Shown here piece by piece: positions 1 through 59,172 of a stretch of DNA of 59,172 nucleotides. Source of the DNA: an uncultured archaeon (GTDB lineage: Archaea > Nanobdellota > Nanobdellia > Woesearchaeales > UBA583). Under the pieces are notes generated by a model, which searched no databases, was not told the DNA's origin, and saw only the letters and a list, made by a program, of their open reading frames with translations. Position 1 is the first letter of the stretch. Each line of letters starts with the position of its first letter. A program made the position numbers and the translations under genes. Location: the NCBI GenBank assembly GCA_937138345.1, contig CAKZOW010000029.1, positions 1 to 59,172 of the forward strand, read 5' to 3'.

Positions 1-72
1 CGAACACAGAAGTTAAGCCTAGTTAGCCTTGGTGAGTACTGGTCTTTGTATCGGAAAAACTCTGGTGACCTA
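1..72 (+). rRNA. 5S rRNA, 3' portion (truncated by window start)
   Basis: CGAACACAGAAGTTAAGCC...GGTGAGTACTGG...CTCTGGTGACC matches the conserved loop C/helix IV-V and closing-helix pattern of 5S rRNA. It is followed by a T-run (TATTTTTT). Confidence 0.75.
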
Positions 73-205
73 TTTTTTAAGATAATTCTCAAATACATAA
101 TAGTAGTTTAGTACTTTTTCTATGTTAAAATACGGCATTGTATTTATTGTGTAACTATAATTTATGAATACAAATTTTTTTATATCTATTTAAATACAAC
201 TACAT

Positions 206-1318
206 ATGAGATTTATATTCACGTTTTTTTTGTGTATATTTACTATTTCGTCTATTTATTCTCTAAATTATGACTCATGTCAAAGTATACCTTCGGGATT
301 ACATACTATTAATGATACTATCTCGGGTGTTACTAATTGTTTTGAATTATCAAGTAACAGTTATATTGACTGTAATTATAATCAAATTAGTGGAACTGGA
401 GGCTATGGTTTTTTATTAGATAGCCTTACAAATGTAACTCTTGCAAATTGTAATTTATCGTCATTTGGTAATGGGGTTCATATTAACTTTTCAACAAATG
501 TTTCTTTATTTAATATTTCAGTTAATTTAAGCAGTAATGGGATTTTTACATCAAATGTTAATGATAGTTTTTTTTATAATCTATCTCTTTCAAAAAATGG
601 TGGTGGGGTTTTGAGGGGAGGGTTGAGACTTGCCGGATATAGAAATGTTGTAGATAGAGTATATTTATTTGATAATGATGGTTTTGATAGACATGGACTT
701 TATGTTGCAGGCCATGATAATAATATCTCAAATATTGAAGGTACCTTAAATTATCATGGCATTCGAATCTGGGGGTCTTCATCTAATAATTTTTTTGAAC
801 ATATTTTATTTGATGGAAATGATGATTCTGGAATTTATCTATATTCTCCTGCAACACTTGAGATTCCAAGTAATAATTATTTTGACAATTTAACATTAAT
901 AAATAATCTTAGAGGAATTAGGTTTTATTCTAGGACATTTAATAATACAATAGTGAACTCTCAAATATATAACAACTCTCAGGATAATATTTTATTTTCT
1001 CTTTCAAATAATAGAGAAAATTTATTTTATAATAATTATTTAGGTAATATTTCAAAAATTAATTCAGATGATTGGTCAGGTTCATCTCCAAATTATTTTA
1101 ATTATTCAACCCAAGGTAATATCTATCTACAAGGATCAGAGAGTCAAATTTGTTTTGATTTTGGAATTAATTCACCTGAAGAAAATTGCGATTATTTTCC
1201 CTCATATACTACTTTTATTTTATCAACTGATAATGGAGAACAAAAAGTAAAATTTCCAGTTAATTCATTTGTATCATTGAGCTTTATGTTATCTCTTTTA
1301 TTATTATTTTTTTTATAG
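206..1318 (+). CDS. secreted parallel beta-helix repeat protein (PbH1/NosD-like) with a C-terminal FP + hydrophobic anchor
   Basis: Has an N-terminal signal peptide (MRFIFTFFLCIFTISSIYS). Shows periodic ~22-aa N/G/I-rich repeats typical of right-handed beta-helices and many N-x-S/T sequons. The tail is KFPVNSFVSLSFMLSLLLLFFL*. Confidence 0.6.
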   Translation: MRFIFTFFLCIFTISSIYSLNYDSCQSIPSGLHTINDTISGVTNCFELSSNSYIDCNYNQISGTGGYGFLLDSLTNVTLANCNLSSFGNGVHINFSTNVSLFNISVNLSSNGIFTSNVNDSFFYNLSLSKNGGGVLRGGLRLAGYRNVVDRVYLFDNDGFDRHGLYVAGHDNNISNIEGTLNYHGIRIWGSSSNNFFEHILFDGNDDSGIYLYSPATLEIPSNNYFDNLTLINNLRGIRFYSRTFNNTIVNSQIYNNSQDNILFSLSNNRENLFYNNYLGNISKINSDDWSGSSPNYFNYSTQGNIYLQGSESQICFDFGINSPEENCDYFPSYTTFILSTDNGEQKVKFPVNSFVSLSFMLSLLLLFFL

Positions 1319-1386
1319 AATAACAATCTTTTTAAAGAGAATTTAATATAGTATTTTATACCTCAAATTATATTAATTTACGCCTT

Positions 1387-1471
1387 GTGGGGGTCGCCCA
1401 GTCCGGTCAAAGGCGCAGCCTTGAGGGGGCTGTCTCGTTAGAGTTCGCGGGTTCAAATCCCGTCCCTCACA
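1387..1471 (+). tRNA. tRNA-Leu (anticodon GAG), long variable arm, no encoded CCA
   Basis: Hand-folded cloverleaf. Acceptor GTGGGGG/CCCTCAC, anticodon stem CAGCC/GGCTG with loop TTGAGGG, 14-nt variable arm, T arm GCGGG-TTCAAAT-CCCGT, discriminator A. A T5 run follows. Confidence 0.9.
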
Positions 1472-1488
1472 TTTTTGCGGAGCAAAAA
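1472..1488 (+). terminator. oligo-T plus 7-bp hairpin TTTTTGC-GGA-GCAAAAA immediately after tRNA-Leu
   Basis: Perfect inverted repeat. Nearly the same motif (TTTTTGCAGAGCAAAAAT) follows tRNA-iMet at 28137-28154. Confidence 0.45.
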
Positions 1489-1573
1489 TGTTTGTTCCTT
1501 TCTTTAAACCCGCTTCGCGGTGTTCAAAAATATACTATTTTTGACAAAATCATTTTCTTTGAAAATGATGTTC

Positions 1574-1593
1574 TTCAAATCCCGTCCCTCACA
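1574..1593 (+). repeat. direct repeat of the last 20 nt of tRNA-Leu (T-loop to discriminator)
   Basis: TTCAAATCCCGTCCCTCACA is identical to 1452-1471. Confidence 0.9.
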
Positions 1594-1673
1594 TAAAAAA
1601 TTTTTGAATATTTCTAATTTGGATTTGAACGAAGTTCCTTCGGTACCAAGAATCACAACGTGATTGTTGAGAA

Positions 1674-1691
1674 CAAATCCCGTCCCTCACA
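1674..1691 (+). repeat. second direct repeat of the tRNA-Leu 3' end (18 nt)
   Basis: CAAATCCCGTCCCTCACA is identical to 1454-1471. Confidence 0.9.
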
Positions 1692-1746
1692 TTATTTTTT
1701 TAAAATACAAGATAATGTTTTTAAACTAAGAACTACAGGTATTGTT

Positions 1747-2364
1747 ATGAAAAAATTTTCTTCTACTTCAATGGTTGCATATAACAAAAATGAAAAGAAG
1801 AGAGTTGTATTACTTAGCGTTTATATTTTAGTTTCTATTGCTTTATTTGTTGCTCTTTATTCTCTTTTTTTAAAAAATTTAGATTTTTTTATTTTCAAAG
1901 CAATTAATTCATTGGTATCATCCATAGGAGGACATATCTCATCATTATCTTATTTAGGTGCTTTTTTAATTGCATTAATTGGTGGATTTTTTTTAGTTTT
2001 TATGCCACTCGAAGTTATTTTTATTACCTTACTTACAGGAGGGAAAGCTCCATTTCTTCTTATATTTCTCTATATTGTAGGTATTTTTATTTCTTATAAT
2101 GTTAATTACTTTGTTGGATATAAATTAGCAGACTTTTCTAAAAGACTCATTGGTTATAAAAAATTCTACTTAATAAAAAAGTATGTTAATAATCATGGTA
2201 ATTTAGCAATTTTTTTGTTTAATTTTCTTCCCCTTCCATCACAACCACTTTCAACAATTCTTGGTGTTTTCAAATATAATTTGTATAAGTTTTATGTATT
2301 TTTTATTTTTGGTCAACTTTGTAAATACACTTTGATTTCTTTTGCATATCTTTATATATTTTAA
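1747..2364 (+). CDS. DedA/VTT-domain (SNARE-associated) family membrane protein
   Basis: Polytopic membrane protein with a FMPLEV...G...YFVGYKL pattern typical of the VTT/DedA family. Start trimmed to the ATG at 1747, because the upstream part of the ORF runs through the tRNA-derived repeats. Confidence 0.5.
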   Translation: MKKFSSTSMVAYNKNEKKRVVLLSVYILVSIALFVALYSLFLKNLDFFIFKAINSLVSSIGGHISSLSYLGAFLIALIGGFFLVFMPLEVIFITLLTGGKAPFLLIFLYIVGIFISYNVNYFVGYKLADFSKRLIGYKKFYLIKKYVNNHGNLAIFLFNFLPLPSQPLSTILGVFKYNLYKFYVFFIFGQLCKYTLISFAYLYIF

Positions 2365-2379
2365 ATTAGTATAGTATTT

Positions 2380-2838
2380 ATGTCACTAAAAAAAGTAGAA
2401 ATTATTTCTTCAGAATTCAAAAACACCTCTGAACTCTCGGAGTTAACATCATATGTTGGAAAAGAGGTTTTTTCAAAATCAGGAGAACCAATTGGATCAG
2501 TTAAAGAAATAGTTGTTCATAAAGATAAAATTAAAGGAGCAGTTATTTCATCAAAAAAAGATTTTTATATTGATAAGGAACAATTTGCTTTAAATGAACA
2601 TGAAGTAATTATCTTAAAAATAGATCCAATTTTTGCTTTAATTGGAAAAAAAGTATATGATTCCCAAGGAAAAGAAATTGGTACTGTTCAAGATTTAAAG
2701 AGAAAAAATTCTCTAAATGATTTCAGTGAGTTAATCGTCTCTAAAAGTTTACTCTACAAAAATCTCAAAATACCTAAAAAAGAAATAGAAACAACAGGTG
2801 AGAGTATAGTATTGAATAAAAAATATAAAAATGAGTGA
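2380..2838 (+). CDS. PRC-barrel domain protein (two barrels)
   Basis: Contains VGKEVFSKSGEPIGSVKEIVV and IGKKVYDSQGKEIGTVQDL, matching the PRC-barrel signature. Overlaps the next gene (ATGAGTGA). Confidence 0.6.
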   Translation: MSLKKVEIISSEFKNTSELSELTSYVGKEVFSKSGEPIGSVKEIVVHKDKIKGAVISSKKDFYIDKEQFALNEHEVIILKIDPIFALIGKKVYDSQGKEIGTVQDLKRKNSLNDFSELIVSKSLLYKNLKIPKKEIETTGESIVLNKKYKNE

Positions 2839-3265
2839 TATAATAACAGGAGATGATATTTTAGGAAAAGAAGTATTAGATAACTTTGGAAGGAAAATTG
2901 GAGTAGTTATGAAACTCCACATTGATAGAGAAAAAAGGACACTAACAGGAATCTCAATTGATAGAGGATTTGTGAGTTCTGATATTTTTATAGGATCAGA
3001 TTTTATTAAAACCTTTGGAGTTGATGTAATTATATTATCAAAGTCTCCAGCATTTACTTATGAGGGTTCTAAAGTTTATCGAGAAGATGGAAAATATATT
3101 GGAAAAATTGAAGAAGTTACTTTAAATAGATTAAAACAAATTGATACATTACTTGTAAATACTGATAATAGTATATTAAAAAATAAGACGATTACTATAT
3201 CAAGAAAAGATATTAAAATAATTGGTTTGAGTATTATCTTAAAAAAAAGTTTTGAAATAAATTAA
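2831..3265 (+). CDS. PRC-barrel domain protein (paralogue of the preceding gene)
   Basis: Contains ILGKEVLDNFGRKIGVVMKLHID and GSKVYREDGKYIGKIEEV. Translationally coupled to 2380-2838. Confidence 0.6.
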   Translation: MSDIITGDDILGKEVLDNFGRKIGVVMKLHIDREKRTLTGISIDRGFVSSDIFIGSDFIKTFGVDVIILSKSPAFTYEGSKVYREDGKYIGKIEEVTLNRLKQIDTLLVNTDNSILKNKTITISRKDIKIIGLSIILKKSFEIN

Positions 3266-3305
3266 AATTCTTTAAGTACACAAATTAAAATTTGTTCTCT
3301 TAAAT

Positions 3306-3365
3306 TTAAATTTCACGTTTTACTACTTTATTCATAATTTGGTTAACTACTTGTGGTTTTGCAGG
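3306..3365 (-). pseudogene. displaced second copy of the gatB C-terminal tail (PAKPQVVNQIMNKVVKREI*)
   Basis: Shares a 19-nt identical block plus codon-level similarity with 3420-3476. It is in frame with gatB and ends in TAA. Confidence 0.75.
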
Positions 3366-3419
3366 TGCTTCTGCTGAAGAGCACCCACAGCTGATGTTTC
3401 GCAACTTGTTACTCAAGCA
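3366..3419 (-). other. 54-nt conserved spacer element with a bulged hairpin (AGCA loop) between the two gatB tails
   Basis: The core AGCTGTGGGTGCTCTTCAGCAGAAGCAC (gene strand, 3392-3365) recurs behind mgtE at 54489-54515. GCTTGAGT and GAAAC blocks are also shared. Confidence 0.7.
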
Positions 3420-4811
3420 TCAAAATTCCTTTACTACTTCAAACATGATTTTATTTACTACTTGTGGTTTTGCAGTTCCTTTAGTCTCACGCATTACTAC
3501 TCCTACGATGAAGTTTAATGATTTTGTGTTTCCCCCTTTGTAATCTTCTACTGCTTTTGGATTATCTTGGAGTGCTTTTCTTACTAACTCTTCAATTAGG
3601 GAGTCATCTTGCACTTGAATTAAATTATTTTCTTCAATGTATTGTTTCACATCAAATTTATTTTCATATAATTTCTCAAGTGTTTTTTGAGCTGTTGTGT
3701 ATGAGATTTTATCTTCTCCTAAAAGAGTAATTAATACTGTTACTTCGTCTTTGATATCTTTTGATTCAAGCGTTTCAAATGATTCATTGTGATAGTTTAA
3801 AACTCTTGGTATTTCTCTTCTCAGAAATAGACCAACTTCTCTTGGATTTAATTTTTTCTCAATTGCATATTCAAATACTTCTGAGAGGTACAAGTTTGAT
3901 ACAAGAACTTCAATATCTTCTTTTGATAGATTGTAGTTTGAATATTTTTTTCTCTTCTCTTCAGGTAACTCAGGTAGTGAGTCCTTTAGAGCTTTAATTT
4001 CTTCATCACTAATAATTAAATTAGGTAAATCCGGCTCTGGTGTGAACATGTAATCTTGAGCATTTTCTTTTGATCTCATGAATTGAGTCTCATCTAGCTC
4101 TTCATTATATCTTCGAGTTTGTTGTTCAACTTGCTCCCCATTTGCAATAAGTTCTCTTTGTCTTTTAATTTCAGCCTCAGCTGCTGCAACAATATTTGAA
4201 ATAGAATTCACATTTTTAATTTCAACTCTTGTAAATCCTGATTCTTCAACAGATACATTAACATCAGATTTAATTCCAAAATCTTCATCTAGAGCTCCTA
4301 AGTATTTACCTAAAAGAATTAATTCTTCAAGCCAATCCCTTAGTTGTTCAGTACTCTCAAAATAAGGACCAGTTACAATTTCAGCTAGAGGAAATCCTGC
4401 TCTGTTATAATTTAGCTCACCAGTTTTAGGATCCCAAGCAGCTGGGTTTTCTTCAAGGTGAATCTCTTCCATTTTAATTCCTTTAAATTCTCCACCAATT
4501 GCATTACATTTAACATTACCACCTGATACTGTTCTTTGGTATCCAGTTGGCATATCTGGCCATGTGTAGTGTTTTCTTTGAAAATAGGTTTGGTTTGTAA
4601 TTTTAGCACCCATTGCAAGTCCTAATTTAATTACATGATCAAATGCTCTTTTATTTGGTAGCATTGGTTTTGAACCAGGTTGTCCAGTACACCTAGGACA
4701 AATTGTAGAATTAACTTCACTATCTTGACGAGGTGTTTTACAAGTACAAAATAGTTTTTCTTTAGTTTTTAGATGCATATGGACTTCAAGTCCTATTTTT
4801 ATCTTACCCAT
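3420..4811 (-). CDS. gatB: Asp-tRNA(Asn)/Glu-tRNA(Gln) amidotransferase subunit B
   Basis: N-terminal GLEVHMHL..KLFCTC...CPRC..QPGS and the full-length pattern are typical of GatB. The length (463 aa) fits GatB rather than GatE. Confidence 0.9.
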   Translation of the reverse strand: MGKIKIGLEVHMHLKTKEKLFCTCKTPRQDSEVNSTICPRCTGQPGSKPMLPNKRAFDHVIKLGLAMGAKITNQTYFQRKHYTWPDMPTGYQRTVSGGNVKCNAIGGEFKGIKMEEIHLEENPAAWDPKTGELNYNRAGFPLAEIVTGPYFESTEQLRDWLEELILLGKYLGALDEDFGIKSDVNVSVEESGFTRVEIKNVNSISNIVAAAEAEIKRQRELIANGEQVEQQTRRYNEELDETQFMRSKENAQDYMFTPEPDLPNLIISDEEIKALKDSLPELPEEKRKKYSNYNLSKEDIEVLVSNLYLSEVFEYAIEKKLNPREVGLFLRREIPRVLNYHNESFETLESKDIKDEVTVLITLLGEDKISYTTAQKTLEKLYENKFDVKQYIEENNLIQVQDDSLIEELVRKALQDNPKAVEDYKGGNTKSLNFIVGVVMRETKGTAKPQVVNKIMFEVVKEF

Positions 4812-4903
4812 AGAGAGAATTAAAAGATTATGATTTATATAATTTAGGATTTTATGCTTGTAAGTTAGTAAATTATTTAAAGATAAATCAACAGATCATA
4901 TCT

Positions 4904-5890
4904 ATGAAAAATAGTTTTTTTTTTGTATTTTTAATAGTTATTTTGCCAAGTATTTATTCAATTTCTAGTATTGTTAGTCCCAGTAATAATTCAATAGTTA
5001 CTGATTTAAATCAGACAATAGAAGTTCAAACATTTCATATATCTAATATATCTACTTTTATTAATTGGAACTCCTCTTTAGTTGCATATTGGAACTTTGA
5101 GTCTGGAAGTGCAGATCTATCAGATAATGGAAACAATGGACAATTTTTTTCAGGTTTATCTTCTTCATTAGGAGGAGTTAGAGGTAGAAGAATAAATTGT
5201 GATGGGATAAATGATCTTTTTAGTACTCAAGATATAGACTTTGGACCGGGAAATAAACTTTCAATTTCTTTGTGGGTTAATCCGGATGCTTCAAATTCAG
5301 GAGATAGGTTTATTGTTTCTAAAAATAGATATTTTTCACTTAACCCTTACCTTATTTCTTACAGTAACTCTACAAATACGTATGCATTTTCAGTTAATGG
5401 GAATATTGCAAGAAGTAATACTTATCTACCTAATAATTGGAATCATGTTGTAGGAGTTTTTAATGGCACACATGCTAAAATATACTTAAATAGTATATTG
5501 GAAGATATAGCTGTAGTTCCATCAATAATCTCAAATAATGATATATTGGGTATTTGTGCTTCGACAGATACGCCTACCCAGTATCCTTTTAGAGGTTCAA
5601 TTGATGAAATTGTTATATTTGATCGTGATTTATCTTTAAATGAAATTCAATCTTTATATAATTCTCAAATATATCCTCTCAGCTTTAATGTATTTAATTT
5701 AGAAAATAATTCCTTGTATTCATACGATATATTTTCTATTAATTCATCAGGCTTTTTATTGAAAGAAAATTATAATTTTTTTACAAATACTTCTTATACT
5801 TATCCTCAAATATTGGTTAGTTCTGATTTTCCATTTTTTAATATATTTTCTTTCTTATTTTTCTTATGTCTATTTTTCTTAGGATTTTAA
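4904..5890 (+). CDS. secreted LamG/concanavalin-A-like lectin domain protein with C-terminal FP + hydrophobic anchor
   Basis: Has a signal peptide. LSISLWVNPD...NWNHVVGVFNG...LNSIL...GSIDEIVIFDRDLSLNEIQSLY matches the Laminin_G_3 pattern. The tail is SSDFPFFNIFSFLFFLCLFFLGF*. Confidence 0.65.
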   Translation: MKNSFFFVFLIVILPSIYSISSIVSPSNNSIVTDLNQTIEVQTFHISNISTFINWNSSLVAYWNFESGSADLSDNGNNGQFFSGLSSSLGGVRGRRINCDGINDLFSTQDIDFGPGNKLSISLWVNPDASNSGDRFIVSKNRYFSLNPYLISYSNSTNTYAFSVNGNIARSNTYLPNNWNHVVGVFNGTHAKIYLNSILEDIAVVPSIISNNDILGICASTDTPTQYPFRGSIDEIVIFDRDLSLNEIQSLYNSQIYPLSFNVFNLENNSLYSYDIFSINSSGFLLKENYNFFTNTSYTYPQILVSSDFPFFNIFSFLFFLCLFFLGF

Positions 5891-5924
5891 GTTACTTTAT
5901 GAAAATGATTTTTGCAAGATACTA

Positions 5925-5936
5925 AGAACATGTTCT
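5925..5936. promoter_or_regulatory. perfect 12-bp palindrome AGAACATGTTCT plus a half-site AGAACAT (5944-5950) upstream of the sulfur operon
   Basis: Seen directly in the sequence. It lies upstream of the TATA-like TTTATAAATA and the ATG at 5998. Confidence 0.4.
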
Positions 5937-5997
5937 AAATTTGAGAACATTTTTACATCTAAATTTAATTTATAAATAATGAATTCCTATAATATTT

Positions 5998-6729
5998 ATG
6001 GAATCAAAACAATTATTATTTAGACAGTTATTTGATCAAGATACTGGAACTTATACCTATCTTCTTGCAGATAAGAATACAAGAGAAGCAATTATTATTG
6101 ATACACTGAAATCAAGAGTAGGACAATATGTAAAATTATTAGAAGAATTAGATTTATCATTAAAATATATTTTAGATACTCATGTTCATGCAGACCATGT
6201 AACTGGAGCTTATGATTTAAGAGAAAAAACAGGAGCATCTATTGCTTTAGGTGCAATTAATGCAGTTAATGAAGCAGATATTAACTTAAATGATGGAGAT
6301 AATCTTGAATTTGGTAACTACAGTGTAAAAGCTATCTCTACTCCAGGCCATACTGAGGGCTGTTTTACATTTAATGTTGAGAATATGTTATTTACAGGAG
6401 ATGTTCTTTTGTATAGGTCATCTGGAAGAGTTGATTTTCAGGGTGGTTCGGCTAAAAAACTTTATGATTCAGTTCAAAAATTATTTACTTATCCAGATGA
6501 GACCTTAGTATATATTGGTCATAATTACGTAGGTTTTACAATGTCTACAATTGGAGAAGAGAAAAAGTATAATAATTTTGTAAATGAAAATTTATCTGAA
6601 GAAGAATCTATTGAAAAACAAGAAAAAAGAGAATTACCACTTCCCAAGTATATTTCAGTTGCAGTACCATCAAATAAGATTGCAGGAAAGGTAGTTGTTA
6701 ATGAAAAAGGAGAGGTTATAGAACAATAA
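5998..6729 (+). CDS. MBL-fold persulfide dioxygenase (ETHE1-like)
   Basis: LFRQLFDQDTGTYTYLLAD..REAIIID, HVHADHVTG, TPGHTEGC and GDVLL..S.GR.DFQGGSA closely follow the ETHE1/Blh pattern. Confidence 0.8.
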   Translation: MESKQLLFRQLFDQDTGTYTYLLADKNTREAIIIDTLKSRVGQYVKLLEELDLSLKYILDTHVHADHVTGAYDLREKTGASIALGAINAVNEADINLNDGDNLEFGNYSVKAISTPGHTEGCFTFNVENMLFTGDVLLYRSSGRVDFQGGSAKKLYDSVQKLFTYPDETLVYIGHNYVGFTMSTIGEEKKYNNFVNENLSEEESIEKQEKRELPLPKYISVAVPSNKIAGKVVVNEKGEVIEQ

Positions 6730-6801
6730 GTGAGTATTTTATAATTTTTTACACTCTATCATGGAGTATATAAATTATGATTTATATATTATATTATAAC
6801 A

Positions 6802-7338
6802 ATGGTAAAAACAATTTTAGTAAGTGATTTACATAATAACAGGGAAAAGTATCTCATCATTGATGTGAGAACATCATCAGAGTATGAAGCAGAACATATC
6901 AAAGGCTCATATAATATTCCACTAGATTCTATTGATGAATATATGGATTTATTGAAAAAACAAGAAAAAAAATTAGCAATTATTTGTAGATCGGGAAATA
7001 GATCTCAGATGGCTTGTAAGAAATTACATTCCTTAGATAAAACATATTCAATTGAAGGGGGAATTCAAGCTTGGAAGCAACATAATTTTTCAATTATTGA
7101 AGGTAGAAAAGTATGGGATTTAGAGAGACAAGTTAGACTTGCAGCAGGTTTTTTAGTATTTCTTGGAGTTCTATTTCATTTTTTAATTAGTCCAGCTTTC
7201 ATTTATCTTTCAGGTTTTGTGGGTCTTGGGTTAATGTTTGCAGCAATTACAAACACATGTGCTATGGGAATGATGATTGCTAAGATGCCATGGAATACTT
7301 CAAATTCTTGGAAATCAAAACTTGAACAACTAGAATAA
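6802..7338 (+). CDS. rhodanese domain fused to a DUF2892/YgaP-like membrane domain
   Basis: Has the rhodanese active-site loop CRSGNRS. The C-terminus is a two-helix GxxxG-rich membrane region as in YgaP. Confidence 0.8.
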   Translation: MVKTILVSDLHNNREKYLIIDVRTSSEYEAEHIKGSYNIPLDSIDEYMDLLKKQEKKLAIICRSGNRSQMACKKLHSLDKTYSIEGGIQAWKQHNFSIIEGRKVWDLERQVRLAAGFLVFLGVLFHFLISPAFIYLSGFVGLGLMFAAITNTCAMGMMIAKMPWNTSNSWKSKLEQLE

Positions 7339-8084
7339 TGGAAGTATTAACTTACTTTCTTCTTTTTTTTGTGGGTCTTTTTTTAGGTTTATTTGGAGGG
7401 GGAGGGGGAATTTTGCTTGTACCTATATTAACACAAGTAGCAAAACTACCTTATTTTTTAGCAACTTCGTATTCTTTATTTTTAGTAGGGATAACTGCAT
7501 TTTTGGGTTCTTTGTATCATTTTAAGAAGAAAAATATTTTATATAAACAAGCTTTTGAAATTATTATTCCAGTAACAATTATCTCAATTATAACTAGGAA
7601 TTTTTTATATCCATTTTTACCTGAAATCTTATTTTCTTTTTCTAAAGATCAATTTTTATATCTCTTGTTTATTTTAGTTATGATACTATCTGCATTACTT
7701 ATGCTTAAGAAAAATATTACTATAGCTAATGTATCTTTTAGCATAAAAATATTCTTATTTTTACTCTTGGGTCTTTTGACAGGTTTAACAGGACTCGGAG
7801 GAGGGTTTTTATTAGTTCCAATTTTAGTTATTTTTTATCATCAATCAATAAACTATGCTATACCTACATCACTATTTATTATTGCTTTGAATTTGCTTGT
7901 GACTTTTTTATTTGAGAAAAAGATTTTGCTAGATTTTAGCTTTCTTCTAACTTCTTTAGTAATTGTATTATTGGGTTTTGTATTTGGTATTTTTCTTTTA
8001 AAAAAAATAAATTCCTCTGATTTGAAAAAGTATTTTGCATATTTTCTCATTATTTTGGCAATTGTTCTTTTGCTTAATTTTTAA
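7338..8084 (+). CDS. TauE/SafE family sulfite/anion exporter
   Basis: Polytopic protein with duplicated GGGGGILLVPIL / LGGGFLLVPIL motifs. Its start overlaps the preceding stop (TAATGG). Confidence 0.8.
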   Translation: MEVLTYFLLFFVGLFLGLFGGGGGILLVPILTQVAKLPYFLATSYSLFLVGITAFLGSLYHFKKKNILYKQAFEIIIPVTIISIITRNFLYPFLPEILFSFSKDQFLYLLFILVMILSALLMLKKNITIANVSFSIKIFLFLLLGLLTGLTGLGGGFLLVPILVIFYHQSINYAIPTSLFIIALNLLVTFLFEKKILLDFSFLLTSLVIVLLGFVFGIFLLKKINSSDLKKYFAYFLIILAIVLLLNF

Positions 8085-8443
8085 TTATCTAATGGACAAT
8101 AATCTTTTTCTATTATTTTTTTTGTTAATATTTCGTTTGCTACAATGAAAAAGTTACCATAACCTATCATATATTTATCTGTTGTAAGTTCTGTTAACTC
8201 TCTTTCTGTTTCTGTGGGGATATACCTTCTATTTTTATCGAAGTTAACTGGTTTGTATATTCTTTTTATACGATCTTCAGAAAAAAGTAAACCCATTTTG
8301 GATTCAAATGAAACATATTGTAAATTAAGTTCTAGACCTCCTTCAGGATATTGTGATATAAGTAAACTTTTTGGAATAGTGAGTCTATTTCTATTGTTAG
8401 GCTCAATACTTACTTTTTCAATTCCACGGATTTCTAGTGTCAT
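8081..8443 (-). CDS. hypothetical protein (possible AbrB/SpoVT-like N-terminus)
   Basis: 120-aa ORF. RLTIPKSLL resembles the AbrB/SpoVT swapped-hairpin motif. Preferred over the antisense ORF 8214-8480. Confidence 0.35.
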   Translation of the reverse strand: MTLEIRGIEKVSIEPNNRNRLTIPKSLLISQYPEGGLELNLQYVSFESKMGLLFSEDRIKRIYKPVNFDKNRRYIPTETERELTELTTDKYMIGYGNFFIVANEILTKKIIEKDYCPLDN

Positions 8444-8494
8444 ACATAGTAGTAACAGAAAAGAATTTATAAATTTGTAGTAATTCTAGTTATT

Positions 8495-8938
8495 ATGCAA
8501 CCAATTAAAATTATCACAGTTGGAAAATTAAAAAATACATCTCTAAAAGCAGAAGTCTCAGAGTTAATGAAACGACTTCGAAGAGTTGATCTTATTGAAC
8601 TCAAGGAAATTAAAGATTCTAATTCTCAAAAAATTAAAGAAAAGGAGTTTGAAATTTTAACATCATACATTGATTCTTCTTCGTATTCATTTTTATTATG
8701 GGAACATGGAAAAACATATTCTACAAAAAATTTTTATGATACTATTTCAAAAAAAGAAAAACCAATTATCTTTATTATAACAGGTGCATTTGGTCCTTCA
8801 GAAAAATTAATCCAACATGTTGATGCAACACTTTCCCTCTCAGAGATGACTTTTACTCACGAACAGGCTCTTTATATGTTGGTGGAGCAAATATATAGAG
8901 TTGATCAATTAGAAAAAGGAACTTCTTATACAAAGTAA
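8495..8938 (+). CDS. rlmH: 23S rRNA (pseudouridine-N3)-methyltransferase RlmH (SPOUT)
   Basis: The length and the C-terminal LSLSEMTFTHEQALYMLVEQIYRV match the RlmH signature (..sl..mTfpHql.R..l.EQlYRa). Confidence 0.8.
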   Translation: MQPIKIITVGKLKNTSLKAEVSELMKRLRRVDLIELKEIKDSNSQKIKEKEFEILTSYIDSSSYSFLLWEHGKTYSTKNFYDTISKKEKPIIFIITGAFGPSEKLIQHVDATLSLSEMTFTHEQALYMLVEQIYRVDQLEKGTSYTK

Positions 8939-8988
8939 TTGATGAGTTACTCTTATACTTTTTAAATTAATAGTTCTTCTTTTTTACT

Positions 8989-10305
8989 ATGCAAAAAAAA
9001 GCGATTACTCCCATAGTTACTTTATCTTTATTGTTACTTTTAACAATCATATCAACTATTACTTATCAAATTTGGTATGATGGTTTTCAAAATAAATTAT
9101 TTACTACAGTTACGACTTCTTATCAAGAAGATATTACTTTAGATCTTTATAATGAAAATCTCTATATTTTATCTTCGACTTTAGAAAACGAAGTGTTAAT
9201 TTCATCAATTAGAATTAATGGTATTGATTGTTATTTAGGAGATTCAGAGTATATTGAACAAAAAAAAATTGATCTTAGCCACTGTATTGGTCTTGTTCCT
9301 GAAGAAGAATCTTTATTAAAGATAACAATTATATCAGATAAAACTGTTACTGTTAGACAATTCTCAAGGACTGCAACAACTTCTCAGGAAATTTTAGAAC
9401 CATCTCTTGATTGTGATTCTCTAGAAGGAGGTGAGTGGATTTTTGTTGAAGGAAATGACCTGTTAGGAACAGAAGATTTTTGTGTTATGAAATATGAACC
9501 TTCAGCTACTCCAGCATCTGAGCCATTTTTAAGTGATGTTGCTAGTATGTCTTGTGGTTCTTGCCCTACAAATGGAAGCGTTGTTTTAAATAGTACTCCT
9601 TTTAGATTACCTTTAAAGTCTACATCAATGAGTAAGGCTAGAACATTGTGTGAAAACTTTGGTCCAGGATATACTCTTATGACAAATGAGCAATATGTAA
9701 CTATGGCAAGAGATATTGAATCAAATTATCTTAACTGGTACGGAGGTGTTGTAGGGGAAAATTTTATGTTTTCAGGAAACAATGATGGTTCAGCAAGAAA
9801 CCCTGCATCTGATGATGATTTAGATGGATATTATGGTACAAATGATTCATTGAGTTCTTGTGATACAAGATATAATAATTTTGATATTAGCGAGAATACT
9901 ATTTCAGGTAGAGCATGTGCAGGTCAGAGAAGAACATTTTTCTTAACTAATGGAGAAGTTATTTGGGATTTAGCGGGAAGTCTTCAAGAGTGGACAAATT
10001 CTTTATTAATTCATAATACTCAATCAGCATTAGGATTTTCTTCATCAGCATGGAGAGAACAAAATACCATTGTAGGATATGATTTTATGAGATCATTAAA
10101 TGATTATAATTCTTCATTTGGTTTTGGGAGAATTTTAACTTATGGAAATAGTGCAAATCCGCCCTCTCAAGCAGATAGAGCAATTAGGCGTGGTGGCCAA
10201 TCAAGCGATGGAGTTTTTGCAGGTATTTATTCGGGAACATTAAATAGAATTGAGGGACAAACCCAATCAACTGTTGCAAGTAGATGTACTTATACAGCTC
10301 AGTGA
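8989..10305 (+). CDS. type-IV-pilin-like (class III signal peptide) protein with a C-terminal FGE-sulfatase/C-type-lectin-fold domain
   Basis: The N-terminus is MQKKA|ITPIVTLSLLLLL. The C-terminus has IWDLAGSLQEWT ... RRGGQSS.GVFAG....L......Q..V.SRC, which resembles FGE/CLec-type (DGR-target-like) domains. Confidence 0.6.
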   Translation: MQKKAITPIVTLSLLLLLTIISTITYQIWYDGFQNKLFTTVTTSYQEDITLDLYNENLYILSSTLENEVLISSIRINGIDCYLGDSEYIEQKKIDLSHCIGLVPEEESLLKITIISDKTVTVRQFSRTATTSQEILEPSLDCDSLEGGEWIFVEGNDLLGTEDFCVMKYEPSATPASEPFLSDVASMSCGSCPTNGSVVLNSTPFRLPLKSTSMSKARTLCENFGPGYTLMTNEQYVTMARDIESNYLNWYGGVVGENFMFSGNNDGSARNPASDDDLDGYYGTNDSLSSCDTRYNNFDISENTISGRACAGQRRTFFLTNGEVIWDLAGSLQEWTNSLLIHNTQSALGFSSSAWREQNTIVGYDFMRSLNDYNSSFGFGRILTYGNSANPPSQADRAIRRGGQSSDGVFAGIYSGTLNRIEGQTQSTVASRCTYTAQ

Positions 10306-10328
10306 TATTGTTCATTAGTGAACAATAT
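10305..10328 (+). terminator. perfect 10-bp stem / 4-nt loop hairpin starting at the stop codon of 8989-10305
   Basis: ATATTGTTCA-TTAG-TGAACAATAT. Confidence 0.5.
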
Positions 10329-10356
10329 TTATAAATTTTGAATTCTTATTAGTATT

Positions 10357-10833
10357 ATGTCAAATTTTTATTCATTTAAGGCAAAAACTCTCCAAGGAAA
10401 AGAAGTTTCTATGGAAGAATATAAAGATAAAGTAGTTCTGGTTGTAAATACTGCATCTAAATGTGGTTTAACTCCACAATATGAAGGATTGGAAAAATTA
10501 CATAAGGAATATAAAGATAAAGGATTAGTTATTTTGGGATTCCCTTGTAATCAATTTGGAAACCAAGAACCAGGTTCTGAAAAAGATATTAAAGAAGGTT
10601 GTCTTCTAAATTATGGAGTAACATTTCAGATGTTTTCAAAAATTGATGTTAATGGTGAAGACGAACATCCTTTGTATACTTATTTAAAATCTCAAAAGAA
10701 AGGAATGTTTGGTTCTAAGATTAAGTGGAATTTTACTAAGTTTTTAGTTGATAAAAATGGAGATGTTGTAAAAAGATTTTCTCCAACAACAACCCCTGAT
10801 AAGCTAGAAAAAGATATTCAAAAACTTCTTTGA
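10357..10833 (+). CDS. gpx: glutathione peroxidase (Cys-type)
   Basis: Has the canonical Gpx motifs [26 protein letters not shown] and [12 protein letters not shown]. Confidence 0.9.
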
Positions 10834-10882
10834 AGTTTTTGGGACCTTCTTCCAAAGGTATTCAAAAACTTATTTCAAGTTT

Positions 10883-11419
10883 TTATTTAGTGATTAAATA
10901 CACGCTATCATTTACAAGTACATGAAGTTTTCCTTTTTTCTTATCAATAAAATTTGAGGGAGTATAAATCATAAGAGAATTAGATTTTTTATGAAACATT
11001 TGAAGAGCTTCTATAATAAATGGAGTAATCTTTTGAACTTCGTCTTGTTTATTATTTAAGTTTTCTTTTTCAGGATTACTATAGTTTAAATGAAATATGA
11101 TTTTTGAATCACATAGACCTTTAAGGTAATTCATTGTTTCTTCTTCCATTTTTTCTTCTTGTTGTTCATTACAAAAATGTATTAGAGAATCATATGTACT
11201 TGGTTTTGATACTAAAGAGAGAATGATATATTCATCTCTTCTAAATATATGAGTATATGATCCATTTGAATTTTTTTTAGTTTCTAATATAGTATTACCA
11301 ATTTTAACTTTTAATGGATTTGAATTATCAATTTTTATCTCATTATCATCTTTTGTATTGTTTTCTTTCTTATTATTTTTCTTAAATAATGAAAAAAATC
11401 CGTTCTTATTTAATTTCAT
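10883..11419 (-). CDS. hypothetical protein
   Basis: 178-aa ORF in an AT-rich background. No recognisable motif. Confidence 0.45.
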   Translation of the reverse strand: MKLNKNGFFSLFKKNNKKENNTKDDNEIKIDNSNPLKVKIGNTILETKKNSNGSYTHIFRRDEYIILSLVSKPSTYDSLIHFCNEQQEEKMEEETMNYLKGLCDSKIIFHLNYSNPEKENLNNKQDEVQKITPFIIEALQMFHKKSNSLMIYTPSNFIDKKKGKLHVLVNDSVYLITK

Positions 11420-11503
11420 ATCTTATTAAAGAATTTTTTACTTATATATTTTCTGTTATTTTTATTAGAATACATTTATATATTTTGGACTTCTTACACT
11501 TAT

Positions 11504-11848
11504 ATGGTAGTAGAAGAATCATTAATTAATCTTTTAGTATTTTCAATGCTTATTATTTTCTCAACACTTCCGCTTTATGTGTCTGTTAAAATTCTAGGTG
11601 GGAAGGCTAGTTTATTAAAAACATTTTTAGTTATGTTAATTATTGCAATTGTTAGCGCAGTGCTTAAGTCATTCTTACCTAGTTTGGGTACTTTAATTGC
11701 ATGGATTGTTCTTATTTGGATTTTTCATGAGATTTTTAGACTTAAATATTACAAGGCAATTATAGTTTGGATTTTATGGATATTTTTTGTTTTTATCTTA
11801 ACTTTTATATTGTCTTTATTTGGTTTAGAATCATTTTATTTATTTTAA
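11504..11848 (+). CDS. hypothetical membrane protein
   Basis: Three to four hydrophobic helices. No motif recognised. Confidence 0.45.
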   Translation: MVVEESLINLLVFSMLIIFSTLPLYVSVKILGGKASLLKTFLVMLIIAIVSAVLKSFLPSLGTLIAWIVLIWIFHEIFRLKYYKAIIVWILWIFFVFILTFILSLFGLESFYLF

Positions 11849-11950
11849 TTTTTTTACTTAATTCCATCTTGTTCCGCTTTTTTCCGCTTTCTTTTGGCCA
11901 GTTTTGGATTATTTTTATATATTGTTCCAATCATAATTACATACTGAAAA

Positions 11951-12790
11951 ATGAATAAATTATTTACCTTATTATTAATTTCATTCACATCAATAATTTT
12001 GATTGGATGTTCTACAACTATTGAGACAACATTAGATAATACTTCTAATGGTGAAGAAGAAGGATCATCAGGTGAGCTTTATATTACTGTAACTGATGCA
12101 GCTGCTAATATGGAAACAGTGGCAAGAGTTGATGCTACAATTGCTAATGCTCAGTTATACAGTGAAACCCAAGGATGGGTAGATGTTCAAAGTGAGGAAA
12201 AAACATATAACTTATTAGAATATAGAAATAGTGCTAAACAAGCATTTATTGGAAATGCAAATATTAGTGCTCAAGAGTATTCTAAGGTTAGATTTGATTT
12301 AGAAAGTATTGTTATTACACATACTAATGGAACAACACAAGAATCAGAAATTATTAGAAAAGATTTTGAATTTGATCAAAAAACATCAATTAAATCAAAT
12401 ACAACAAATACTTTATTATTAGATATTATTGTTGATGAATCACTTCATAAAACTGAAGAAGGAGAATATGTTTTTGCAACAGTTGTGAAATCTGAAGCAA
12501 AATCAAATGTTAATGTTGATGCTTCAAATGAAGCTGATGTTAAGACAAATGGAGGTTCAGTGATTTCAGCTACAAAAGTAGGTACTGATATTGATGGAAA
12601 TATTGGAGTAGGACTTAATGTTCCATTAGACGCTAAGATTTCATTATCACTTTTAGGAGGAGTTTCATTGCTTGATTCAACAACATCTACTGGAATTGAT
12701 ATTGGTATTGATACATCTTCAACTTCAAATACTAATAATTCATCGTCGACGATTAATTCACAAATTAAAGGAGGTCTAGGATTAAATTAA
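11951..12790 (+). CDS. lipoprotein with DUF4382-like domain
   Basis: Has the lipobox-like ILIGCS. LYITVTDAA...GWVDV...YNLLEY...YSKVRFDL resembles DUF4382. Confidence 0.55.
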   Translation: MNKLFTLLLISFTSIILIGCSTTIETTLDNTSNGEEEGSSGELYITVTDAAANMETVARVDATIANAQLYSETQGWVDVQSEEKTYNLLEYRNSAKQAFIGNANISAQEYSKVRFDLESIVITHTNGTTQESEIIRKDFEFDQKTSIKSNTTNTLLLDIIVDESLHKTEEGEYVFATVVKSEAKSNVNVDASNEADVKTNGGSVISATKVGTDIDGNIGVGLNVPLDAKISLSLLGGVSLLDSTTSTGIDIGIDTSSTSNTNNSSSTINSQIKGGLGLN

Positions 12791-12791
12791 A

Positions 12792-13004
12792 ATGAATATT
12801 GGTATTTTAATTGTAGGGGTTGTAATGCTTTGTTTAGGACTTTATGCTGGTGCATATACTGTTGAAGTTGATAATGGTATTTTTGGAGAAGATTTAGAAA
12901 ATCCCTATCAAATGTATAGTATTCCTCTTTTTATTGGAGGGATTGTATTAATTGTAGTAGGAGGATTTATAGGTTCAACCAGACACGGAGGTAAATCAAC
13001 ATGA
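12792..13004 (+). CDS. small membrane protein
   Basis: Two hydrophobic helices. Tightly packed between neighbours, with an ATGA overlap to the next gene. Confidence 0.45.
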   Translation: MNIGILIVGVVMLCLGLYAGAYTVEVDNGIFGEDLENPYQMYSIPLFIGGIVLIVVGGFIGSTRHGGKST

Positions 13005-13516
13005 GTACTCGAAGAAATGTAGGAGGAAAATACATGGAAGTTAGAGAAAAAAATACTTCTAAAGGAAATAAAGGAACTATTATGAAGAAATGGTCTAGTA
13101 AATCAAAACAAGATAATAACTCAAGAAAAGAAGTTCCACTAGGTATTACATTACTTAGTCTCTTTATGTATTTTGTTGCATTAGTATACTTTTTAGGAGG
13201 AATATTACTGGTATTTAATACGGCAGTTTTTGAGAGTTTATTTGAAGGTTTAGAGTTAGTGACATATTCAATGGGAGTTCTTTCTTTAGCCGTAATTATT
13301 ATATCATTACTTATAGGTTGGATTGGATATTCGCTTTACAAAGGAAAGAGTTGGTCTAGAATTACAGTAAGTGTGCTAGTGAGTATTTCATTTATTACAA
13401 ATATTATTGCCTTGTTTTTAGGGTTTTTTGGAGTAATATTTCCACTTTTACTACAAGGTTTAGTAATTTGGTATCTTCTTTTTAGTGAAGAGGTGACCTC
13501 ATTTTTTAATAAGTGA
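13001..13516 (+). CDS. hypothetical membrane protein
   Basis: Four predicted helices after a basic N-terminus. Operon-like packing. Confidence 0.45.
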   Translation: MSTRRNVGGKYMEVREKNTSKGNKGTIMKKWSSKSKQDNNSRKEVPLGITLLSLFMYFVALVYFLGGILLVFNTAVFESLFEGLELVTYSMGVLSLAVIIISLLIGWIGYSLYKGKSWSRITVSVLVSISFITNIIALFLGFFGVIFPLLLQGLVIWYLLFSEEVTSFFNK

Positions 13517-13547
13517 GGTTTATAAACATTAATGTATAGTATCTTAT

Positions 13548-14339
13548 ATGAGACTATTATATTTCTCTTTCTTATTATTTTTTGTTTGTATTTTTCAAGT
13601 GTCTGCACAACCTTATTATGCACAATTAGAAATTTATGTAAATAATGATGGTTTGACAACAATTATCGGAGACACAAATATTGAACATTTAATGAATATT
13701 TCTGATTCTGCTGATTTTACAAAAAAAGAGGGAAGTGATTGGACATTTTTTTTATCATCAAATGATGTTAAGCTTGATTTTTATTCTATTAAGATTTTTT
13801 TTCCAGACAATTTCAAATTACTTGATATTTCAACAGATGCACAAGAGTATTTTATTAGTTCAGATATTGCATATTTATCTACTCTGCACATTGGAGAAAA
13901 TGAAGTAGTTGACATTGAAATAGATTATGAAATTAATAGAGAAGAATTTTCTTTAACTCCTTTTATGGTTATTTTAAATTCTTTTTTTGGTATTATACTT
14001 TTGGTTATATTATTTGGATTTTTATATAAAAAATATTCTAGAAAAAAAATAATTATTGTTGATAAAAAAGAACATAATGAGTTACAAGAGGAAGAAGAAG
14101 TATTAGTTAATAGTTTTGATATCTCTATTTTTCCTAAAAGACAGAGAAAAATTTTGGAGATATTACTTATTGAAAAAAGAATTACTCAAAAAGATTTAGA
14201 GAAAAAATTAAAGATTCCAAAGTCATCATTATCTAGAAATTTAAGAAGGTTAGAAATTAAAAAATTAATTAGAAAAGAATCTCTAGGGATTACAAATTAC
14301 ATTGAGCTTATTGAAGAAAATAACTCCAATAAAGATTAA
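13548..14339 (+). CDS. membrane-tethered winged-HTH regulator (signal peptide, extracytoplasmic domain, TM, cytoplasmic wHTH)
   Basis: Has an N-terminal signal peptide, a TM helix (FGIILLVILFGFLY) and a C-terminal RQRKILEILLIEKRITQKDLEKKLKIPKSSLSRNLRRLEIKKLIRKE (ArsR/MarR-like). Confidence 0.55.
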   Translation: MRLLYFSFLLFFVCIFQVSAQPYYAQLEIYVNNDGLTTIIGDTNIEHLMNISDSADFTKKEGSDWTFFLSSNDVKLDFYSIKIFFPDNFKLLDISTDAQEYFISSDIAYLSTLHIGENEVVDIEIDYEINREEFSLTPFMVILNSFFGIILLVILFGFLYKKYSRKKIIIVDKKEHNELQEEEEVLVNSFDISIFPKRQRKILEILLIEKRITQKDLEKKLKIPKSSLSRNLRRLEIKKLIRKESLGITNYIELIEENNSNKD

Positions 14340-14381
14340 AGTAATCGTTTAGTATATAAATGAGGAGATTGTGATTATATT

Positions 14382-15155
14382 ATGAAAATAGTTTTAGCTC
14401 TATTAGTTACACTCTTCATTGTTGGATGTAGTGTTCAAGAAGAAGTTGCTCAAAGTGATTCATTTGGTGACTCAATTGTTTTGGAGAGGTCAGGAATGTA
14501 CACTATGCCTGAATTTGGAATTCAAATTTATACATTAACAGATTCTAATTTAAATGTTAAAGTATATCATTATGATGGTAGTTTAACAAAAGAAGTAAAT
14601 TATTCACTCCATCCAGGAATTACTTACAAGTATTTTGAAGAATTTGAGAGAATTAATTTTACAGAGTTAGATGATAATTACAGATCAACAGTTCCAATTG
14701 CTGATGTTGGTCAAGGTGTTGTGACTTATAATAATCACTCAGTTCTTATTACTCCTTATATTAGTAGAGGAAATCCATCTGAGATTGCAGATATTATTGA
14801 GAGTTTAAATTCATTATTTCAGGAAGTAAATATGTCTAATTTATATCAAAGAGATAATTCTTTAGACGAAGATATAGAATTAGTAGTTGATGAAGTAATT
14901 ACTTATACTTATACGGGAGTACAATGTGTTGAAGAACCATGGAATATTGATTCACCTACTAGAGAAGCTGAGTGGATGAAACTTCAAAAGTACTATCAAG
15001 AACAAGGAGTTGAAATTGAGATGGTTGAGAGAATAGATTCTGAGATGATGCAATGTCAGGCATGTGAAGTATGTTCAAAAGGATACTCATTTGAAGTTCA
15101 AGTAGTTGGAGTTCAAAAAATATTAGAACAAGATGGTTGGATTGTTAAAGAGTAA
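14382..15155 (+). CDS. lipoprotein, unknown function
   Basis: Has the lipobox-like FIVGCS and a Cys pair/quartet near the C-terminus. Confidence 0.45.
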   Translation: MKIVLALLVTLFIVGCSVQEEVAQSDSFGDSIVLERSGMYTMPEFGIQIYTLTDSNLNVKVYHYDGSLTKEVNYSLHPGITYKYFEEFERINFTELDDNYRSTVPIADVGQGVVTYNNHSVLITPYISRGNPSEIADIIESLNSLFQEVNMSNLYQRDNSLDEDIELVVDEVITYTYTGVQCVEEPWNIDSPTREAEWMKLQKYYQEQGVEIEMVERIDSEMMQCQACEVCSKGYSFEVQVVGVQKILEQDGWIVKE

Positions 15156-15224
15156 TTATATCATTGAGATATTTATTATTTAGTTACGGAGAATCTTTAA
15201 ATAGCGTACTAGGCATTTTTTATT

Positions 15225-16472
15225 ATGTTCAAGAATTTTACCTTATTCTTAGTAATATTTTTTTTAAGCAGTATAAATATTTTTTCTTTTGATGCTGGTG
15301 ATGGAACCATAAATAATCCTTACAATATTTCTACTTGTATTCAATTACAAAATATTTCATTAAATTTGAATGCATATTTTCAATTAACTCAGAACATAGA
15401 CTGCAATGTTTCTTCTTTAAATATAAGTCCTGGCTTTGACCCTATTGGTGACTCATCAACTCCATTTACAGGTAATTTTAATGGTAATAGTTTTGAAGTT
15501 TCAAATTTATATATCAACAGAGGAGGAACGAACTATGTTGGTTTATTTGCAAGTACAGATTCAGGTGCGTTAATTACGAATTTCTCAGTTGTAGATGCAC
15601 AAGTCATAGGAAATGATAGAGTTGGAGTATTAGTTGGAGAGAACCGAGCGAGTATTTCTTATGCTCAAGTGTCAGGTACAGTTAATGGAAGACAGAGAGT
15701 TGGAGGTCTTGTAGGTCATAATGGGGATAGTATTGTTTATTCATCATCAAGTGCTGAAGTTACAGCATCTGGTGCATATAGTGGGGGTTTGATAGGTTAC
15801 CACTCTTATGCTTCAGTTTCAAACTCTTATGCTACTGGAGATGTTATAGGTCGATCAACTACAGGAGGACTAATAGGTGATGGTGATGGTGGAAGTGCAA
15901 CTAATGTCTTTGCAACAGGTAATGTACAAGGAACATCTAGGACAGGAGGATTATTTGGATGGAGTGATACAACTACAACAAATGGATTTGCATCAGGAAA
16001 TGTTTCAAGTAATTCAAATCAAGTAGGTGGATTGATAGGTTTTATGCAGGGAAGAACACATACAAATTTATTTTATGTTGGTGGAAATGTATCTGGATCC
16101 TCGGAGGTTGGTTTCATAGTAGGGAGAAGAAGTGGTGGTTCTTTTACAAATTCTTATGTAAATAACATCTCTACGAATACATTGGCCTTATTCGGTTCGG
16201 GTGCTACTGGTGGCGTTATAACAATTGATGAAAATATTTCTCATTTTCTGAATTCTTCTAATGAACCTTTGCGCTCATGGAACACTAATATTTGGAATTT
16301 TACTGGAGATTCTCTTCCTTATATTTCATACTTTAATAATCCAAATCCTATTTTGATATCTAATGATATTGATATTAGTAGTGCTGCAATTACAAATTCG
16401 AGTACTCAGTTTCCATATGGTTCACTCTATGTTATTATTGCTATATTGTTAAGTTTCTTCTTTTATTTATAA
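15225..16472 (+). CDS. secreted GLUG-motif repeat protein with C-terminal FP + hydrophobic anchor
   Basis: Has a signal peptide and the head G.GT..NPYNIS.C.QLQN....L...Y.L..NIDC. Repeated (V)GGL(I/V)G units are present. The tail is TQFPYGSLYVIIAILLSFFFYL*. Confidence 0.7.
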   Translation: MFKNFTLFLVIFFLSSINIFSFDAGDGTINNPYNISTCIQLQNISLNLNAYFQLTQNIDCNVSSLNISPGFDPIGDSSTPFTGNFNGNSFEVSNLYINRGGTNYVGLFASTDSGALITNFSVVDAQVIGNDRVGVLVGENRASISYAQVSGTVNGRQRVGGLVGHNGDSIVYSSSSAEVTASGAYSGGLIGYHSYASVSNSYATGDVIGRSTTGGLIGDGDGGSATNVFATGNVQGTSRTGGLFGWSDTTTTNGFASGNVSSNSNQVGGLIGFMQGRTHTNLFYVGGNVSGSSEVGFIVGRRSGGSFTNSYVNNISTNTLALFGSGATGGVITIDENISHFLNSSNEPLRSWNTNIWNFTGDSLPYISYFNNPNPILISNDIDISSAAITNSSTQFPYGSLYVIIAILLSFFFYL

Positions 16473-17536
16473 TATATTGTTCTATAAATCCATTGAGGTT
16501 TACCATAATTTTCTTCATAATTCGAATTGGACTCGTCCTGGAGTTCTTGATTAATATATTCCCATGTAATTTCTTCGTTTTCTATGAGTAATATTCTTCC
16601 TTGTTCTGATTGAGTAATCAAATAAGTATTATTTTTTATTTTTTGTACATATCCTTGAGATTTTGTAAAAAAGTTATTGTTGTATTCATATTCAATTTCT
16701 TTTGTGATAGGATTTAATTCAATTATTCTAGATTCTTCTCTATATCTTCCATTATCAAAGATTAATAAATTTCCCAATTCTAACATTTGTACTGCGTGTT
16801 GCCCTTGAATTTGTGATTTAATTGAATGTTGATTTAATGAGTATACAATGTGTTTAGTATCTTTATCTAGAATAAATATCAATGACCCATGTCTACACGA
16901 GAGCAACCAATTTCCTTCTTGAAATCTTTTATCTTTAAGACTATTTTTTGGAATAATTTGCATAGAATTTAACCTATAGTAATCATAAAATCCAGACCAA
17001 GGTGAAGCTTCGTTTCTTCTTGCTTTTTCTTTTAGGAAAGGTAATGGAGGGATGTCTAGTTCTAATTTTTTGTGGTGTTGTTGGAATTCACTTATGTTAT
17101 CATACATTGAAAATTTGCTTAAAAGTTTTCCTTTAAAATTATATTCTAAGATTGTATCAAAGTCTACTTCTCTTTTTTTGTAAGTCTTAGTTTCTTTTGA
17201 AAATGTAATTATAGTTTCTTGGGAGGTCACTAAAATTTCATGGTGAATTGGTTCTTGTTTAATCCAAATTGCCTTATCAGTTTTTTTATCAAATAAGCCC
17301 CACTTTGATCCTTCATATTTGTCTTGTGCAATGTAGTAGTTTTTATAATAGATTCCTAAATTTTTAAATTGATGTTGTTTTAGTATTTCTCCTTTTAGAT
17401 TCATAAAAGTTCCATTGAATAATATATTTCCTTTGAGTTTGGTTTTGTTTGTTATAAGGCCAGTTTTAATTTGTTTTTTTTGATATCCTTCATTTGCAAT
17501 TTTGCTTACTTTTTTTATAAACGATTTAAGTGACAT
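16463..17536 (-). CDS. aryl-sulfotransferase (ASST)-like beta-propeller protein
   Basis: HHEI..., YDYY.LNS, GS(L/M)IFILDK.TK.I and GQH...M...GN..(I/V)FDNGRYRE.SRIIE(L/I)N resemble the Arylsulfotran_2 family. Paralogue of 18959-20293. Confidence 0.6.
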   Translation of the reverse strand: MSLKSFIKKVSKIANEGYQKKQIKTGLITNKTKLKGNILFNGTFMNLKGEILKQHQFKNLGIYYKNYYIAQDKYEGSKWGLFDKKTDKAIWIKQEPIHHEILVTSQETIITFSKETKTYKKREVDFDTILEYNFKGKLLSKFSMYDNISEFQQHHKKLELDIPPLPFLKEKARRNEASPWSGFYDYYRLNSMQIIPKNSLKDKRFQEGNWLLSCRHGSLIFILDKDTKHIVYSLNQHSIKSQIQGQHAVQMLELGNLLIFDNGRYREESRIIELNPITKEIEYEYNNNFFTKSQGYVQKIKNNTYLITQSEQGRILLIENEEITWEYINQELQDESNSNYEENYGKPQWIYRTIYYK

Positions 17537-17537
17537 T

Positions 17538-18902
17538 TTATATGATTAAATAGGCCATAAGAATTCCGATAGTAATAGGAATACTCATCATTGGAAATAA
17601 GGAAGATGTTGACTCAGAAACAGGGCTCGTTATTGGATTCTCTTCAATTTCCTCAATTAAATAATTTAATGTAGGATAACTAGATCCCGAAAATGTCCAA
17701 ATAGTATTATTATTCCAATTTCCATTATATAATGCATTTGAGTAATTAAAAAAAAAATTTTCATCAGTTATTGCAGTTACACTTTGAGCTTCAACATCAA
17801 ATCCTATTGCAATGTCAGGGTTTCCAGTTGTATTTAGATAGTAAGAGTTAGAAATTTCTCCATCAAGATCATTGAGACCAACTAAACCTCCACCTTCACT
17901 TACAAGTACTGTTACGTTTCCAGTAGAGTATGAGTTTCTGATATCTCCGTAATTAATGTTGTATCCCACTAAACCTCCTACATTAATATCTCCAGTTACT
18001 GAAGAATTACTCCACGAGTTAGATACTCTTAATTGATTACTTTCTCCCACTAAACCTCCTACATTATTTCTTCCAGAAACACTACCGGAACTTGCAGAAT
18101 TATCTATTTCGTTTGTAGTTGCACCACTTTTTCCAAGTAATCCTCCAACTTCATCTCTTCCTGTTACAGTTCCACTAAAATATGCATTATCAACTATTAA
18201 ATATGCTCCGTATCCAAATCCTCCTCCAGTTCCACCAAAAGTGCTACCTTCAACATTACCATAAATACTTGTATTGATAGTATCTACAAATCGTGAATAA
18301 CCAATGAGGCCACCTACAAACTCAGTCCCACTAATATTAACTACATTATTGTATGAATTTTCAACCAATACAATATATGCTTCACCAATGAGGCCACCTA
18401 CTCTTCTATCACCAATAACTGTAGCACTTACATTTACATTATTGACGTTCACTACATCACTGTATCCAATTAATGCACCAATATAATTATTTGAAGGCAC
18501 ATTGATATAGGCATCTTTTATAATTAAATTTTCAATAGTTCCTGATTCAGCAGAACCAAAAAGACCCCATGCAGAATTAGGGCTTGTAGTATTTGTTATG
18601 TTTAAATTATCAATTGTAAAATTATTTCCATTAAATGTACCAAAAAAAGGATTTCTATTTGCACCATTACAGTTTGCAGTACAATTACCTACAGGAATAA
18701 AATTTATTCCACTACAGTCAATTGATTCTTCTAATTGGTAATGAGCATTGAGATTGGAACTCATATTTTGCAACTCTACACAATTAGAGATATTATAGGG
18801 ATTTCCGGGAGTACCATCCCCACCAGAAAATGATTGAATTGGATAGAGTAATGAGATGATTAAAAAAAGTAATAATGATGTTTTATAATGCATATAATTC
18901 AT
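17538..18902 (-). CDS. secreted GLUG-motif repeat protein with C-terminal FP + hydrophobic anchor
   Basis: Has the same head motif (GGDGTPGNPYNISNCVELQNMSSNLNAHYQLEESIDC) and VGGLIG/VGGLVG repeats. The tail is SSLFPMMSIPITIGILMAYLII*. Confidence 0.7.
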   Translation of the reverse strand: MNYMHYKTSLLLFLIISLLYPIQSFSGGDGTPGNPYNISNCVELQNMSSNLNAHYQLEESIDCSGINFIPVGNCTANCNGANRNPFFGTFNGNNFTIDNLNITNTTSPNSAWGLFGSAESGTIENLIIKDAYINVPSNNYIGALIGYSDVVNVNNVNVSATVIGDRRVGGLIGEAYIVLVENSYNNVVNISGTEFVGGLIGYSRFVDTINTSIYGNVEGSTFGGTGGGFGYGAYLIVDNAYFSGTVTGRDEVGGLLGKSGATTNEIDNSASSGSVSGRNNVGGLVGESNQLRVSNSWSNSSVTGDINVGGLVGYNINYGDIRNSYSTGNVTVLVSEGGGLVGLNDLDGEISNSYYLNTTGNPDIAIGFDVEAQSVTAITDENFFFNYSNALYNGNWNNNTIWTFSGSSYPTLNYLIEEIEENPITSPVSESTSSLFPMMSIPITIGILMAYLII

Positions 18903-18958
18903 AAAAAAAATAGTTTATCATTTCTTATAAATATTTATTGTTTCAATAAGTAATAGCG

Positions 18959-20293
18959 CTACTTAGATAATAGTGTATCTATAAATTCTTTATCATATTT
19001 ATATGCTCGATAAATTTCTAATTCTGTAGGGTGAGCATCAGATCTATTTTCAAAGAGTGTTGGTTTTAAATATTCCCAAATTATTTCTCCTTGATTGTTG
19101 ATTTCAAATACTCTACCTTCTTCAGATTCTGTGATAAATAAGTTTCCATTTTCAAGTGGTTGTGCATACCCTTGAGACCCTGTAAAAAAGTCATCTGCTT
19201 CATAGAGAGTTTCAATACTTAAATCTACGGTATTTATTTCTATAATTCTTGATTTTTCTCTATATCTTCCATTATCAAATACTACAATATTTCCCTCTGA
19301 GTTCATTTTAGGTGCATGTTGTCCTTCTAAATTATCTTCGATTTGATCATAGATTGCCATCCATAAAATTTCTTTGGTATTTTTATCTAGGATGAAAATC
19401 ATTGATCCATGTCTAAATGATATAATAAGATTTCCAGGGTTGAATGCTGGATGAAATCCTTCCATTGAGTTATTAGGTACTTCACTAATTGAATTTAAAT
19501 GGTAGTAATCATAGTATCCTCCCCAAATAGATTTATTTTCTTTTTTGTGATTTTCAGGTAATAGTACATCAATAGGATTATCTAATTCTAACTTTCTGTG
19601 CCATTGTTGAAAGTCTTCTAAATGTTCATAAATTGAGTAATAATCTACAAGAGTTCCATTTTTGTGAACTTTTAATATCGTATCAAATTCAACTTCACGC
19701 CCTTTATAGATATGTACTTCTTTTCCTGTTGTTAGGATATGTTCTTTATCTTGTGTTTCATAGATTTCATGATGAATCTTATCTGGTCTAGTCCAAATTG
19801 GAGTTCCATTAAAGTGAAATTTTCCCCAGTACTCTGATTCATAATGTTCTTGAGCATAATAGTAACCTTGGGAGTCAATGAGTGATAAATAAGAGAAGTT
19901 CCATGTTTTTATCTCTTTCCCATTTTGATTGTAGAGTCCACCATGATAGAGGAAGTAAAATTCTTCATCTTGATTTGTAAACACACCTTCTCTATTATCA
20001 ATTACAAGTCCTCCTTCTTTTTCTTGGGGGATTAAGAAATATATTAATAACACAATACTTAGAATTATGATTCCAATTGATTTTAATTTGTGTTCTCTCC
20101 AAGATGTTTTAATAAAATTAGTCAGAGTATGTCTAAAGAATCTAATTGTTACTCCAATAATTAACGCAAAAAAAGCCACAAGTGATGACCAAAGAGATGA
20201 GAGTAGATAACCTCCAGTCCCAGGATCGATGTAAGAATATCCATGTTGTAATGAAAGTAATAATACTATACTAAAGAGTTTATTTTTATACAT
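18959..20293 (-). CDS. membrane-anchored aryl-sulfotransferase (ASST)-like protein
   Basis: N-terminal TM helices carry a YIDPGTGG motif. The C-terminal ~330 aa is homologous to 16463-17536. Confidence 0.6.
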   Translation of the reverse strand: MYKNKLFSIVLLLSLQHGYSYIDPGTGGYLLSSLWSSLVAFFALIIGVTIRFFRHTLTNFIKTSWREHKLKSIGIIILSIVLLIYFLIPQEKEGGLVIDNREGVFTNQDEEFYFLYHGGLYNQNGKEIKTWNFSYLSLIDSQGYYYAQEHYESEYWGKFHFNGTPIWTRPDKIHHEIYETQDKEHILTTGKEVHIYKGREVEFDTILKVHKNGTLVDYYSIYEHLEDFQQWHRKLELDNPIDVLLPENHKKENKSIWGGYYDYYHLNSISEVPNNSMEGFHPAFNPGNLIISFRHGSMIFILDKNTKEILWMAIYDQIEDNLEGQHAPKMNSEGNIVVFDNGRYREKSRIIEINTVDLSIETLYEADDFFTGSQGYAQPLENGNLFITESEEGRVFEINNQGEIIWEYLKPTLFENRSDAHPTELEIYRAYKYDKEFIDTLLSK

Positions 20294-20384
20294 AATTATC
20301 TATCTATTCATTTTTTTATATAGTTTATCAATTCACTTTAATGTAACAGCCAATTAATATAAGGTTTATTCGTATTATAATATT

Positions 20385-22577
20385 ATGATTAATATTTTTA
20401 GAACAAAAATAGCAAATATCTTATTGGTTTTATTGCTATGTTGTTTATCATCAGGATATTCCTTTCAAGGAGGAAATGGTTCTAGTAGTAATCCTTATCA
20501 AATTTCAAATTGTGTAGAATTACAAAATATGAGTTCAGATTTAACTGCAAGCTATGAATTAGTTCAAGATATAGATTGTGCGGAAATAAATTTTGTTCCA
20601 ATTGGGAATGTTTTTCCAAATAATTTTAGAGGAGACTTTAATGGAAATTATTTTACAATTTACGATTTTTATATAGATAACATCAGTTTAAATTATACAG
20701 GTCTTTTTGGAGTTACAAATTTAGCAACAATTGGTAATGTTTCATTTTATAATGTAAGTATTAATGGAGATTCAAATGTTGGAGTATTGGGAGGAGTCTT
20801 TTATTCTACTAGTTTATCCAATGTAGATGTGCTTTTAGGAGATGTTTTTGGAAATGATAATGTGGGAGCTTTAGTTGGAAATTTACAATATTACTCAAGA
20901 ATTGAGAACTCTTTTTCTTTTGCTGACGTATCAGGGAATGATAATATTGGTGGGCTTGTAGGATTGGGAGATGTATCTTCAATATTTGAGAGTTATTCTG
21001 AAGCAGAGGTCGTAGGAGATTCTAATGTTGGAGGTTTGATGGGGAATATGTCTCATGCTAGAGTATATGATTCTTATTCAAGGTCTCAGGTTACTGGAGA
21101 TTCTAATGTAGGTGGTTTAATTGGAATTTCTGGAGAAACAGGAGATATTACTATTATTGGTAAGAGTAACACTATTGAGAATTCCTTTACATTATCTTAT
21201 GTACAAGGTTCTTCAAATGTAGGTTCAGTTGTTGGAACAATTGTTGAACCTATTATTATTGTAGATACTTACTGGAATAATGTATCGGGTAATCCTTCTA
21301 GTGCTATTGGTGATGGAAATTCAAGTTCTTTTGTACCAATTTCTGACAATTTATTTTATTTTACTAACCAATCAAATATTCCACTTTCTTCATTAAATCT
21401 ATCTAGTTGGAATTTTTACTTAGATTCCTTGCCAAGACTTGAGAGAGAAACTCCAAGTACTGTATCTCATTTCTTTTTTCAAGGAGGAGTAGGTACCGGT
21501 GTTACTCCATATGAGATATCGACTTGTTTAGAGCTACAGAATATGAGAAATTATTATAATGCTAATTATATTTTAACTTCTGATATTGATTGCTTAGTTG
21601 AACCTTTTGGAACCTATGGCTTTGAGTCAATTAGGTATATGGAAGGAGATTTTCAAGGAACTCTTAGAGGTGATGATTATACAGTATCAGATTTTAAAAT
21701 TTTTCAAAGAAATAGTGATAATGTGGGTCTTTTTTCTAGAATGGATTCTGCTACAATTTCTGAAATTTATTTTTCTGATGCTCAAATTTATGGTAATAAT
21801 TTTGTTGGTATTATCTCAGGATATCAACAATACAGTGATATTGAAAATGTTGGTTTGACTGGGGTTCTTAATGGAAATGATTTTGTGGGAACACTATTTG
21901 GGGGTTCTTATTCTGGTTTTGTTGACAATGCATTTGCACATGTTGACATTGATGCTAGAGATCAAGTAGGAGCTTTAGCAGGAAGTTTTTATGGAGAATC
22001 AGGAGAAATTTCAAATTCATACTCATTGGGTGATATATCTGGAAGAAATAATGTAGGTGGTTTAGTAGGTCAAGTTGAATATACTATAATTTCTAATTCA
22101 TATTCAAATACTTCAGTTTTAGGAAATGATAATATTGGAGGGCTTGTAGGTTATTTAAGCTATATTGTAGATCAAGGGAGAATAGATAATTCTTTTTCAA
22201 TTGGGAATGTTAGTGGGACTTCTAATGTAGGAGGTTTAGTAGGATTTTACGACCCTTCTTCTTTAGTTTCCAATTCATATTGGTATAATTCTTCAAGTAA
22301 TCCTTCAATTGGTGCAGGGAATGGATATGTTGTTGGAATAACAGCAATTAATACAGTTGAGCATTTCACCAATTCTTCAAATCAACCTCTGAGTGGATGG
22401 GATGTTGGTACCTGGGATTTTCAGCAAGATTCTCTTCCAGGACTAGGTGTTGATACTGTAGTTTTTTCACTAGGTGAGACTTCATTTACTCCAGTAGTCA
22501 CCTCTACAGCATCATTGTTTCCAGTTTCAGGTTTAGGTATTGTTTTGTTTACAGTATTGTATTTTTTTATGAGTTAA
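20385..22577 (+). CDS. secreted tandem (two-module) GLUG-motif protein with C-terminal FP + hydrophobic anchor
   Basis: The head motif occurs twice (GGNGSSSNPYQISNCVELQN..., GGVGTGVTPYEISTCLELQN...). There are many VGGL(V/I/M)G repeats. The tail is SLFPVSGLGIVLFTVLYFFMS*. Confidence 0.7.
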   Translation: MINIFRTKIANILLVLLLCCLSSGYSFQGGNGSSSNPYQISNCVELQNMSSDLTASYELVQDIDCAEINFVPIGNVFPNNFRGDFNGNYFTIYDFYIDNISLNYTGLFGVTNLATIGNVSFYNVSINGDSNVGVLGGVFYSTSLSNVDVLLGDVFGNDNVGALVGNLQYYSRIENSFSFADVSGNDNIGGLVGLGDVSSIFESYSEAEVVGDSNVGGLMGNMSHARVYDSYSRSQVTGDSNVGGLIGISGETGDITIIGKSNTIENSFTLSYVQGSSNVGSVVGTIVEPIIIVDTYWNNVSGNPSSAIGDGNSSSFVPISDNLFYFTNQSNIPLSSLNLSSWNFYLDSLPRLERETPSTVSHFFFQGGVGTGVTPYEISTCLELQNMRNYYNANYILTSDIDCLVEPFGTYGFESIRYMEGDFQGTLRGDDYTVSDFKIFQRNSDNVGLFSRMDSATISEIYFSDAQIYGNNFVGIISGYQQYSDIENVGLTGVLNGNDFVGTLFGGSYSGFVDNAFAHVDIDARDQVGALAGSFYGESGEISNSYSLGDISGRNNVGGLVGQVEYTIISNSYSNTSVLGNDNIGGLVGYLSYIVDQGRIDNSFSIGNVSGTSNVGGLVGFYDPSSLVSNSYWYNSSSNPSIGAGNGYVVGITAINTVEHFTNSSNQPLSGWDVGTWDFQQDSLPGLGVDTVVFSLGETSFTPVVTSTASLFPVSGLGIVLFTVLYFFMS

Positions 22578-22593
22578 TAATATTTAAAAACTC
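22511..22593 (+). repeat. 83-bp perfect direct repeat, copy 1 (C-terminal anchor + stop + 16 bp)
   Basis: Identical base for base to 24174-24256. Confidence 0.95.
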
Positions 22594-22611
22594 ATTTTTT
22601 ATTTTTTATTT

Positions 22612-24240
22612 ATGTTAAAAGGTACAGTTATATGGATTATATTTTTTGTACTACAACCAACACTATTTTCAATCTATTTAACAGACTTAGATTTATCTTT
22701 GAGTGGAAACTTTTCACCAGGAAATGTAATCAATTTCACCCTTAATTATTCTAAAGAAGTTCCCTATTCAATAGAAGGAATATCTAATTCACTAGGGCCT
22801 TATCTTTGGCAATCAAATGATTTTGGATCAGATGGTAGAGCAATTAATCATTTTGATTATAATCAGGACGGGAATCAAGAAGCTTTAGTTATTGTTAAAC
22901 AAGGAGGAATAGCTGCATATTTTCAAAATGGTTCACAATTATGGGATTTACCTCTCTTATTTGGATTTCAGGAGGGTGTTGATATAGATATTTCAGATAT
23001 TGATAATGATGGTTTCAAGGATGAAATTGTTGTAGCTAGAGGCTTTAGCTCTTTTTCAAATTCTTGTGGTTCTGGAGATATTATTCATGTAATTGACAGG
23101 GATGGAAGTATTATAGAAGATATCTCTTTTGATCCAGATTTCTGTGGAATAAAAAATGTAAAATTTGCAGATTTAGATGCAGATGGAGTTAAAAATGATA
23201 TTATAGCATATGATACACAAAAAGTGAGGTTTTATAATACTTCAATTGGAAATACTTGGAATTTACAAGGAACATATACATTTTTGAGGCAAGGAGATTA
23301 TAGTAATATTTTTATACATGATTATAATTCTGATGGGTATGATGATTTGTTTTTAAGAAGATCTGAGAATTTAGAAGATAGTTTTTTAATTTTAAATGGA
23401 CAAACAAGATTAGAAAGAATAACTAGATGGCAAAATTCATATGATATTGAGTTATTTGATTATAATAGAGATGGAGATCCCACAGAGTATATATTATCTA
23501 AATATGGTGCAGAGAATGGGGCTTTACAAATATTGGATTCAAATTTCAATCAAATTAGAGATAGTGCAGACTCTTATCAAACATATGATGAAATTGATGT
23601 TTTTGATTATGATAATGATGGCTTTTTAGATGAATTTGTATCAGCTAGAAGAAGTAGTATTACTCAGATAAATATTTTTGATAGAAATTTAAATATCCTT
23701 GGATCTTGGAGTCATCCAAATCCTCATATTGAGATAGTTTCCCTCAAGGCAGTTTATCTATCTAATTCTTCTACCCCTGAAATAGTAGTACATACTAGTG
23801 ATGATTCTATCTATATGTTTGATACAAATTTATCCTTGTTACATGAATTTGACTTCTCTTCAACTAATGAAAATTCTTTTACTCAAAACCCCACCGTCGT
23901 AATTTCAGATATTAATGGGGATACAATTGATGATGTTGCAATTATTTCTCAAAATGGTTTTATAAGAACATTTCAAGATGCATCTTGTAATTTGTTTTTT
24001 AATGGTTCAGTATTTGATTTTTCATGGGATGTGACTTCACAATTATGGCACTTTACTTCTCCTATACTTGATAATGGTATATACAATTATAATATTACTT
24101 GTAATAAGGGAGGCTATGAAACACAAGAAATAATCAATAATGATTTTGTAATATCAACTACTAGCCAACCAAAATCATTGTTTCCAGTTTCAGGTTTAGG
24201 TATTGTTTTGTTTACAGTATTGTATTTTTTTATGAGTTAA
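22612..24240 (+). CDS. secreted FG-GAP/VCBS-repeat (integrin-alpha-like propeller) protein with C-terminal FP + hydrophobic anchor
   Basis: Has repeated D.D.DG..DE/D motifs (DIDNDGFKDE, DLDADGVKND, DYNSDGYDD, DYNRDGDPTE, DYDNDGFLDE, DINGDTIDD). Its tail is the same as in the previous gene. Confidence 0.65.
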   Translation: MLKGTVIWIIFFVLQPTLFSIYLTDLDLSLSGNFSPGNVINFTLNYSKEVPYSIEGISNSLGPYLWQSNDFGSDGRAINHFDYNQDGNQEALVIVKQGGIAAYFQNGSQLWDLPLLFGFQEGVDIDISDIDNDGFKDEIVVARGFSSFSNSCGSGDIIHVIDRDGSIIEDISFDPDFCGIKNVKFADLDADGVKNDIIAYDTQKVRFYNTSIGNTWNLQGTYTFLRQGDYSNIFIHDYNSDGYDDLFLRRSENLEDSFLILNGQTRLERITRWQNSYDIELFDYNRDGDPTEYILSKYGAENGALQILDSNFNQIRDSADSYQTYDEIDVFDYDNDGFLDEFVSARRSSITQINIFDRNLNILGSWSHPNPHIEIVSLKAVYLSNSSTPEIVVHTSDDSIYMFDTNLSLLHEFDFSSTNENSFTQNPTVVISDINGDTIDDVAIISQNGFIRTFQDASCNLFFNGSVFDFSWDVTSQLWHFTSPILDNGIYNYNITCNKGGYETQEIINNDFVISTTSQPKSLFPVSGLGIVLFTVLYFFMS

Positions 24241-24256
24241 TAATATTTAAAAACTC
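24174..24256 (+). repeat. 83-bp perfect direct repeat, copy 2
   Basis: Identical to 22511-22593. Confidence 0.95.
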
Positions 24257-24274
24257 TTATATTCAAAATGAATT

Positions 24275-27200
24275 ATGTATTCAAAAAAAGCAATAATACC
24301 TATTATTTCTTTATCACTCCTATTGGTGTTATTAGTTTTGAGTTTTTTTAGTGTTCAGCAATGGTACCTCTCAACACAGAGTTCTTATTTTTCAGATACC
24401 AAAAATGAAATTTCTACAATTTCAGGGAATTTAGAAATTGAAGCTGTTGTTGAAGATGATGTTTATTTTAAATTTGATTCTAATGTAACAATTAATAGAA
24501 TTACTCTAGATTCTGTTGAATGTATTAGTTCTCCAATTAGTGTTGTAGGAATTGAGTCAATAAATATTTCTGATTGTAAATCTCAAATTTCAAAAAGCTC
24601 TGCTCTACTAAGAGTATTTACCGATAATGAAGTACTTGTGAGGACAATTTTTATTGAGCAAGAAATAGATAATACTATTGAAGAAATAATAGTTAGTTCA
24701 GGAAATATCACAGAAATTTTAAATTTAACTGGAGATATTTTATCCTTTTATAATAATTTTAGTTCTTTAAAAATTAAAGATATCTTAATTAACGGGACCT
24801 CAGTTTTAACATATCCTAGAGAGTATACATATTCTTTAGATATTATTTCTAATTCTGGCAATTATAATAGATATTCATGTAACACACAAGTAATTCCAGA
24901 TGATGATGATGATGGAATTTATACTATTTCAGATTTAGGTTTTGATTTTCCTTTTTTTGATTCTATTTTATCTTCGGGAACTCCCTTTTATGTAGATACT
25001 AATGGAAGAATTTCTACAACTGATTCTAGTTCAATTTTTTCACCATCTAATTCAGATTTTTTAAATGATATGAATATAGCTCACTTTTGGAATGATTTAA
25101 CTTTAGATAGTGGGATGTTTGTTTGCAATAATCAAGGCATTTCTCCAAATAAATATACTGTAGTAAAATTTGATTCTTATTGGTATGGAGGATATGGAGA
25201 TACAGATAATGAAGTTATCTTGTACGAGAATGGAACTATTGAGATGAATTATGGTGGATTAGTAACAGATGAATATACTGGAACTTATGTAGGTTTAAGT
25301 GCAGGTGATAGCTCACAATTTACAAATGAAGTTATAGCTGATGCATCAACTCTTGCTAATACTTCTAGGATCTATACTCTTGAAGAACCTACTTTAATTT
25401 ATAATAACGGTACTTATGAAATTAATCTATCTACTTTAGGGATTTTAGATTTAGAGAATGTTATTCAAAATATTACTTTAGTAACTAATCAATCTAATTA
25501 TAGTAAGCTCCTAGATGTTTCAACTCTTTTTGACTCTTGTAGTTTAGACTCAGTTGAAGTTACTCATTTATCTTCATATAATTTTTTTAATTCTGATAAT
25601 GAAGTGTATCCTTCAGTATGTGAGTCTTTACCGAGAACTTGTTATAATGGATTTTTAGGAGGAGATACTTCATATAATTATTCTAGTTGTACCTTGGATA
25701 TATCATCTACTCCTGCAGCTTCTGAGTTTAGGTCAGTTTGGAATACAAATAATACTGGAATTTCTAACTTATCTCAGATTAAGTTGCCTCTAAGAGAATC
25801 AGGTTCATATAATTTTTTAGTTGATTGGGGAGATGGGACTAATGATACTATTACATCTTGGAATCAAAGTGAAATTTTACATACTTATTTGAGTCCAGGT
25901 ATTTATAATGTTACATTAAAAGGATTAGTAAATGGCTTTGGTTTTGAAATTAATAAAAATTTTTTTGATGATATAAAAGATGATGGAGATAAATTACTTG
26001 ATATTACGCAATGGGGGGACCTTAAATTAGGAAATCAGGGTTGGTATTTTTATGGTGCAGAAAATCTTCAGATTAGTGCTCTAGATATACCTGACTTAAC
26101 TACTACAACTAACTTAAGTGGAATGTTTTTTGGAGCTACTTCTTTTAATTCAAATATTAGTCATTGGAATGTTAGTTCAGTTACAGATACGAATAGAATG
26201 TTTATACGAGCTACTTCATTTAATCAATCTTTAGAAAATTGGGATGTGAGTTCTGTTACAGATATGGAGGGCATGTTTGCATTAGCTAGTTCCTTTAACC
26301 AATCACTTAACAATTGGGATGTTAGTTCAGTTACTGATATGGGAGGGATGTTTTCAGAAGCTACTTCATTTAATCAGCCTTTAAATAACTGGGATGTTAG
26401 TTCAGTTACTAATATGTGGAGTATGTTTTTAAGTGCTAATTCTTTTAACCAGCCTTTAAATAGCTGGGACGTTAGTTCAGTTACTGATATGAGTTATATG
26501 TTTTCTACTTCACTCATTATAGATGGATATCAATTTAACCAGCCATTAAATAATTGGAATGTTAGTAGTGTTGAAAATATGAGAGGTATGTTTCAAGGTG
26601 CTGGTTATTTTAATTCAAATATTAGTATCTGGGATGTGGGTAATGTTGAAAATATGGGGGATATGTTTTCTCGTGCTAGTTCCTTTAATCAACCTATTAA
26701 TAGTTGGAATGTTAGTTCAGTTACTAATATGGAGAGTATGTTTTCACAAGCTAGTTCTTTCAATCAACCAATTAATAGTTGGAATGTTAGTTCAGTTACT
26801 GATATGAAGAGTATGTTTTCTCGTGCTAGTTCCTTTAATCAACCTATTAATAGTTGGGATGTAAGTTCAGTTACTAATATGGGGAGTATGTTTAATGGTG
26901 CAACCTCTTTTAATCAACCTTTAAATAGTTGGAATGTTAGTTCAGTAAGGTCTTTTACATATATGTTTTCAGGAGCTACATCTTTTAATCAACCTTTAGA
27001 TAGTTGGGATGTGAGTAATGTTGAAAATATGTTAAGTATGTTTAGGAGTGCTTCATCATTTAATGGAAATATTTCTTCATGGAATACTTCTTCTGTGACT
27101 AGCATGCAGAATATGTTTTGGGACGCAACTTCATTTAATGGGGATATTTCGGAGTGGGATGTTAGTTCAGTTAGAAGTTTTAAAGAAATGTTTAGAAATG

Positions 27201-27625
27201 CTGATTTTTTTAATCAAAACATTAGTGGATGGAATACATCTTCTGCTACAGATATGAATTCAATGTTTGAAAATACAGCAATATTTGATCAAGATTTGAA
27301 CAATTGGGATGTTAGTTCAGTAACTGATATGGGAGGGATGTTTTATGCAACACCAAATTTCAATGGAAATATTTCATCGTGGGATGTTAGTTCTGTTGTT
27401 TTAATGCATGATATGCTCTCGTCTACAGGTTCTTTTAATCAAGATATTAGCGGATGGAATACATCTTCAGCTATAAATATGAACTTTATGTTTTGGAGTG
27501 CAGATGTTTTTAATCAAAATTTATCTTCTTGGGATGTTGATCAAGTAACTGGATGTGGTAACTTTAATACTGATGGAGTTATGAATACATCTTTTATTCC
27601 AAACTTCACTTCATGTACTCAATAA
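24275..27625 (+). CDS. type-IV-pilin-like (class III signal peptide) giant adhesin with 19 DUF285/BspA-like repeats
   Basis: The N-terminus is MYSKKA|[16 protein letters not shown]. It carries 19 copies of a ~25-aa unit FNQ(P/S)(L/I)N.W(D/N)VSSVT.M..MF..A.S. Confidence 0.75.
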
Positions 27626-27670
27626 ACCGAAGTATTTATAAAGGGGCTTGTGTTAATTTATACTAGTCAA

Positions 27671-28039
27671 ATGGCGACAATTAGAAAAACACAAACAACA
27701 AACCAAGTTCTTTTTGATACAATTAGAGAATTAAAAAAATTATCTAATTCAACTGGAGCTAATGTTTACAAAGCAGTTGCAGCTAAATTATCCTCAACTG
27801 CGAGTCAAAGACCAGAAGTTAATCTGGATAGAATTGAGAAATATTCTCAAGATAAAGAAGTAGTAATCGTACCAGGTAAAGTTCTAGGTAATGGGACTTT
27901 AACTAAAAAAGTTACAATTGTTGGTTTCAAAGCATCAGAAACAGCTATTGCTAAAATTGAAAAAGCAGGAGCAACATTTGTAGAAATTAAAGATTACATT
28001 TCAAAAAAACATGATGCTAAGATGAAAATCTTAGGATAA
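27671..28039 (+). CDS. rpl18e: 50S ribosomal protein L18e
   Basis: MATIRKTQTTNQ...VNLDRIEKY....VVIVPGKVLG.G.L.KKV.IV.F..S..A..KIE.AG matches archaeal L18e. The ATG at 27671 lies ~28 nt downstream of TTTATAAA (27636-27643). Confidence 0.85.
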   Translation: MATIRKTQTTNQVLFDTIRELKKLSNSTGANVYKAVAAKLSSTASQRPEVNLDRIEKYSQDKEVVIVPGKVLGNGTLTKKVTIVGFKASETAIAKIEKAGATFVEIKDYISKKHDAKMKILG

Positions 28040-28061
28040 ACATCTTTTATACATATATATT

Positions 28062-28136
28062 AGCGAAGTGGAGCAGCTAGGAGTGCTCGCGGGGCTCATA
28101 ACCCCGAGGTCGTTGGTTCAAATCCAACCTTCGCTA
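28062..28136 (+). tRNA. initiator-type tRNA-Met (CAT)
   Basis: Hand-folded cloverleaf. Acceptor AGCGAAG/CTTCGCT (A1:U72), anticodon stem CGGGG/CCCCG with loop CTCATAA, T arm GTTGG-TTCAAAT-CCAAC, discriminator A. Confidence 0.9.
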
Positions 28137-28164
28137 TTTTTGCAGAGCAAAAATTGCTCTTTTT
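28137..28164 (+). terminator. T-run plus hairpins (TTTTTGC-AGA-GCAAAAA and AGAGCAA-AAA-TTGCTCT followed by TTTT) after tRNA-iMet
   Basis: Inverted repeats read directly from the sequence. The first motif is shared with the tRNA-Leu trailer. Confidence 0.5.
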
Positions 28165-28236
28165 GATTCTCACCAACTTCGTTGTGAATAAAAATCTTTG
28201 ATTTTTATCAGAGCGGATCAGTGATCAGGGTCTTTA

Positions 28237-28249
28237 CAAATCCAACCTT
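28237..28249 (+). repeat. 13-nt direct repeat of the tRNA-iMet T-loop/acceptor 3' region
   Basis: CAAATCCAACCTT is identical to part of the tRNA 3' end (TTCAAATCCAACCTTCGCT). It lies ~100 nt downstream, the same spacing as at tRNA-Leu. Confidence 0.6.
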
Positions 28250-28340
28250 TAATATTATCTAATCAAATTTATTTTTCCTATAAATACTCCAAACTAAAGT
28301 AAATACATTAATTTATATACTCATTTTTTCTTTTTTTTTT

Positions 28341-29867
28341 ATGAACAATAAAGCAATAGCACCTGTTGTGACAGTTGCTCTTATTTTAATTATTACAGTA
28401 CTTGCAACAGTTTCACTTCAAACTTGGTTTTCTTCTTATCAAAGTTCTTTAATTTCTAATTTGAATTCTCAAAATTCAGCAATTGAGAGTAACTTAGAAA
28501 TTGAAGCAGTTTTAGATAATGTTCTTTATTTGGAAAATAAATTAGATTCAGTAGATATTCTAAGAATTGAAATTGACTCAATTGAGTGTAGTGACACTTC
28601 AGGAACATTTTCAAGAGGAATTCATAAAATAAATATTTCTTCTTGTTTATCACTTGCAACTTCTTCACTTCCAACTATTAGAATTGTAACAGAAGATTCT
28701 GTGATGCAAAAGAGTGTTTATTATGATGCTTCAAGTTCTACTTCTTCTCCTATTAGTTCATCTTCATTAATTAATGCAACTGCTCTTTTTGGAGATAATC
28801 CAATTAATGCAGGAGATGGTTTTTATGAGTTTAATTTTTTAGAGTATAATAATAATCTCTATTTCAATAATTATAATTCATCCACAGGAGTTGAACTTTA
28901 TGTTTATGATGGTAATGAGATGAGTTTAGTTGAAGATCTCAGAGCAGAGAGTAATTTTGGTTCAAATCCAATTTATATGACTGTGAGTAATGGAGAATTA
29001 TTTTTTGCAGCAGAAAGATCATCATCAGAGGGAGTTGAATTATTCAAATATAATGGAACATCAATATCACTTATTGAAAACTTCGCATCAGGATCTGCTG
29101 ATTCGAATCCTTCTCATTTAATTGATTATAATAATGAATTATATTTTTCAGCAACAGATGGAACTATAACGCCAAGAATTGAACTCTACACTTATGACGG
29201 TAGCTCAATTACTTTAGTTGAAGATATTAACCCAGGAACTGGTTCATCATTTTTTACTTATCCTTATATTCACAATAATAATTTATTTTTTAGTGCAAAT
29301 GATGGTAGTTTTGGAATTGAAGCATTTACTTATAATAGTTCTTCAGGTGTTAGTAGAATCTCAGATATTAATCCAGGTTCTTCAAATTCTGAGCCTAGAG
29401 GATATATATCCTATCTTGGAGATCTTTATTTCTCAGCAAGAAATAGTAGTACGGGTAATGAGTTATTCAAATATGATGGTTCTTCAGTTAGTCTAGTTGA
29501 AGATATCTATGTTGGTTCTACAGGTTCAAATCCTGATTCATTTGTAATATATCAAGGAGAGTTATATTTTAGTGCATCAACTTCAGCTACTGGTATTGAG
29601 TTATTTAACTATGATGGATCTTCAGTTAGTTTAGTTGAAGATATTATCCCTGGGACTTCAAGTTCATGGCCTTCAGAGTTAAGAGTTTTTAACAATCTTT
29701 TATACTTTGGAGCATATAATGGTTCATCTACTTATAGTTTATATACTTATGATGGTACTACAGTTGAGAGAGTTTTAGATCTCAGAGACTCAGCACCAGG
29801 AGGTTATGAGGTAGAGTTATTTGAGTTTAGAGGAGATTTATATTATAGAGGTTATGAAACAATTTAA
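28341..29867 (+). CDS. type-IV-pilin-like (class III signal peptide) protein with an ELWxxDGT-type repeat propeller
   Basis: The N-terminus is MNNKA|IAPVVTVALILIITVL. It has ~8 repeats of G(V/I)EL(F/Y).Y(D/N)G(S/T)S(V/I)SLVEDI.PG...S.P......N.LYF.A. Confidence 0.7.
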   Translation: MNNKAIAPVVTVALILIITVLATVSLQTWFSSYQSSLISNLNSQNSAIESNLEIEAVLDNVLYLENKLDSVDILRIEIDSIECSDTSGTFSRGIHKINISSCLSLATSSLPTIRIVTEDSVMQKSVYYDASSSTSSPISSSSLINATALFGDNPINAGDGFYEFNFLEYNNNLYFNNYNSSTGVELYVYDGNEMSLVEDLRAESNFGSNPIYMTVSNGELFFAAERSSSEGVELFKYNGTSISLIENFASGSADSNPSHLIDYNNELYFSATDGTITPRIELYTYDGSSITLVEDINPGTGSSFFTYPYIHNNNLFFSANDGSFGIEAFTYNSSSGVSRISDINPGSSNSEPRGYISYLGDLYFSARNSSTGNELFKYDGSSVSLVEDIYVGSTGSNPDSFVIYQGELYFSASTSATGIELFNYDGSSVSLVEDIIPGTSSSWPSELRVFNNLLYFGAYNGSSTYSLYTYDGTTVERVLDLRDSAPGGYEVELFEFRGDLYYRGYETI

Positions 29868-29903
29868 GTTAATTTTATAAATTATTATGACTTACTAGTA
29901 GTT

Positions 29904-30383
29904 ATGGAGGAAAACAAAATTCCATATTATATTGCAAAATATATTATTGAAAAATCAGAAGAATTAGCAGATACAATAACTAAACCATGCACCTTTTATA
30001 TCCAGGGTCCAAAACCTAATGGAAATGGAACTATAAGAGAATCAAGAGTTGTTGAGGGAAGTTCTCCAGATGCAGTTGATTATATGATGAGAGAAGGTTT
30101 ATTCTTCAACCCTACACAAACACCGTCTGAGGGTAATTTATTTTCTCCAAATAATGGTAATATTACAGTTCTAAGAGGTAGTTTTTATTTAGAAGGTAAA
30201 TTTAATTATGAAAAAGTGGGATTAGATATAAAATTGGTAGTAGATGCAAAGTTAGAAGAAAATCCTGATTTAAACTTAATGAGAAACGAAAATTTATTTA
30301 GACAAATGCATGGTTTTTTAGGTTTAGGCTTAACAGATGAAAGACTAGAAAAAGTTATTTCTGACTTGTTTCCAAAACAATAA
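29904..30383 (+). CDS. hypothetical protein
   Basis: 159-aa ORF with no recognisable motif. Confidence 0.45.
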   Translation: MEENKIPYYIAKYIIEKSEELADTITKPCTFYIQGPKPNGNGTIRESRVVEGSSPDAVDYMMREGLFFNPTQTPSEGNLFSPNNGNITVLRGSFYLEGKFNYEKVGLDIKLVVDAKLEENPDLNLMRNENLFRQMHGFLGLGLTDERLEKVISDLFPKQ

Positions 30384-30386
30384 ACT

Positions 30387-30620
30387 ATGGAAAAAAATTT
30401 ACAACAAGCAATTTCAACTGTTTTCAAACAGAGAACAGAAACTTCAAGAAAAATGCATTTAGGTTCATTTGGACCTGATGAATCTTTTCCTTTGAAGTCT
30501 TCAGCTAATGATGCTTATCTAAGATATCAATTATTTCAAACTTCTTCACCTACTATTGGATATAAATCTAATTTAGATACTTCTTGGAAAGATGAAGTAC
30601 TAGAATTATTTGATGATTAA
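30387..30620 (+). CDS. hypothetical small protein
   Basis: 77-aa ORF that starts 3 nt after the previous stop. Confidence 0.4.
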   Translation: MEKNLQQAISTVFKQRTETSRKMHLGSFGPDESFPLKSSANDAYLRYQLFQTSSPTIGYKSNLDTSWKDEVLELFDD

Positions 30621-30689
30621 CTCATATATATTGGATTTATTATTAACATTTCCATACCAATTTATAAATAGTGTATATATTTTCTTAAT

Positions 30690-32108
30690 ATGGAAAACAA
30701 ACGTAAATTAAAATCTTTTTTTATGTTTTTTAATATATTTACTACTTCACTTTCAATTTTTTTATACTTTTTTATTATTTACTTTTTTGTCAGTTATGTA
30801 ACTCAATATCTTAAGAATTCAGTATTAAACATCTCTGAGATTTTACTTTTTTTATTATTTATTTTTTTATTATCACTTCTGGTTAGAATAATCAAACTAT
30901 TTCTAGACTGCTTGTTAGCAAGAGTGTTTTATGAATACTTTTTTATAAATACAATCTCTTTGAAAAGTTCAATTACAGCAATATTTAGATCTTTTCACTC
31001 TATAGTATTTTTTAATTATGTTGGTTTTAGAGCAAATAATTATAGACATATGTTTAAATTGATTACAAATAAAGATTTAAGAAAAAAATTCTTGAAAGGA
31101 GAATTAACAGTTGATGGTGTAATTTTACCGTTAATACTATATAGTAGCTTTTTAGATAATGAGAATATTAACAATATACCATTAGAGAATGTTTATGAAT
31201 ATATTCTCAATAAATATGACTTAATAGTTAAAAGAGAAATTATTTTATTGGAGATAAATGAAAGAGAGTCAATATTTTTTTCTCTATTCAATCCTATATC
31301 ATTGCCAATTTATATTACTTTTTTTATACTTGGTTTTGAAATTACTAATTCTATATTAATAATTTTTGTTTGGGCATATATTGGAATATTACTAGGATAT
31401 CTTTTACACTTCAAGAGAACTTTTGAAGTATCTTATATCTATAATTTAACTGTTGCATCCTTTTTGAAAGATTCTAGAGAGGAGATGAATCTGCTTTTTG
31501 ATAAAACCAAAAATTTATTATTTTATAAATATAAAAATCCTCTTAAAGAACACTACTTCAGATACTCTAGAATGTGTTTTGTTTCTATTTTTATTGTTGC
31601 TTTGATTATTTTTCGTCTAATAGATAATGGTTATATTTCTATGGAAAAATTTCCATTTATTATACTTCCAATTATCTTTACACTAGTCTTTTTAATGTCT
31701 AAGTTTTCAAATTATGGAATTAATCTTGAACTATTTAAATACTTATCAGATGATGATGGAAGAAGAGATTTTTATAACTTAAGTTCAAATTCAAATAAAT
31801 CTGAGTCAGAAAATCCACATCCACCAATTGTTGGCCTTTTTTTATTTAAAATGGTATATACATTAACACTTATTGGATATATTCCATTTGTAAATATTCT
31901 TATAGCACCAATTAATATTTTTCTTTCCTTGATTTTGTTATTTATTAATTTCTTATTTAGTCCCGATAGAAGAAGTGTGGGATACATTTTCATACCCTTA
32001 TTAGGTTCAATTTTTCTTGTGGCAATTTTTTTTAATATCCTTATTGCTTATTTTTTACGTAAACATATGAAAAAAATAATTAATCTTCCGATTAATTACA
32101 GTAAATAA
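30690..32108 (+). CDS. hypothetical polytopic membrane protein
   Basis: 472 aa with about 10 hydrophobic segments. No motif recognised. Confidence 0.5.
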   Translation: MENKRKLKSFFMFFNIFTTSLSIFLYFFIIYFFVSYVTQYLKNSVLNISEILLFLLFIFLLSLLVRIIKLFLDCLLARVFYEYFFINTISLKSSITAIFRSFHSIVFFNYVGFRANNYRHMFKLITNKDLRKKFLKGELTVDGVILPLILYSSFLDNENINNIPLENVYEYILNKYDLIVKREIILLEINERESIFFSLFNPISLPIYITFFILGFEITNSILIIFVWAYIGILLGYLLHFKRTFEVSYIYNLTVASFLKDSREEMNLLFDKTKNLLFYKYKNPLKEHYFRYSRMCFVSIFIVALIIFRLIDNGYISMEKFPFIILPIIFTLVFLMSKFSNYGINLELFKYLSDDDGRRDFYNLSSNSNKSESENPHPPIVGLFLFKMVYTLTLIGYIPFVNILIAPINIFLSLILLFINFLFSPDRRSVGYIFIPLLGSIFLVAIFFNILIAYFLRKHMKKIINLPINYSK

Positions 32109-32151
32109 TTTTGAAGATTAATTTTATATTTAATTTTTTATTTATATTCTT

Positions 32152-32349
32152 ATGAGATCAAAAGAAGATATTAAAGCAGATATTGATAAGCAATTTAAAC
32201 TCTTTGAAAAAGAGTATTTAGAACTTGGCACAAAAAGTGAAGAACTAGATCAAGAGCAACAAATTTTAGAGAGAAAATACAAAGAGTTAGATGAAAAATC
32301 AGGACTCAATAGACTTTTTGAAGAATTAGCAGAGTTAGAAGAAAATTAG
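32152..32349 (+). CDS. small acidic coiled-coil protein
   Basis: 65 aa, E/K/L-rich with a heptad-like pattern. Confidence 0.35.
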   Translation: MRSKEDIKADIDKQFKLFEKEYLELGTKSEELDQEQQILERKYKELDEKSGLNRLFEELAELEEN

Positions 32350-32391
32350 TACTACTATAAAGTTTAAAAATAACTAACTATTAATATATCT

Positions 32392-33102
32392 ATGAATACA
32401 AGAACTGAGAGGGAAAAGTTCATTTCAGCATTAGAATATAAAATTAAACATCTGGGACTTCAAGATACTCAGAAGTATGAAACACAACTATCCATCCTTA
32501 GAGAAAATTTAGATAATAAAGAATATTTCAAACAATTACAAGAAATTTACTTTAAAGATGAGATTTGGAAATCAAATATTGGACATATTCCTTTCCACCT
32601 TCAAGGATTAGGTTATGATTTAGAAAAAATAGTTGATTCTTATTCTCAGGTTGTAGAAGTTCTCGTTAAAAAACCAGGTATTTATAGGACTCCAGGTATA
32701 TTAATGTATAATCCAGGTTCCGAATCTTTTGAGAGCTGGACTCAGGTATATCACGATACTTATGATAAACATAGAGGTGCAAATAAAAGTGCTTCGCAGT
32801 TTTTAAACAGAGATGAGAGTTACCAAGTTGAGAAGTTAACTTTCTTTGAGGGATTTGGATACTTGAGAGAGAGTTCCAAGCAATTATCAATGTTTGCAAG
32901 ATTTGATAAAATTATAGGGAAAAGTAATTCTAAGAAAACTTCTCTTGTAAAGCTTTATGCTACTAGAAAACTTAGAAATAAATCTTCTGGATATTTAACC
33001 ACTATCCATGGTTTTCCAATTTCAGAGATTGATTTACATAAATCAAAAATTTTAACAAAATATCAAAAGGAGAAAATATTAGATCAAAAAATCTCTCTTT
33101 AA
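32392..33102 (+). CDS. hypothetical protein
   Basis: 236-aa ORF with no recognisable motif. Confidence 0.45.
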   Translation: MNTRTEREKFISALEYKIKHLGLQDTQKYETQLSILRENLDNKEYFKQLQEIYFKDEIWKSNIGHIPFHLQGLGYDLEKIVDSYSQVVEVLVKKPGIYRTPGILMYNPGSESFESWTQVYHDTYDKHRGANKSASQFLNRDESYQVEKLTFFEGFGYLRESSKQLSMFARFDKIIGKSNSKKTSLVKLYATRKLRNKSSGYLTTIHGFPISEIDLHKSKILTKYQKEKILDQKISL

Positions 33103-33139
33103 ACCATATATTTATTAATCTAAAATTCTTAATTAAGAT

Positions 33140-33583
33140 ATGAAAAAAGAAACTCTCTCAAAAGTATGGAATATTATTTTCTCATTAGTATTTATTTTAA
33201 TTTTTGCCTTATTTGCATCAATGAATTCAGACATCATTGAATCTATTACATTATTTGAAATAGTAGTTATCACCTTAGCTACTTTTAGACTCATTAGATT
33301 AGTTGTTTATGATAAAATTATGAAATGGCTCAGAGATATTTTTGAATTGGATGAGCCTACAGGGATTAATCAAACTCTTAAAGATTTAACTTCATGTCCT
33401 TGGTGTTTTGGAGTATGGGCAACACTTATTATCTTTATAATTAATTTTTCGATTCCAGGAGGGAGTTTATTCACACTTTTACTTGCAATTTCAGGTGTTG
33501 CTGCAGTAATTCAAATTACTATCAATTTAATTGGTTGGAATGCTCAATATAAAAAAATTGAAACACAAAAATTAGAAAAATAA
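33140..33583 (+). CDS. DUF1360-like membrane protein
   Basis: ATFRLIRLVVYDKI ... CPWCFGVWA matches the DUF1360 pattern. Confidence 0.55.
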   Translation: MKKETLSKVWNIIFSLVFILIFALFASMNSDIIESITLFEIVVITLATFRLIRLVVYDKIMKWLRDIFELDEPTGINQTLKDLTSCPWCFGVWATLIIFIINFSIPGGSLFTLLLAISGVAAVIQITINLIGWNAQYKKIETQKLEK

Positions 33584-33644
33584 TGTGTTGTATTTTTGAG
33601 GGTTTGCTATAATTTAAAAAGAAGTTGATTTGCTCATTATTATA

Positions 33645-34523
33645 ATGAATTTTTCTTTAAAAGAAACACAAAAAATTAGAATTTTGTTTTTTAGTAAAAT
33701 TATTTTTTTATTATTTGCATATTATTTTTTAACACAGGTAAAACTAGAAGTTGATATGTTTATCTTAGATTTATTATTAAAATTAGTTATTACATTTATA
33801 GGAATTTATATCATTACTTCATTTGTAAAATCTTTTCTTTTATTTTTTTATAGAAAAAGAATGAAGTATAGCCTAGATCAAGAAGATAATGTTATTTTAG
33901 GTTTAACAAGAGTTACTAGTATTATTTCATATATCGTCTTTATTTTTTTTGTTCTCTATATTATAGGAGTTGATTTAGTTTTATTTTTGACTTCATTATC
34001 TATTTTTTCAGTAGGTATTGCAATTATTTTCAAAGAGTATATTACAAATTTTATTAGCGGTATGGTTATTATGTTTTCTAAAGATTTCAAATTAAAAGAA
34101 TATGTAAGAATTGGAGATATGAAAGGAAGAATTATTGATATTACCTTTTCAAATGTTGAAGTAAAAACTGATATTGGAAATATTATTTTTATTCCAAATA
34201 ATCAATTTTTAGTATCAGAAGTTATTAATTTTAGTAAGTCTAATGTAAAGAGAATTGACTTTGATTTTACGCTGGGTTTTCATTATTATAATAAAATAGA
34301 TAAATTAGAGAAATATGTTTCACAAAAATTAGTTGAGAAATTTGATGGAATTATTAACGAGGATGCTATTTTAATTAAGGCTAAAGAAATTAAACAAGAT
34401 GAAACGCTTTTTGTTGTAGAACTTTTAGTTACACGTTATAATTTTAAAATTGAAAACGAAATTAAAAAATATCTCTCAAAGCAAATTATTAAGTTTTTAT
34501 ATAGAAATAGAAAGAAAAAATAA
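33645..34523 (+). CDS. small-conductance mechanosensitive channel (MscS family)
   Basis: FKEYITNFISGMVIMFSKDFKLKEYVRIGDMKGRIIDITFSNVEVKTDIGNIIFIPNNQF is the MS_channel core. Start trimmed from TTG to the ATG. Confidence 0.8.
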   Translation: MNFSLKETQKIRILFFSKIIFLLFAYYFLTQVKLEVDMFILDLLLKLVITFIGIYIITSFVKSFLLFFYRKRMKYSLDQEDNVILGLTRVTSIISYIVFIFFVLYIIGVDLVLFLTSLSIFSVGIAIIFKEYITNFISGMVIMFSKDFKLKEYVRIGDMKGRIIDITFSNVEVKTDIGNIIFIPNNQFLVSEVINFSKSNVKRIDFDFTLGFHYYNKIDKLEKYVSQKLVEKFDGIINEDAILIKAKEIKQDETLFVVELLVTRYNFKIENEIKKYLSKQIIKFLYRNRKKK

Positions 34524-35192
34524 TTATAATTGATTAATTATTTCTTTAGCAACTTTAGCTGCTGATTGTGGATTTTGACCCGTGATAAGATTACTATCTA
34601 CAATTACATGCTCACTCCAAGGCTGCATTTTTTTGTATAGTTTTGCTTTTCTTGTTAGTGATTCTTCAAGTAGATAAGGAATTTTTTCAAGTGTTCCCAT
34701 CTCAATTTCTTCTTCTCTTGTAAATCCAGTAACTTCTCTACCTTCAAGTATTGAAGATCCATTTGAGAGTGTAATTGGAAGTAAAGCTGCAGGTCCATGA
34801 CATACTGAACCTAGAGGTTTACTTGATTCAAAGAATTGAGCACTTTTTTTACCAAGTTCTTCATGAGATGCAATATCGGTTAAAAGTCCATATCCTCCGG
34901 GATAATAGATTGCATCATAAGCTGAGAAATCAAGATCTAATACTTTTTTAGTATCTTCTATTTTAGATTTAAATTCTGAGTTTTCATATACACTTGTATT
35001 AATTGAATCATCAGGAGTATCTATTCCATAAAGTGGAGCATTACCTCCAGTAATTGATGCAATATCATAATCAATGTTTTGTTCATTAAATTCGTGAACT
35101 GCATGTGTTAGTTCTGGAAGATATGTACCATTTTGTTCTTCAGTGTCTCCTAATGTGGAGTGATTTGTTACAATGATTAAGATTTTTTTCAT
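34524..35192 (-). CDS. DJ-1/PfpI (type 1 glutamine amidotransferase-like) family protein
   Basis: YDAIYYPGGYG and the nucleophile elbow GSVCHGPAALL. Confidence 0.85.
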   Translation of the reverse strand: MKKILIIVTNHSTLGDTEEQNGTYLPELTHAVHEFNEQNIDYDIASITGGNAPLYGIDTPDDSINTSVYENSEFKSKIEDTKKVLDLDFSAYDAIYYPGGYGLLTDIASHEELGKKSAQFFESSKPLGSVCHGPAALLPITLSNGSSILEGREVTGFTREEEIEMGTLEKIPYLLEESLTRKAKLYKKMQPWSEHVIVDSNLITGQNPQSAAKVAKEIINQL

Positions 35193-35337
35193 GTAATATG
35201 ATTATGATTTCTACACTTATAAAACATAGGGTTATGTGATTGATTTTTTTGTTATTTTCATAGCTTCAATGTGTTTTGTTTTATTGTTTTAACAAGAGAT
35301 AACATAATTTTATAAAAACCTATTTTTGAAAATATCT

Positions 35338-38300
35338 ATGAATTTTAAAAAGATATTAGCAACTTTATTCTTGTTACTATTTCTTATCTCATCAATTTAT
35401 TCTTTTGGGAATGTAAAAGATGATAAAAAGAATCAAAGATATATTATTGTTTTTGAAGATGATAGTCCAAGCACTTTTTCAACGAGAAGTATTGAATCAA
35501 AACCCCCAATAGAAAAAGTATTGGATATGATGGAGAGTAAAGAAGAAGTAATCTCTGAGAAAACTTCTAAAGAAACTATGCCGTCTATATTATCCTCATC
35601 AAAAACAGTTAAAACTCCACAAAATAATGATTTCTCAAATAATTCTCCAAAGGAAATTGATTATATTGAATATTCAAATTTATTTGAAGGTATTTCTTTA
35701 GAAATTAATGATAGTGATATTGTTGAGGAATTAGCATCACAAGATTTTGTAAAAGAAATTTATCTAGATGAAGAATTTGATATTTTAGTTTCAAATACAA
35801 CAAGAAACCTACTCAATATTTCTCAAATTTGGAATGGAATAAATTCATCATACACTGGAAAGGGAGTAAGTGTCGCAGTATTAGATACTGGTCTTGACAT
35901 TAACCATCCCGATTTTAATTATTGTAGTAGTTTTGATGGAGAAGAGATAACTTATTTAGGAACAAGAGTTGACTTACTAGTAGAATCCCAACATCCTTAT
36001 TTACCTAATTCAAAAAATAATATTGAATATGTAAACGGTACTACTGTCCCTGTAAGTTTTGAGAGTGTACATCCTTATCCTAAAAATTCACAAGAAGAAG
36101 TTTCATTTTTTGATTCTGCTTTAGAAACTTCTTTTAACTTTAGTACAAACCACCCTTATGAAAATGATGAAAATGTTTCATTTGAAATTAACCTTTCACA
36201 TTTACATGCCGAGAATATTATTGTTGAATTAAAAAATTTTTCATTAGAAACTAACTTTGATTTTCTCTACCTTTATGATAAAAATAATGTTTTGGTAGAA
36301 ACCTATGATGGAAATTTAGGAGACTTTAATTCAACATTAATTAATGGTGATTATGTAAAAGGAGTATTTACATCAGATTATAGCATCACAGAACATGGTT
36401 TTGATATCGAGAGAGTATTCTATAATGTTTCAAATTATACATCATTAATTCCTCAAAAAGATTTTTACTTAAATGTTAGCGAATACAACTTTGACTCATA
36501 CAAACTCAATTTTAGAAATTTATCTATTGAAAGATATGATTTTTTAGTTATTTGGAATGAACAGAATACTTTATTAGATTTTTATCAAACTTCAGATTCT
36601 GGTACAAATATTTTATCTTCTTTGTTTGATGAAGATTTTTTACATTTTGAATTTTATAGTGATGAAGAATTTGAAGATTATGGATTTTATATTGATTTTA
36701 TTGAAGGTAATTATTCAATTATTAATGCATCATATACGGAAGTTATAAATCTCTCAACATATGGAGCACAAAATTTCACCTTAGTTTTTGATCAGGTTGA
36801 TGTAGAACAAGGAGATGATTTTATTGAATTTTATTTAGAGAATGGTTCTTTACTTGAAACAATAACTGGAGTAAACAATGGATTGGAGATATTTGTTCCA
36901 GGAGATTATGTTAGAATTGAATTAGATTCAGATTCGTTTACGGAAAACTTTGGATATAATACATCTCATGTTTTAATCAATGTTTCAAAAAGTGTAGATA
37001 TAGATGAAAATTGTACACAAGTCGCTGACTTTTATGATTTTTATAATAATGATGAAGATCCATTTGATGATCAGGGTCATGGGACACATGTGGCCTCAAC
37101 AATTGCATCAAATAACTCAAATCCAAATCTTTTAGGAATAGCACCTGATGTGGAGTTAGGAATTTACAAAGTATGTGGAACATTTAATTGTAGAACATCT
37201 TCAATTTTAGCTGCAATGGATAGGGCAGTTGACCCTAATGGAGATGGTAATTACTCCGATAGATTTGACATTATTAGTATGAGTCTAGGAAATGGTGCTT
37301 CAGACCCTAATTATTTAACTTCTCTAGCTGTGGATAATTTATCATCTTTTGGTATTATTCCAGTAATTGCAGGAGGTAACTCGGGATCTGAGTATGGTAC
37401 TATTGGGAGTCCAGGTACTTCTCGTTCAGCAATTACAGTAGGAGCTACATTTAAAGATTCAGAAGCATATGGTTTTGATTTTGGAAATCCAGATGATGTT
37501 GTTTATTTTAGTTCAAGAGGACCTACTTCAATAGGTACAATAAAACCAGATGTTGTTGCACCAGGAGTTAATATTTGTGCGGCAAGGACTTCATGGGGTT
37601 CTTATTCCTCTTCACAGAGTTGTGTTGATTCAAATCATGTTGAAATATCAGGAACTTCAATGGCAACACCTATTGTTTCTGGATCTGTTGCTTTAATTAA
37701 AGAAGCTCATCCATCTTGGAGTTTAAAAGAAATAAAAGCTTCACTTAAAGCAACTGCAAAAGATGTAGGTGATGATTATTTTACTCAAGGGTGGGGTAGA
37801 ATCCAACCTTTAGAAGTAATTAATTTAGAGAGACCAGCATGTGTTGTAGAATTTGATACACAAAACTATGATGAGGATATCTCAAATCTTAGTTCATTAT
37901 CTTTAGATGCATTGATTAATTGTGGGAACTTTTCTCATTATGAATTGGTCTATATCCCAATAAATACATATTCTGATATGAGTAATTACTACAACGAGTC
38001 AAATCAAGTAGTGTTGTACAATGGATCATCACAAGGTTCTATTTCAACTACTATTTCAACTTCAAATATACTAAGAGGTTTTTTAAAACTCATAGCACAT
38101 GATTATAATGAGACATATTCTAATTATGATTTACTTTATTTTCAAAACATAGGGTCAGATTTTTTTCTAGATAATATTTATTATATTTCTGATTCAAGAA
38201 ATGGTAGAAATGTTGTAGATCCATATGTATCAATTAGATATGAAATAGATAATTTTGGTTCTTATACATCTTCATTTGAAGTAATCGAGAGTGTATATTA

Positions 38301-40893
38301 TCAACCAGAAAAATATTATAACCTTGAAACCTTTGGAGTTGACTCTTTAAATGGTACTCGATTGTATTCTAGAACTAGACCTGCATATTTGGGTACAAAT
38401 TATATCCCTAATTTAGACTTCTCTCTTCCAGGAGAATATTGTGTTGAGATAGAAATTATTTCAAGCGAGGATTCAAATAATCAAAATAATAGGGAAATTG
38501 AATGTAGTACTTTTTATCCATTATCTCCATTATTTTCAGTAGAGTATGACATAGATAAAATACCTTTTAACACTACATCTAATTTAACAGAGATTGAGTT
38601 TGAAATTGAAAATAGAGGAGTAGTAGATGCTGATGCTAATATTGAAATTGCATATTTGGAAGAGATAGTATTTTTTGGAGAAGATGAAAATTTTAATTAT
38701 AATAATTTGGAGATATTTAACCAAAGCTTCAATGGGTCCCATATTTCAATGAATTTTTCATATAAAAATATTTCATATGAGTTAGAGAATATAGATTTTG
38801 GTTATTCAAAAAATAGATTTGAAAACTATGATTACATGTACTATATTTTCAACGATAGTTTATATTTAGAATTACTATATGTTGATAGAAATGATTTTTA
38901 TTTTGGTATTTTTTATGAACTTGATTATAAAACAAATTTTACCATTAATTTAGATGCGGGTGATGATATTACAGAAGAGAATTTCAATATTACTGTTCCT
39001 GTTTTTACAAATGAAAATATCTCTGATGCGTTTATTAGAGTTGTTGATGAGAACCAAACAAATTATGGTTATGGTGATAATTTTGATTCCTCTTCTATTG
39101 TGATGTATCCTCTAAGAGGCGTTTTAAATTCTTATTTTTCATATACGAAATCTATTAATCAAAGTTTTTCAAATACATTAAGAAATAATATTAACGAATA
39201 TATTGAAAATTTTTCATTAAACTTAAATTTTGATAATGACGGTTTTGATAACTTATCTACAGAAATTTTAGTTTCTATAAACTATCTCAATACTTCATAT
39301 CCTTTTTATTATAGCGATATTATTAATGCTAGCTCACCTGAGATTATGACATTTGATAATTATAGTATTGAACTGAATTCTTCTTCATTTATTTTAAATA
39401 CTTCAAATTCAAGTATAATCAAATCATTAGAGAATGGTAATTATAGAGGCATTATTGAAGATATTTATGTAGAAATTGAGAAGAGTATACATCCAGATGT
39501 TTACACTATTGATGTATATCAATTAAATTCATCATTAATTTCAATTCCAATTACAAATTTAGATGTTGATAGCTATATTCAAGAAACACTTAATCTTTCT
39601 CTTCAAAATGGTTTATATGAATTAGTAATACTTGAAAATGGTTCTTCTTCATTTGAAGGGTTTGATTATGAAAATAAAAATATTTCTCTTTTAGGACATA
39701 CATTTATATGTAATTCTAATTCTTCTTTAAGAGATAGAAATAGAAATAATGTAAATGATCTTTGTGAGAGAGATTTAGATTATGACTTAGTTGATGATTC
39801 AGTTGAGAGAGAAAATGCAGGAAATATTATCGGATCAAATACTATTTTATCAAGGTCAGGTTTATCTCTATACTCTAATAATTCATTAATTACAAATTCA
39901 AGTATTAGTTTTAATACTTCTAGAAGAATACAATTATTTGATGTTTTTGATAATATCTCAAGAATTGAATTTGATTATAATTTTACAAATTTAAGCTTAG
40001 ACTTATCTCAAGTAGATATTATTTTTAATGAGAGTTCAGATAGTAGATCTTATGTTATAGTATCTAATTTATCGCTTAATTCTTCTACAAAATCTATTAC
40101 ATTAGATAGGAGATTAAATTCTCAAAGAGTTTGTGTAAAAGATGAAGAAATCTCTTCATTTACACAGATTACTTCTTCTTGTACAGGATCAAATGAACAT
40201 CTTTTAAATTGTGATGGAAATGTTGATTCAAATGGATATTCTTGTAGCATTTCAGGTTCTAGATTAACAGTTTCAGGTCTTAGAAATTCTGGTGTTGTTG
40301 AATTTGAAAATGAGGCTCCTCCAAGTTCTGGTTCTTCTTCTTCTGGTGGTGGGGGTGGAAGTGGTTCCTCATCTGGAGGTTCAAGTTCTTCCTCAAGTGG
40401 TGGAGGTGGTTTTTATATCCCTCAAGACAACTCAGATGAAAACACTTTTGAAGATAATAATTCATTTACAGATGTTGAAGATTTTAGTAACATAGAATTA
40501 ACAGATGTTTCTTTGGAGGAAAGTGATGATACTTTATCAAATGTAACTGATGATAATCATGATAACAATAGTTCTAGATTAAATGAAAATAATTTGACTC
40601 AGAATAATTCAAAAAGTAATTTATGGTTATACTTTGTATTTGGTTTGACTTTATTACTTTTAGTCTTTTTCCTATTTTTTGCATTAAGAAAAAAAAAGGA
40701 ACCTTCAATAAAAGAAACATCATCTCTTGCTGCTGCATCTCATCATATTTTGTCCCAAAGAGAAGAACAACTACTTGCATATATTAAATCTCAAGAAGAT
40801 AGAGGTATTTCAGATGAGCAAATAATGAAACAATGTATTGAAGTTGGTTGGCCAAAAGAAATTGTTGAAGATTTATTTAAACGATTAAAATAG
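35338..40893 (+). CDS. giant membrane-anchored S8 subtilase with a ~365-aa insert between catalytic Asp and His
   Basis: Has a signal peptide. Catalytic motifs are VAVLDTGLD (Asp codon 35884-35886), DDQGHGTHVAS (His 37078-37080) and GTSMATPIVSG (Ser 37657-37659). A G/S-rich linker, a TM helix and a short cytoplasmic tail follow. Confidence 0.9.
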   Translation: MNFKKILATLFLLLFLISSIYSFGNVKDDKKNQRYIIVFEDDSPSTFSTRSIESKPPIEKVLDMMESKEEVISEKTSKETMPSILSSSKTVKTPQNNDFSNNSPKEIDYIEYSNLFEGISLEINDSDIVEELASQDFVKEIYLDEEFDILVSNTTRNLLNISQIWNGINSSYTGKGVSVAVLDTGLDINHPDFNYCSSFDGEEITYLGTRVDLLVESQHPYLPNSKNNIEYVNGTTVPVSFESVHPYPKNSQEEVSFFDSALETSFNFSTNHPYENDENVSFEINLSHLHAENIIVELKNFSLETNFDFLYLYDKNNVLVETYDGNLGDFNSTLINGDYVKGVFTSDYSITEHGFDIERVFYNVSNYTSLIPQKDFYLNVSEYNFDSYKLNFRNLSIERYDFLVIWNEQNTLLDFYQTSDSGTNILSSLFDEDFLHFEFYSDEEFEDYGFYIDFIEGNYSIINASYTEVINLSTYGAQNFTLVFDQVDVEQGDDFIEFYLENGSLLETITGVNNGLEIFVPGDYVRIELDSDSFTENFGYNTSHVLINVSKSVDIDENCTQVADFYDFYNNDEDPFDDQGHGTHVASTIASNNSNPNLLGIAPDVELGIYKVCGTFNCRTSSILAAMDRAVDPNGDGNYSDRFDIISMSLGNGASDPNYLTSLAVDNLSSFGIIPVIAGGNSGSEYGTIGSPGTSRSAITVGATFKDSEAYGFDFGNPDDVVYFSSRGPTSIGTIKPDVVAPGVNICAARTSWGSYSSSQSCVDSNHVEISGTSMATPIVSGSVALIKEAHPSWSLKEIKASLKATAKDVGDDYFTQGWGRIQPLEVINLERPACVVEFDTQNYDEDISNLSSLSLDALINCGNFSHYELVYIPINTYSDMSNYYNESNQVVLYNGSSQGSISTTISTSNILRGFLKLIAHDYNETYSNYDLLYFQNIGSDFFLDNIYYISDSRNGRNVVDPYVSIRYEIDNFGSYTSSFEVIESVYYQPEKYYNLETFGVDSLNGTRLYSRTRPAYLGTNYIPNLDFSLPGEYCVEIEIISSEDSNNQNNREIECSTFYPLSPLFSVEYDIDKIPFNTTSNLTEIEFEIENRGVVDADANIEIAYLEEIVFFGEDENFNYNNLEIFNQSFNGSHISMNFSYKNISYELENIDFGYSKNRFENYDYMYYIFNDSLYLELLYVDRNDFYFGIFYELDYKTNFTINLDAGDDITEENFNITVPVFTNENISDAFIRVVDENQTNYGYGDNFDSSSIVMYPLRGVLNSYFSYTKSINQSFSNTLRNNINEYIENFSLNLNFDNDGFDNLSTEILVSINYLNTSYPFYYSDIINASSPEIMTFDNYSIELNSSSFILNTSNSSIIKSLENGNYRGIIEDIYVEIEKSIHPDVYTIDVYQLNSSLISIPITNLDVDSYIQETLNLSLQNGLYELVILENGSSSFEGFDYENKNISLLGHTFICNSNSSLRDRNRNNVNDLCERDLDYDLVDDSVERENAGNIIGSNTILSRSGLSLYSNNSLITNSSISFNTSRRIQLFDVFDNISRIEFDYNFTNLSLDLSQVDIIFNESSDSRSYVIVSNLSLNSSTKSITLDRRLNSQRVCVKDEEISSFTQITSSCTGSNEHLLNCDGNVDSNGYSCSISGSRLTVSGLRNSGVVEFENEAPPSSGSSSSGGGGGSGSSSGGSSSSSSGGGGFYIPQDNSDENTFEDNNSFTDVEDFSNIELTDVSLEESDDTLSNVTDDNHDNNSSRLNENNLTQNNSKSNLWLYFVFGLTLLLLVFFLFFALRKKKEPSIKETSSLAAASHHILSQREEQLLAYIKSQEDRGISDEQIMKQCIEVGWPKEIVEDLFKRLK

Positions 40894-40972
40894 AATATAC
40901 ATTTAACTCTATAACTTCAATGTATTTTGAAGTTAAAGCTTTGTTTATAAATTATATTTTCTCTTTATTATT

Positions 40973-41443
40973 ATGAATAAATTTTTATTTTCAAGTATCC
41001 TTTTATGGTGCGCAGTAGTATTTGTTTCATGTACTATGTTTTATGAAGAGGTTGAGATCACATCTTTTGAAGAATGTGTAGCACTAGGAAATCCTATTTT
41101 AGAGAGTCATCCTAGGCAATGCATAGTAAATTCAGTGACTTTTACTGAGAATATTACTTTTGAAGAAATACCCAAAATTTGTACTAAAGAATATAATCCT
41201 GTATGTGGAGTCGATAATGTGACTTATTCAAATCCATGTATGGCAGGAGATATTGAAATTGCCTATAATGGCACTTGTAGAGATACTATCTTAAAAGATT
41301 CTTATAATAATACAATACCTAATACTTGTTCTTCATGGTTTGATGGATGTAATTCTTGTTCTATTGGGGAAAATGGGATTGTTGCATGTACACTTAAGTA
41401 TTGCAGTGTTGAGATGTTAGATGATGCATATTGCTTAGATTAA
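40973..41443 (+). CDS. secreted/lipoprotein Kazal-type serine-protease-inhibitor domain protein
   Basis: CTKEYNPVCGVDNVTYSNPCMAGDIEIAYNGTC fits the Kazal hallmark (PVCG.D..TY.N.C). A second Cys-rich module follows. The N-terminus has a signal peptide ending in VFVSC. Confidence 0.65.
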   Translation: MNKFLFSSILLWCAVVFVSCTMFYEEVEITSFEECVALGNPILESHPRQCIVNSVTFTENITFEEIPKICTKEYNPVCGVDNVTYSNPCMAGDIEIAYNGTCRDTILKDSYNNTIPNTCSSWFDGCNSCSIGENGIVACTLKYCSVEMLDDAYCLD

Positions 41444-41480
41444 TACAAATGTTTTTATAAGATGTTTTTTCTTGTTTTTT

Positions 41481-42335
41481 ATGAATACATCAGTTAGACG
41501 AGCTTCGCTTATTAATATTGTTTTAAATTTTTTTATCTTTATTATAATTACCATTATTGGAGTTTTATTTTCATCACTTAGTATGATGAGTAAGGCATTG
41601 GAATCTTTTTTTGATATTATTACAGCATTGGTAATTTATTTTACAATTAAGCTTAATAATAAAAAAGCAGATGATGATCATCAATTTGGTCATACAAGGG
41701 CAGAAAATATTGCAGGATATACTATTGGTGTTCTAATGATAGTATTATCTTTGACATTGTTTTATGAATCCTGTACATCGTTGATAAACTCAGAGAACTC
41801 TTTTTTACTCTCACCAATGTTATTGTATACAACTCTTTTCGCATTAGCTGTAAAGTTATTTCTTTATCTCTATATCTCCCATGTTTTAAAACATAATACA
41901 TCTCCTGCACTTAGTGCAAATAAAGAAGATCATTTAAATGATGTTTATATGTTTATTGCAATATTATTAGGATTTGTAGGTGCTTATTTTGGTTTTTATT
42001 TTTTAGATGCATTAGTGAGTATTTTTATTTCATTACTTATAGCAAAATCAGGATATGGGATTTGTAGAGAAAATATTGACTTTTTAATGGGAAAAGTTGC
42101 TGATCAAGAAATTATTGATAGTATTGAAAAAGAATTAGAACTCATCAAAGAAATTAAATCAATAAATAAAATTAAGACTCAATATTTAGGTACAGCAATC
42201 CAAGTAGAAGTCCATATTGGTTTAGATAAAAGGTTGACACTTGAAAAAGCACATAGGATTTCACATAATGTTCAAGAGAACATAGAAAAAATCAACTTAG
42301 TTGAACACTGTTTTGTTCATTTAGAAGATTATTAA
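41481..42335 (+). CDS. cation diffusion facilitator (CDF) family transporter
   Basis: Six helices with ES..D.....L and DDDHQFGHTRAE motifs, plus a C-terminal cytoplasmic domain. Confidence 0.85.
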   Translation: MNTSVRRASLINIVLNFFIFIIITIIGVLFSSLSMMSKALESFFDIITALVIYFTIKLNNKKADDDHQFGHTRAENIAGYTIGVLMIVLSLTLFYESCTSLINSENSFLLSPMLLYTTLFALAVKLFLYLYISHVLKHNTSPALSANKEDHLNDVYMFIAILLGFVGAYFGFYFLDALVSIFISLLIAKSGYGICRENIDFLMGKVADQEIIDSIEKELELIKEIKSINKIKTQYLGTAIQVEVHIGLDKRLTLEKAHRISHNVQENIEKINLVEHCFVHLEDY

Positions 42336-42372
42336 TGATTTATTTTATAAATTGATTTTAATTCATTTCATT

Positions 42373-43293
42373 ATGAAAAAAAAACTTACATTTTCTGTGT
42401 TTTTTAAGAAGTATGTTAACTTATTTAATTTTAAGATTTCAAATAAATTAAAAATTGTTTCTTTTTTATTTGTAACTCTCACAATTGTTTTATTACTAAC
42501 AAGATATATTTATACTAGTAAATTTGAGACAGAAGATTCTACAGTTTTAATTTTAGATTTATTTATCTTCTATATCTTTTCAATGACTATTTTAAATCTT
42601 TTAAAAAATACCATAGTCTCTGCGAGAAGAAGAGTAAAAAAACTCTCAGTTCATACAAAAGATAATGTTATTGCAGGTATTCATTCTTTATATATTATTT
42701 TGGGATTTTTTGTAATTTTATTTGGAACTCTTCATTTTTTAGATGTTGAATTAGAGAAGTTTTTCACATCATTTGCATTAATTTCAGTTGCTTTTTCTTG
42801 GATATTTAAGGAATATATTTCAAATATTATTGATGGTATAAGAATTACCTTCTCAGATAATTTAAAAGTAGGAGATTATATTACCTCAGGAGATTTTAAA
42901 GGAATTATTTTAGATATTGACATTATGTCTACAAAAATCAGTACTGACGAAGGAGATATTGTGTTTATTCCAAATACTTTGTTATTATCTAAAGAAATTA
43001 TAAATTATTCAAAAATTAAATTTAAAAGAATTATCTATGATTTTGAAATTGATAAATCTCTTTATACAAAACTTAGAAAACTTGAGAAGAAAATTGTTAA
43101 AAATTTAGACTCTGAATTTAGTGAATTTTTTGAAAAAGAAAATTTTTTTTTAAAAGTAGTTAGAGTTAGTGGCGAAGTTGCCCATCTCTCCGCCGAGATG
43201 CCAGTTACATCATATAATTTCAAATTGGAGGAGAGAATGGAGAAAAATGTTTCTTTAACAGTGATGGAATTTATAGATGATGAAGAAGATTAA
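42373..43293 (+). CDS. small-conductance mechanosensitive channel (MscS family), second paralogue
   Basis: FKEYISNIIDGIRITFSDNLKVGDYITSGDFKGIILDIDIMSTKISTDEGDIVFIPNTLL. Confidence 0.75.
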   Translation: MKKKLTFSVFFKKYVNLFNFKISNKLKIVSFLFVTLTIVLLLTRYIYTSKFETEDSTVLILDLFIFYIFSMTILNLLKNTIVSARRRVKKLSVHTKDNVIAGIHSLYIILGFFVILFGTLHFLDVELEKFFTSFALISVAFSWIFKEYISNIIDGIRITFSDNLKVGDYITSGDFKGIILDIDIMSTKISTDEGDIVFIPNTLLLSKEIINYSKIKFKRIIYDFEIDKSLYTKLRKLEKKIVKNLDSEFSEFFEKENFFLKVVRVSGEVAHLSAEMPVTSYNFKLEERMEKNVSLTVMEFIDDEED

Positions 43294-43344
43294 TATTATT
43301 TAATTAATACACACCTTTTTAAAGAAAGTGAGTTTTAATTGTTT

Positions 43345-44556
43345 ATGGGTGAACAAAATAGAGGTTTTTTTTATCTTTTAATAGGACAATTTTTATCAGT
43401 TCTTGGAGAGAGAATATCAACACTTGTATTCTTTTCTATAGCAGTAAGTATTATTGGAAATGACTCTTCTTTTTTAGCATCAGCTTTAATTGCAGTTCAG
43501 TTTATACCTCTTTTTTTATTTGGATATGTTTTTGGTTATTTTGCAGATAGATATAATCAAAAAAATTTAATGCTATGTGCAGACTTAGCAAGAGCTTTTT
43601 TTATAGCAATATTGATTATAAATCCTGGTTCCTTAATTATGCTCTACACTGTAGTATTTTTTATTGGATTATTTTCTGCTATGTTTGAACCTTCTAAGAA
43701 ATCTTTGATTCCCTTTATTGTGGAAAAAAGTCAATTAATTAGACTCAATAAAATTTTCGCATCAGTTGAAATTTTTGCAATATTTCTAGGATTAATTATT
43801 GGATCTATTTTACTTGAATATTTTACAATAACTCAAGCTCTAACTATTAATGTAATTAGTTATTTAATTTCATTTATGATGATTTTATTTATCAACTATA
43901 AGTATTCTAAAATTCAAAAAGATGTTTCATTTACTTTTTTTAATGAATTAAAGTCAGGTTTAATCTATTTAAAAAATCACTATGTTACAAGACAAGTTAT
44001 TTTAAATATCACATTAGTTAATTTCTTTGCTGCAGGATTTATTTATGCAACAATATCTGATTTTACAATTAGAAATTCAAGAGGTTTAGATCCTGGTTCA
44101 GAATTAGGTATTTTCTTTATCATTATTGCATTAGGTGCTAGTTTAACGCCATTATGTAATAAGTATCTCTCTCATGAAAAAATTAGAGATTCAACATTGA
44201 TTTCCTATCTTTTTTTGATAGGTGGAAGTGGATCAGTAATTCTGGGTTTTACTATGATGTTTTATCAACTTCCTTTACTAGTACTATATAGTTTTTTCTT
44301 TATTACAGGTATTTTTGTAGGGTTAATTTATGTCAGAATATTATATCTTCTCCACACAACTGCTTCAGAGAAGTATTATGGAAGAGTAATTAGTGTTAAT
44401 GATTTTGTATCTTCAATATCTACAGTTGTAGGTGTTCTTTTAGGAGGGATTATTGTAGAGTATTTCACCTATACGCTTGGGTTTATACTAACAGGGAGTA
44501 TTTTTGTATTAGGATTTTTTTATTTTTTAAAAACAAGACATGGTTTTGATTGGTAA
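43345..44556 (+). CDS. MFS transporter
   Basis: About 12 helices. The pattern G..ADR..(R/Q)K after TM2 is typical of MFS. Confidence 0.7.
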   Translation: MGEQNRGFFYLLIGQFLSVLGERISTLVFFSIAVSIIGNDSSFLASALIAVQFIPLFLFGYVFGYFADRYNQKNLMLCADLARAFFIAILIINPGSLIMLYTVVFFIGLFSAMFEPSKKSLIPFIVEKSQLIRLNKIFASVEIFAIFLGLIIGSILLEYFTITQALTINVISYLISFMMILFINYKYSKIQKDVSFTFFNELKSGLIYLKNHYVTRQVILNITLVNFFAAGFIYATISDFTIRNSRGLDPGSELGIFFIIIALGASLTPLCNKYLSHEKIRDSTLISYLFLIGGSGSVILGFTMMFYQLPLLVLYSFFFITGIFVGLIYVRILYLLHTTASEKYYGRVISVNDFVSSISTVVGVLLGGIIVEYFTYTLGFILTGSIFVLGFFYFLKTRHGFDW

Positions 44557-44561
44557 AAGAA

Positions 44562-45557
44562 TTAATATAATAATTCTTTTGAAGATGTTGAAGTCTCAAG
44601 AATTGATTTGATTGCAAGTGTGAGAGGAACTGCAAAAAACATTCCACCAATACCCCAAATAAATCCCCAAAACAATAAACTCACAATAATTACAACAGGT
44701 GAGAGTTCTAATTTATTTCCAGTAAATTTAGGTTCGATGATACTTCCCCAAATAATATTTATTGAGAAAAGTCCAATTACAAGTCCAATGAAAAGCATAT
44801 CAATTCCTTGAGTTATAGCATATATTGCAAATATAATACCATATGAAATATAATCTCCAAATGTTGGAATAAAATTTAATATGAATATGAGTAATGAGAA
44901 TAAAAGAGCATATTCTACACCTAAAAAAAACATAACTAAAAAACTACTAAGAGCAGTTCCAAAACTAATTAATGTTTTTGATTTGAAATATTCAAAAATA
45001 CTCTCTTCTAATGAGAATATTGTTTTTGAGATGTGTTTGTATTTCTTATTTGATGAAATTGTGGTGAGCCAAATATTTTGAAGAGGAACTAAGAATACTA
45101 ACATAAATATAATTAAGAAAAATTCGGATATAAAACCAGCAAATCCTTCAAAAAGAGCATTTAGAGTTGATGTTAATAATTCTTGTATTCTTTGAGAATC
45201 AATGTATTGAGATACTTTAAATGAATTATCAAAAAAAGTAATTTCTTTATTACCTATGATATCAATAATACTATTTGATTCAATATCTTCTGATTGTTGA
45301 AAATCACGTATATTATTAAATGAAAATCCTACAAAAAGAAGCAATATTATAAATACTGCACCTACTTTTCCAATTACTTTGAGTATTTCAATATTTCTAT
45401 TCTCTTTTGGAACTCTTAGAAGAGGCATAATGAGAAAGGAGAGGATTATTGCAATGATGAGAGGTCTTAGTATTGATGAGAGCCATTGTAGTAAAAATAT
45501 TAGAATTACAACAGCTATAAAAATGATAGATATTTCTGAGAGTTTTTTAGTATCCAT
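44562..45557 (-). CDS. AI-2E (PerM/UPF0118) family transporter
   Basis: Polytopic topology. The LNFIPTFG...G and C-terminal GG.F.AVPL patterns are typical of the AI-2E family. Confidence 0.65.
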   Translation of the reverse strand: MDTKKLSEISIIFIAVVILIFLLQWLSSILRPLIIAIILSFLIMPLLRVPKENRNIEILKVIGKVGAVFIILLLFVGFSFNNIRDFQQSEDIESNSIIDIIGNKEITFFDNSFKVSQYIDSQRIQELLTSTLNALFEGFAGFISEFFLIIFMLVFLVPLQNIWLTTISSNKKYKHISKTIFSLEESIFEYFKSKTLISFGTALSSFLVMFFLGVEYALLFSLLIFILNFIPTFGDYISYGIIFAIYAITQGIDMLFIGLVIGLFSINIIWGSIIEPKFTGNKLELSPVVIIVSLLFWGFIWGIGGMFFAVPLTLAIKSILETSTSSKELLY

Positions 45558-45635
45558 TTTATTTTATGTATTAGGTAATTTATAAATTTATTTTCAAATA
45601 GGAATCTTTTTTAATGATGAATACTCTATATTTTT

Positions 45636-46517
45636 ATGAAATCATTTCTTGAATCATTGAGAACATTACATAAAAATCCAACTATGTTAGCTATGTTATT
45701 TTTTTTATTAAGGATAATAATGATTTTGGGAATTTTATATCTTTTGTTTGGAATTCTTATGATTACAAACCAGGAAAAGTTTTTCTATCACCCTGATGAG
45801 AAAAACAATTTTTTTGAATGCCCAGGTTTTGAAGATTATGAATCAAAAGTAGTTAATGGGACAAGATTTTATTATAATAATTTAGAATTTAGTGATACAG
45901 TTTTAATTTATTATTCTGGAAATGGTGGTAGTGCTTGCGATAGATGGGCTCTTCAAAATTATTATGAAGGTTATCAAGCATCTACTATTTTTGTAGAATA
46001 TTCGGGATATTCTGAAGATAAAAGAGAACCATCTTTAGAGTTATTACAACAAGATGTTCATACTATAGAATTATTTGTACAAGAAAATAATTATTCTAAA
46101 AAATATGTTGTAGGTGAGAGCTTGGGTACTGGAGTTGCAAGTTATCATGCATATAACTATGATGTTGATGTAATTTTATTATTAGCTCCATTTTACAGTA
46201 CAATGGATTTAGGTAGGGAAAAATTTCCATATTATCCAATTTCATTTTTAGAAATTGAAAATTATAATTCAGCTTATTGGCTTTCTCACTATGATGGGAG
46301 AATTGTAATTATTCATGGAGAGCAAGATTCAAATATTCCTTACACTCAGTCTATTAAGCTTTATGAGTCATTAGAAACTGATGATAAAACATTATTTATT
46401 TTCCCTTTTGCAAAACATAATGATCTCTATGATTATTTCTTAACGCAGAGTGTGATTAGATATACGTTTTTAAATAGAACAAGATCAAATAGGTTAGATG
46501 AGTATAAATTTGAATAA
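45636..46517 (+). CDS. alpha/beta hydrolase with an N-terminal membrane anchor
   Basis: Has the nucleophile elbow GESLG, and later IIHGEQD and KHND (Asp/His candidates). Confidence 0.7.
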   Translation: MKSFLESLRTLHKNPTMLAMLFFLLRIIMILGILYLLFGILMITNQEKFFYHPDEKNNFFECPGFEDYESKVVNGTRFYYNNLEFSDTVLIYYSGNGGSACDRWALQNYYEGYQASTIFVEYSGYSEDKREPSLELLQQDVHTIELFVQENNYSKKYVVGESLGTGVASYHAYNYDVDVILLLAPFYSTMDLGREKFPYYPISFLEIENYNSAYWLSHYDGRIVIIHGEQDSNIPYTQSIKLYESLETDDKTLFIFPFAKHNDLYDYFLTQSVIRYTFLNRTRSNRLDEYKFE

Positions 46518-46973
46518 TTATTTTTTACTAAAATAAAGACTCAAACTAATAAGAAGAATTGAGAGTGCATAGAGCATTAAATCAATATTTGTATCAATTG
46601 TAACTTCTAGGGAATATTTAAAGAAAAAAATAACCAGTAATAGATAAATTACTTTTCCTAGTTTTTCTTTAAGTGAATCTAGGCTTTTAACAATTAATGT
46701 TTCAGGCAATTTTATTATTTTATCTACTTCTTTAACATAGAGTTCATAGAGACTAGCTGAAATCATTAATGATAAAATACCTAGAAATATGAGGTCAATT
46801 ATAGAGATTACATTGGAAATTATTATTTCTTTTGCAAAGTATTCTAATGTCAATGTAGAAAAAAATACTGTTACTGCGTAGATAAATAATAATACAGCAA
46901 TAATTAGTAACGTAACAACAGGAATGTATACTGTATACTTAACTTTTTCAAGAACTTTTTCAATTACAATCAT
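46518..46973 (-). CDS. hypothetical membrane protein (UPF0114/YqhA-like?)
   Basis: Four helices. The family assignment is tentative. Confidence 0.4.
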   Translation of the reverse strand: MIVIEKVLEKVKYTVYIPVVTLLIIAVLLFIYAVTVFFSTLTLEYFAKEIIISNVISIIDLIFLGILSLMISASLYELYVKEVDKIIKLPETLIVKSLDSLKEKLGKVIYLLLVIFFFKYSLEVTIDTNIDLMLYALSILLISLSLYFSKK

Positions 46974-47011
46974 AATAAAAATGATTAAACTATCTTTTTA
47001 AAGATACTCCT

Positions 47012-49780
47012 TTACTTAAGATAATTTTTAAGACCTCTAAGTGATGTTTGTTCTTCAACCTCCATTTTTATTGAGAATTTCAATATTTCTGCAAATACTA
47101 CAATTAGTACACTAAACACAATGACCATTGCTATATCATAGAGTCCAAGAGTTGAGAGTCCAAAAATCTCTCTTCCAGATTGAGTTCCAATTGTTAAAAT
47201 TGTTAGTATTAATGAAAATCCAACAGAATAGAAGATGTATCTATTTTCAAAGAATTTTCCACTAAAAATTGATTGATGTAATTCTCTTGCATTAAAGGTA
47301 TGGAATAACCCTGAGAGAACCATAACAAGAAATGCTACAGTCATTGCTTTTTCTAAACTTGATTGTTGGATTTGTAATTCCCATAAAAATAATAACAATG
47401 CACTAAACATCATAATTGGAAAAATTACCATAATTTTTGTAAAGATATATTTTGATAGTAATTTCTCTTTTGGATTTCTAGGGATATATGACATGATATT
47501 TGATTTAGTTGGCTCGATACTTAGAGCTAATGCTGGAAATGTTGAAGTTACAATATTGATAAATAAAATCATAATTGCACTAAGTGGCATTGAATAGACA
47601 AACCCTAACATAACTGCTAAAAAAATAATTCCTACCTGAGCAAAGTTTGTAGTTAAAAGATAATAAATAAATCTTTGTATATTGTCATAGATTGTTCTTC
47701 CTTCTTTTACTGCACTTACAATTGTTGCGAAATTATCATCAAGTAAGATCATATCAGATGCCTCTCTTGCCACTTCAGTTCCGTTTTTACCCATACTAAT
47801 TCCAATATCTGACTTCTTGAGTGCTGGAGCATCATTAACACCATCACCAGTCATTGCTACAATTTCCCCTTTTCTTTGAAAGGATGAGATAATTCTCATT
47901 TTATCTTTAGGAGTTACTCTTGAGAAGACTTTGATATCTGAGATTTTAAAATCAAGTTCTTGATCTGAGAGTTCTGAGAGTTCTTCTCCAGTAATTGCTA
48001 TGTCATGATTGTTTGAGATAATTCCTAATTCCTTTGCAATTGAAGTTGCAGTTAACTTATGATCTCCTGTAATCATTACTAGAGAGATTCCTGCAGCTCT
48101 ACATTCTTTGACAGCATCAAATACTTCAGGTCTAATTGGATCTTTAATACATACAATTCCTTCAAGTGTAAATGAGTGTTCAAGGTGATTTTTATCTGCT
48201 TTATGGTCTCTATGATTGGTGTGTTTTGAACCAACAGCCATCACTCTAAATCCTTGAGATGTTTGTGATTCAATGAGTTCTAAATAATGTTGTTTTAGTT
48301 TTGGAGTTAGCGTTACAACTTTTTCTTTTTCATTAACATAATGAGTACATTTTTCAACAACTCTCTCTGCTGCTCCTTTAATTGATGCTCTGAGTTGTTT
48401 TTTATTTGGAATTTCATGAAGTGTTACCATGTATTTTTTCTCAGGTGTAAAAGGTATTTCTGAGATTTTCTTGTGTGATTTTCTAATTTCTACTTCATCA
48501 TAGTTTTGCGATTGAGCAAGAGCAATGAACGCCCCTTCAGTTGGTTCACCATCAAGTTTCCATTGACCATCATCATTGTAGAGCAGAGAATCGTTACATA
48601 GAATTGATGAGAGAAAAAAGTTTTCTTGATGTTTTGAAAATTCGACAGTAGATCCATGTTCTTTAATTGTATATTCAGGAATATAAGGTGTACCTTCAAT
48701 TTCAAACTCTCTTTTAAGACCTAAAAATACTTTTGAGATTTTCATTTTATTCTCAGTTAATGTTCCAGTCTTATCAGTACAAATAACGGTCGTATTTCCA
48801 AGAGTTTCTACAGAATTAAGGTTTTTGAGAAGAGCATTTTTTGTTGCCATGGTTTTTACACCTTTTGAGAGTGCAAGTGTTAAAGCAAGAGGAAAACTCT
48901 CAGGAATTCCTGCAACTGCAACAGCACTAATAATTAAGAGTGCATAGCTTAATTCAACTGAGTTATAAAGAAGCAGTCCAAAAAGTAGAATACAAATCCC
49001 TACAATAATAAAGGTTATTTGTTTACTCATGTCATCAATTTTTTTTTGAAGAGGACTTTTTTCTTGACCTGCTTCTTGGACATCTAGAGAGAGCTTTCCT
49101 ATTTCTGTGTTAAATCCTGTTGCAATGACTAATGCTTTTCCAGTACCTGAAGTAACTGAAGTTGATGCATAAAGCATGTTATCTCTGCTAGCTAATGGAA
49201 GAGAGGTTTTAGATATAGTATTTGCTGTTTTTGATTTTGATATTGATTCTCCGGTTAAAATTGATTCGTCAATTGAGAGACCACCTTCCTCGATTACTCT
49301 CATATCTGCAGGAATGAGGTCACCTCTTTTTAGAAGTACAATATCCCCTGGTACTAACTCTTCAGGATCAATAGTTATTTTTTTGTTATCTCTTAAAACA
49401 AATACATCATTTGGTCTAAGTTTCTTTAGAGCGTTAACTGTTTTATCTGCACTATACTGCTGAAAGAAACTCAGAGCTATTGTTAAAATAATAATTCCCA
49501 TAATTACATAAAACTCTACCATTTCATTAGTTACAAAACTAATTAGAGCAGCAGCAAAGAGAACATACATTAAAATATTATTAAAATTACTTAAGAGAAT
49601 TTTAAGCAGTCTGTATTTATCTTCTTTAATAAATGAGTTTTTACCTGAACTCTCAAGCCTTTTTTGTGCATCATTATGTGATAATCCTTCAAGTGAAGAG
49701 TCAAAGTCTTTGAGAAGAGTTGTTGTATCTTTTGCGTAGAAGGGATGTTCTTTATCTTTTTTATACACTTTTTTTTCCAT
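47012..49780 (-). CDS. cation-transporting P-type ATPase (type II, Ca2+/Na+-ATPase-like)
   Basis: Motifs TGES, ICTDKTGTLTEN, MITGDH and TGDGVNDAPALKKSDIGISMG, with 10 TM helices. Start trimmed to the ATG at 49780. Confidence 0.9.
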   Translation of the reverse strand: MEKKVYKKDKEHPFYAKDTTTLLKDFDSSLEGLSHNDAQKRLESSGKNSFIKEDKYRLLKILLSNFNNILMYVLFAAALISFVTNEMVEFYVIMGIIILTIALSFFQQYSADKTVNALKKLRPNDVFVLRDNKKITIDPEELVPGDIVLLKRGDLIPADMRVIEEGGLSIDESILTGESISKSKTANTISKTSLPLASRDNMLYASTSVTSGTGKALVIATGFNTEIGKLSLDVQEAGQEKSPLQKKIDDMSKQITFIIVGICILLFGLLLYNSVELSYALLIISAVAVAGIPESFPLALTLALSKGVKTMATKNALLKNLNSVETLGNTTVICTDKTGTLTENKMKISKVFLGLKREFEIEGTPYIPEYTIKEHGSTVEFSKHQENFFLSSILCNDSLLYNDDGQWKLDGEPTEGAFIALAQSQNYDEVEIRKSHKKISEIPFTPEKKYMVTLHEIPNKKQLRASIKGAAERVVEKCTHYVNEKEKVVTLTPKLKQHYLELIESQTSQGFRVMAVGSKHTNHRDHKADKNHLEHSFTLEGIVCIKDPIRPEVFDAVKECRAAGISLVMITGDHKLTATSIAKELGIISNNHDIAITGEELSELSDQELDFKISDIKVFSRVTPKDKMRIISSFQRKGEIVAMTGDGVNDAPALKKSDIGISMGKNGTEVAREASDMILLDDNFATIVSAVKEGRTIYDNIQRFIYYLLTTNFAQVGIIFLAVMLGFVYSMPLSAIMILFINIVTSTFPALALSIEPTKSNIMSYIPRNPKEKLLSKYIFTKIMVIFPIMMFSALLLFLWELQIQQSSLEKAMTVAFLVMVLSGLFHTFNARELHQSIFSGKFFENRYIFYSVGFSLILTILTIGTQSGREIFGLSTLGLYDIAMVIVFSVLIVVFAEILKFSIKMEVEEQTSLRGLKNYLK

Positions 49781-49863
49781 ACTTAATATTTGAATAAAAT
49801 ATATATAATAAATTATATTATTAGGTAGGGACAAACTAGAAAAAAATATTTATTATATAAAAT

Positions 49864-50874
49864 CTATAGTAATGTAATGATTTTATCTCTACCATTTTTT
49901 ATAATTTCAATGTAGGAGTGTTCTTCAAGATATTTTAATCTACCCATAAGTGTTGGATGGGTCATTTTTAGATGAATTTTGATGTCTTTCATTGTTGTTG
50001 CTTTTTGGTGCTCTTCTCTTAGTTTTAGAAATGAGATGATTTCATGATATTCGCTTTTTAATATATGTTCTTTAAATTCTTTTTTCTTTTGGGGGTTAGT
50101 TATTGTTTCTTTTTCAATAAATGAAATAATAGATTGTACCTTACTTTCTAAATCATCAATATTTTCTGTTTCTTCATTTCCAAAAATACTATTTGTTTTA
50201 GTATTAATTGATTTAATAGGGTCAATTATTTTTTTTCTTACAAATATTATATGTCTAATTGAGAATATAATAAAGATAACTAAGATACTAATTATTACAA
50301 TACCTGTTGTCAACTCAGTTATTCTTAATGTTGCTTGCGCTTCTTCTTTTTCAATTTGAATACGTAGAATTTCTTTTTCTATATCTTGGATTGCTAAAAA
50401 TATTAACTCCTCATATTCTAGAAATAAACTTTGATTAACTTGATTTTTATTGTTTACAAGAGATTGTCTATGTTGTTTTAAGAGTTCATCTTTAATTGTC
50501 TCTGCATTACTGTGAGCAATAACACTTGAGATGTAAGATTCATATTGAGGAGTTGAAATAAGATTTTCAGAATAATAATTAGCAAGAGTTGTATCCATTC
50601 TCGTACATGTTGAATCTGAATTTTTAATGTCCTCTTCAATTGCAAGTAAATCAGAAAAATTTTGAGTAGCATAATATCGATATACTAAAATAGCATCAGA
50701 GTACAGGTCTACTCTTTTATGTTCTAGAGCTTCAGAGATTGGTTCAAATGTTTCTATATAGTGTAGTGTTGAAGATCTAAGTTCTAATCCTAGAATTAGA
50801 CTAAAAATGAGTAGCACTAGAAAAATAATAAAAGGTAATTTTATGCTTTTGTTAAACAAAGATAGTACATTCAT
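49864..50874 (-). CDS. membrane-tethered winged-HTH regulator (TM, extracytoplasmic domain, TM, cytoplasmic wHTH)
   Basis: Has two TM helices flanking ~170 aa. The C-terminus is ISFLKLREEHQKATTMKDIKIHLKMTHPTLMGRLKYLEEHSYIEI. Confidence 0.5.
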   Translation of the reverse strand: MNVLSLFNKSIKLPFIIFLVLLIFSLILGLELRSSTLHYIETFEPISEALEHKRVDLYSDAILVYRYYATQNFSDLLAIEEDIKNSDSTCTRMDTTLANYYSENLISTPQYESYISSVIAHSNAETIKDELLKQHRQSLVNNKNQVNQSLFLEYEELIFLAIQDIEKEILRIQIEKEEAQATLRITELTTGIVIISILVIFIIFSIRHIIFVRKKIIDPIKSINTKTNSIFGNEETENIDDLESKVQSIISFIEKETITNPQKKKEFKEHILKSEYHEIISFLKLREEHQKATTMKDIKIHLKMTHPTLMGRLKYLEEHSYIEIIKNGRDKIITLL

Positions 50875-50993
50875 AATAATGATTCTAACTTTTTATATTT
50901 AAATATATTTAAAAAACAGTTAAAAACTTTATTTTAAAATACAAGAACGAACCTAGTGAGTGTCTAGTATAATGAAAAAATAATTTAAATTTT

Positions 50994-51308
50994 TTAACAA
51001 CTATGTAAATTTAAATGAAAATATATTATCCAAATTATAGCTAGTAATAATAGTATTAGGGTCAAAACAATGGATATATTTCTTTTACTTAGATTTTTCT
51101 TTTTAATTAAAAATAAAAAACCAAATCCTACAAGAAAGAGTATAACAGTATAAAAAATAAATTCAGAGACATCTGGACCCCAGTATCCACTTCTGTATTC
51201 ATTACCTTTTTCATCAATCCAAGAATCACAAGAGTAAATTGAAGAAAATAAAATTAACAAACATATAAATTTTAAAAATAACCTCATAGATAAATTGTAA
51301 TTCATCAT
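50994..51308 (-). CDS. small membrane protein
   Basis: Has a signal/anchor plus two helices. Confidence 0.35.
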   Translation of the reverse strand: MMNYNLSMRLFLKFICLLILFSSIYSCDSWIDEKGNEYRSGYWGPDVSEFIFYTVILFLVGFGFLFLIKKKNLSKRNISIVLTLILLLLAIIWIIYFHLNLHSC

Positions 51309-51436
51309 TTTATAAATTTTTATTAGTATTTCCTAATTCTTACTGACTTCAAAAATCATTTTATAGAAGCTATAAGTGATTATTCATTTTTAGAGTTATT
51401 ACAAATTATTATTAATAAAATAATTTATTGTTGATT

Positions 51437-52003
51437 ATGAATTCATACAACAAAGTATTAGATTTTGCAGGAGAGCATAAAAAATACGTAGAAAAAATTT
51501 CTTCTTTAACTGAGTTGAAAAATAAAACTATCTTAGATGTTGGTGGGGGAAGTGGTTTAGTTGCTCATTATCTAGCTGAACACAATCCAAAAGAGATTAC
51601 AGTATTAGACCCTTCTCAAGATATGCTTGATAAAATCGAAACTAACTGTACAAGAGTTTGTTCCTCATTTCAAGATTTTATATCAAAGAAAAAATATGAT
51701 ATTGTAGTATGCATTGATTCTCTGCATCATCTCTCAGAGGGTTTTTCCAAACAAGAGGGAAGAGAAGAAGTGAAAAAAGGACTTAAGAAAATCCTAACAT
51801 TGGCTAAAGAAAGAGTTATTATTATTGATCCAAATATCTATACATTAAAAGGAAAATGGATTGACATTCAAGAGAATTATCTACTTAGAATTAATGCTGA
51901 GTTTTTAGTTGAAAAAGATTATAATGAACTACTAAAAGATTATTCATTTAATCTAGAAAAATGGAGACACTATTATGTTGTTGTAGTTGATTTAAAAAAA
52001 TAG
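51437..52003 (+). CDS. class I SAM-dependent methyltransferase
   Basis: Motif I is ILDVGGGSGLVA. An acidic residue follows beta-2 (VLDPS), and motif post-II is VVCIDSLHH. Confidence 0.75.
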   Translation: MNSYNKVLDFAGEHKKYVEKISSLTELKNKTILDVGGGSGLVAHYLAEHNPKEITVLDPSQDMLDKIETNCTRVCSSFQDFISKKKYDIVVCIDSLHHLSEGFSKQEGREEVKKGLKKILTLAKERVIIIDPNIYTLKGKWIDIQENYLLRINAEFLVEKDYNELLKDYSFNLEKWRHYYVVVVDLKK

Positions 52004-52004
52004 G

Positions 52005-52448
52005 TTAATCAAATAATTCTAAATATTTTTTGTATCCTTTTTTCTCAAGCTCACTTTTTGGGATAAATTTAAGTGATGCAGAGTTAATACAATATCTCAC
52101 CCCTCCTAATTCTTGTGGTCCATCATTAAACACATGACCTAAATGTGAGTCTCCTGTTTTTGATCTAACTTCTATTCTTTGCATACCAAAACTAGAATCG
52201 TTTATTTCTTTTGTCAAATCTTTATCTATTGGTTTTGAAAATGCTGGCCAACCACATGAGGAATGAAATTTATCCTTTGATGTAAACAATGGCTCACCAG
52301 TTGTAATGTCCACATAAATACCTTCTTCATTAGCCTTCCAATATTGATTTTCAAATGGCCTTTCAGTTCCATTTTCTTGAGTAACATAATATTGTTCTTT
52401 AGTTAATTCTTTTTTTAGTTCTTCTTTTGATTTTTTTATATATTTCAT
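52005..52448 (-). CDS. msrB: peptide-methionine (R)-S-oxide reductase
   Basis: Motifs [14 protein letters not shown] and RYCINS. Confidence 0.92.
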
Positions 52449-52538
52449 TTTTTATTCATACTTTGTACTCATCAAAAATGCGAGCAAAATACTATGCATT
52501 TTTGAGCTCTATTTTTTAAACAAAATAGAGTTTCATTT

Positions 52539-53075
52539 TCAATCCCTCCAATTTTTTTCAATAAACCCTTTTCTACCAGATCCAATAGAGTACATTTCAT
52601 AATGATTTGGATTTTTATTTGAGTAGTCTTGATGATATTGCTCTGCTTTGTAAAAAATACCTAAAGGGATGATCTTTGTCATGATTTCTTTATTAAATTT
52701 TTTTGATTTTTCTAGTTCTTGTTTTGATTTAGTTGCAATTTCTTTTTGTACAGTATTATGATAATAAATTGCAGTTGTGTAATGAAATCCTCTATCTGCA
52801 AATTGTCCATCATCTTGTGTTGGATCTATATGTCTCCAGTATATAGTTAGTAGTTCTTCATAAGATATGATATTTGGATTAAATGTAATTTGCACACCTT
52901 CTCTAAATAATGTTTTACCAGTTGACACTATTTCGTAATTTGGTTTTAGTTCATTTTCCTTATCAGAGACATATCCAGAGACAACTGATATTACACCTTC
53001 TTTTTTTCTAAATGCATCCTCAGAACACCAAAAACAACCTCCTGCAAATGTTGCAATTTCAATATCTTTCTCCAT
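52539..53075 (-). CDS. msrA: peptide-methionine (S)-S-oxide reductase
   Basis: Motifs ATFAGGCFWC, GY.G and YHQ.Y. Confidence 0.92.
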   Translation of the reverse strand: MEKDIEIATFAGGCFWCSEDAFRKKEGVISVVSGYVSDKENELKPNYEIVSTGKTLFREGVQITFNPNIISYEELLTIYWRHIDPTQDDGQFADRGFHYTTAIYYHNTVQKEIATKSKQELEKSKKFNKEIMTKIIPLGIFYKAEQYHQDYSNKNPNHYEMYSIGSGRKGFIEKNWRD

Positions 53076-53176
53076 AATTTATCTAGGACGTCTATTTTTA
53101 TAAATGAACTCTTTAATAATAAAACTTATTTAAAATGAATACTAAACTATATAAATACTTTTTATGATTTTTTACT

Positions 53177-54439
53177 ATGGAAAAACCTCAAAGCAATAAT
53201 CCAATTTCACATTATGTTGATATGGTTCTTAATAGCGATGAGGCTTACAAAGAATTCTTACGAGTGCCGCTTGAGAGACAAGCAATGGTTTTTTTAGATT
53301 TGCCAGGTGATTTTCAAAAAAAATTTGGTGATGATTTATCAGTTAATTATATTTTATCATTATTTAAATTTTTAGACCCCGATGAAATTACTGATTTCCT
53401 ACAGCATTTACCTGAAGAAAAACATAATCAGGTTGCTAAAAAATTAGATGAGAATTTAAAAGAAAAAGTAGATTATCTACTTAAATTCGATCCTAATTCT
53501 GCAGCGGGTCTTATGAATTTAGATTACGTTATTGTTTTCAAGCACTCAAAAGTTGAGACTCTCTATAATAAATTGAAAAAGACTTATGCTAGAAAAAAAA
53601 CAACACCTATTGTTTTAGTTAGAGATAAGGAAAATCACTTAATTGGCCATATTCCTTTTGAGCATTTCATTTTACATAGACCTCATTCTTTAGAACATGT
53701 AATTGAAGATATTCCATTTGTATATTATGATGAACACTATGATGATGTTATTAAAAAATTTAATTCAACAGATCATAAAAATTTAGTTGTAGTTGATTAT
53801 GAGAATCATATTTTAGGTGTTATTGAAACAAATGACTTGTTAAAAAGAATTGAAGAGAGTACAACAGAAGATGTATATGGTCTTGCAGGAGTAAATAAGG
53901 AAGAGGATATTTTAGATAGTGGTTGGTCTAAATTTAAATCTCGGTATTTGTGGTTAATTTTAAATTTATTTACAGCATTTTTAGCAGCAGGAATTGTTTC
54001 ACTTTTTGAAGATACTTTAACTAAATTAGTTTTGCTTGCAGTTTATATGCCAATTATTGCTGGAATGGGAGGTAATGCTGCAACTCAGACATTGGCAGTT
54101 GTTGTTAGGGGAATATCAACTCACGAAATTGATGCTAAAACTAAATTAAGAGTATTAGGTAATGAGCTTTTTGCCGGAACGCTCAATGGTTTTGTTAACG
54201 GAATAATAGTTGCAATTATCGCGTACTTTTGGAACGATATGCCAATGCTTGGAGTAGTTGTTGGATTATCTATGGTAATTAATTTATTCATTGCCGGTTT
54301 TTTTGGAACAATTCTACCTTTTATCTTAGATAGATTCAAAATAGATCCAGCAGTTGCAGCAACTGTATTTGTAACAACAGCCACAGATGTGGTTGGTTTC
54401 TTTGTTTTCCTAGGTCTAGCAGAGATATTGTTGTTATAA
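53177..54439 (+). CDS. mgtE: magnesium transporter MgtE
   Basis: Has an N-domain, a CBS pair and a TM domain with AGMGGNAATQTLAVVVRGI and ATDVVGFFVFLGLA. Confidence 0.9.
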   Translation: MEKPQSNNPISHYVDMVLNSDEAYKEFLRVPLERQAMVFLDLPGDFQKKFGDDLSVNYILSLFKFLDPDEITDFLQHLPEEKHNQVAKKLDENLKEKVDYLLKFDPNSAAGLMNLDYVIVFKHSKVETLYNKLKKTYARKKTTPIVLVRDKENHLIGHIPFEHFILHRPHSLEHVIEDIPFVYYDEHYDDVIKKFNSTDHKNLVVVDYENHILGVIETNDLLKRIEESTTEDVYGLAGVNKEEDILDSGWSKFKSRYLWLILNLFTAFLAAGIVSLFEDTLTKLVLLAVYMPIIAGMGGNAATQTLAVVVRGISTHEIDAKTKLRVLGNELFAGTLNGFVNGIIVAIIAYFWNDMPMLGVVVGLSMVINLFIAGFFGTILPFILDRFKIDPAVAATVFVTTATDVVGFFVFLGLAEILLL

Positions 54440-54440
54440 T

Positions 54441-54460
54441 AGAGATATTGTTGTTATAAT
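54441..54460 (+). repeat. exact 20-bp tandem duplicate of the mgtE end (AGAGATATTGTTGTTATAAT)
   Basis: 54421-54440 and 54441-54460 are identical. Confidence 0.95.
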
Positions 54461-54465
54461 TATTA

Positions 54466-54515
54466 GAGCTTGAGTGAAACGAAACTCTAGCTGTGGGTGG
54501 CTTCAGCAGAAGCAC
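54466..54515 (+). other. conserved spacer element with a bulged hairpin (AGCA loop), second copy
   Basis: GCTTGAGT..GAAAC..AGCTGTGGGTGGCTTCAGCAGAAGCAC. The same blocks occur in the same order and orientation relative to the host gene as at 3366-3419. Confidence 0.7.
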
Positions 54516-54522
54516 GTTGCGG

Positions 54523-54564
54523 TTCTTTGTATTCTTAGGTCTAGCAGAGATATTGTTGTTGTAA
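54523..54564 (+). pseudogene. displaced copy of the mgtE C-terminal tail (FFVFLGLAEILLL*)
   Basis: 42 nt aligned to 54398-54439 with 3 differences, all synonymous (GTT/GTA, CTA/TTA, TTA/TTG). Confidence 0.8.
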
Positions 54565-54677
54565 AATCCATTCGACCAAAAATCTATGATTTTTGAGTTA
54601 TTAGAATTAGTAGAACTAGTTGTTTTATTGTTTTATCTAGTAGTAATATTTTTAAATGCGTTTTGACATTATTTCTT

Positions 54678-54974
54678 ATGTCATCAATGAGTTCATTATT
54701 TTTAGAAGAACAAATTCTTATTTTAGCACAAAAATATAAAGATAATAATTACAATCATTTTCTACTACAATATATTGATCCTTCTAAAAATACTATTGAT
54801 TTATTTTCTTTAAGAAAAGAAGTACCAATTAATCTACGATCATCATTTAAAAATACTTTACTACACACTTACGATGTTTTATCTATCCACTATAGTAGAA
54901 CTGAGGGTAAAAGAAAACTATCACATTTAACAGAGGGAAGTCCAGAATCATTTGGCTTCCCATCTAAATTTTAA
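54678..54974 (+). CDS. hypothetical protein
   Basis: ORF of ~98 aa with no motif. Weak call. Confidence 0.25.
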   Translation: MSSMSSLFLEEQILILAQKYKDNNYNHFLLQYIDPSKNTIDLFSLRKEVPINLRSSFKNTLLHTYDVLSIHYSRTEGKRKLSHLTEGSPESFGFPSKF

Positions 54975-57482
54975 TTATTCAATATTATTTTCTCTAATAT
55001 ATTCAAGTGGTTTTTTCTTTAAGATTGGCAATATACTTAGGTATCCAATAAAGAGTATTGTTAAAATAGTTATTCCAATGTAGATGAATCCTTCAACTAT
55101 GAGAAATGAAAATGTTATATCAAGTAGATACGAACTCACAAGAAAACTAATAGTCATTGCAAATATTAGAGCAAATAGAGATGAAATTATTGCTAATATC
55201 ATATACTCAATAATAAATATCTTTCTAATAAATGAAGTATTTCCTCCTACTAATTTGTAGTAAATACTTTCTTTGAGTCTTTCTTCATGGGTTGCTAAAA
55301 TTGACGAAATCAGTATTAGAATTCCTCCGATGAGTGAGAATACTGTAAAAAATGATGTAATTGATGAAAGTTGCCCAATAATATCTCCTATTGTCTTAGC
55401 TGTTGTCTCTCCATTAATAGTTGTAACTGAGGGAAATTCTTTTGCAATTTGTGTTTGAAGTGGGTTAATTTCACTAGAATTGACTCTAAGTGTTGCAAAG
55501 AGAGTTTGAGGAGCATTTTCTAATACTTCTTCTTCAAATGTAAAATAAAAGAATGCACCTATTCCTTGTTCAACTCTTGATCTAATACTTACAATTTCTG
55601 CTTCAATTTCAATTCCTTGAACTAAAAATACTAATCTATCCCCAATACCTACTCCCATTCTTTGAGCAATTTCGTCCATTGCTGATACTTGAACAACATT
55701 TTTATTCCATGTATCTACAAATATTGAATTACCCTCAGTTAATAATTCACTATCTAAGACTTTATCACCATAAGTTATACTAAATTGTCTTGTAATTCTA
55801 TCTCCTTCAGGTAATGAGTCTTGAATAATTTGAGTATCAACACCATTAATTAAAATAACAGGAGCTCTAATGATTGGGAAAATTGTTGCATTGTGACCTT
55901 CCTTTTCTAGAAACTGAGAAAAGTTATTTTTTTCATTTCCAGGAATATCGATGATAAACATATTTGGAGCATCTTGAGGAAAACTAGTAATAAATTGATT
56001 TTGAAGATTAGTTTCAATAAATGTTAGTGAAAATATCAATGTTAGCGAAATACTCAGCGATGTGATAATTAATAATGTTTTATTTCCAATTCTAAAAAGA
56101 CCTTTAATTGCTAATTTTAATGAGTATAATTTTGTATGTAATCCTATTTTTTTTACAAAGTATAATATTGATGAGACGAATAAGAAAGTAATTATTACAA
56201 GAGATACTATTCCAAGTAAAATATACAATCCTGTAGTTAAGTTTTCTAATTCAATAAAGATAAACATAGCAAAGAATATTACAATCATACTATAGTAAGG
56301 AAGCAAATCAAAAAATCTTTGTTCATTAGAATCTTGTTTTCTAAATATGTCAGTAGGTGAGATATGTTTTAGCTTACTAATTGGGTAAAGTGTAAATAGT
56401 ACTGATATTCCTAATGCAAGGAAAAAACCTTTAAGAGTTGCAGATAAACTTAAACCTATTTGAATACCTTGAGGTAATATTGATTTTAACACATAAGGGA
56501 AGAGTAACATAAAAAGCCAAGCAAATAACATTGCAAAAATAAAGCTAATGCCTGCAAGAACTAAGACAGTTTTGAGATAAAATGTGACAAGTGATGAATC
56601 TTTAGTTCCAAGGACTTTTTTAATTCCAATTGTTTGTTTTAACGATGAAAGATATGATGAAAGAGTTGATGTTAATCCAACACCGGTTATGAAAATAATA
56701 AATATTGAAATTAATTTAATGAAAAACAAAAAATTTGTTGTAAAACTTTGAAGTGTAGATCCATCTTGATAATACATATCTACATCTTCTCTTTCTTGAG
56801 CAGCAGAATTTAATAATTCATATATTTCTAGTGATTCTTCATCGGAGCTTGTTTTAATTGTTGTAGAATATTCAACTCTACTTCTACTTCCTATTAAACC
56901 TGTTTCATTGATATTTTCTATAGGTAGAAGTATTTTAGGACCGAGTGAGAATAAATTTAATGGAGAGTCAGGTTCTGAGATTAACACATCTTGTATTGTA
57001 AATTCTACTTTTCCTATTTGAATATTATCTCCTATTTTAAGATTTAACTGAGTTAGTAAATTCTCCTCTACAATCACATTGTAGGGTTTTAATTGATACT
57101 GTTCTCCAGATAAAAGTTCAATTGAACCATAAAGAGGATGCTGAGGTTCAACTGCTTTTATTTGAGTTAAAAGAGAAGAGTTTGTTTTGTTAGCATATGT
57201 AATTGAAGTGAATTCAAGTCTATTTGATATTATTACATTATACTTTTGTTCAACTTCAAGTAATGCTTGAGTTAAATTACTTGAAAATTCTCTATTTGTT
57301 TCAATAATTATATCTCCTCCAACTAATGTCTTAGAATCTTGGTTAATGTAGTTTTCAGTACTATCTGCTAGCGAATCAACTGAGATGAATATACCTAAAG
57401 AAAAAAGAAGACATAAACAAAATAAAATTGCTTGACCTTTGTAGAAAAAAAGTTCTTTGAAAATCTGTTGTAGTTGTTTCAT
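54975..57482 (-). CDS. ABC transporter permease, FtsX/MacB-like (duplicated, YbbP-type)
   Basis: 835 aa with two FtsX-type 4-helix modules, each preceded by a large extracytoplasmic domain. Adjacent to an ATPase gene. Confidence 0.8.
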   Translation of the reverse strand: MKQLQQIFKELFFYKGQAILFCLCLLFSLGIFISVDSLADSTENYINQDSKTLVGGDIIIETNREFSSNLTQALLEVEQKYNVIISNRLEFTSITYANKTNSSLLTQIKAVEPQHPLYGSIELLSGEQYQLKPYNVIVEENLLTQLNLKIGDNIQIGKVEFTIQDVLISEPDSPLNLFSLGPKILLPIENINETGLIGSRSRVEYSTTIKTSSDEESLEIYELLNSAAQEREDVDMYYQDGSTLQSFTTNFLFFIKLISIFIIFITGVGLTSTLSSYLSSLKQTIGIKKVLGTKDSSLVTFYLKTVLVLAGISFIFAMLFAWLFMLLFPYVLKSILPQGIQIGLSLSATLKGFFLALGISVLFTLYPISKLKHISPTDIFRKQDSNEQRFFDLLPYYSMIVIFFAMFIFIELENLTTGLYILLGIVSLVIITFLFVSSILYFVKKIGLHTKLYSLKLAIKGLFRIGNKTLLIITSLSISLTLIFSLTFIETNLQNQFITSFPQDAPNMFIIDIPGNEKNNFSQFLEKEGHNATIFPIIRAPVILINGVDTQIIQDSLPEGDRITRQFSITYGDKVLDSELLTEGNSIFVDTWNKNVVQVSAMDEIAQRMGVGIGDRLVFLVQGIEIEAEIVSIRSRVEQGIGAFFYFTFEEEVLENAPQTLFATLRVNSSEINPLQTQIAKEFPSVTTINGETTAKTIGDIIGQLSSITSFFTVFSLIGGILILISSILATHEERLKESIYYKLVGGNTSFIRKIFIIEYMILAIISSLFALIFAMTISFLVSSYLLDITFSFLIVEGFIYIGITILTILFIGYLSILPILKKKPLEYIRENNIE

Positions 57483-57491
57483 TTTATTTAT

Positions 57492-58169
57492 TTATTTATT
57501 ATTTTTATCAGAAATTATTTTTCCATCTTTTACTTCTATTACTCTTTGTGCAACTTTTGCAATTTCAGGTTCATGAGTTACAATGATTAATGTTTTTTGT
57601 TCTTTTTTATGAAGTTCTTGAAGAAGTTCAATTATCTGTTTTGAATTTTTGGAATCTAAATTCCCTGTAGGCTCGTCAGCAAATAATATTTCAGGATCAT
57701 TTACTAATGCTCTAGCAATTGCAATTCTTTGTTTTTCACCACCTGAGAGCTGTATTGGATAATTGTTTTTTCTATGACTCATACCTACGGCATTTAGTAG
57801 AGAATTAATTTTTTTAGATTGATTTTTCCCTGCAATTTGGGAGGGTAGTTCAATATTTTCGTATGCATTTAAAGAAGGTACTAGAAAAAATGATTGGAAT
57901 ATAAATCCTATTTTTTTATTCCTGAGTTCTGAGAGTTGGTTTTCATTTAGTGAGAATACATCTTCCTTATCTAGGATAACTTTTCCAGAACTAGGGTTAT
58001 CAAGTCCTGCGATGATACTTAGCAATGTTGATTTTCCAGAACCAGAAGAACCAATTATTGCTACAAATTCTCCTTTTTTTACTTCAAAACTAATCCCTTT
58101 TAAAATTTGAATTCTTTTATCTTCGGTTTTGAAATCTTTAGTAATATCTTTTATAGATAGAATTGACAT
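57492..58169 (-). CDS. ABC transporter ATP-binding protein (MacB/LolD-like)
   Basis: Walker A GSSGSGKST, Q-loop, signature LSGGEKQR, Walker B ILFADEPTGNLD, H-loop VTHE. Confidence 0.92.
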   Translation of the reverse strand: MSILSIKDITKDFKTEDKRIQILKGISFEVKKGEFVAIIGSSGSGKSTLLSIIAGLDNPSSGKVILDKEDVFSLNENQLSELRNKKIGFIFQSFFLVPSLNAYENIELPSQIAGKNQSKKINSLLNAVGMSHRKNNYPIQLSGGEKQRIAIARALVNDPEILFADEPTGNLDSKNSKQIIELLQELHKKEQKTLIIVTHEPEIAKVAQRVIEVKDGKIISDKNNK

Positions 58170-58346
58170 AGTAATGTAGAGTTAATTATGTTTATAAGTT
58201 TGAGTATTAACAGTTCAGATATAAACAATAAGTTTTTATAATATTGAAGTTTAAGTTTTTTAATTTTGAGACTTAGAATATTTTTGTTTGATTTTAAGTT
58301 TACTTCCCTTAAAAGTTCTTGGTCTTTCGGTTTTACTTTAATATGA

Positions 58347-58577
58347 ATTTCTTTAAAAGGAAATGGACATGATGGTTATAATATGTACAGAAGAACTGGA
58401 TATCCAACGAACATTGAGCCAAACTTGGAACTTAACCCAGGTGCGTTTATAAGATCGTTCTTTTATCCAGCTAACGCTGCTAACACAAACTCAGCTTTAT
58501 CACAAAAACAGAATGTTACTGGTCAAGTTTTTTGGGATACTAACCCAGCTTCACCTGGATTTCCTGTTGGAAACTAA
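58347..58577 (+). pseudogene. C-terminal fragment of a SusD/RagB-family (Bacteroidota outer-membrane nutrient-binding) protein
   Basis: MYRRTGYP...R.FFYP......N... resembles SusD-family C-termini. The frame is closed by TGA at 58344-58346, so more than 400 aa of N-terminus are missing. Confidence 0.55.
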
Positions 58578-58593
58578 TTAAAAAAAAGAAAAA

Positions 58594-59172
58594 ATGAAAA
58601 AAATAAGTTTATATTTTTTAATTGCTGCAACTGTATTTTTTACTAGTTGTGAAAGTGATGACAAAGTTGTTTTAGATATAATAGATGGTGTTACAAGTAG
58701 TGCCATTCTTAGAACTAGAAGTATCGAGAATGGAACCTACAATAGGTTTGACACAACATCAATATTTTCTGTAACTGTTGAAGAACAAGATGTTGAAAAT
58801 GGTGCTTTGTTATCTTCAGTAGATGTTTTAGTATCTTTCAAAGACAACAAGGACGATGGTGTTGATAACACTAAAGCAGAAACTGCATATTCAACTATTG
58901 CTGGCAGTGATTTCACTGTTGGATCTAGAGGTCTTCCAGAAGTAAATTTTACAGCTACATTAGCAGAGGCATTAGCAGCAGTTGGTTTAGTTGATGGACA
59001 ATATGATGGTGGCGACACTTTCAACTTTAGATTTGTTCTAAATTTAACAGATGGCACTTCTTGGTCAGCAGCGAACGGTAATGGTAACATTACTGGCGGA
59101 TCCTATTTTAGTTCTCCATACCAATATACTGTTGGTGTAGCCTGTATTCCTGTAACGCCAGTAACTGGCACT
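58594..59172 (+). CDS. Bacteroidota-type surface lipoprotein, 3'-truncated by the window end (not in the supplied ORF track)
   Basis: I translated 193 codons without a stop. The N-terminus is MKKISLYFLIAATVFFTSCESDD (lipobox Cys followed by acidic residues). The upstream region is A-rich. Codon usage is richer in G/C than the rest of the window. Confidence 0.7.
   Translation, partial: MKKISLYFLIAATVFFTSCESDDKVVLDIIDGVTSSAILRTRSIENGTYNRFDTTSIFSVTVEEQDVENGALLSSVDVLVSFKDNKDDGVDNTKAETAYSTIAGSDFTVGSRGLPEVNFTATLAEALAAVGLVDGQYDGGDTFNFRFVLNLTDGTSWSAANGNGNITGGSYFSSPYQYTVGVACIPVTPVTGT

Follow-up and report, generated by a model that had tools for sequence, protein, structure and literature searches.

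The analyzed window is the whole 59,172-nucleotide stretch of contig CAKZOW010000029.1, which derives from a Woesearchaeota-like DPANN archaeon; the host is an archaeon, not a bacterium. Two genes in this window, gatB and mgtE, are each followed by a short structured element, designated as E1, and by a second copy of the end of the same gene. The features of the two loci are as follows.

3420 to 4811, minus strand: the gatB coding sequence (463 aa). Its last 19 codons (3420-3476) are the tail T1, the tail in use.
3365 to 3419, minus strand: E1 copy 1.
3306 to 3364, minus strand: the displaced tail T2 (ending in AKPQVVNQIMNKVVKREI and a stop), which starts immediately after E1.
3262 to 3305, minus strand: about 29 nt of AT-rich spacer plus T3, the last 15 nt of the native gatB end (TTAAAGAATTTTAAT, 3262-3276), overlapping the stop of the convergent PRC-barrel gene (2831-3265).
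53177 to 54439, plus strand: the mgtE coding sequence, whose tail T1a is at about 54391-54439.
54440 to 54459, plus strand: an extra 20-nt partial tail copy T1b (TAGAGATATTGTTGTTATAA) with no element before it, probably the remnant of a lost unit.
54460 to 54515, plus strand: E1 copy 2.
54516 to 54564, plus strand: the displaced mgtE tail T2 (ending in FFVFLGLAEILLL and a stop), with 3 synonymous differences from T1a.

The initial annotation described gatB as followed by a 54-nt hairpin element and a second, in-frame copy of its C-terminal tail, and this observation was confirmed. The first tail reads ...ACT GCA AAA CCA CAA GTA GTA AAT AAA ATC ATG TTT GAA GTA GTA AAG GAA TTT TGA, with the stop at 3422-3420, a 54-nt spacer without an in-frame stop follows, and the second tail ends in TAA at 3308-3306. 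Both tails begin with a 19-nt identical block. The core AGCTGTGGGTG..CTTCAGCAGAAGCAC occurs at 3365-3392 (minus) and at 54489-54515 (plus). In shuffled sequences, the 15-nt 3' half of the core never gave as many as these two matches, and the 28-nt core was never matched. Four points were corrected or added. The stop-free frame of the 54 nt is a coincidence of the gatB copy, because the mgtE copy and the copy at another locus (L003, below) have in-frame stops. The 3' hairpin is not thermodynamically unusual (z about 0), and the support for structure comes from covariation of a 5' helix that had not been described. The third tail remnant T3 and the second mgtE tail had not been noted.

The GatB identification is supported by Pfam GatB_N and GatB_Yqey on the identical protein, and orthologues end in GTAKPQVVNEIMLKVVKEF before the stop. 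The mgtE assignment is supported by Pfam MgtE_N, CBS, and MgtE on homologues. T2 of gatB differs from T1 by 4 synonymous and 5 nonsynonymous changes plus one codon indel. T3 is identical to the gatB end of a relative, L006 (p=0.0004), and it lies at the same position relative to the PRC-barrel gene as the gatB end in the relatives L007 and L008, which have empty sites. T1b was recognized as a member of a repeat family and through comparison with a tandem array in the strain L023.

E1 is composed of two hairpin domains. In the 5' domain, helix P1 encloses CTTGAG, a small hairpin, and CGAAAC. The linker AGCTGTGGGTG follows, and then the 3' hairpin GTG-CT-CTTC-AGCA-GAAG-CAC. P1 is GATG/CATC in the gatB copy, where it starts inside the TGA stop codon, and AGAG/CTCT in the mgtE copy. 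All 5 pairs of P1 change on both sides, 96% of cells in the alignment are paired, and 0 of 500 shuffles reach this. A covariance model detected the gatB copy with 82.5 bits (E=6e-21) and the mgtE copy with 72.6 bits (E=3e-18). E1 scores 61-83 bits at every copy, and nothing else in about 218 kb of related contigs scores above noise. The 3' end of E1 is sharp while its 5' junction is fuzzy, and the tail copy usually starts right after ...GAAGCAC; 0-7 nt of G/T-rich filler follows CAC in two loci. E1 lies in the 3' UTR position in every case, and all copies are co-oriented with the upstream gene, although the co-orientation rests on only three informative loci.

The same tail-E1-tail layout was found behind three unrelated genes (RNase HII, a histone gene, and a gene upstream of htpX) on other metagenome contigs, at the loci labeled L003, L004, and L005. 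In total, five unrelated genes on contigs from several samples show the layout, and only about 7 independent copies were available. The flanking repeats are 17, about 49, 58-64, about 57-77, and about 61-70 nt at different loci. L003 and L019 have 58-64-nt repeats at 97-100% identity around an intact E1, and the L003 repeats are identical. In L004, units are in a tandem array, and the 17-nt tails differ more (2 of 17) than the 72-nt elements (2 of 72). In L005, the duplicated stretch includes the first 10 nt of the 5' domain of E1 itself (p=0.003); repetition of the 5' part of E1 after the second tail was significant only in this locus. Beyond these contigs, no E1 was found in 185,579 species genomes (GTDB) with an exact and a relaxed pattern. 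Viral contigs gave one chance match only for E1, and none for the family E2 described below. Among the metagenome contigs, E1 was absent from all but three.

Empty sites were found in relatives at three loci: gatB in L006, L007, and L008, where L007 keeps the same gene order; rnhB-scpA in L020; and mgtE in L024 and L026. Near-identical strains differ in the number of tail+element units. The strain L010 has an extra tail (T0) plus an unrelated 92-nt element (E3) in front of T1 of gatB. At mgtE, L023 has a tandem T-E1-T-E1 array, while L021 and L022 have only the 5' part of E1 and no second tail, although all three encode the same MgtE protein. The 3' domain of the first E1 copy of L023 is of the gatB type next to a 5' domain of the mgtE type, which suggests ectopic conversion.

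Paired tails differ almost only synonymously, by 13 synonymous changes and 1 nonsynonymous change (P=1.6e-7). Recombination between lineages therefore brought them together, and the duplicate did not simply decay in place. The tail itself is too short to tell whether the tail in use is phylogenetically foreign. Between L010 and the window, the 290 nt upstream of the insert diverge by 3.8%, against about 0.5% in the rest of gatB. A decay gradient is observed at gatB: T1 is intact, T2 carries nonsynonymous changes and an indel, and T3 is a 15-nt remnant.

Related phenomena were recognized at three other places in the window.

1386 to 1692, plus strand: tRNA-Leu, a 99-nt structured insert (E2 family), an 18-nt copy of the tRNA 3' end, an 80-nt insert, and another 18-nt copy.
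28061 to 28254, plus strand: tRNA-Met, a 99-nt E2-family insert, and an 18-nt copy of the tRNA 3' end.
10810 to 10884, plus strand: the duplicated tail (31 nt) of the glutathione-peroxidase (GSHPx) gene, with the 13-nt GC-rich filler GGGACCTTCTTCC, which pairs with the next copy, between the copies.

Sister strains carry integrase-encoding elements (PF16795) at the tRNA-Met. The tRNA repeats start at position 56, which is typical of integrase crossover in the T-loop, and there is no CCA between the tRNA end and its insert.

The reading that we prefer, tentatively and with less than even confidence, is that E1 is a non-autonomous miniature mobile element of this DPANN lineage, whose insertion duplicates the stop-codon-spanning gene end. 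In this view, when E1 enters a new place, a stretch of target of variable length (17-65 nt) ends up on both sides of it. In these very compact genomes (92% coding), only insertions whose duplication spans a stop codon would leave the gene whole, and surviving copies would sit just behind stop codons with a complete tail in front and a redundant tail behind. This first step is inferred. The subsequent evolution of the locus through homologous recombination and gene conversion within the population is shown in outline: the tail in use is overwritten by alleles from diverged lineages, whole tail+element units are added in tandem, swapped, or deleted, and displaced tails drift away from the gene and decay. 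This gives stacks such as T0-E3-T1-E1-T2-T3 at gatB. The dispersal over five genes, the empty sites, the strain differences, the near-identical repeats of L003 and L019, the covariation, the synonymous differences, and the decay gradient support this reading, and there is a precedent in IS1549 and IS1634, which make long direct repeats of variable length, 8-514 bp (PMC2266710). The sharp 3' end and the absence of terminal inverted repeats suggest an end-specific process, not a classical DDE transposase reaction.

Several findings stand against it. No autonomous partner, transposase, integrase, or reverse transcriptase was found in the window or in the neighboring contigs L004 and L005, and E1 has no convincing terminal inverted repeats. 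At gatB, the junctions E3|T1 and E1|T2 fall within about 2 nt of each other, and both elements begin inside the stop codon. Two independent random-length duplications should rarely coincide like that, and exchange of defined cassettes fits better. The repetition of the E1 5' domain in L005 is not predicted by a simple insertion. Tail copies also occur with the unrelated E3, with a 13-nt filler, or with nothing between them, and the duplication process may therefore not depend on E1.

A surrogate-tail cassette is a possible but less likely alternative. Here, the mobile unit would be the gene tail, its stop, and the element together, integrating just upstream of the resident tail by a recombination that uses the tail as its homology or attachment sequence, either Campbell-type from a small circle or through a recombinase acting at the 3' hairpin boundary of E1. 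Each incoming cassette would displace the previous tail, resembling accretion of integrative elements at tRNA genes or cassettes in an integron. Consistent with this, paired tails look like alleles from different lineages, the newest unit is nearest the gene, the two gatB junctions nearly coincide, unrelated elements (E1, E3) occupy the same slot, and tandem arrays occur in L004 and L023. The larger difference between the tails than between the elements in L004, the classical accretion at tRNA-Leu and tRNA-Met, and the clustering of unit lengths at 89-125 nt for both E1 and the tRNA-linked E2 family also point in this direction. However, one element family sits behind five unrelated tails, so each cassette would need to have captured its tail first, which again requires a duplication-type primary event. 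The repeats of L003 are identical, no recombinase was found, E1 carries no shared core sequence with its targets, and a double-stranded circle of 90-150 bp is physically unfavorable. The import tract of L010 extends about 350 nt upstream, which fits ordinary recombination of a long linear fragment, not a mini-circle.

In a more far-reaching form of this idea, which is doubtful but not excluded, DPANN archaea may carry a previously undescribed kind of mobile gene-tail cassette of about 90-150 nt, made of the last codons of a gene, its stop, and a short structured element. It would use the resident tail as a one-sided homology or guide and the terminal hairpin as the defined end. Housekeeping genes and tRNAs would then accumulate integron-like stacks of alternative 3' ends, with the newest nearest the gene, and no classical transposase, integrase attachment site, or reverse transcriptase would be needed.

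An RNA-mediated origin is unlikely. E1, or tail+E1 as the 3' end of a transcript, would be copied by a reverse transcriptase and integrated by target-primed synthesis or template switching; a mechanism of the type of diversity-generating retroelements (DGR) is a special case. The sharp 3' end and the fuzzy 5' junction, the variable repeat length, the co-orientation, the involvement of both mRNA and tRNA 3' ends, and the filler after CAC would fit. Against it, no reverse transcriptase was found in the window, L004, or L005, there is no adenine-specific mismatch pattern, and the absence of CCA and the start of the tRNA repeats do not fit.

It is very unlikely that E1 is not mobile, being instead a functional 3'-UTR or terminator RNA motif recruited or converted between loci, with tandem duplications across stop codons arising by replication slippage or template switching and simply tolerated. 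Tail duplications without E1 (the GSHPx tail, mgtE T1b, and the E3 unit), the 3'-UTR position, and the hybrid E1 of L023 are compatible with it, but a 26-nt core near-identical at five unrelated loci cannot arise independently, the junction lies at the 3' end of E1, and E1 is absent from orthologous sites in relatives. Least likely is an RNA-level switch through splicing, processing, bypassing, or stop-codon read-through: the open frame at gatB and the open, synonymous-only displaced tails in three loci are outweighed by the in-frame stops of the mgtE and L003 copies, where a programmed read-through or bypass element would need an open frame or matched take-off and landing sites in all copies, by both tails encoding the same peptide in three loci so that nothing would be gained, by the lack of a bulge-helix-bulge motif and of Rfam ribozyme or intron matches, by the decay of T2 and T3, and by the first tail being already a complete, orthologue-like gene end.

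The interpretation in the initial annotation, which offered three hypotheses, is thus supported only in part. A miniature integrative element that brings a surrogate tail and displaces the original is the closest to the evidence, but site-specific integration with a carried tail is not shown, and it cannot explain how one element reached five unrelated genes, one of them with perfect 58-64-nt repeats. The DGR-like 3'-end replacement and the RNA-level switch are not supported.

E1 was compared with described systems one by one, and how it would move fits no described element class. IS1634 and IS1549, DDE-transposase insertion sequences of a family reported as preferentially found in Euryarchaeota, produce long direct repeats of variable length with no mechanistic model (PMC2266710), and the repeats of 17-65+ nt around E1 share this property. 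They are 1.5-2 kb elements with a transposase gene and terminal inverted repeats, while E1 is 55 nt with no ORF and no clear inverted ends. The ends of E1 do not fit the published terminal consensus (C-----YT), and no partner was found in the 218 kb of related sequence. Integrative elements with integrases at tRNA or gene 3' ends, such as those with SSV-type archaeal integrases, and CIME-like accretion in bacteria form direct repeats of the 3' end of the target gene, keep the gene intact, and form tandem arrays with several 3'-end fragments. The same genome and its sister strains show this at tRNA-Leu and tRNA-Met, with PF16795 archaeal integrases. E1 also has direct repeats made of the gene 3' end, but it carries no integrase, its cargo is only about 55 nt, and the five gene tails are unrelated, so no single attachment site exists.

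Like MITEs, E1 is small, non-coding (the reading frame is not conserved between copies), multi-copy, and structured, with flanking direct repeats and empty sites in relatives. MITEs have terminal inverted repeats and short target duplications of fixed length, and E1 has neither; by eye, the best candidate, 5' GNGCTTGAG against the reverse complement of the 3' end, GTGCTTCTG, has 6-8 matches of 9-10 positions and is not significant. Double-hairpin elements in fungal mitochondria (Allomyces, Glomus) are short mobile repeats in an AT-rich compact genome, where mobile-element-mediated transfer creates gene hybrids (PMC3787672). The foreign C-terminal part reportedly displaces the native one downstream (Paquin et al.). 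That system is organellar and its tail replacement is driven by a homing-endonuclease ORF of about 1 kb, while no endonuclease gene is present here. In DGRs, as here, a GC-rich block plus a hairpin with a 4-nt loop follows the 3' end of a gene with a second near-copy nearby. However, the T1/T2 differences at gatB involve all bases, those between the other paired tails are mostly at third positions, no reverse transcriptase or Avd is nearby, and the targets are housekeeping genes.

Palindrome-associated elements of the IS200/IS605 type (PATE) have subterminal hairpins, insert 3' of a fixed tetra- or pentanucleotide, and make no target duplication; E1 has hairpins at both ends, but long duplications flank the copies and there is no common target motif at the junctions. 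Integron cassettes have R''/R' core sites (RYYYAAC / GTTRRRY) and an IntI integrase; no GTTRRRY was seen at the E1 junctions by reading the sequences, and no integrase was found. In the Rfam search, only two tRNAs pass the gathering threshold in the window, and only chance-level hits (E>1) fall on the locus. The 3' hairpin has a 1-2-nt bulge, a 4-bp helix, and a 4-nt loop without a second bulge, while the archaeal bulge-helix-bulge intron requires two 3-nt bulges separated by a 4-bp helix. CTTGAG...CGAAAC is not the hammerhead core. A C/D-box or k-turn sRNA was considered by eye because the tandem G·A motif is present, but two extra bases on the non-bulged strand and the absence of C/D boxes argue against it. 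With the element as scaffold and the tail as guide of an RNA-guided nuclease, the guide would match the element's own upstream tail and would target itself. Recoding of TGA (genetic code 4 or 25) was rejected, since ORFs of at least 100 aa under the standard code already add up to about the length of the window, with 92% coding by non-overlapping genes, and the host is a Woesearchaeota-like archaeon. The literature search revealed no described equivalent in DPANN or other archaea.

Long target duplications of variable length are already described for the insertion sequences above, and even on the conservative reading, E1 adds an archaeal case of this phenomenon, for which no mechanism is known. 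If the insertion step turns out to be a homology-guided or hairpin-end-specific reaction, it would be a new transposition or integration mechanism and a possible tool for scarless 3'-end tagging. The process leaves fossil tails and spurious small ORFs that annotators will misread, and it marks hotspots where near-identical strains differ, which is useful for typing strains in metagenomes. It also shows that the 3' ends of essential genes are exchanged between lineages. DPANN archaea have tiny, tightly packed genomes and are thought to carry few mobile elements; here, on the tentative reading above, a 55-nt element persists by a route that leaves genes intact, as the duplicated or replaced piece spans the stop codon.

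On the minus strand, the gatB coding sequence ends with ...GGA ACT GCA AAA CCA CAA GTA GTA AAT AAA ATC ATG TTT GAA GTA GTA AAG GAA TTT TGA. It is followed by 54 nt, TGCTTGAGTAACAAGTTGCGAAACATCAGCTGTGGGTGCTCTTCAGCAGAAGCA(C), and then by a second tail, CTGCAAAACCACAAGTAGTTAACCAAATTATGAATAAAGTAGTAAAACGTGAAATTTAA. The 28-nt core of this spacer is unique in the window at up to 3 mismatches, while its 15-nt 3' half occurs exactly twice, against 0.04 expected. The features concerned are as follows.

3420-4811, minus strand: gatB, ending with the first tail (T1)
3365-3379, minus strand: 15-nt 3' half of the core, behind gatB
3262-3276: remnant of a third gatB tail (T3)
53177-54439: mgtE
54501-54515, plus strand: 15-nt 3' half of the core, behind mgtE

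The copy behind mgtE is also followed by a copy of the tail of that gene: FFVFLGLAEILLL with its stop codon appears twice, and an extra 20-nt partial copy lies between the first tail and the element. The initial annotation described a gene tail, a hairpin element and a second tail at gatB, with recurrence of the core behind mgtE; this observation is correct, and it is stronger than was stated.

The window is 28% GC and 92% coding under the standard code. The best named homologues of GatB, ScpA and MgtE are from Candidatus Woesearchaeota and Nanoarchaeota. In a comparison with 120 GatB orthologues, these end like GTAKPQVVNEIMLKVVKEF followed by the stop. T1 is therefore an ordinary complete gene end, and the stop is real.

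A metagenome scan with the 3' half of the core found three more contigs. The element, designated E1, lies behind RNase HII and upstream of scpA in contig L003, as two tandem copies between two archaeal histone genes in contig L004, and behind a gene upstream of htpX in contig L005. Every copy at these loci has the layout of a gene tail with stop, E1, and a copy of that tail, in the same orientation as the gene. E1 copies generate spurious small ORFs (L004 4666-5090; window 54336-54596), for example MLLLKPPTA..., which starts at the GTG of the hairpin on the opposite strand, and ...LAVGGFSRST..., and gene callers are likely to annotate these as hypothetical proteins.

Alignment of the copies revealed a 4-5-bp helix P1 of variable sequence (GATG/CATC, AGAG/CTCT, GAG/CTC, AAGTT/AACTT, and AAGC/GCTT). 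Inside P1 are CTTGAG, a small variable hairpin, and CGAAA(C). A constant linker, (R)GCTGTGGGTG, and a hairpin, GTG-N1-2-CTTC-AGCA-GAAG-CAC, complete the element. All five P1 pairs change on both sides, 96% of cells are paired, and 0 of 500 shuffles and none of the slid registers come close, although only about seven independent copies contributed and the structure was derived from the same sequences on which it was counted. Folding energy alone is unremarkable. The 3' hairpin never varies because the search pattern fixed it.

E1 has no match in Rfam. A covariance model built on the seven copies scores 61-83 bits on true copies and no more than about 10 bits elsewhere in about 218 kb of the window and related contigs. 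The exact or relaxed core is absent from 185,579 species-representative genomes and from the viral contig collection (IMG/VR). E1 is therefore a narrow, lineage-specific family.

In four of five loci the tail copy begins at the base after ...GAAGCAC. In L003, 6 nt (TGTGTG) intervene, and in mgtE the first 7 nt (GTTGCGG) are a poor match to the tail. The 5' junction is less regular, and E1 begins 0-30 nt after the stop. In gatB, P1 (GATG) overlaps the stop codon, which is TGA here but TAA in every other copy and relative. The repeats measure 17 nt in L004, about 49 nt in mgtE, 58-64 nt in L003, about 61-70 nt in L005, and about 57-77 nt in gatB.

E1 is an insertion, and it varies between strains, although all of the evidence comes from short metagenome contigs. 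At gatB, the relatives L006 (90% GatB identity), L007 (88%), and L008 (86%) have no element. In L007 the gene order gatB / PRC / PRC / VTT is the same as in the window, and the gatB stop lies 1 nt from the convergent PRC stop. In the window, the sequence abutting the PRC stop is TTAAAGAATTTTAAT, which is identical to the gatB end of the relatives (p=0.0004). It is a third, oldest tail remnant, T3. Strain L010, which is 99.5% identical over most of gatB, carries a fourth unit in front: T0 (PQIVNKIMFEVVKEF, stop TAA), then an unrelated 92-nt element designated E3, and then T1-E1-T2-T3, where T2 is the second tail. E3 (L010 1513-1606) begins with a terminator-like hairpin, CAAAAATACATAGTATTTTG, which recurs with 19 of 20 bases downstream of msrA in the window (52485-52504).

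At rnhB-scpA, contig L019 repeats L003 exactly, while L020 (81% ScpA identity) is empty. At mgtE, three contigs encode the same MgtE protein, 97% identical to that of the window, but differ at this site. L021 and L022 have only the 5' domain of E1 and no second tail, whereas L023 has a T-E1-T-E1... array (T, mgtE tail), and the first of its E1 copies carries a gatB-type 3' domain. The 87% relatives L024 and L026 have no E1. About 410 nt downstream of the second mgtE tail (window 54565-54974), including a 103-aa ORF with no Pfam match, are absent from L021 and L022, and in those strains mgtE and the FtsX-type permease gene are 75 nt apart.

The paired tails were compared for synonymous and nonsynonymous differences.

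Differences between paired gene tails.
mgtE T1/T2: 3 synonymous, 0 nonsynonymous
L005 T1/T2: 4 synonymous, 0 nonsynonymous
L010 T0/T1: 6 synonymous, 1 nonsynonymous
Pooled: 13 synonymous, 1 nonsynonymous

About 25% synonymous is expected by chance, and the pooled result therefore has P=1.6e-7. The L003 repeats are identical. The older gatB pair T1/T2, which is not included in the pooled count, has 4 synonymous and 5 nonsynonymous changes plus a codon indel. A duplicate decaying in place would collect mostly nonsynonymous-type changes. Instead, the two members of a pair diverged while both were coding, and they are alleles from different lineages that were brought together. Either the tail in use has been overwritten by recombination, or the tail arrived together with the element. 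L010 supports recombination: its divergence from the window is 3.8% in the 290 nt upstream of the new unit and 12% in T0, against about 0.5% in the remaining 1 kb of gatB. Displaced tails decay with distance from the gene; T1 is intact, T2 is altered, and T3 is a 15-nt remnant.

The phenomenon is broader than E1. Both tRNA genes in the window are followed by inserts of 80-99 nt and by 18-nt copies of the tRNA 3' end, starting at position 56. The tRNA-Leu(gag) (window 1386-1692) is followed by two inserts of 99 and 80 nt, each of which is followed by a copy of the last 18 nt of the tRNA, and this looks like tandem accretion of mini-elements at a tRNA 3' end. The tRNA-Met (window 28061-28254) is followed by a 99-nt insert and an 18-nt copy of the tRNA 3' end. 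The first tRNA-Leu insert and the tRNA-Met insert are homologous, show compensatory changes in a hairpin, and are strongly structured, with z of -5.0 and -3.5. In sister strains (L011, L012, L014, L015, and L018) the same tRNA-Met carries different integrated elements that encode an archaeal integrase (PF16795) whose ORF overlaps the tRNA end.

The last 31 nt of the glutathione-peroxidase gene (window 10810-10884) are duplicated around the 13-nt GC-rich filler GGGACCTTCTTCC. The filler forms a hairpin with the start of the second copy, which has TCA where the first has the TGA stop. A systematic scan found tail duplications at 3 of 52 protein genes and no convincing duplications of gene starts. 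Repeats with a 75-nt period were found inside the gene for a 1116-aa DUF285 protein (window 26069-27551), with GLUG-motif and M26-like surface proteins nearby.

Some contig ends may be chimeric, namely L001 beyond position 11934 and the window at 58.2-59.2 kb. The end of the window (58170-59172) is richer in GC and encodes a Bacteroidetes-style lipoprotein signal peptide (MKKISLYFLIAATVFFTSCESDD), while the 99.7%-identical contig L001 (11934-15551) switches at window position 2878 to a TonB-dependent receptor gene. These may be chimeric assemblies of archaeal and Bacteroidota DNA.

A target duplication on insertion is tentatively favored as the origin of the first copy at a new gene. One family reached five unrelated genes, and one locus has perfect repeats. 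IS1549 and IS1634 show that long duplications of variable length exist (PMC2266710). The main rival, that tail and element together are the mobile cassette, is less likely but possible, and it is favored by the near-coincident junctions of E1 and E3 at gatB, the allelic nature of the tails, and the accretion pattern that the tRNA loci share. No enzyme was found in the window or in contigs L004 and L005. The readings as a DGR, intron, ribozyme, or read-through element fail specific tests and are not supported. The interpretation in the initial annotation, which had proposed a miniature integrative element, a retroelement, or an RNA-level switch, is supported only in part.

The analysis establishes that E1 is a dispersed, structured element that varies between strains, that at the five loci it always sits between two copies of a gene end, that units are gained and lost, and, in outline, that tails are exchanged by recombination. 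The way in which the first copy at a new gene arises is an inference from these patterns. In the favored view, selection in a 92%-coding genome would explain why only events spanning a stop codon survive.

Follow-up and report, generated by a model that had tools for sequence, protein, structure and literature searches.

Copied gene 3' ends around a short two-hairpin element in a marine Nanoarchaeota archaeon suggest an ORF-less gene-end replacement cassette

DPANN archaea have tiny, streamlined genomes and, to our knowledge, very little has been established about their mobile DNA. In diversity-generating retroelements, the VR lies at the 3' end of a gene, a TR copy is found nearby, a hairpin follows the VR and a reverse transcriptase is encoded adjacently. 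Double-hairpin elements, which are short, structured, G+C-rich repeats, were reportedly described from Allomyces mitochondria by Paquin, Laforest and Lang in 2000. Fungal mitochondria also contain C-terminal duplications produced by mobile ORFs (mORFs) of the homing-endonuclease type, known from atp6 of Allomyces macrogynus and from atp6, atp9, cox2 and nad3 of Glomus (PMC3630166). Site-specific integrative elements occupy the 3' ends of tRNA and protein-coding genes, where decayed CIMEs and tandem accretion have been documented as well (PMC5704250). The insertions reported here satisfy the criterion for integrative elements of this kind, in that an insert lies between direct repeats of the target 3' end and the copy supplied by the element restores the gene.

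The DNA analysed, referred to below as the window, is a 59-kb stretch from a marine, nano-sized archaeon of the DPANN group (Nanoarchaeota). On its plus strand, mgtE (53177-54439) encodes a protein of 420 amino acids with the Pfam domains MgtE_N, CBS and MgtE, which is 97% identical to the DS_MAG177 protein. The functional end of the gene, here interpreted as a surrogate, occupies 54396-54439 (coding part TTC...TTA TAA at 54398-54439, TAA stop included). It is followed by the repeat copy of a 20-bp unit that is duplicated exactly in tandem (54421-54440 = 54441-54460), a conserved two-hairpin element (54464-54515), the junction GTTGCGG (54516-54522) and a displaced end, here interpreted as ancestral, which repeats the same 13 codons and stop in a different frame (54523-54564). 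The junction has imperfect homology to the GTTGGTT found in the gene just 5' of the duplicate, and is the same in the alleles L104, L111 and L112. What the original prediction had said of the sequence at this locus was confirmed base for base. Its count of three mgtE ends needs correction, as the third is merely a partial tandem copy of 20 bp, a secondary duplication that is polymorphic (present in L112, absent from L111 and L104).

Comparison with relatives demonstrates both the insertion and its polarity. The mgtE site is empty in the DS_MAG177 MAG (L003), which has one tail followed directly by the flank that in the window follows the second tail, and in six further assemblies. Because these empty-site relatives combine a single tail with the same downstream flank, the second tail of the window is the old resident end. 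The insertion is the first tail plus the G+C-rich element of roughly 55-62 nt; it amounts to 105 bp, and to 125 bp in the window strain because the 20-bp tandem duplication was added later. The original end now lies 3' of the insertion and is no longer read, being out of frame and beyond several stop codons, and nothing shows its present-day translation. The two tails match at 39 of 42 bases and both encode FFVFLGLAEILLL*; all three differences (T/A, C/T and A/G, functional copy given first) are synonymous, from which it had been argued that both copies have been, or still are, read as coding sequence. Part of that argument holds, in that the displaced tail is the former functional end, since it is collinear with the empty-site allele; the two have GTA and TTA in common. 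The remainder needs refinement, for two of the three differences are later changes to the functional copy, whose derived synonymous codons GTT and CTA occur neither in the displaced copy, nor in L003, nor in the filled allele L111, an NCBI MAG that lacks the 20-bp duplication and whose tails differ at 1 of 42 nt. These later differences are therefore simply what purifying selection allows.

The minus-strand gene gatB (3420-4811, 463 amino acids) has the same layout and the same ordered spacer motifs, as had been predicted, with a hairpin bulge that is G in one of the two copies and CT in the other. Its surrogate tail (AKPQVVNKIMFEVVKEF*, 3420-3473, minus strand) ends in a TGA that lies inside the outer helix (TGATG/CATCA) of the two-hairpin element (3365-3422, minus strand, followed by CT), and it is thus the element that donates the gatB stop codon in the window strain. 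In lineage B, TAA and 8 extra nucleotides stand ahead of the element. The gatB unit of 111 nt is in frame, a coincidence, because the lineage-B unit is 119 nt. Downstream lies the displaced end (3306-3362, minus strand), near-identical to the functional end of an empty-site relative, L069 (DS_MAG177 MAG, 97% amino acid identity), in which a single tail is followed by the flank that follows the displaced tail of the window. The tail of L069 is matched by the displaced tail at 44 of 45 positions and by the functional tail at 44 of 54, against a gene-wide identity of 91.9%; the functional and displaced tails differ from one another at 9-10 of 54 positions, including three residues. An older layer is found beyond (3262-3305, minus strand), consisting of a 26-nt hairpin spacer and an 18-nt remnant of the oldest end (GTACTTAAAGAATTTTAA). 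By comparison, this 44-nt piece is missing from L069, L096 and L097.

Population polymorphism and stacking are directly visible in public assemblies, which contain alleles with and without the insert and with one or two 20-bp units, the insertions varying between strains that are 97-99% identical. At gatB, L069 and L096 are empty, L097-L100 carry one layer and an intact ancestral displaced tail, and the window and L101 add the older 44-nt layer; in L095 a third layer, formed by a 97-nt element that is unrelated and brings its own new tail, lies at approximately the same boundary, between GAACT and GCAAAACC. Up to three insertions, of which one belongs to an unrelated family of elements, are stacked at about one boundary. 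Among mgtE alleles, L112 is identical to the window, 20-bp duplication included; L104 (TARA) has two tandem elements without that duplication, its contig ending inside the second copy; and L102 and L103 have a truncated element beside an intact mgtE. The NKIMFEVVKEF tail occurs on two different gatB body types, and the element is present in every such allele for which DNA was read, while the NQIMNKVVKEF tail, in the three alleles read, belongs to an empty site or is the displaced copy. On this evidence the surrogate tail travels with the element at gatB. Identity between L096 and the window drops from 98.3% to 90.5% exactly at the gatB end, which shows homologous recombination to be active at these sites. 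Exchange of this kind, where frequent between lineages, also weakens arguments from divergence about a 'foreign' tail, and a divergence-based dating of in-situ versus imported tails was dropped as unreliable, with the L096 breakpoint falling at the site.

The spacers of mgtE and gatB have GCTTGAGT, CGAAAC, AGCTGTGGGTG and CTTCAGCAGAAGCAC in common, in conserved order. Nowhere else in the 59 kb does any of the long motifs occur (approximately 0.2 expected), and the spacers match one another by blastn with E = 0.005 in a 0.56-Mb database. The mgtE element is 52 nt long, or about 59 nt with flanking bases, and copies range from about 52 to 65 nt without an ORF; the GC content of the mgtE copy is 0.45 compared with 0.28 for the window. 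Its plus-strand parts are an outer helix (54464-68/54485-89), an internal loop CTTGA/GAAA, an inner hairpin (54474-80), a linker GCTGTGG (54490-96) and hairpin 2 (54497-54515, GTG-G-CTTC AGCA GAAG CAC). As RNA, the internal loop (CUUGA/GAAA) could form tandem G-A pairs; a K-turn reading would require the non-bulged strand to have two more A residues. An alignment, pair counts and a covariance model (R1, scoring 74.7 bits for mgtE and 79.2 bits for gatB) describe the element, variants of which include GTTGTGGGTG, GCCGTGGGTG and the loop AGCC. Covariation of the outer helix is demonstrated by compensatory changes at all five of its pairs, with 93.9% of cells paired and the observed score reached by none of 500 shuffles; slid controls pair in 30-50% of cells. 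Hairpin 2 is invariant among the copies, those from other genomes having been retrieved with a pattern that fixes its sequence, and no covariation backs it. Single-sequence folds are not significantly stabler than shuffles (z = -0.5 to -1.8); the structure is supported by covariation alone.

Mobility between genomes is evident from three other metagenome contigs, in which the element lies 0-15 nt past the stop codon of rnhB (RNase HII, L087), of a histone-fold gene (L089) and of a cut-off gene (L090), in each case followed by a second gene-end copy. No blastn similarity between these contigs and the window was detected outside the element. The two gene-end copies of L087, 58 nt each, are 100% identical, and L089 has two tandem 89-nt units 3' of its gene. 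At every locus seen, the element is in sense orientation in the 3' untranslated region, with a sharply defined 3' end and a 5' junction that varies by 0-14 nt. A search with R1 of about 350 kb of related DNA returned no copies outside the known loci. Two tRNA genes of the window (tRNA-Leu and tRNA-Met) have the same duplicated-end layout with other spacers, for which short blastn gave only noise; their duplicates begin in the T-loop. In all events seen, the 3' edge of the duplicate either coincides with the 3' end of the tRNA or falls 0-15 nt past the stop codon, a regularity more readily explained by a surrogate end that the element carries than by a target-site duplication placed at random. 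The spacers measure 13-104 nt and contain neither ORFs nor gene fragments. As a measure of background, the last 27 nt were found copied downstream at 24 of 27 positions or better for only 4 of 518 ORF ends (window and related archaeal loci), mgtE among them with 26/27 and another reflecting a repeat within the protein and not a copied gene end; the in-gene control reached a maximum of 20/27. Empty sites, the three additional loci, outer-helix covariation and population polymorphism together bear out the suggestion of the original prediction that the layout arose by a mobile or templated mechanism and not by random duplication. It would have been refuted had only two copies existed without statistical support, which is not the case, as more copies exist and the motifs exceed chance.

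Neither an enzyme nor a parent element has come to light. Pfam identified no recombinase, transposase, integrase, reverse transcriptase or nuclease among the approximately 50 ORFs of the window, the rest of the genome not being covered, and searches of IMG/VR, phages, plasmids and GTDB species representatives revealed no larger parent element. With exact 22-nt and relaxed patterns, GTDB representatives gave only chance matches inside bacterial genes (L001, L092-L094), IMG/VR viral contigs gave nothing beyond one chance match (L091), and phages and plasmids gave no match to the element. A literature search on the motifs recovered unrelated primers only. Rfam 15, whose scope includes hammerhead, twister, pistol, hatchet and HDV-like ribozymes and C/D box sRNAs, matched only the two tRNAs of the window at gathering score and nothing meaningful at E <= 10 at either locus.

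Several described structures were considered and rejected. The CUUGA...GAAA loop resembles a hammerhead core, but, as read from the sequence, two core bases and the three-way topology are missing. Bulge-helix-bulge motifs at archaeal splice junctions have a 4-bp helix between two bulges of 3 nt each; on inspection, hairpin 2 has the 4-bp helix but a bulge of 1-2 nt and a 4-nt loop, and folds show no pairing between the two junction regions. Integron attC sites have inverted core sites, RYYYAAC ... GTTRRRY, around an imperfect hairpin after the cassette ORF; here GTTGCGG follows the hairpin in the mgtE copy only, other copies having CT, TGTGTG or nothing. CRISPR loci are arrays of regularly spaced repeats with unique spacers, and the pattern scans gave single copies or one 2-unit tandem, with no arrays. 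MITEs have inverted repeats at their termini and a target-site duplication that is short and constant in length; neither is present here, the hairpins being internal and the duplicates variable at 17-65 nt. Genetic codes 4 and 25, or TGA readthrough, were excluded because table 11 already tiles the window with ORFs. The notion that the displaced tail is a guide for a nuclease, from which the surrogate tail escaped by recoding, was rejected because the L087 copies are identical and the copy 3' of the scaffold is resident, not imported.

We assign a probability of about 0.55 to the reading that these insertions are ORF-less, non-autonomous gene-end replacement cassettes, spread by recombination of their own gene-end copy with the resident one. 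The mgtE insertion would then comprise a surrogate copy of the last 42-49 nt, stop included, and the two-hairpin non-coding element, and such units of surrogate end plus element would constitute a family of mobile cassettes lying in sense at gene 3' ends of marine Nanoarchaeota. The recombination route is inferred. The gene-end copy of the cassette would recombine with the resident gene end, either through a Campbell-type single crossover of a looped-out unit or through a double crossover with a linear donor fragment, for which gene body and duplicated tail would provide the homology arms. A crossover at the 5' edge of the duplicate would keep the gene intact and turn the resident end into a downstream repeat, and with two repeats present, a cassette may be lost, amplified in tandem, joined by further stacked cassettes or passed between lineages. 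A factor acting in trans is likewise an inference: the hairpin module by the junction is probably either recognised by an enzyme, as yet unidentified and not encoded in the window, or needed as a single-stranded or RNA structure. So is the first capture of a new gene end. A classical site-specific integrase fails to explain the layout because one module joins five unrelated ends without a shared core. Several points count against the cassette reading. A circle of only about 110 bp would be physically awkward as double-stranded DNA, and none was seen in excised form. Hairpin 2 is without support from covariation, recombination weakens the divergence arguments, and neither an enzyme gene nor a parent element turned up in the ORFs and collections searched.

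Also counting against it, the identical copies of L087 and the single difference in L111 fit duplication in situ equally well. A MITE- or SINE-like element that relies on long staggered cuts or target-primed synthesis would produce tails that are target-site duplications, identical at insertion; survivors would be duplications that include the stop codon, and later differences, such as the two that the window has beyond L111, would stem from drift and allele recombination. Duplicates of 44-65 nt at 4 of the 5 loci of the element family agree with this, as do the sharp 3' end of the element and its varying 5' junction. This explanation seems to us possible but on balance improbable. Duplicate lengths run from 17 to about 65 nt within the one family and exceed 80 nt in others, and the position of every 3' edge so near a stop codon or tRNA end has a likelihood of about 10^-3 by rough estimate (five loci, random duplications of about 57 nt), which falls further with the tRNA and stacked events. 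At gatB, moreover, the functional and displaced tails have diverged in sequence and in residues, yet the displaced one is still almost that of the empty allele, and neither a reverse transcriptase nor a transposase was seen among the window ORFs. A surrogate 3' end, an insert and an original 3' end are also the classical attL/attR signature, and the T-loop start of the tRNA duplicates is that of many integrase sites, so the spacers could be CIME-like scars, remnants of larger integrase elements at 3' ends from which most has been deleted, leaving attL, a remainder and attR. Tandem accretion at one gene end is indeed known for CIMEs and IMEs (PMC5704250). We nonetheless judge such an origin unlikely, given a full module of about 55 nt at five independent loci with covarying helices and no variable deletion endpoints, spacers devoid of gene fragments, one module joined to five different target genes and no parent element in the collections searched.

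We very much doubt that the element is a host feature that ordinary duplication and recombination have spread, whether as a 3'-UTR RNA structure (for stability, processing or protein binding) or as an alternative end kept in store. Its invariable sense orientation in the 3' untranslated region, the selection on fold that helix covariation implies, an inner-helix U-G pair of gatB that would become a C-A mismatch on the opposite strand, and the G-A potential of the CUUGA/GAAA loop would all suit such a role. Presence or absence among near-identical strains, however, means that the element is dispensable; in L102/L103 it is truncated with mgtE intact; its carriers are unrelated housekeeping genes, no Rfam family matches, and the duplicated ends and their stacking remain unexplained. 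An assembly artefact, with a de Bruijn graph lining up strain variants in series, can practically be discounted, as can a local duplication by chance. The data are admittedly metagenome assemblies of strain mixtures, and the L104 contig ends inside the second element copy, but the layout recurs across projects and assemblers (window, L111, L112, L104, L095, L097-L101), in at least 4 independent assemblies for mgtE and 7 for gatB with the window counted, so that the artefact which would have overturned the original prediction is not supported. The element is also found at other genes in other organisms, and chance is countered by the motif counts, the 518 ORF ends and the in-gene control.

Returning to the gene-end replacement cassette, a broader suggestion can be offered only tentatively: that it represents an undescribed class of archaeal element, in which a hairpin module of about 55 nt, acting as single-stranded DNA or RNA, is coupled to a copied end that provides both targeting homology and the replacement end. 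Such an element would be re-aimed at any gene or tRNA by capturing a new end, its several families would stack where gene ends are conserved in DPANN genomes, and the enzyme moving them, from host or helper, would not be a classical integrase. The window carries a dense, active layer of gene-less insertions of about 100 bp that rewrite the 3' ends of the essential genes gatB, mgtE, tRNA-Leu and tRNA-Met without breaking them. They mark recombination breakpoints, can alter a protein C-terminus, as with the three residues in GatB, and leave stacked pseudo-ends that can mislead annotation and strain typing.

Among known systems, diversity-generating retroelements also have two close copies of a gene 3' end with a hairpin after the coding copy; here, however, the changes are not adenine-specific (the non-coding copy has A at one of the three mgtE differences), the window has no reverse transcriptase, and the genes encode housekeeping proteins with identical encoded ends. 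The double-hairpin elements of Allomyces are similarly short and G+C-rich in an A+T-rich genome, with two stem-loops, compensatory changes and presence or absence in close relatives; there is no sequence relation, and they are not known to have duplicated gene ends at their flanks. The cassette itself is bounded neither by inverted repeats at its termini nor by a short target duplication of fixed size. Like integrative elements and CIMEs, it supplies a replacement 3' end, is bounded by direct repeats in the manner of attL and attR, may occur several times at one gene end and coexists as empty and filled alleles. Unlike them, its units are only 90-125 bp, without an integrase or gene remnants; one module serves five target ends (mgtE, gatB, rnhB, the histone gene and that of L090) with no common att core; and the newest layer is nearest the gene, whereas streptococcal IMEs and CIMEs accrete at attR (PMC5704250). 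The mORF elements of fungal mitochondria differ in that their mobility is driven by an endonuclease ORF of several hundred bp carried within them (PMC3630166), in contrast to the 52-65 non-coding nucleotides of the present element, whose layout is found in an archaeal chromosome, extends with other spacers to tRNA genes and has no known endonuclease. The order of parts is nevertheless alike: the gene body is followed by a foreign C-terminus whose insertion leaves the gene intact, then by the mobile element and lastly by the displaced native C*-terminus (PMC3630166). In both, the native end is closer to relatives than the inserted one, in the present case at gatB. If targeting does rest on the carried gene-end copy, the cassette would be a minimal, re-targetable insertion system, an ORF-less counterpart of the homing-endonuclease gene hybrids of fungal mitochondria.

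The window's mgtE gene (53177-54439, plus strand; Pfam domains MgtE_N, CBS and MgtE) closes with the functional tail TTC TTT GTT TTC CTA GGT CTA GCA GAG ATA TTG TTG TTA TAA (54398-54439) and a 20-bp unit, AGAGATATTGTTGTTATAAT, present as two identical tandem copies (54421-54440 and 54441-54460). From there a spacer extends to 54522, followed by a second tail (54523-54564) encoding the same 13 residues and stop with three synonymous differences. The gatB gene (4811-3420, minus strand) has the same layout on its own strand: a functional tail (3473-3420), the G+C-rich, two-hairpin element (3422-3365), the dinucleotide CT and a second tail (3362-3306). Inside this displaced tail lies an older layer of 44 nt (3262-3305, minus strand), in which a 26-nt hairpin spacer is joined to 18 nt left over from the oldest gatB end. 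The original prediction had described the mgtE tail, exact repeat, spacer and synonymous differences from sequence alone, all of which are borne out, and the motifs that it listed as shared by the mgtE and gatB spacers are indeed common to both, in identical order.

Chance does not explain this arrangement. The long spacer motifs occur at the mgtE and gatB sites only (about 0.2 expected), and the two spacers match each other at E = 0.005. Of the 518 ORF ends scanned, only 4 have their final 27 nt copied downstream with at least 24/27 matches, one of the four being an in-protein repeat, and the in-gene control never rose above 20/27. Readthrough of TGA is excluded, since ORFs called under the standard table already cover the window.

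The window has a G+C content of 28%, and both MgtE and GatB share 97% identity with their counterparts in the Nanoarchaeota MAG DS_MAG177, the next relatives being Woesearchaeota and Nanoarchaeia. Both DS_MAG177 sites are empty: at mgtE (locus L003) a single tail leads into the flank found 3' of the window's second tail, and at gatB (L069) a single tail leads into the corresponding flank. These empty sites identify the second copy as the old resident end and the first tail plus spacer as the inserted DNA. The displaced mgtE copy shares the codons GTA and TTA with L003; in the functional copy these read GTT and CTA. The displaced gatB tail matches that of L069 at 44/45 positions, whereas the functional tail matches the L069 tail at only 44/54, with three residues changed; gene-wide identity to L069 is 91.9% (nucleotide) and 97.4% (amino acid). 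The ancestral mgtE downstream flank (54565-54600), kept in the empty-site relative, carries a hairpin and then T5 (CCAAAAATCTATGATTTTTG), probably the original mgtE terminator; the element and displaced tail would accordingly be within the mgtE 3' UTR. Several contigs labelled Bdellovibrionales or Methanosarcinales (L005, L070, L071, L086 (CAXPJQ01...), L073, L077, L081, L085) have a gatB or mgtE at 62-90% identity to the window and are probably mis-binned DPANN.

Allele DNA was collected from many independent assemblies through the protein clusters holding the window's GatB and MgtE. The mgtE site is empty in L003 and six further assemblies (L105-L110), filled without the 20-bp duplication in an NCBI MAG (L111, 97.5% identical to the window), filled as in the window in L112 (99.6%), and occupied by two tandem elements in L104 (TARA). 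The two L111 tails differ solely at the last codon (TTA versus TTG), so that two of the three synonymous differences in the window arose later, in the functional copy. In L102 and L103 the element is truncated: its 3' module is deleted, together with the displaced tail and the small ORF next to it. Only the 5' module is kept in these two alleles (2628-2703) and in L113; the lost ORF, of 98-103 aa, corresponds to window 54663-54974, and the L113 mgtE is called as 454 aa despite a TAA stop in the DNA.

At gatB, two alleles are empty (L069, L096), four samples (L097-L100, lineage B) have one layer with the ancestral displaced tail intact, the window and L101 have one layer with the older 44-nt piece within the displaced tail, and L095 bears an additional, newest layer. 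The 44-nt piece is missing from L069, L096 and L097-L100. The window's gatB stop, TGA, falls within the outer helix of the element, TGATG (3418-3422, minus strand), and lineage B alleles possess their own TAA and 8 further nt upstream of the element; an 8-nt deletion in the window and L101 thus turned the element's own TGA into the gatB stop. The newest layer of L095 (1513-1609), the third, consists of an unrelated element, 97 nt long (GACAAAAATACATAGTATTTTGTC...GTTCAAAGTGAACT), that brings a new gatB tail of its own. This element sits at about the same boundary, between GAACT and GCAAAACC, upstream of the previous functional tail; its terminal hairpin adjoins the displaced copy and CTTGAG is present. 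The protein ending NKIMFEVVKEF, found on two gatB body types, goes with the element in every allele whose DNA was read, and NQIMNKVVKEF is the ending of empty alleles or of the displaced copy. Exactly at the gatB end, the identity of L096 to the window falls from 98.3% to 90.5% (around L096 4330-4393), indicating that homologous recombination between lineages breaks at the insertion site. In the more distant genome represented by L077 (4290-4900; gatB 73% identical), the locus is interrupted by a run of N and holds at least three copies of the gatB tail; between them stand two spacers of 90-100 nt, related to each other and belonging to a third family, and two distinct boundaries are involved.

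A single metagenome scan with the 3' motif located the element in three additional contigs, which have no similarity to the window beyond it by blastn. In L087 it lies 3' of an RNase HII gene whose 58-nt duplicated end is 100% identical; in L089, 3' of a histone-fold gene, there are two tandem 89-nt units, each ending with a 17-nt gene-end copy; and in L090, 3' of a gene that runs off the edge of the locus, the 57-nt duplicate has 4 differences, all at third codon positions. The element, of 45-49% G+C against 28% for the genome, comprises an outer 5-bp helix, an internal loop (CTTGA/GAAA), a variable inner hairpin, the linker GCTGTGG and a second hairpin (GTG, a 1-2 nt bulge, CTTC AGCA GAAG CAC), then 0-7 nt before the displaced gene end. 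Compensatory changes affect all five pairs of the outer helix (TAGAG/CTCTA, TGATG/CATCA, GAG/CTC, AAGTT/AACTT, AAGC/GCTT). Pairing holds in 93.9% of cells, compared with 30-50% in slid controls, and none of 500 shuffles reached the observed score. Hairpin 2 is invariant across copies and provides no evidence of covariation, in part because the search pattern fixed its sequence. No Rfam family matches the element; GTDB species representatives and the IMG/VR, phage and plasmid collections yielded no copy, all matches being chance ones in bacterial genes; and a literature search found its motifs in no relevant paper.

The duplicated-end layout is general in the window genome. Two different inserts, 101 and 77 nt long, lie behind the tRNA-Leu(GAG) gene (1386-1472; region 1386-1696), and both terminate in a repeat of the tRNA's final 19-21 nt, a stretch that occurs at 1454, 1576 and 1674. 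In lineage B (L097-L100) the distal, older insert occurs alone and its repeat is decayed, and DS_MAG177 has neither, with about 650 nt of other DNA instead. Behind tRNA-Met(CAT) (28061-28137; region to 28256), a 99-nt insert precedes a decayed 3'-end copy, CAAATCCAACCTTTAATA, whose three changes all go from GC to AT; the start of this insert, TTTTTGCAGAGCAAAAAT, resembles that of the proximal tRNA-Leu insert, TTTTTGCGGAGCAAAAAT. A glutathione-peroxidase gene (10342-10833) has a second copy of its end 44 nt downstream (10807-10884; 28/31 identical), beyond a spacer of just 13 nt, GGGACCTTCTTCC. In all stacked cases the newest layer adjoins the gene. Separately, at least about 12 repeats with a 75-nt period (26068-27496) lie within a 1117-aa ORF (24272-27625) that encodes a repetitive surface-type protein.

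What is observed, then, is an ORF-less unit of surrogate gene end and structured element, inserted relative to empty alleles, present in unrelated genomes, tandem and stacked, with helix covariation and recombination breakpoints at the site. We infer that the unit enters when the gene-end copy it carries recombines with the resident end; the crossover would fall at the 5' edge of the duplicate, where the two are identical. This would keep the gene intact and leave the resident end as a downstream repeat. The first 17 nt of the gatB tails are identical and every difference lies 3' of them, as is likewise the case in L090 and mgtE. Alternatively, both tails could have been made at insertion by duplication in situ, a reading kept alive by the identical L087 copies and by the L111 mgtE tails, which differ only once. 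A surrogate end brought in by the unit is favoured over a target-site duplication placed at random, because every duplicate ends 0-15 nt from a stop codon or at a tRNA 3' end (for 57-nt duplications, a chance of ~10^-3 or less by rough estimate), and because the gatB functional tail is far more diverged than the displaced one.

Pfam scanning of the ~50 window ORFs revealed no recombinase, transposase, reverse transcriptase or nuclease, implying that the unit bearing the surrogate end is non-autonomous. A classical integrase is unlikely as the agent, given that one module is joined to five unrelated ends. Equally unlikely is a scar left by a larger element, since the same complete, covarying module is retained at five loci and no parent element was found in the collections searched. 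The finding is real, and its main interpretation in the original prediction, a mobile or templated mechanism rather than random duplication, was right.

Readings as a DGR, CRISPR, attC site, BHB intron, hammerhead or MITE each fail a defining feature. In structure the archaeal element resembles the double-hairpin elements of Allomyces mtDNA. The nearest analogue in layout is the fungal mitochondrial mobile-ORF hybrid, in which an inserted foreign C-terminus and an endonuclease ORF precede the native C*-terminus, the native end being closer to relatives (PMC3630166); the window element, however, lacks the endonuclease ORF. In dynamics the nearest analogue is the behaviour of elements that integrate site-specifically at the 3' ends of genes, decay to CIMEs and accrete in tandem (PMC5704250). 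Unlike CIMEs, units of the type in the window measure 90-125 bp, are without gene remnants and have one module common to different targets. Once a mobilising activity is found, there is a fair chance that the element will stand as a distinct class.
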